Part shown: piece by piece, positions 1 through 64,000 of the stretch
Layout: every line of letters begins with the position of its first letter
Position numbering within the stretch: position 1 is the stretch's first letter
NCBI GenBank assembly: GCA_964016885.1
Contig: OZ024743.1
Coordinates: 87,048,001-87,112,000 of the forward strand
Length of the DNA: 64,000 bases
Direction: 5' to 3'
DNA from: Eledone cirrhosa
Lineage: Eukaryota
Program-made: the position numbers and the translations under genes
The notes under the pieces: model-generated
What the model saw: the letters and a program-made list of their open reading frames with translations, nothing else
Told to the model about the DNA's origin: nothing
The model's database searches: none

Positions 1-16338: not shown

Positions 16339-17119
16339 TATTTTAGTTTTAGTTTCTTTTTTCTCATCCGATCTATCTAAATCCCAACATTTTATGTAAT
16401 TTGTGTTTGTTATGTCTCTTCATTTGGGGTCCTTGTGACAAATAAAAGGAATTATTGTGTTCTGAGTTCAAATCCCTCCAAGGTTAGCTTTGCCTTTCAT
16501 CGTTGCGGGGTCGATAAAATAAAGTACCAGTCGAGCACTGGGGTTGATTTAATCGACTTTTCCCCTCCCCTTCAAATTGCTGGCCTTGTGACTAAATCAG
16601 AAACCATGTGGATTGGCAGTATCGATAGAGCGCCGGAAACCCTGCTTTGCAGCAAAGAGTTACGGCCCTATACGTTCTGAGTTCGAATCCCGCCTAGGTT
16701 AGCTTTGCTTTTCTTCCTTACGGAGTCAATAAAATAAAGCAGCAGTAATGCACTGTGGTCGATTTAATCGACTTTCCCCTCTCCTTCAAATTGCTAGCCT
16801 TGTGCCTAAAGTAGAAACAACTATTATTATTGTTGTCGTTGTTGTTGTACTTCTGTTTCAACGGGTTTGTCCTATGTCGATTATGATGTCGAAAGAGCAA
16901 GTGATAACAAAGGTGTCCTACACATTATACACATTACAAACATTAGTGGTGATAAACCTCAAGAAATGTATTCATATTGTCTACAATATTAACAGTTTCC
17001 ACATCAAAGAAACGCACGATGTTGGGCAATATTATCGGCAGCATTTCTCTTTGATGGGTTTTTCAACACCAAAATACTTCTTCTGTGCATCATCCATGAA
17101 AACAGCCTATCCTCATTAT

Positions 17120-17930
17120 TTATTCTTATCCAGTTATTTAGATATCCTCTCATGCAGTGATATGAATCTCCTTAACCAATATCCTTGAACGCCATAGTGG
17201 CCTAGGGCTTTCCAAATGGTAGTTTTGCTACTCTCTTTAATGACTATCATATCATATAAAGTATAGTTCATTATATTTTCCTGCATATTGATTGTTATTT
17301 CATCTCTAAATCTCTTTAACCATTCAGCTTCGGCATTATGAATCTTTTCTTTGCTTCAAATTTTTCTCCAAAACTTCTTACTTTCTTCCATATCGGGTAT
17401 TACTAGTTCTTGGTTTACATTTCCATTCCATACATTATATATCCGTTTCTGATCCAATTCATTACACAGTATTGTATCTATTGGTTTATTTTTTGTTCGT
17501 ATCTTTTGGTATTGCTTGCCAAATACTCTATTTCGACCCCTTACAGATGTTATATCGTTCTTTTTTTATGCTCGATTTTCTTTCTAAATTCGTCTAAGTC
17601 TCTGGGGGATTTCAGATGAACTTTTCTTTGTCTCTTCAATACATCTACATCGCATCTCAATACTTTTATATCCTCTTTTATTATCTCTTCTTTTCCTGTG
17701 GTTCTTGGGATGTCTTTAAAACCAAACACATTTGCCCCATATTGATCTCAGCTATATTTCTGCTGTTTACATGGGGGATAATTCTATTTACATTTTTGGT
17801 TATCTTTTGCAGTTCAGCTCTATCGACTTTCTTAAATGTTTTTCTGCCAGCAAAATCTTTCTTTAACATGATTTGAACAATTTCCCTCGGGAGTTTTTGG
17901 TCTCTCCCCACTTAATCCATTACATACATA
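17120..17930 (-). pseudogene. Decayed non-LTR retrotransposon ORF, R4/Dong-like
   Basis: Minus-strand peptides KEKIHNAEAEWLKR and IWKALGHYGVQGYWLR resemble the NWKAPGPDGVQGYWLK motif ahead of R4-clade RT domains. Confidence 0.55.
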
Positions 17931-18513
17931 CTCTCCATCTCCCCTACCTCCACCTCTGCACCTCTATCTCACTCTCAAACTGTTTATTTCCCTGACAGTT
18001 ATCCACCATATCGTTCCTTTCACTTTTACTTACTACACCATCTATATTTGCCTGCAAAATACTTACCGTCTTTATCCCAATAGTTACAACTACATATTCT
18101 TTCTTATTTGTCTGACTTAGTGACAAATTGTTTCTTTGTTTGGTAGCAGAAAAATACAAAAATAAACAAACATTTCTTACTTACCACTCTCTGAATTCGT
18201 GGCCTGCATTCTTTTTTACAGGGTGACTTCTATAATAATGTGAAAACGCAAAAAATGTCACATATCAGGTGATGCCTGTGCTTGAAGCTTTTTTAAGTGA
18301 GGAAAGGCTTTTCACGGGGCCAATCCCACTCTCTGAACATCGAATACATTTACTCAAAAAAGAAGAACTGGTCTATATCATTGGATGCAAACGAAGTCGC
18401 AGGTTCTATATCAGAGTGACCTTCTCCTAGAGAGATGCCTTAATGAAGACTAGGATTCTCTCGCTCCGCAAAAGGACACATATATACACACACGCGCACA
18501 CACGCACGCACGC

Positions 18514-18565
<52 letters not shown>

Positions 18566-18566
18566 G

Positions 18567-18603
<37 letters not shown>

Positions 18604-18713
18604 TTCAAGGTTCAAGATATACAGGTAGTCCAGTGTTTTTTTCCTATTTTTGGGGGCGTTCCTTTCTCTTCTTACTCTTTAGCTTTCTATTCTATCTTTT
18701 ATTTCAAACTCTA

Positions 18714-18750
18714 TCTTCTGATGAGGGACTAGTGTCTGAAACGTTAAACT
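18714..18750 (+). ncRNA. Minimal HHR family E. Copies: 18714-18750, 23767-23803, 59387-59422 (G12A), 59648-59682(-), and a half at 37322-37342
   Basis: Consensus TCTT-CTGATGA-A-GGAC-TAGT-GTCY-GAAAC-GTT-AAGA, followed by tttcaagcgttaaactaatata. Confidence 0.75.
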
Positions 18751-18946
18751 AATATATTTCTTCAATGCATTGTGCCATTTGCTTTCTTATTTCTCTTTAC
18801 ATGTGAGAACACATATTTGAGGAGCTCCCGATTCCAGAGTCAGGAACGGACATTTTTTTATCGTTTCTCGAGCTGAACGGCAGTGAAACATATGTAATAT
18901 GTAACTAAATATGTATATGATGCAACACTGATTCTTTGTTCCCATC

Positions 18947-19016
<70 letters not shown>

Positions 19017-19048
19017 GTATAATGTATAATAAACAATACAATATAATG

Positions 19049-19118
19049 ACCTCATTACCAGAGGTTTCCCGAATAAGACGAATACAAGAAACGTCCTCAT
19101 TCGTTCGTCAGACAAGGC
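19049..19118 (-). ncRNA. Type-I HHR
   Basis: GCCTTGT-CTGACGA-A-CGAATGAGGACG..CGTCTTATTCG-G-GAAA-CCTCTGG-TA-ATGAGGT; GUA cleavage site. Confidence 0.8.
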
Positions 19119-19739
19119 AATTTAAAACAGTGAAATATTTGGAAAATCTCCTCAAGAAAGACAAAAGTTTAACGGGCAAAAAAATATATAAATAAAAGTA
19201 ATGCAAGAGATATATAAAAATAAAATAAGGAAATATAGTAAGGGTATGTGTATAAATGTGTGTATATGCACCTACAAATGTACATATGTGTGTATGTTCA
19301 AATGCACGTGTATAGTGAAAAAATGTGTGCGTAAGTACATACATGTGAGCAAGCATATCAGTGTATGTGTGACCACAAATACGTATATAATATATGTTGA
19401 AAAAAGAAATTGTAAGATAATAGAGTTAACGTACATACAGACTCAGGGACTAAGGATTGAAATATATACACATACAAGGATGAAAGCACGCGTATAAACA
19501 TACACACACGCGCAACCACATACATGCAAGTGATATATACAGGGAAGGGAGTGTATCAGTCAAAGCAGTGTCAGGCTGAGGGTCGATACAGATATAAAAA
19601 TAAAAATATGTAAATAAAATAATATATAAGAATAAAAAAATTAAATCAAAGAGAAAGTATGAGGGAGGGGTTATCAATTATAAAGTAATACTAGAAAAAA
19701 TAAATAAAAAGTAGAAAACATACAGATCCCGGTTTTAAA

Positions 19740-20280
19740 AAAAAACAGCGATAATATTGCTTTATGCTGAACTCCATATCTTTTGTTGAGTTTTTTTCGG
19801 AATGTTTTGACTCATTCTGACGCCACTATCCCTGTTCTCCATGTGTGTTTATTATCTTAATTCCGCACGAGGTGTAACTAGCTTTTAAATATCCTTTTGG
19901 CATATTTTAGCAGTGGTTTTGGTTAACGTGTTGAGCTCTACTGATGAACGACTCCAACCGTGACTAACTCCACTGAAAGGTTTCGTGAAATAGTATTTTT
20001 AAGACTATATAGACCATTTGTAGTTTTCCCAAATTGAAGGATGAGTATTTACTCTTAATTTTATTCTGAGTTAAGATTCTATTGTTTTTTCCCTGGATTA
20101 CATAAAATTTGTGGATAAAATTTCTGTCTTGACTTTTTTTGAATTGGGATTGAATTATTTTCCCATATCTTACGTTAAATATTTTCCATTTTGACGTTAT
20201 AGTGACTTATATATTATGAAATACTGTTGGCTTCTTGCTCACATTAATTTCTCTATTTTCATTTATATTTTCATTTATAT
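19740..20280 (+). mobile_element. ~550-bp HHR element family F. Copies: 19740-20280, 31700-32202, 38452-39010. HHRs: 19935-20015, 31862-31942, 38682-38760
   Basis: GCTCTR-CTGATGA-ACGA..TCGY-GAAA-TAGTCTT..AAGACTA-TH-YAGAGC in three diverged, colinear copies. Confidence 0.88.
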
Positions 20281-20512
20281 ATAAAACAAAATATATATAT
20301 CTATATACACGTACAAACAAAAGCACATACATGCGTACATACATACAAAACATACAAAAGCGCGCATACATACACACGATACACATATATATACATACAT
20401 GTACATCTAATCACACGCACGCACGCGACCATATACATATATATAAGTATATGTGTATATATATATATATATGTGTGTATAACTATATGTGTGTGTATAT
20501 ATATATGTATAA

Positions 20513-20557
<45 letters not shown>

Positions 20558-20753
20558 TATATGTATATATAGGAACGATCGACTTTCGTCAAATCGGACC
20601 GAGGGAACAATGTTTCCGTTGGTCTTTCCAATTGCTAATACTATCTATCGGTCGCAACTCCAGGTAGAAGGAGCATCGCCTGGTCCAGGAATCGAACTTA
20701 CAACCTTACGATTGCGAATCCAATTATCTAACCACTCAGCCACACGCCTTATG

Positions 20754-20794
<41 letters not shown>

Positions 20795-20884
20795 ATAAAT
20801 ATATGTGTGTATATATGTATATGTATAAGTATATGTGTGTGTATATATATATATATATACACACATATACTTATACATATATAT

Positions 20885-21693
<809 letters not shown>

Positions 21694-22317
21694 TATACTT
21701 ATACATATGCGCAGATGTGTGGTTAAGTAGTTCGCTTCACAACAACATGGTTTCAAGTTTACTTTCACTCTGTAGTACCCTGGGCGAATGACTTCTGTGA
21801 TAACCTCTGGACCACTCCTCTCACACATAAGCCCCTATAGCAATTACATAACACCACAACATACAGACACACATTCGCCATTGTTCTCAAAGCATCGGCA
21901 GACACTTTCCGATATCAGCCAGTATTCGATGCAATCGATATTTTAAGCAATATACAGGGGAAAAAAATCGATAAAAATTGATTTTTGGAGGGCTGTGATT
22001 TTGTATTTAATATTCAGGGACATATGACTGTAAGTGTGTATGCATAAGTATGTATGTAATGTATGTAATGTATGATGTATGTATGTAATGTATGTATGTG
22101 AGTATGTATGGATGTATGTATGTATGTCTGCATATATGTATATATGCATATGTATGGTGTGTGTGTGTGTACGCGTATACGCATGTGTGTATAAGTATAT
22201 AAACATGTAGGGTCATATATTATAGAGCGAAATGGGTAAAACGATAATAGAAGAAAGGTTTGACACGCACACACGCATTTATATGTGTGGTCCTATATAT
22301 AGACATATATTCTTATA

Positions 22318-22901
22318 TTAGCAGAAAAACCATCCTTCGTGTGGTTTTCTGCTAGCATGTCTAGTGTTGTGCATATTGATATCATACGCAAATATATATG
22401 CATGTAGATATGATACCTCAGATAAAATCGTAATTGATAATATGTACAGAAATTGAACGTAGTCTGTGTTACATTCTCTTCTGTAATCAGTAAAGTAATC
22501 TATAATACATTTAAAAACGACGATATCTATAAACTGCATATATAATAAACTAAAATGTTATGAAAATGAAAAAGGAGAAAATTAGCGACGGAAATATAAA
22601 CTTTATATAACGATGCAAATATATGAACGCTTATATAAGCGATGTGATAAATGTTATGATATAACGGAAGCTAACCGGAAGTGTTGACATTTGAAAATTT
22701 TAAAGAAGTGAATTTTAAAATAAGCAATACTTATATATAAGAATATTTATGTTTAATTAAGAGCTACGAAATTTAGTTGATAAATCATATAATATTCATT
22801 AATTTTTTATTCAAAGTAATCCAACTTATTTTACTAACGGGATAAAAAAAAAATATAAAACAGATGCTCTCCCGCACTCCTCCCTTTATTATAGTATAGA
22901 T
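22318..22901 (-). mobile_element. Possible non-autonomous Helitron
   Basis: Minus strand starts a|tctatactataataaag (TC 5' end). The other end has the hairpin tagcagaaaaacca..tggttttctgctag. Confidence 0.4.
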
Positions 22902-22904
22902 AAG

Positions 22905-23466
22905 TCAATCACTTCACCTATCTGGGTAGCATCCTGGCAAGCAATGGCGACGCAGAGCTCGACATCAACTGTCGGATCGGCAAAGGAGCTGCAGTTTTCC
23001 AGCGGTGGCACCCAGTCTGGTCGTCTTCATGCATCAGCACCAGGACCAAGCTGCGCCAGTACAATAGCATCGTGCTGCCGACAGTGCTTTACGCGAGCGA
23101 AACCTGGAAATGCACGGAAATATAGAGAGACGGCTGAACACTTTCCACCAGCGGTGCCTGCGAATGATCCTTCGTGTGTCCTGGCGCGACCAAGTGCGAA
23201 ACGAGGAAACCCTGCGGAGAGCCGAGTCATGGACGCTACAGAGGATGGTCACGGAGTGCCGGTGCTGCCTGGTTGACCATATTCTGCGCCTACCCGACGA
23301 ACGACACTCGAAAACAGCAATGATCTGGGCTCCACGTTCCGAAAAGACCTGATGGCAGCCAACATCACTTGGCACGGATGCAAAAAAAAAACGCCGCTGA
23401 TCGTGACCGTTGGCGACTACTTACTGCCTGATGCGCCGTACGGCGCGGAAGAACCTAAGACTAAGA
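22905..23466 (+). pseudogene. RTE LINE 3' fragment
   Basis: Peptide RRLNTFHQRCLRMILRVSWRDQVRNEETLRRA..GH-like..RLPDERHSKTAMIW. Ends in ctaagactaag. Confidence 0.85.
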
Positions 23467-23489
23467 ATATATATATATATCCAGGGAGT

Positions 23490-23690
23490 GTAACGGCTAA
23501 AAAGTTTATAGGCAGACTATGAAGGATTGATGTTAAAACTCTGAAATCAAGCATGCATTAATTTCAACTATTCTTATTAATGATTGCATTGTTCCTATCC
23601 AGAGACTAATAAACCTCATTCGGTCATTCCACGAGATTATCTTAGTCAGCATTTGAACATTTCGGCCTATGAATTTTTCGGCCAATCCTT
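23490..23690. mobile_element. mariner-like MITE
   Basis: Imperfect TIRs ggctaaaaagtttataggc / gcctatgaatttttcggcc, plus an internal gtcagcatttgaacattt repeat of the TIR. Confidence 0.5.
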
Positions 23691-23894
23691 CCCTTTTTTC
23701 TCCTTTTTTCCCCGTTCGTCTCTCACCTAACTCTTTATCTTTCTATTTCATCTTATTTCTAACTCTATCCTCTGATGAAGGTCTGGTGTCCGAAACGTTA
23801 AGACTCTTTTCCTGCTGTTTCAAGCGTTAAACTAATATATTTCTTCAATGTAGTATATCGTTTGACTTGTTATTTCTGTTTAATTTTCATCCCC

Positions 23895-23984
<90 letters not shown>

Positions 23985-23992
23985 TATAAATA

Positions 23993-26260
23993 TATATTTA
24001 TTAAAATAACAGATTAAAGTTTAAGCAAAGAATCGCTGCTTTCACCCTTAACGGGATCTTCTGAAACTAACAAAGTCAATCTGTAAACGCAGAACTGGAT
24101 ATTTCAAAAAACGTTGCAACCGGAGGAAGACAGGAAGACGATACTTTGGTTCGTGGTAACGTTCGCTGGCAAAGAACGGGAAAAAACGAATAATACGTCA
24201 TTAATAGGAGCGGTGAAAAACAATTACGCGCAAAGACAAAACCACGTTTATGGTATAAAAGAGGTCGTAGACTAATGTTCTCTTAGGTGGTGCATAGAGA
24301 CGTTCTCTGGCAATGAACGAAAAAACGAAGATAATAAGTCATATGTGGAGCGTGGAGAACAATAGCATGCAAAGACAAAACCACGTAAATGGTATAGCAG
24401 AAATCGTAGACTAAAATTCTAACTAGGAGACCAAATGAATCTCCGCTACAGAGTTAAGAACAAAGTAAATAAATACAATACAGAGATAATAGAAACAAAT
24501 AAATACATACACGCAAACAGATACGTACATACACAAGCATACGCAAAACCTTAGTCTTCAATTTTATTATTATTACTATTTGGCTTCTTCGGTTGAGCAC
24601 TCTACTGACTTATATTCATCATGCAGAAACAACATCTAAATATTTCTACAAAGAACATACCCGTACCAAGCAGGAAAACATACCTAAAACTCCTGATACA
24701 GAAAACAGACGCGTTCATTAAAAGGTTGCGCTGGTGTGCCTTTTATTTCGATAATCCGCGAAAAGCAGACAACAAACAGGATAAATTTGGATTTATAACC
24801 TATAATAACCCTCCGTGGAACCCAGCATTGCTACCCTTCGAAAATGATGTCTTGGAACTCATTCGGAATATCAAATTTCGGAATAGGAGCAATTCCTTCC
24901 AGCTAGACCTGAAGAATAGAATTCGTTCTATTAAGGATTCTAACGCAGTGCACGTCCATTCCGACAAAACTGGCAACCTATATCAAGTGGAGCGCAGTAC
25001 TTACCATCAACTACTACATAATGCTATAACTAAGGATTACCGTAAAACTAATCGGTGCGTCATCAATGAAATCAACGATGCTGGGTTTAAAATCACATCT
25101 GATCTCAACATCCTGGACCGGACCGAACCTCTGGACACTATCTCTCCCCACTTTACCCTGAAGGATCACAAATCCAATTTTCCGAACAACCCCTCTATTC
25201 GGCTTATTAACCCTACGAAGTCCGATTTAGGTAGACTTAGTAAAACGATTCTTGATAGAATTATACCTGAAATTAGAAGTTTGGCCCCTCTCGCACTGTG
25301 GAACAATTCTTTCGCGGTGATTGATTGGTTCAACGGCATATGTAACAAGGAACATTGCCGTTTTATCCAATTCGACATCAACAATTACTACTCCTCCATC
25401 ACTTTACCACTTCTCCTTAGAGCTATCAATTTCGCTAAAACACTCACAGTGGTTAAGGATTTTGAAGTTGATGTCATCCTTAATGCCCGAAAGTCGGTGA
25501 TTAATTTCGACGACTCTACTTGGATTAAAAAATACAATAGTACCCCATTCGACGTGAGTATGGGCGCCAGTGACTCTGCGGAGGTTACTGATCTTATTGG
25601 CCTTTTCCTTCTTTTCTCTATCAAGGACGAATTCCCCAACGCGGGCGGTGGTTTGTACCGTGACGATGGTCTTTTGACCATGACTAAGTGCGGACCTCGT
25701 GCTTGCGACAGGTTTAGAAAAGAACTCAAAGCCTTCTTTAAAGGCTTCAACCTCTCTATACAGGTTGAGGCTAATCTCTCGGTCGTTAATTACCTCGACG
25801 TTACCCTCAATTTATTGAATGGGTTGTATTACCCGTATAGAAAGCCGAATGATACGCTTAATTACATAAGTAAGCATTCCAACCAATCCTGCCAGCATAA
25901 CCAAGAACCTGGTAAGAAACGTTTCGTTGAGGCTTTCCCGTCTTTCCACCAACGAGCGCATTTTCAACGACCATTCCACTTATTACAATGAAGCTCTTGC
26001 TCGAAGTGGATTTGTCGATAAGGTAGCATATACAGAGTACGAAAATAGACCTAGAAGAAATAGATCCCGTCGCATTTGTTGGTTTAACCCACCATATAAT
26101 ATGGAGGAAGATCCCGTTAAGGGTGAAAGTAGCGATTCTTTGCTTAAACTTTAATCTGTTATTTTAATAAATATTTGCTCTACGGTTCTTATATATTTGA
26201 TATATATTTTCCTTATCGAGCCCTCTTTGGATTTTAGTCTTCAATTTTATTATTATTACT
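23993..26260 (+). mobile_element. Penelope-like element (Naiad-like): inverted upstream terminal repeat at 23993-24550 and a 3' terminal repeat at 26106-26260
   Basis: The RT ORF is flanked by inverted copies of gaagatcccgttaagggtgaaag..gcttaaactttaatctgttattttaataaata. Both ends lie in (TA)n. Confidence 0.9.
24621..26100 (+). pseudogene. PLE reverse transcriptase, frameshifted near 25885; GIY-YIG domain absent
   Basis: Motifs KNIPVPS..FIKRLRW, SDKTGN, FDINNYYSSI, FDVSMGASDSAEV, GLYRDDGL, YLDVTL and YRKPN. The second frame gives YNEALARSG..WFNPPY, then jumps into the terminal repeat. Confidence 0.9.
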
Positions 26261-26500
26261 ATATATAAATATATATATATATATATAAGAAGAAGAAATT
26301 GACGGGACTAGCATAAGGTTTCCATGCCAGTACCGGAAGCATCTCAGTGTACTCAATAGGCATGATTATCTAAAAATCCCAGAGTATACACAAAGTCATT
26401 TGCCTCAATACAACACACGTAAATGGGTACCATAAATCTATACCCGTACTCGAGTTTCGGCTATACTTAATACAGAAAGAGAGCGTACACACACACACAT

Positions 26501-26534
<34 letters not shown>

Positions 26535-26536
26535 GT

Positions 26537-26627
<91 letters not shown>

Positions 26628-26631
<4 letters not shown>

Positions 26632-26880
26632 AAGGTTAAACAAGGTTCAATGAATAAATCAAAGAATGAGTTTTACAATAGATTGGAAGCACTCAACAGT
26701 ATTTGTTTTCCAGAGTTATTAATATTAATTCAAAATATTAACAAAAATAGAACTTCTTGTGATCAAGTATATTTTATTATACATATTTCAGAAGTACTGA
26801 GTTAACTTCAACAGTACGTCCTCATCAGATACGTCATTCATATAGTAGGCCGAATTGGCTTGCACACCGCCAGAGATTCG
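26628..26880 (-). mobile_element. PLE terminal module with HHR at 26775-26831
   Basis: TAT-CTGATGA-GGACGTACTG..CAGTACTTCT-GAAA-TATGTA-TA-ATA, then AATAAA and TTGAGTGCT before (TA)n. Confidence 0.75.
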
Positions 26881-27539
26881 ATTTTACTAAGTATCCAATT
26901 ATATATATAAGTAAAAACAAAAAACAAAAACAATAACGAAGAGTGCAGTTCGAACAGTGTTAGTATTAGGTTCACGCTTGAGATTGGGGGGTGGAGGACG
27001 ACGTTTCGGGCATAAGTCCTTCATCAGGAGAGAAGTGGGAAAGAAAAGAGTTCCGAGGGTGTGAGGGGGAGTGGTGGAAAGGCATTAAAAGGCGGAACAA
27101 ATTAAAAGGAAGGAAAAAAAATTAAAATGAGGGAAAAAATTAAAATGAAAACAAGTGGTGAAAGGGTGTGAGGCGTGTGGAGGTGGTGGTGTATGGATGG
27201 AGGGGGGGTCCGAGCGGTGAGGGCGGAAGGTGATGTGTGTGTATGTGTGTAGGTGTACGTGTGTGTGTATGTGTGGATGTGAGTGTGAGAGTTTGGGGAA
27301 GAACAAAGTTCCATGTTCGGGTAATAGGAAAACCAGTGTGTAAGTGGGGTGTAAGTCAGTGTGTGTGGATGGAGAGGGAAGAGACGGAGCTTAAAGAATA
27401 GAATGGACACAGCTTTGACGTTTCCTCACTCACTCAATAATCAATTAAGTTCGTATTATCAGAATACAAACCCAGCTGGTGTTTGGTTTGCACACATAAT
27501 TTAATCCGTGAGGAAGACGACCTATTACATATCGTTGAG

Positions 27540-27569
<30 letters not shown>

Positions 27570-27575
<6 letters not shown>

Positions 27576-28583
27576 GGAAAAGAATGAAATGAAACGAATT
27601 AAGCCGTACAGTGTTCGGCAACCATTGTCGCCCTTTTGTTCAACACTGACAAAGGAACGATGAACTAGTTTCAAGCTTATTAGCTATCGTCAGCATCGTA
27701 TACCTTCCTGTCAGATGATTGAACGTTTGAAAGTATATACTTTCCTTATGCATATTAACGGCTGAGCAGCCTAATTTGCATATCGAGTGAGTTAGTCGGC
27801 CGGGCGTACCGAAAATAATAAATGGAAAAGAATGAAATGAAATTTCATTTCTCACTCTTAGTACGGCTGATACTTAAATGTAAGTATGTACGCGTACATA
27901 CATATATGTATACAGACGTACAGTAGTATGTATATATATACATACATGCACATATATATATATGTACGTATGGGTTTACCGAACATTTATTATAATGTTC
28001 CGTTTGTTTGTAAACAAACAGCCCGAATTAAGCCGTACAGTGTTCGGCAACCATCGTTGCCCTTTTGTTCAACACTGACAAAGGAACGATGAACTAGTTT
28101 CAAGCTTATTAGCCATTGTCAGCATCGTATACCTTCCTGTCAGATGATTGAACGTTTGAAAGTATATACTTTCCTTATGCATATTAACGGCTGAGCAGCC
28201 TAATTTGCATATCGAGTGAGTTAGTCGGCCGGGCGTACCGAAAATAATAAATGGAAAAGAATGAAATGAAATTTCATTTCTCACTCTTAGTACGGCTGAT
28301 ACTTAAATGTAAGTATGTACGCGTACATACATATATGTATACAGACGTACAGTAGTATGTATATATATACATACATGCACATATATATATATATGTACGT
28401 ATGGGTTTACCGAACATTTATTATAATGTTCCGTTTGTTTGTAAACAAACAGCCCGAATTAAGCCGTACAGTGTTCGGCAACCATCGTTGCCCTTTTGTT
28501 CAACACTGACAAAGGAACGATGAACTAGTTTCAAGCTTATTAGCCATCGTCAGCATCGTATACCTTCCTGTCAGATGATTGAA
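27570..28583 (-). mobile_element. Retrozyme-like tandem array: 429/431-bp unit, ~2.3 copies, HHRs at 27657-27699, 28086-28128 and 28517-28559
   Basis: Near-identical direct repeats. Minus strand ACGATG-CTGACGA-T-RGCT-AATA-AGCT-T-GAAA-CTAG-TT-CATCGT. Confidence 0.9.
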
Positions 28584-29126
28584 TAATTCGGGCAGTATAT
28601 GAACATATATATTTTTTACTTACTTCAATCTAGATTCTAACTTGTAATTTCTTTTTAATTTTTAGTGTTAATTTCCAACTCTCATTCATAATTTCCACTG
28701 TGAAACCATAATACCTAGAAATAAGTATATATTCTCTTAGCAGTTGATGGTCAATTCTACTGTCCATACTTAATTTAGGGGTAGTAGTGAAAGCTATTGA
28801 TACTCGGCCCAAAGCTAGTGGAGGTGGGAGAGTATGATACTCATACTCTCCCACCCCACTAGCTTTGGGCCGACTGCCACTAACAGGGTGGCTAGCAGTA
28901 AGCTGTAACCGTGTCATATTACAGGCGTGGATGGGGTCATTGTTTGGTCGTAGAACTCTGCGGTAGTTGATGGTCAACTTCCTTCGGACTTGCGCCTGCG
29001 CAGACCGGTGGGGGTGAATTGGGACTTACAAGGGAACGGGTGAAGAACTCAAGAGCACACACTTTGTCCGTTCCCATGTCGATTCAATTTGGATTGCCTG
29101 GGAAACATAACCTTATTATGTAACAA

Positions 29127-29201
29127 GCTGTCTGATGATGTCACAGCACTGGGCGCACCGAACCGCGTGGCCACTGTTGTCATTGAAATATGTATCACAG
29201 C
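29127..29201 (+). ncRNA. Type-I HHR with a long stem II
   Basis: GCTGT-CTGATGA-TGTCACAGCA..TGTTGTCATT-GAAA-TATGTA-TC-ACAGC, followed by ATTAAA. Confidence 0.8.
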
Positions 29202-29260
29202 ATTATTATTAAAGGACTTTAACATCTGAAATTCATACACACACACACAACGCGCGCACG

Positions 29261-29414
<154 letters not shown>

Positions 29415-29592
29415 AGAAAAAATAGAATCAGTGTTGCAACGAAAGGAATTTATTGGACATATTACAATATGTCCAATAAATTCCTTTCGTCGCAACACTG
29501 ATTCTATTTTTTCTGTGATATCATACTCTGCCCTACGAGGGCATTGAGTGCTCATACAGCCTACCGCATACGGACGTTTTAAGTATCCATGT

Positions 29593-30107
29593 TTTCAAGT
29601 CCACCAGTAGCAAGCGGTGGGTGAGACCTCCTGACGAAGAACAGTCAAGCCTGAAATGCATAGACGGTGGTCCCCTTGCTTCTGCTGGGCACCACCAGAG
29701 GGCGTTAACCTTGCTGTTTGCATAACTACGGCTTCCTAAAACCGTATTTCTTTAGAAATACGAAATTTCTTTAGAAATACGAAATGTCTATACATATTGT
29801 ATAAAGCTATGCTTGAAGCGAAATCTTATTTCTTTTCTATTATAATTTGAGCCAACTTATGCAGCTTCATATGCAAATGAGATTAATCACCTCATTTACA
29901 CAGACGAGAAAACTATATATTCTCGGCTGTCTTCAAGTCCAGCAGTAGCAAGCGGTGGGAGGGATCGTCCTGACAAAGGCCAGTCAGGCCTGAAATGCAT
30001 AGACGGCTGTCCCCCTTACTTCTGCTGGACTCCACCAGGGGGCGTTAGCCCGGTATATGAATAGCTACGGCTTCCTAAAACCGTATTTCTTTAGAAATAC
30101 GAAATTT
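29593..30107 (+). mobile_element. Second retrozyme-like repeat, 339-bp period, HHRs at 29626-29668 and 29965-30006
   Basis: Consensus CCGTC-CTGACGA-AGGCC-AGTCA-GGCCT-GAAA-TGCA-TA-GACGG at the tip of a longer hairpin, gtccagcag..ctgctggac. Confidence 0.8.
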
Positions 30108-30200
30108 ATATATATATATATATATATATAAAAGAAAATTTCGCTCTACATGGCTAAATACAATAAAAGTTTTTCGAATATTAATAACATTCGATTCGTT

Positions 30201-30422
30201 TGCAATTATGCAAACAAGTCTCAATTTTATAGCCATGTCAGTAGAATGAACACTTCATTCTTGCTCTTATGTTGGCATGCGAACAGAAATACAGACACTA
30301 ATGTTTCTGGGTATCACCCTTCATCAGTACAGCTCACTGTTCACCTGCCAAACATGTTAGTAGAATGAAGTGTTCTTTCTACTGACATTGCTAAAAAATT
30401 GAGGCTTGTTTGCATAATTGCA
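30201..30422 (-). ncRNA. ~220-bp rod-like inverted repeat capped by an HHR (30289-30332)
   Basis: Arms tgcaattatgcaaacaag..cacttcattc / gaatgaagtg..cttgtttgcataattgca. The minus-strand loop reads CTGATGA-A-GGGT-GAT-ACCC-A-GAAA-CATTAGTG-TC. Confidence 0.8.
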
Positions 30423-30579
30423 GAGAGATAGATAGAGGTAGAACACTGGAAGGTAATATTCGTAGTGGTAGAGCACTCAGTCCATGGGACGAGCTTGGTA
30501 GAAGTTGTAACACGTCAGTTAGTTCACCATACCGAGAACAATTAATTGTTCTCGGTATGGTGAACTAACTGTGTTACTA

Positions 30580-30650
<71 letters not shown>

Positions 30651-31110
30651 GTGTGTGTGTGTGTGTTTGTGTGTGTGTGTAAAAGGTAAACAGAAATAAC
30701 AACACAATCGGTACAGTATATGGAAGGTATGGATACGTATTTGCACGTGTGTATTGCTGTCATTGTCCGATTTCTATACGTTGTCATTTTTGTATATCAT
30801 AATCATTGTAAGAATTGGGTTTATATGTACAAGATGTCTTTTATAATTACATTATCACTGGTAATCCTTCAATTTAAGATTACACAGAATTACCGGGTGG
30901 TAGTGGGGCTGAGATGCTAGAAAAGTGAAATACCATACCAGTGTCACCTGATACTTTATTACGACCACCTACCAACAATGACAGCGGAGTAGCTCTCTCG
31001 GACCTCTCGAATACCACAGGCTGAAAAATGTAGTTTAGCGATAATTTATTGTATCTCACGAGTTTATTACATTCAATTACGTATGGTGTGCTTTCACCAC
31101 CACCACCACC

Positions 31111-31172
<62 letters not shown>

Positions 31173-31561
31173 CAAAGGAAGATATTTTCGGTTTGTAAAA
31201 GTAAAGAAACACACACTCACTCACCCACACAGATACACACACACACACACACACACAAACGAACACACACATATATAAAGCCACTCTCACACACACACAA
31301 AGCCACTCACACACAAACACACACATATACAAAGCCACTCTCACACACACACAAAGCCACTCACACACAAACTCACCCCCATACAAAAACACACACGCAC
31401 ACACATACACATATGTATGTAAATATATATATATATATATATGAAAAGGTTATATTTAATTTGTGGGGATTCAACAAGCTTAAACATTTTTAGGAAGCTC
31501 CAACCGTTAAGGTTGTCTTTTTTTTCCGAGTATGTCAATATTTATTTATAAAACAAATCTG

Positions 31562-31627
31562 TATTTTATCTGATGAAAGCGCACCATAATTTGCCTTGGT
31601 TGCCCTTGAAATATGTATAATAAAATA
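31562..31627 (+). ncRNA. Family A HHR (also at 32981-33046)
   Basis: Perfect 8-bp stem [17 protein letters not shown], canonical core, AUA site. Confidence 0.85.
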
Positions 31628-32280
31628 AATATGGTTTTATAAATATAGTTTCCATTTATTAATATATTGTATATATATATATATATATATATATACTAGT
31701 TTATTACAGTTTCTTGTAACAGACATTCGTCTCATTCTGACGTCACCAGCCATATTGTCCATGTGTGTTTATTTTCATAATTCCGCACGAGGTGTACTAG
31801 CCTGCTTTTAAATTCCCTTTCAGGCATATTTTAGCAGTGAAATTTTGATTAACATGTTTGAGCTCTACTGATGAACGACTCCAACCGTGACTAACCCCAC
31901 TGAAAAGTTTCGTGAAATAGTCTTTTTAAGACTCTATAGAGCAGTTGTAGTTTTTCCAAATTGAAGGATGAGTATTTAACCTTAATTTTATTCTGAGTTA
32001 AGACTCTATTGGTTTTTTTCCCTGGATTTCACAAAATCTGTGGATAAAAATTCTGTCTTGACTTTTTTTTTAATTGAGTTTGAATTATTTTCCCATATCT
32101 TACGTTAAATATTTTCCATCTTGACGTTATAGTCACTTATATATTATATATTATGAAATACTGTTGGCTTCTTGCTCACATTAATTTCTCTATTTTCATT
32201 TATATATATATATATATAGTAAAGGTAAAACTATATATACTACAAAGCTCAAAAATGTATGTAGAGAATTATGTATGATA

Positions 32281-32325
<45 letters not shown>

Positions 32326-33088
32326 GAATAGCTTTCAACGTATTTTTGACTAAAGAAATTTTAGCCTGATAATGGGGTTTAGAACCGTCAGATAAATGGA
32401 AAAAGATGAGTATTGATGTAGATAAGGACTTATAAACGGGTAGACACTTCATTATTAAAGGGAATGAGGAAGCGAACACAAGAGATTATTGTACCAGATA
32501 GGTATCATATATCTGTATGTCTGTATGTCTATGGTGGATTGGCAGTATCGGTAGGTCAGACGAGGGTCAGACGACATGCTTTGGCGCATAGTTACGGCTC
32601 TTGCCATTCTGAGTTCAAATCCCGCCGAGGTTAACTTTGCCTTTCATCCTTAGGGGGGGGGGTCGATAAAATAGAGCACCAGTAATGCACTGGGTAATTG
32701 TTGCCTTGTGCCAAAAGTAGAAACAATTATATTATATATATGTGTGTATATATATATGTGTGTGCATATATTTATATATATATATATGCATATGCTTATC
32801 TACATCAATACTCATCTTTTTCCATTTATCTGAGGGTTCTAAACCCCATTATCAGGCTAACATTTCTTTAGTCAAAAATACGGTGAAAGCTATTCTATTT
32901 TCTAATCTCAAACCTGCTCACTGTTTCAAAACATATTTACTCGTTATATATATATATATATATATGCAGAGGTTATTCTGTATTTTATCTGATGAAAGCG
33001 CACCATAATTTGCCTTAGTTGCCCTTGAAATATATATAATAAAATAAATATGGTTTTATAAATATAGTTTCCATTTATTAATATATTG

Positions 33089-33178
<90 letters not shown>

Positions 33179-33210
33179 AAGTGTTTTTTAAGCTTCATAT
33201 CATGTCTCCC

Positions 33211-33281
33211 TATTTTATCTGATGAGAACGCAATTATCATCCCATGATGATATTTGTTTTTGAAATGCGCATAATAAAATA
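33211..33281 (+). ncRNA. Type-I HHR with the family A stem I but different stems II and III
   Basis: TATTTTAT-CTGATGA-GAACGCAATTATCATC..GATGATATTTGTTTTT-GAAA-TGCGCA-TA-ATAAAATA. Confidence 0.85.
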
Positions 33282-33307
33282 CATGGAACTCTTTTAACCA
33301 TCTTTTG

Positions 33308-33403
<96 letters not shown>

Positions 33404-33501
33404 ATATATATATATATATGTGTGTGCATATATTTATGTATATATGTATATGCGTATGTATGTATGCAGGTGTGTATATATTACGTGTGTATACATGTAT
33501 G

Positions 33502-33560
<59 letters not shown>

Positions 33561-33666
33561 TTATGCATATACGTTTATATATGTATATATATATATGTGT
33601 GTATCTGTGTGTGTGTCTGTGTACACACACACACATACATACACATATATAAACGTACATGCATAA

Positions 33667-33705
<39 letters not shown>

Positions 33706-33816
33706 CATACATGTATACACACATAATATATACACGTAATATATACACACATGCATACATACATACGCATATACATATATACATAAATATATGCACACAT
33801 ATATATACACACATAT

Positions 33817-36430
33817 TGGCGAGGGAAATAAAACCTGTCTCCCCGCGAGTGTTGAGGGTGACCTTCAATGGAAACCCAAGACTGACAGTCAACTCAGCCT
33901 ATAGTCTGAGGGAGACAGTGATGTGAGTGCGGAAGAGTTCCATGAGGAGGTGTGTAGAGCTATCAACACCACAGAAGCACACAACATCCTGCTTGTTTTG
34001 GGGGACTTCAATGCACATCTGAGTAAGGAGGGCAGTGAAGATCCTTGCTGGTACTTCCATAACAACACCAACCGAAATGGAAGACTACTGAGAGACACCC
34101 TGCTGGAACCGAACTTGATAGCGACCAACCTAAGTTTTAGGAAGAATCCGAAGAAGATGTGGACCTACGTCTCAGATATGCACCTGTCCAAGTCCCAGAT
34201 TGATTTCATTCTGGTGAGGAAAAAGTGGCGGAATAGTGTTTTGAACACAGAACCATACAACTATTTCAGTACACTGGGTAGTGACTACCGGCTTGTTATG
34301 AATGAGGTCCGGGTGAGCTTAAGAAAGAGCAAGGCTCAGCCCGGAGAGCAATCTATGACTGGGGAGCTTTCAAGGAAGATGATAAGCTACAGGAGAGGTT
34401 CACAGTGGTAGTGAGGAACAGGTTCAGTGCTCTGTGTGGAGAGACAGAGGAGAGAGAGATTGGATGGACTGAGGAGAGTGTGACGAGGAGGTACGGGCAC
34501 TTCACCAATGCAGTGGCGGAAGCAAGTGATACCCTGGTACCGAGGAGAAAGAACAAAAGGAAGCACGTCAGCTCTGCAAACCCAAAAGTGTGTGCAGCCA
34601 GAGAACACCTGAAAGCTGCCAAGGACCAATTCTATGCTGATCCTACGGAGGAGAGGATGGAGACTGTGGAGGTGATGAGGGAAGAACTCTGTACCGCTTA
34701 CACTGAGGCCAGAGGAGGCACTGATAGAGAAGATCAGAAGCGTGGAGAGAGCGGTTGACAGGTCTGGATGTAAGGAGAGCTGGATGATCATCAACGAGAT
34801 CACAGGGAGGAAGAGAAGGTGTCCGAGTCAGATCCAGGGAACAGGGCCTGAGGATAGGAAGAGGAAATGGCTAGACCATTTTAGGACCCTACTAGGAGAG
34901 CCGCCCTCCACAGCCCAGAGCACTGGGGAGATCAGGCGGCTGTTTGAGCCCTTCACCAGAGGGGAGTTTCAGAGAGCCAAGAAGAAGATCAAGGAGGGCA
35001 AGGCTCATGGAGAAGATGGAGTGGCATCAGACATGATGAAGAGGTGTGATTTTGATGATATCATCCTAGGGTTCTGTAACCAGGCACTGGAGAGAGGAAT
35101 TGCCCCGATTCAGTGGAGGATCAGTAACATCGTCCCAGTACCAAAGAAGGGAGATCTCTCTAACACCAACAACTACAGGGGGATCTCACTGACGTCACTT
35201 GTGGCAAAGACCCTCAACAGGATGATTCTTAACAAGATCCAGCCTGAGATGGAGAAGAAGCTAAGGGACAGCCAGAACGGCTTCAGAGAGGGAAGATCAA
35301 CCACCAGTCACATCCTGATGCTGAGGAGGATATTAGAGGGAGCTAGAGCAAAGTGCCTTCCTGCGGTCATGGTTTTCATTGACTTTAGGAAGGCCTTTGA
35401 TTCTGTGGACCGTCACTTATGGAATCCCCAAGAAGATAGTGGACCTGATATCACTGCCATACACCAACACCAAAGCCCAAATCATTACACCTGATAGGAT
35501 GACAGAGTCCTTTGATATACTGGCTGGAGTGTTCCAGGGAGATACATTGGCTCCCTACCTTTTTATCATCGTAGTGGACTATTGTATGGAGAAACACCAG
35601 GACTCTGGCTTTACTGTAGCACCAGCTCAGAGCAGGAGAATTAAGGCGAAAAAAATATCGGATGCTGAATTTGCCGACGACATAGTTTTGGTGACAAATA
35701 CAGTGAAGGAGGCAGAGGATTTGATGCAGGAGGTTGAGACTGTGTCGATGAGTGTGGGGATGAGAATGAATGAGACTAATACAAAATATCTGGTAGAGAA
35801 TGTTGAGAAGCCAGAGGGGATTACTAATGTAGGCGGGAAGCCGCTAGAATTGGTTGAGGACTTCCAGTATTTGGGAGCAAAGATTGGGAATACGGAAGAT
35901 GATGTGGTTGAGAGGAAGAGCAAAGCCTGGGCCACGTATTACAGCTTGAGATCGGTGTAGAAGTCGGACCTTCGTAAAGACCTGAAAATCCGCCCCTTCA
36001 TTGCTGTAGTGGAGTCTGTGCTGCTGTACGGGTCTGAGACTTGGATACTGACCAAGAAACTCACTCAGATAGTGGATGGGTGCTACACGAGAATGTTGAG
36101 GATGGCTCTGAACATTAATCAGTATACACTGAGGGTGAAAATCTCAGAGCTGTATGGGAGCCTCCCAAAAGTCAGCTCAAAAATGACACAGAGGAGACTG
36201 AGGTTAGCTGGACATGCTCACCAACATCCAGAGTTGACATTGCACTCAGTGCTCCTGTAGGAGCCCCTACATGGACACACTGGAAGAGGAAGACCAAGGT
36301 TAACGTATGTTGATGCCCTAAGGACAGACACTGGTCTGTTGGAGACGCAGGACATGGCAGCGATAATGAGGGACAGAGACCGCTGGAGAGAACTCGTCCA
36401 TGGATCTCGGGAATTTTACCTGCCCTAGAT
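33817..36430 (+). pseudogene. 5'-truncated RTE-like LINE (APE endonuclease + RT), several frameshifts
   Basis: Motifs VLGDFNAHL, SQIDFILV, SDY(H)R, PVPKKGDLSNTNNYRGISL, QNGFREGRST, FIDFRKAFDSV, GVFQGDTLAPYLF, FADDIVL, FQYLG, ESVLLYGSETW and RRLRLAGH. Confidence 0.95.
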
Positions 36431-36599
36431 ATATACACACATATATATAATATAGACATACAGACATACAGATATATGATGCCTATCTGGTACAAAAATC
36501 TCTTGTGTTCGCTTCCTCATTCCTTTTAATAATGAAGTTTCTACCCGTTTATAAGTCCTCAAAATAACGAAGACATACACCAACATAGTAAAACCAGGC

Positions 36600-37310
36600 C
36601 AGGGCCGGATTCAATGGGTGACAAAGGGGGCAATTTCCCCGGGCTCCCTGCAGTGGGAAGCCCAACCAGTGAAGATCGTAGCAATTTATTTGTGCCCTCA
36701 GCTGTGCCCTTTCGTCACAACGACCAGCTTTTTTCCCATCTTCTTGTATTCTTTCGGAAAGCTACTACCACTTACATCGTGGAGGAGTCATTTTAAACAT
36801 TAAAAACACTTAAGTGTTTCACTTATTATTTATTTCTTGATGCTGTCAAAATAAACGTGGCACTGATTGCAATCTGATCATTGGAATTGTGTCAATGACC
36901 AGGTCGCAAACAGTGCGATGAAAATTTTGACACCAAGAAAAAGCGGCTAAATTTAAAGTGTCTTTAATAGTTTGAGTATTTCCGAAAGAAATTAAAATGA
37001 TTGTGGAGGAGGGGAGGAGCAGTGCCGTCATATTTATTTCAATGTGATACCGAGTGGCTAAAATGATTCTTCCATGATGTAATTGCTTTAGTTTCAACAC
37101 AGTCTCAGCAGAATTTTGGCTGCTTGCTACATCGTAGACACATAAAAAGATAACACACGCACACACACACACAGATAACACTACATGCAGCTTTGACCGG
37201 GAGGGTCATTTAGAGGGAATTGGGGGGGGGGGGGTAAGGCTGCACAGCCCCACTTTCCGCCATGGCGATTGGACTGCATGCCCTGCTTTCCAGGTTACCC
37301 TTCGCCACTG
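36600..37310. mobile_element. Possible hAT-like non-autonomous element(s)
   Basis: Left end CAGGGCCGGAT; right end reads CAGTGGCGAA on the minus strand. Both are hAT-like termini but do not match each other well. Confidence 0.3.
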
Positions 37311-37422
37311 ATATATATATATAGCGTCCGAAACGTTAAGACCCTCTTCCTGCTATTTCAAGCGTTAACCATGTATATCCCTTCCATATACTGTACCGAT
37401 TGCGTTGTTATTTCTGTTTACC

Positions 37423-37506
<84 letters not shown>

Positions 37507-37610
37507 TTATTTATTTAACCTCGCCGGAGAAAGTATGAAGAACAACTACAAAAAGAATTATTTTTTTAAACTTCGGTCACGCTGTAGAAAGGGGGTGGTA
37601 CGAACGTGTG

Positions 37611-37685
<75 letters not shown>

Positions 37686-38147
37686 CAATTCCTATACTTT
37701 GTTATCAACACTGAAATGAAAAGAAAATTTGGATCGGAACAAACACCGCAAAGTATTCTATCCTGAGATAACAGCAAGTAAAACCAAAGTAAGATGGCCA
37801 GAAACTAGAGACATCGCAGAGACGATAATATTTTCCTCATGGTTTTACCATCGAACAGTAGATGGAAGATGGCAAATGAAAACTCTAAAACTCCAATCAG
37901 CTTGATAAAGTATAATACACACAAATATATATGTCCAAACATATAGACACACACACATGTATATATATATATATATATATGTGTGTAAATATATAAATAT
38001 GTATATATATATATATATTGTTGTAATAATATTGCCAGCATTAATAACAGAACACACTCACTGTTTGGTTGCTTTTCGCTTCTGTATCTTTTATATAAGT
38101 TAATATATTCGGTCCTCAATGTTTACCATTAACTGACCAACGCTGAA

Positions 38148-38186
<39 letters not shown>

Positions 38187-39039
38187 AGTGGAAGCTTAGT
38201 AAAATCGAAGCTTTGGCTGCGGCCAAGCAAAATCGACCTACAATTAGGAATGAGTAGCAAAGCACTCAATAAGGGTAGGTCCTCAGAGTAATAACATACG
38301 TTTAGATAGCTTGACAAATTGAAAATTGCGGCAGGCAAAACCCAGCCATACAATACCAAAACAACGAAAATATATATATATATATATATTTGTATATATA
38401 TATAAAAAAATATATATATATATATAAAAAATATATATATATATATATAAAAAACCGCGATAATATTGCTATTTTGCTGAACTCCTTACACTTGTAGAGT
38501 TTTTTTTGGAATGTGTTTTGACTATTGTTTCATGTAAACAGACATTCATCTCATTCTGACGTCACCAACCATGTCTCTCCATGTGCGTTTATTTTTCATA
38601 ATTACGTACGAGTTGAACTAGCCTGTCTTTAAATTACCTTTTTGGCATATTCTACAGTAAGTTTAGGGTTATCGTGTTTGAGCTCTGCTGATGAACGACG
38701 CCAACCGTGACCATCCCCACTGAAATTTCGCGAAATAGTCTTTTTAAGACTATTCAGAGCATTTGTAGTTTTTCCAAATTGAAGGATGAGTATTTAAGCT
38801 TTATTTTATTCTGAGTTAAGGCTCTATTGATTTTTCCCTGGGTTTCACAACATTCTATGGATTAATCTATGTCTTGATTTTCTTTTAATTGAGTTTGAAT
38901 TATTTTCCCACATCTTACGTTAACTATTTTTCCATTTTGACGTTATAGTCACTTATATATTATGAAATACTGTTGGCTTCACGCTCACAACAATTTCTAT
39001 ACTTTAATTTATATATATATATATATATATTGGTAAACG

Positions 39040-39134
<95 letters not shown>

Positions 39135-39140
39135 TAAACG

Positions 39141-39171
<31 letters not shown>

Positions 39172-39175
<4 letters not shown>

Positions 39176-41385
39176 TTTGTTGGGTCACCACTGGATAGAA
39201 CTGGTCATTCCGTATGGTCAACATCAATGTAATACTATGGAGAGCACTCAACGTAATGCAACTCACCCGTCTTCGTTTGTGTAGTTGGTGGTGCGAGTAC
39301 GGAGTTAATTATTATAAAATAACAGGAGGCTGGACTGGTGTAAATCCTTGAAAGGTTTATTATACTATGATCATTTCAATGACCGGGTTCAGTATGAATC
39401 CGGTGACATCATCAGGTATTCAAAATATAACAAAGGAATATAACAGATAAAATCCATGGGGCTGAAAATCAGAGACAAGAGGACGACCGACTATTTAGCA
39501 GCTTCTACCTCAGTCGGCCGCCCTCGAGTGTTGATTATTAAGTCTACTTATGACCATCTGGTGAGGGGGCGTAAGCTTATAATGTACTACTACCTCTCCG
39601 TCAAAGATAAATATCAGCGTTGAGGTCATGCCACAATCAGGCTGATTATGCGTGCTAGGAATTGCCGCGAAAAATGTTTTTTCCAAAGAACATATATCTT
39701 TAACAAAGGCATATAAAGTAGGCGTCTGTATGGTATAATGTGTGGACAGAAATTTCGGTTAGCAATTAGGAATGTTAAACTTATGTTTAGAGTTATAGAA
39801 TGAAATTAGAAAAATAAGGTTTAAGGTTTGGGTTGTGAGATTTAGTTAAAGAATTTACAGAAAGAGGCTTTTATGAAAAAGTTTAAGTGTATTATAGATA
39901 GTCACGATAAGTTTTCAGGGTAGGATATAGTAAAGATTAAGCCCTTGTTTAGCAGACGATAATCATCGACGACTGCAGATCCCGGCCAGCCCTCCCTAAC
40001 CACGTACCAGCCGTTCCGAGTGATATCGTCTAGCGAAAGAAATGGAAATTAATTTTTCCGAGCACTCCAGGAATGTAACTGTTTTAGGCGTCGGGTGTGT
40101 TAGCGGGAAGTCCGCCACCGCCGTTTGGCCATCGTATATACCAAACGAATACTATTAATTCACACAGGAGGGAGATTTAGTTACGTGCCAGTAGAGGGAG
40201 GCATGATACAGCTAATAGTTATGATTAAGCCTAGAATTTAAAGGTACTATTTGGCGGTCAAAACCGGCGGCGCGGCGGGTTCCAAGTCCGACCGAGTCCC
40301 GGGGCGAAGCAGCCGTTCCGAGTAATTTCGTTTACCGAAAGAAGGGGAAATTTATTTTTCCAAGCACTCAAGGAAGGCTTATCCACCCGAGCGCCCGGCG
40401 TGCAGTCGGGAAAAGCCGCCACATCCGTCGGATCATCGCGTGTTACCAAACGATTATTATATATTCACACCCGTGATGTGAGGTTGAAAGTGGTAAAACC
40501 CGATGAAATGCGCAAAAAGACTATATTTAGTCCCGAGTTAGTCCTGGTTATATGTAGTGTGGTTCTTGGGTGGGTAGGGGGAAGTGAATAAAGATAAACA
40601 GATATAAGGGTATAGAGAGTAATATTCTAGGGTCGTGTGCTAATGAGCACAATGATAAGTATATAATGAGAGTAAAGCGAGTAAACAAATACCTAAATAG
40701 AAGGAATAATAAGCAAAATACATAAATAAAAAGCAAAATACAAAAATAAAAATACATAAATAAAATGCAGTCATAACTAGGGTGGTGATGCATGGAGTAA
40801 AACGGAAGTATATAAGAACAAACACAGGGGAAATACAATATAGATGAAGGTGCAGTTTGATAATACAAGGTTAATCATATAGACATAGAGGATGGAAGAG
40901 ATGGAATGGTATCAGGTGATACTTAGTGTATGTTCGAGTCTTAATATTCAATGTGAATCCCAAAGGCCCTGAAGTATAGGATAGAGAATTCACTCAATAC
41001 AATACAAGTTATAGTATAATACGTAGAATTTTTTGAAGAATCTATGAGGTCTGTCGGAGTCTGAATATTCCCCACAGGGAAGCAGCAGTGGACCAGGTGG
41101 GCGGTAGACAAAGCTCAGAGCAGCCAAAATCCGAATGGTGTGTAGATTAGTTAGTCCCATGCTGGCGATAGCTGTACACTGGAGTCAGTACCGCTGTTCA
41201 TTATTACATCTGAAAGCGCTCGACATCTCTGGAGCATTATTTATTTAGGTTTGTTGGGTCACCACTGGATAGAACTGGTCATTCCGTATGGTCAACCTCG
41301 ATGCAATATTATGGAGAGCACTGAACGTAATGCAACTCACCCGTCTTCGTTTGTGTAGTTGGTGGTGCGAGTACTCCGTACTCAC
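39172..41385 (-). mobile_element. ~2.07-kb ORF-less element between direct family B terminal repeats (HHR at 39362-39419)
   Basis: 39172-39300 is repeated at 41245-41378. The interior has no long ORF and contains a diverged ~300-bp duplication. Confidence 0.75.
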
Positions 41386-41399
41386 ACCTTCAATATATA

Positions 41400-43325
41400 T
41401 ATATTGTTATACTTGGGAAGGGTCATATTGTTGTAATAATATTGCCAGAAATAATAACAGAACACACTCACTGTTTGGTTGGTTTTCGCTTCTGTATCTT
41501 TTATATCTCCACAGTTAATTCATTTGGTCCTCAATGTTTATCATTGACTGACCAACAGTCAAAAATACAGATATAATATAGATATCAACACATATATATA
41601 GTCTAACATAGTTCTTTCGTTGCACATCTGCAACATCATCAGTGGTACTATTATGTTCCTCCTGTTGTATTGTATGTCTACGCCATTTTTATTTTATCTG
41701 TTTATTTATTTATTTATTTTTGTCTTCTCTGCGCATGCGTTTGTGTGTGTGTATAGTGTTTGGTGTGTGTTCGCGTTTGGGTGACTGTTTTGGTTATTGT
41801 ATTCTATATTAGTTTACTAGTGTGTGTTTATATGTGTTTGTTGTTATTGTGCTTGTGTATATATATATTTTTTTTTAAATATTTATTTTAAGTCAGTATT
41901 GTTTGTTTGGGTGTTGTTGTTATTCCATTCATTTTATCTGTTTAGCTTTGGCTTTCTAAGCCCTATTTTGCTTGCCTCTCTGATTTGCCTATCTGCTGGG
42001 TCATTTCTATGTTTAAATATTATTTTAATTTCCATGTTGTCTATGTTACCGTCATATTGTTGTCTGGTGTGTTCGTATACTACTGAACCGTTTTTTGTCC
42101 TTTTAATTCCCCCCCCCCCCCCCCCCCAGTGTTGGTCTATCCTTTCTCCTATGCTTCGAGCTGTCTCGCCTATGTATGTTGTTGTCATGTTTCTGCAAGT
42201 ACCTTCTGTACATCTTATGCTATTATGCGTTTCTAGTTTTACAGTTTATCTGGGGGTTTACTTTACATATAACACATTTCCTATTAGTACAGTGAGTTTT
42301 CTTAAAAGGGTAGGTTTTGCTGATCAGGGATTTTTAAGTGGGTCTTTCTCAGGGCTTTTCTACACTGGGTAGCGTCCACGAACATGACACTCTGGTATCT
42401 CTGGTTGTCGTACCATGAGGTGGCTTTCCCTATCTTATGTTTAGTCCTATCTAAGCTATTCCATGAGTTGCTCCTGTATAATGGGCAAATTCCTTTCATG
42501 TCCAGTTCTATGAGGGTCTTATACTTCTCCGTCGCTCCTTTGTATACTCTGAATCTGTCTCTTTGGTTGTAACCAGAGAACTGCATGCGGTTGATGAAGT
42601 GTTGGATGTGTCTTTCCATTTCTGTTGGGTCGCACATGTGGGACACGTTCTTCATCACTCGTACCAAGTCTGCGACCAGAATATTAAACTTAGCACTACT
42701 GGACATTGCTGAGTTTTTGAGTATCAGGTATTTGGACGCCATAGGTTTAGCGTAGTGTAAGCGGTGAATTCGGGCCCTCTCGTCTATAGTGTTAATCCAA
42801 ACACATATAAACACACACTAGTAAACTAAGATAGAATACAATGACCAAAACACAGTCACCCAAACGCGAACACGCACCAAACACTATACACCCATGCAAA
42901 CGCTTGCGCAGAGAAGACAAAAATAAATAAATAAATAAATAAAAATAAATAAATAAATAAATAAATAAACAGATAAAATAAAAATGGCGTCGACATACAA
43001 TACAACAGCAGGAACATAATAGTACCACTGATGATGTTGCAGATGTGCAACGAAAGAACTTTGTTAGACTATATATATATGTGTTTATATCTATATTATA
43101 TCTGTATTTTTGACCGTTGCTCAGTCAATGATAAACATTGAGGACAGATGAATTAACTGTAGAGATATAATAGATACAGAAGCGAAAACCAACCAAGCAG
43201 TGGGTGTGTTCTGTTATTATTTCTGGCAATATTATTACAACAATATGACCCTCCCCAAGTATAACAATATTTGTTTCGACACACGATTTCATATCAAAAA
43301 CCTCGCAAAACAAATTCATCGCCGT

Positions 43326-43378
<53 letters not shown>

Positions 43379-43625
43379 GTAAATAAATATAATAGCAACA
43401 CTGACGATGTTGCAGATGTGCAACGAAAGAACTTTCATAGACTATATATATGTGTTTGTGTCTATATTATATCTGTATTTTTGACCGTTGGTCAGTCAAT
43501 GGCAACATTGAGGACCGAATAAATTAAATTAACCGATATAAAAGACACAGAAGCGAAAACCAACCAAACAGTCAGTGTGTTCTGTTATTAATTCAGGCAA
43601 TATTACACAAATATGACCCTCCCCA
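41400..43625. mobile_element. Internally deleted PLE (- strand, 41400-42800) with an inverted terminal repeat (42795-43326) and an extra terminal fragment (43385-43625)
   Basis: Peptides YAKPMASKYLI and TTYIGETARSIGERIDQH. HHR-like motifs at 41598-41649(-), 43020-43071(+) and 43395-43440(+). Confidence 0.9.
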
Positions 43626-56478: not shown

Positions 56479-57538
56479 AAACAGCCTCTAACTTCTCACC
56501 TATCAGCAATTGTTTACATCATATTATTATTCTGACTAATTTCTGAGTAATTTTGTTTTTTAAACAATAATTGTTTCTACAAGGCCATCAATTATCCCAG
56601 TACATTACTGGTACTTTATTTTATCGACCCCGTAAGGATGAAGGCAAAGTTAACGTCGGCGGGATTTGAACTCAGAATGAAAAGGGCCGTAACTCTTTGC
56701 TGCAAAGCATGGCGTCCGACCCTCTACCGATACTGCCAATCCACCGCCACCGTTTTTTAAACAATAATGGTTTCTGATTTAGGCACAAGGCCAACAATTT
56801 GGGGGGAGGGAGGAGAAAGTCGATTAAATCAACCCCCCAGTGCGTTACTGGTACTTTATTTTATCGACTCCGTAAGGATGAAAGGCAAAGCTAACCTCGG
56901 CGGGATTTGAATTCAGAACGTAAGCGGCCGCAACTCTATGCTGCTAAGCATGTTGTCTGACGCTATACAGAATCGGCCAATACACCGCCTCTTAAATAAT
57001 AATAACTCGTAGACCCGTGCAGTCAATAATGACCGTAATAGCATTGAATGTGTTAATTCTTGGATCCCATGATTGGATATATGACTAATCAACCATACAA
57101 ACTGGGAAATTTGCATTTTGATAAATTTACGGTTTGCATAAGAGAAACCCTAGAGTTTATGTTGATTACTGACACGTGGAAATGACTATATATAAAAACG
57201 ATATTTTGATTAATTTATTTCTAGAATTTAATTACATAAATGTCGAGTATGTATATAATATACAAATGACAAACCGGATTAAATGTTTGAGTAATTTTGG
57301 AGAAATAACTATTTACAGGGACAAAGGTAGGGACCAACGCTAGCCCCTGTGACTGAAAAGTGAATTTTTCTATTGCAACAATATGACTGATATAAGAAAT
57401 ACATTGGGTGTATGAGTGTTTGTGTGTGTGAATTTTAAAGGGTTATAGACGAAAGGTATATATAAATATAGAAATATACGTGGTGTAGTATCTACTAATA
57501 TAATAGCCTTGTGTATTTGTCCGACACACACTAGAGAT

Positions 57539-57731
57539 GACTGAGAAAGGAATGAGTGATTATGTCGACTGAGGAAGGAAGGGGTGATAATGTCGACTGA
57601 GAAAGGAAGGGGTGATTATGTCGACTGAGGAAGGAAGGGGTGTTTATATCGACTGAGGAAGGAAGTGGTGATTATGTCGACTGAGGAAGGAAGGGGTGTC
57701 TAATATACACACATCTATGTGATGACTGAGG
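57539..57731. repeat. 28-bp minisatellite, ~5-6 copies
   Basis: Unit gactgaggaaggaaggggtgattatgtc. Confidence 0.9.
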
Positions 57732-57739
57732 AACACACC

Positions 57740-59470
57740 CATCATTTACTTCCTCCCCAAGATACATAAACCCAATAATCCCGGTCGTCCTATCGTTTCC
57801 ACTTGCAACTGCCCTACTGATATAATCTCACAATACCTTGACACCTCCTCGCTCCCATAGTCACCGACCTCCCCTCCTATACCCACGACACTAATCATGC
57901 TTTTTGACTGTTCAACTCCTTCTCCTTCTCTCCTGGACACTCTTGCATTTTCTTCATCCTGGACATCACCTCTCTCTACACCGTCATTCTTCTCGTTGAC
58001 AGCCTCCACGCTCTCCGACACTTCTTGGACTTACGCTCTACACCCCACCCTAGCACTTCCACTCTTCTCCGCCTTGCTGAGCTCCTCACTCTCAATGATT
58101 TTTCCTTTTCCGGAAAGTTTTACCAGCAGGTCTCTGGGGAAGCCATGGGAACCAGAATGGGTCCGAACTACGCCAACCTCTGCGTTGGCTACGTTGAGGC
58201 CCAGATCTTCTCTCAGCACACTGGACCCAGCCCTGAACGATACGGTCATTATATTCACGAGTATATCGGCACTACCTATCTCTTCCGTAAACAGCTTGAT
58301 TCCTTTCTTTCCTTCGTCCAGCCTTTTCATCCTGCCATCACCTTCACCCCTACGTCTCCGATTCTTCCGTCCAATATCTCGACATCTCTGTCTCTCTGTC
58401 TATCAACCACATTCCCAACACCCTCACTACCTCTATCTTCTATAAATACACTGATTCACACTACTATTTCGACTTCACCTTCTCCCACTCCACCCAGACA
58501 AACCTCTCCATACCCTACTCCTAATTCCTCTGCAGCTAGGACCATGACTTTGAGATCCAGTCTCAACGCATGGCTTCTCGCTTCATCCAGTGTGGATATC
58601 CCACCACCGTCATTCAAGCTTCCCTTACCCGCACCCGTGATACTGACCGCACAGCAGTCCTCTTACACACCGACCACCCCGCCTTTCTTTTCTCCCGCCT
58701 TTCTTTCCTCCCTCACCTATCACCCCTCTACCTACTCCTACGGGACTGTAACCTTCATTGCTTCCGAACCCTCATTTCTGACACCGTTACTTCTCGCATC
58801 CTTCCTACCTTTCCATCACAACCTTTAAACGCGCCTGTAATCTCTGTGACCTTCGTGGGCACAGTTCTTTTTCCCCTTTCCCTATAACTTCACCTGAATC
58901 CTGCTACTGCTCCTGTCCCCGCTCTAATACATGTTCCTACATAACAAACCTCACCACCCTCACAGGTACGAAGCATTCTTTTCGCATTCGCCACTCCTTC
59001 CCCCCGCACCTCTACCAACGTCGTCTATGCCCTCCAGTTTTTCCTTTGCGGGCTCATATACATCAGACAAACATACCGCCGTCTGGCGGACACCTGAGGG
59101 ACATACGACTGGGAAAAGACATCCATGTCGCTCGCACAAACAAACGGAAAACCTACCAACGCACACACACACATATACACACACACACTAACTCACACAC
59201 GCACACATCCACATAAAATATACAATTACCTCCCTTTCTAAACCTCTTTAGTACTTAAAATACCCACTGACCGGCACTTCTCCCACATGGTCACTCAATA
59301 CACACGTGTTTTTCATCAAAAGAGGTGTTTCTGTTCCTGCCTCTTCCCACTCTATCTTTCTAGTTCATCTTTTATTTCTCATTCGATGTTCTGATGAAGG
59401 ACTAGCGTCCAAAACGTTAATACTTGTTTCTAGTATATCAAGTGTCAAACTAATATAATATACTAAACGT
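57740..59470 (+). pseudogene. Decayed PLE (Neptune/Poseidon-like RT plus GIY-YIG remnant) ending in a family E HHR
   Basis: YFLPKIHKPNNPGRPIVSTCNCPT, LDITSLYT, FYQQVSGEAMGTRMGPNYANL, TSTNVVYA..CGLIYI; HHR at 59387-59422. Confidence 0.88.
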
Positions 59471-59498
59471 CTATATATATATAATGCGTGTGTGTGTT

Positions 59499-59581
<83 letters not shown>

Positions 59582-59813
59582 GTAACAAACGGCACAGTAC
59601 ATGGAAGAAATATATTAGTTTAACGCTTGAAATATCAAGTAGAGAGGCTTAACGTTTCAGACACTAGTCCTTCATCAGAAGATAGGGTTTGAAATAGAAG
59701 ATAAATAGAAAGTAAAGAGTGGTGAGAGGAAGAAACAGGAAATATGATGAGAAAAATAGGGGAGAAAAAAAACACACGTGCGTTTTCAGTCGGCCATCAC
59801 ATACACACTAAGA

Positions 59814-59902
<89 letters not shown>

Positions 59903-60082
59903 CAGGTAAAATTCCATTATAACGAATTTTTCAGTATAACGAAATTTTTTCAATCCCCAATATAATAACAAATCAACGCTCGGTTTGTTTCGGTCGATCT
60001 CGTTATAAAGAATTTTTTGTTATAAAGAATTTTTTATTACAAAGAATTTTTTATACCCCGTGAAATTCGTTATAACGGAATT

Positions 60083-60088
<6 letters not shown>
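59903..60088. mobile_element. pogo/Tc1-type MITE with TA flanks
   Basis: TIRs caggtaaaattccattataacgaattt / aaattcgttataacggaatttcacta, with internal [15 protein letters not shown] repeats. Confidence 0.7.
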
Positions 60089-60131
<43 letters not shown>

Positions 60132-60140
<9 letters not shown>

Positions 60141-60389
60141 GAAACACACAGATACATGCGGACACACACATATATACATGAATGCATCCGCACCCAACTG
60201 TGAGTTAAGGGTGCCAACTTCACCGATGTTGCTCAATGAATGACCGGGACAGACCAATTCAAATTGGTCTGTCCCGGTCATTCATTGAGCAACATCGGTG
60301 AAGTTGGCACCCTTAACTCACAGTTGGGTGCGGATGCATTCATGTATATATGTGTGTGTCCGCATGTATCTGTGTGTTTCTAAATATAT
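60132..60389. repeat. Perfect palindrome, ~128-bp arms, 2-nt spacer
   Basis: Centre gacagaccaatt-ca-aattggtctgtc; no mismatch seen by eye. Confidence 0.95.
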
Positions 60390-60814
60390 TGTTAACAACT
60401 CCCTCTGGTCGAGCAATCTTTGAAGTGTGGGGACAACTGGAAAGCTTCCATTACTCATACTTCTAGCCTTCTTCACCACCTCTTCTGCGGCCTCGATATG
60501 AATACCTCCTCCGCCTCCGTGGTATTTTCTTCGTGGTTATAGGAGGCTTAGCTCTGTTTCTCGACCGTTATATCGCGTGACTATCTCCCCCTCCGCCTTT
60601 TGGGATTCTTTCTCACGTCGTGTAGACGCGTTCTTGAGACTAGTAAAATGAGGTACCCACCTGATAAGTCGGCAGACCTCGCAGGGACTCTATATCTTTA
60701 TGATATATTGTTTTTGTTTATGCCACGAAACTACGTAGTCGAGGAATTTAGGAACAGTTTAGGTATGATACATTTTATTACTAATTATATCTAAATGTTT
60801 CTTCTCTCTTCATA

Positions 60815-60883
<69 letters not shown>

Positions 60884-60978
60884 TATTTATTAAAATAACA
60901 GATTAAAGTTTAAGCAAAGAATCGCTGCTTTAACTCTTAACGGGATCTTTGGATTTTAGTCTTCAAATTTATTATTAT

Positions 60979-61041
<63 letters not shown>

Positions 61042-61047
61042 AGTATG

Positions 61048-61144
<97 letters not shown>

Positions 61145-61184
61145 ATATATATATATGAATATATATATATATGTGTGTATATAT

Positions 61185-64000
61185 ATTGTTATACTTGGGG
61201 AGGGTCATACTTGTTTAATAATATTGCCAGAATTAATAACAGAACACACTCACTGTTTGGTTGGTTTTCGCTTCTGTGTCCTTTATATCGGTTAATTTAA
61301 TCTATTCGGTCCTCAATGTTACCATTGACTGACCAACGGTCAAAAATACAGATACAATATAGACACAAACACATATATATATATAGTCTAACAAAGTTCT
61401 TTCGTTGCACATCTGCAACATCGTCAGTGGTGCTATTATGTTTCCTCCCGTTGCATTGTATGCCTACGCCATCTTTATTTAGTCTGTTTATTTATTTATT
61501 TATTTGTTTATTTTTTTATCTTCTCTGCGCATGCGTTTGCGTGTGTGTATAGTGTTTTGTTTGGTGTGTGTTCGTGTTTGGGTGACTGTGTATTGGTTAT
61601 TGTATTCCATCTTAGTTTACTAGTGTGTGTTTATATGTGTTTGTTGTTATTGTGCTTGTGTATGTATTTATTTATTTATTTATTTATTTATTTATACTTC
61701 TCTTGGGTCAGTGTTGTTTGTTTGGGTGTTGTTGTTATTCCATTCATTTTTTCTGATTAGCCTTGGCCTTCTAAGTTCTATTTCGCTGGCCTCTCTGATT
61801 TGCCTATCTGCTGGGTTATTTCTATGTTTATATATTATTCTAATTTCTATGTTGTCTATGTTACCGTCGTGTTGTTGTCTGGCATGTTCGTATAGTACTG
61901 AACCGCTTTTTCGTCCTTTTAGTTCCCCGCTGTGTTGGTCTATCCTTTCACCTATGCTACGAGCTGTTTCGCCTATGTATGTTGTGGTCATGTTTCTGTA
62001 AGTACCCTCTGTACATCTTATGCTATAGACTACGTTTCTAGTTTTACAGTTTATCCGGGGGTTTACTTTACATATGATACATTTCCTATTAGTAGAATGG
62101 GTTTTCTTAAAGGGGTAGGTTTTGCTGATCAGGGATTTTATGGTGCTTCCTGGCTTTTCTACCACCTTAATCTTTAAGTGGGTCTTTCTCAGGGCCTTTC
62201 TACACTGGTTAGCTAAGTTCCCTCTAGGGGTAGCGTCCACAAACATGACACTCTGGTATCTCTGGTTGTCGTACCATGAGGTGGCTTTACCTATCTTATG
62301 TCTAGTCCTATCTAAGCTATTCCATGATTTGCTCCTGTATAATGGGCAAATTCCTTTCATGTCCAGTTCTATGAGGGTCTTATACTTCTCCGTCGCTCCT
62401 TTGTATACTCTGAATCTGTCTCTTTGGTTGTAACCAGAGAACTGCATGCGGTTGATGAAGTATTGGATGTGTATTTCCATTTCTGTTGGGTCGCACATGC
62501 GAGACACGTTCTTCATCACTCGTACCAAGTCTGCGATCAGAATATTAAACTTAGCACTACTGGACATTGCTGAGTTTTTGAGTATCAGGTATTTGGAGGC
62601 CATGGGTTTAGCATAGTGTGAGTGGAGAATTTGGGCTCTCTCGTCTATAGTGTTAATCCAGAGTTCCGTGTCTAATATAGGTAGTCTATTGTTAGGGTGT
62701 TTGGAAAGGTAGTCGATAGTTACAGTTATACTCTGGTGCATGGAATTAGCTATCTGCTGGATGCTTTCCATTGTGCTACGTTCTAAATCAAACTTGTTAG
62801 TGCTCTCTTGTGGCGATGTCCTTATTACTATATTGATGTCGTCTACGTAACGAGAGTACATGATGAGGTCTATGGAGCTCTCATCAAGGAGATCTTTGAG
62901 TCTCCTTTCCCACCATACTATAAAAAGGTTGGCAACGTCACCAGCTATGCTGACGCCAATGGCTGCTCCCTCGTTTTGGGTGTAGATCTTCTCGTTGAAC
63001 TTGAATATGTGGCCCTTTAGGGTAGTTTTGATACTAGCCCCTATTGCATGTGCGACCATTTTTCTTACCTGATCATTGTTTTGGGGGTCCGTATAGCTTT
63101 GGTCCACCAAATCCACCTTCCCATGGGGGTCCTTTTTGCCATTGAGGTTATGGTGGGGGTTCTACCTCTTATGGGTCTACTGGGGCAGAAACGTCTAAGG
63201 ACATGGCTGTCTAGGTAGTCAATGTCGTAGGTAAGTCTAAGTAGGAGGCCCAGTTCGTCTGTGTCGACGTCGCAGAACTCCACCTCACTCTCAATGATCA
63301 TCTTCACACATTTTTCCACAGCAAAATCAATGTTAATGGATAGGTACAGTGATACCACATCCATACTGCCTATTATGCAGTTGGATAGGTTCCTGTTTTT
63401 GTTGCACTCACTGATTCTGCTGAGGAGGTCCTCTGTACTGTCACATACATATGGGGACATCTTGATTATGGGGCGTATAACCATTGAGAGGAAGTAGGAG
63501 ATCCTGTAGTTGCTAGCGATATTTGCTCCGCATACAGGTCTTGTTCGTGGTCCTGTTATCGGGGCGTTATCCTGTCTTGTCGAAGGTGGTAGAAAAGCCA
63601 GGAACCACCATAAAATCCCTGATCAGCAACACCTACCCTTTTAAAGTAAAGGCAAAACCGACTCTTGTAAATTAAAACCCCGGATAAACTGTAAAACTAG
63701 AAACGTAGTCTATAGCATAAGATGTACAGAGGGTAGTTGCAGAAACATGACAACAACAAACATAGGCGAGACAGCTCGTAGCATAGGTGAAAGGATAGAC
63801 CAACACTGAGGTGAACTAAAAGGACAAAAAAACGGTTCAGTACTATACAAACATGCCAGACAACAACACGACGGAACATAGACAACATAGAAATTAGAAT
63901 AATATCTAAACATAGAAATGACCCAGCAGATAGGCAAATCAGAGAGGCCAGCGAAATAGAACTTAGAAGGCCAAGGCTAATCAGAAAAAATGAATGGAAT
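61185..64000 (-). mobile_element. Penelope-like element, 5'-truncated at ~63580, with an inverted 3' duplication at 63582-64000 and an HHR at 61385-61435
   Basis: 63582-64000 is the reverse complement of ~61737-62167. The terminal repeat matches 12988-13600 and 41400-41930. Confidence 0.93.
61692..63550 (-). pseudogene. PLE RT + GIY-YIG endonuclease ORF, frameshifted near 63100
   Basis: TRPVCGA, GSMDVVSLYLSI, YTQNEGAAIG, YSRYVDD, LPILDTELW, C..C...CKTRNVVYSIRC..YIGETARSIGERIDQH..RQIREA. Confidence 0.93.

Follow-up and report, generated by a model that had tools for sequence, protein, structure and literature searches.

Adenine at core position 4 of a hammerhead-like motif in a family of Penelope-like retrotransposons of Eledone cirrhosa

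The question

Why do Penelope-like elements (PLEs) keep hammerhead ribozymes? Catalytic mutants of the anole PLE insert normally in vitro and cleavage requires protein (PMC11167929), and Naiad and most Chlamys elements spread and thrive without canonical hammerheads (PMC8557442). A family in Eledone cirrhosa offers a natural experiment on this question: its hammerhead core carries a change that is expected to cripple cleavage, yet the family numbers at least 24,000 copies and its fold is apparently under selection. If the motif cleaves, the hammerhead consensus needs widening. The window, meaning the whole 64,000-nt stretch analysed, is C4:87048001-87112000 of the 3.0-Gb genome, and positions below are counted within it.

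The motif and its predicted fold

The motif and its parts, as read from the minus strand and from folding of a longer piece, are:

24068-24018, minus: hammerhead-like motif, type I, AGTTT-CAGAAGA-T-CCC-GTTAA-GGG-T-GAAA-GCAG-CGATTCT-TTGC-TT-AAACT
24009..24084, minus: extended type I hammerhead fold, from folding of the longer piece
24084-24076 with 24017-24009, minus: distal stem I, 9 bp, pair probabilities 0.76-1.0
24075-24069, minus: U-rich bulge, 7 nt
24068-24064 with 24022-24018, minus: proximal stem I, 5 bp, pair probabilities 0.05-0.08
24057..24063, minus: core C3-A4-G5-A6-A7-G8-A9, with the non-canonical A4 at 24062
24044..24056, minus: U10.1.U11.1 mismatch, 3-bp stem II and 5-nt loop II
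24023..24043, minus: G12-A13-A14, the A15.1-U16.1 pair, four more stem III pairs, 7-nt loop III and U17

The letters bear out the initial annotation, which had read this minus-strand sequence with A at core position 4. CAGAAGA, with C3 at 24063 and A4 at 24062, replaces CUGANGA; the six other core positions fit C3-U4-G5-A6-N7-G8-A9, and position 4 alone deviates, so that the motif is a variant and not a canonical member. G12-A13-A14, the A15.1-U16.1 pair and the NUH site (GAAA, CUU) are present, as they are in all four subfamily consensuses described below. The cut is predicted between 24023 and 24022, after U17, which ranks as a sub-optimal cleavage-site base. The R10.1-Y11.1 closing pair is absent and a U.U apposition takes its place, leaving stem II only 3 bp long.

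All 22 pairs drawn in the extended fold are Watson-Crick or G.U, and three helices surround the core, with stem I open. Its distal 9-bp part, beyond the 7-nt bulge, was absent from the earlier description of the motif. Folding energies do not single the structure out: the 51-mer is as stable as its shuffles (z -0.03) and at minimum energy adopts a fold other than the hammerhead, the hammerhead fold of the extended sequence lies 2.1 kcal/mol above the minimum (-13.5 versus -15.6 kcal/mol), and the proximal stem I is not favoured thermodynamically (pair probability about 0.07). A contact between loop II and the bulged stem I extension could buffer A4.

A 24-nt core pattern matches four times in the window and never in 100 shuffles (0.00 expected), one of the matches being a 5'-truncated sense copy at 26107. 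Reading the other copies confirmed CAGAAGA at 43665-43715, 44756-44806 and 15858-15907, as had been noted; the accompanying statement that all three stems pair holds for the copies at 24018 and 44756 and fails for those at 43665 and 15858, where stem II is broken. Descriptors of the CUGANGA kind, as used in PMC8557442, exclude A4, in line with the expectation that standard descriptors would miss the motif. Rfam gave eight matches in 23700-24200 at E up to 10, none of them a hammerhead. It equally missed a canonical CUGAUGA at 23772, so the miss carries no information on A4. Over the whole window a hammerhead was absent among the matches listed (150 of 216).

The host element and its clade

The copies of the element read in the window, the first of them a composite of three parts, are:

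23990..24549, minus: inverted, 5'-truncated 3'-end copy (pLTR) with the motif, ending in (TA)n, 96.6% identical to 2947-3507 of locus L063
24551..26107, plus: sense copy, a 5' leader followed by a Hydra-type reverse transcriptase (RT) ORF, with ATG at 24621, DKT and YRDD
26107..26258, plus: sense motif copy from G5 on, its 5' core lost, with an optional tail of about 90 nt and a (TA)n end
43638..43849, minus: short 3'-end copy with A4, stem II decayed
44727..44875: mini fold-back insertion, with the motif from the 5' strand of stem I on the minus strand (44727-44807) and an inverted tail
15830..16012: old-subfamily fold-back insertion, with the A4 motif on the minus strand (15858-15907) and a truncated partner on the plus strand
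60878..60980: mini fold-back insertion truncated within the core, position 4 absent

The composite insertion thus joins an inverted copy to a truncated sense ORF copy, which is rejoined to the motif at G5 (26107). The sense ORF has a frameshift near 25890 and breaks off after WFNPPYN, without endonuclease and 3' UTR; the optional tail behind it is the 5' leader of the ORF. L063 has the motif twice, about 200 nt before the ATG and about 0.9 kb behind the stop, a direct pLTR arrangement. The motif is sense to the ORF, tandem copies place it about 200 nt before the next start codon, and the unit measures about 3.3 kb. Within the 3' UTR a segment of about 125 bp is directly repeated, at 24159-24281 and 24300-24420 (79% alike), and this repeat is common among copies. 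At two unlinked loci (L272, minus, near 452; L292, minus, near 283) the 3' UTR runs into other sequence at the same junction and the motif is missing, possibly a chimeric subfamily without a hammerhead.

Could a clade for which no hammerheads are reported be hiding one here? The terminal repeat had been called Naiad-like, and here the annotation is contradicted. The endonuclease of Naiad elements is N-terminal and their motif is DKA (PMC8557442), whereas the ORF at L025/L061 runs from RT to a C-terminal GIY-YIG endonuclease (IVYK..YIG), and the single ORF at L063 begins with the RT region. By eye, L061 and L063 show DKT, RWR (K to R), CNCMNRADC, CDLC and CKH, a CCHH not being seen; the CxCX5C linker and the CxxC and CxH around E and N match the Hydra-clade definition of Craig et al. 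2021, whose marks include DKT, RWK, CxCX5C, CxxC and CxH (PMC8557442). (TA)n stands at both ends of the window insertion, and most sampled copies end in it. A canonical hammerhead near the 3' end is a further mark of the clade; in its expected place stands the A4 motif. By endonuclease position and motifs, then, the host is assigned to the Hydra clade of Penelope-like retrotransposons, and with Naiad identity rejected the reading as a hidden hammerhead in a clade reported without them falls away. The likeness to Naiads described in PMC8557442 extends to (TA)n targets, inverted 5'-truncated copies and very high copy number. Pfam gave neither an RT nor a GIY-YIG match for the element's ORF.

Relatives of the protein carry canonical cores where the region can be read. 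Seven metagenome loci match it at 35-41% amino acid identity, and five have a CUGA motif behind the ORF, the other two ending too early or lacking the region. In four of the seven the motif is nearly identical to that of Hydra-1_aMil, and the closest loci (38% identity) are among these; the fifth carries a different CUGA motif. A pattern scan of the metagenomes gave no match. The ends of 25 other Hydra-type ORFs yielded few readable motifs: CUGA was read behind L153, L353 and L358, and none of the 25 ends gave a convincing case of another A4 family.

Position 4 across the genome

Is A4 an accident of a few copies or a property of the family? A 23-nt pattern from G5 onwards has 24,554 exact matches in the genome, and its reversed control has none. 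Where the four upstream bases are fixed as well, there are 20,173 exact copies, of which 19,964 have A at position 4, 90 have T and 119 have C or G (of these last, the 100 listed were counted by eye and comprise 38 C and 62 G). T, the canonical base, is comparable in number to C and G together and so stands at mutation level; CTGAAGA is far from being the majority form. Older subfamilies agree. A relaxed pattern, in which the core is fixed, gave 187 matches, from subfamilies with other loops; of the 100 listed, 94 have A at position 4, two have T and four have G. The upstream flank alone found 58 old copies; after two segmental duplicates were dropped, 56 were aligned, and in the 53 that reach the site position 4 is A in 45, T in one, G in one and a gap in six. 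The claim that A4 is no product of decay after insertion is therefore upheld, by the exact copies and by the old subfamilies alike. A4 is also old, given the divergence of 14-15% between old copies and their own consensus.

A descriptor with position 4 left free was applied to 464 kb (the window and 40 evenly spaced 10-kb stretches) and gave 27 matches: 18 with T, from other families, nine with A and none with C or G. Eight of the nine A matches belong to this Hydra-clade family and one is a chance match. A sister subfamily with a canonical core was sought and rejected, as the TTCTGA matches listed (100 of 1,046) have the family's own young or old loops. Nor was a T4 subfamily seen, 30 exact T4 loci being scattered point changes or junction products. 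In one composite insertion (L074, G000:C9:23472000-23481999) each of the three motif copies carries T4, and there a reverted template likely transposed once. Four contig runs were aligned, and no difference at position 4 (L063:3428) was among the rows listed; two of the runs, under other organism labels, consist of near-identical pieces at very low depth and were excluded as evidence on other species.

The 26 motifs from 25 Hydra families in File S2 of PMC8557442 are all CUGA, with A4 in 0 of 25. As CUGA is found in all 25 published families, comparison of the sequences indicates that A4 is derived in this lineage.

Constraint on the fold

Four subfamily consensuses were built, two from young copies retrieved by the flank alone (29 and 25) and two from old ones (25 and 22), with nine young and nine old copies left unassigned; divergence from the own consensus is 3.7, 7.2, 14.8 and 13.8%. 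Between these consensuses no stem site varies (0/42) and no core site (0/14), whereas 8/19 sites in loops, bulge and N7 and 60/259 in the flanks do, a count that also takes in alignment shifts and the anchor region (stems versus flanks, Fisher p 9e-5; core versus flanks, p 0.045). The old consensus set against the young copy gives the same picture, with changes at 0/42 stem, 0/14 core, 7/20 loop, bulge or N7 and 72/350 flank sites (stems and core versus flanks, p 1.4e-5; core alone, p 0.08). N7, the free core position, is the only core position changed between subfamilies. The consensuses are related and grouped by few diagnostic sites, and the split between the old ones uses N7 itself.

Stem covariation and conservation had been proposed as a check on the motif. 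The fold has been retained, in that the stems are invariant, but covariation was not seen: with 0/42 stem sites varying there is no compensatory pair across the four consensuses, and the one change within a pair is from G.U to A-U, in 17 of 54 old copies. The pattern suggests that selection acts on the fold. Since the stems are invariant and do not covary, constraint on primary sequence would give a similar picture. The test for the core is marginal (p 0.045, and p 0.08 for old versus young). Of selection for A4 itself there is no sign, its persistence being expected by chance, as about 77% of flank sites are likewise unchanged.

Copy ends and junctions

If the motif cut the element's RNA efficiently, where would copies end? 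The 3' ends of 100 copies, sampled without centring on the search, lie for the most part at two distances past the predicted cut, one of about 25-30 nt and the other of about 115 nt (a peak at +110 is an alignment artefact of TA repeats). Copies thus read through the predicted cut, which means that uncut RNA gets copied. Nor are 5' ends enriched at the cut: the estimate is about 330 there (820 pattern matches, 12-13 junctions in 30 sampled) and about 320 one base upstream (735 matches, 13 in 30), weak evidence in that the count overlooks junctions preceded by T and ran without a positive control. The cleavage-competent anole ribozyme likewise left no reads at its site (PMC11167929).

Instead, 5' ends cluster at the 5' edge of the motif, where proximal stem I begins (24068-24070, minus, in the window). 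A junction falls within 14 nt upstream of G8 in 35 of 104 copies, comprising 25 inversions, nine flank or unassigned junctions and one sense join; fold-backs at the near-palindrome TTC-A-GAA are counted on both arms, and sets found with a 5'-fixed pattern were left out. Genome-wide, the four bases before position 4 are lost in 4,381 of 24,554 copies (18%). At the 5'-end pile-up the old-subfamily loci L295-L352 read TCAGTT, which resembles the arthropod initiator. The 5' edge is possibly a transcription start, which would yield short, SINE-like copies.

What the motif may do

CUGA forms a uridine turn, and in a full mutational scan of a type III construct all its single and double changes except the C3-G8 swap gave low activity (PMC9901934). 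Departures are nonetheless on record: a viroid U4C hammerhead is weak in vitro and sufficient in vivo, U10.1.U11.1 is the best tolerated mismatch, and tertiary contacts are proposed to offset variant cores (PMC3088659). PLE hammerheads cleave poorly in vitro in any case (PMC4209133). In the young subfamilies A4 also completes a competing helix with U11.1-A15.1 (the core with G12-A14), at a probability of 0.39-0.40 against 0.00-0.02 with U. In the old ones this helix reaches at most 0.03, so it is not a conserved switch.

The reading preferred here, with slightly better than even confidence, is that the motif folds as a hammerhead and cuts slowly or with the help of the element's protein. U4A would have arisen once, before the old and young subfamilies split. 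By weakening the uridine turn it would damp cleavage, and damped cleavage would be tolerated because uncut RNA serves as the insertion template. What keeps the three-way junction may be residual or protein-assisted cleavage, its use as a handle by the RT-endonuclease protein, or the two together. A bolder form would have the A4 hammerhead still cleave, with the bulged stem I or the RT-endonuclease replacing the uridine turn and A4 also holding the core in an off-state helix until protein binds; this is unlikely. Were it true, a protein-switched ribozyme would reside within a 20,000-copy retroelement, and descriptor searches would miss whole families.

Could the motif be catalytically dead, with its primary sequence kept as an internal promoter, transcription start or protein-binding site and the hammerhead look inherited? 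The lack of covariation, the 5' ends and lost bases at the motif's edge, the initiator-like TCAGTT of the old subfamilies and the success of Naiad and most Chlamys elements without canonical hammerheads would all suit such a role. It appears doubtful all the same, because the pattern of change tracks an RNA structure and not a linear motif: change hits loops II and III, the bulge and N7 and spares both stem arms (56 invariant stem and core sites beside 8/19 variable ones).

Improbable to much the same degree, and perhaps a touch more so, is a fully competent natural variant, in which A4 is offset by the long stem III together with the bulged extension of stem I and the monomer cleaves itself at useful rates. 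The other core bases, the A15.1-U16.1 pair and the NUH site are indeed kept in four subfamilies, stem III has 5 bp and a 7-nt loop against loops of 0-3 nt in published Hydra motifs, and offsetting tertiary contacts are of the kind proposed in PMC3088659. Against this stand the type III construct of PMC9901934, in which no single or double change rescued CUGA mutants, the further sub-optimal U17 and U.U mismatch, the competing core helix that A4 adds in young subfamilies, and the lack of an excess of copy ends at the cut.

A neutral relic is quite improbable; on this view a master copy lost its ribozyme activity to A4, and the remaining sequence has yet to decay. This would accord with T4 copies that stay at mutation level and never form a subfamily, and with the L074 insertion, where the reverted form could transpose yet did not spread; the flanks, however, changed at 23% of sites and the stems at none (p 9e-5), and A4 is as old as the divergence of the old copies implies. 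A gain of A4 as a TTTCAG splice acceptor behind a pyrimidine tract is very improbable and was rejected: the U-rich tract and TTTCAG are present and an intron of Drosophila Penelope ends at helix I (PMC4209133), but no spliced copies were found among the 35 junctions near the site, which are the inversions and joins listed above, the one sense join not being GT-AG.

Relation to known hammerheads

As a sequence, the A4 motif adds a core variant to a ribozyme class and a retroelement clade that are both known. With the type I pLTR hammerheads of the Hydra clade (PMC8557442) it shares the sense strand, the place near the 3' end, the short stem II closed by U.U, U17, (TA)n targets and the protein motifs of the host; by eye, File S2 has U.U closing in 14 of 25 Hydra families and U17 in 10 of 25. 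It differs in A4, in the 5-bp stem III with its 7-nt loop and in the extended, bulged stem I, and its unit of about 3.3 kb exceeds the 'generally <3 kb' given for the clade.

The metazoan PLE hammerheads of Cervera and de la Pena 2014 (PMC4209133) resemble it in pLTR location, in many solo truncated copies and in low expected activity. Their fixed core variant U3-A8 is a compensatory pair swap, whereas here a uridine-turn change stands uncompensated, and unlike those minimal hammerheads the present motif has a stem III that could support a monomer. Among the variants of Perreault et al. 2011 (PMC3088659), which include viroid U4C, phage A6C and U10.1.U11.1, there are also single changes at near-invariant core bases, and U4C is a precedent at position 4; here the base is a purine, fixed in about 20,000 animal retroelement copies over several subfamilies. 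PAc, the Poseidon element of Anolis (Frangieh et al. 2024, PMC11167929), likewise has two 3' ends, from two RT starts, that define an optional tail, and inserts from uncut RNA; it belongs to another clade and has a canonical core and demonstrated protein-assisted cleavage.

A natural U4A hammerhead was not found in the literature searched, represented in part by its texts; the PLE hammerhead variants of Lunse et al., which lie outside it, may bear on the point. In particular, U4A is absent from the text and supplements of PMC3088659, figures aside, and was not found in the available portions of PMC6155905, PMC7229834, PMC6765202 or a bioRxiv retrozyme preprint. The case suggests that other PLE families described as hammerhead-less could hide variants at position 4.

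Other repeats in the window

The window holds further hammerhead-like motifs. Canonical CUGANGA minimal motifs of other PLE-like families stand at 23772(+), 18718(+), 59678(-), 21467(+) and 27027(-), the first of them 200 bp from the A4 motif with a (TA)n tract between the two. Canonical cores also mark other repeat families in the 64 kb, at least five in number, at 43028(+), 43401(+), 41642(-), 61427(-) and 13291(-); at 19941(+), 31868(+) and 38688(+); at 27693(-) and 28553(-); at 44343(+), where Hydra-type U.U closing goes with CUGA; and at 46426(+). Outside the window, locus L073 carries another Hydra-type ORF, followed at about 2100-2230 (+) by a hammerhead-like motif whose stem II has a very long insert and which, in this copy, has U at position 3.

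A second Hydra-type RT ORF fragment, at 44945-45325 (+), is 45% identical to the protein of the main family. The open frame of 489 aa at 61695-63161 (-), with a weak RVT_1 match (E 0.003), is probably another retroelement. Tandem arrays of 34-bp and 50-bp units, their middles 94-98% alike, occupy 7410-8389 and 51711-52710.
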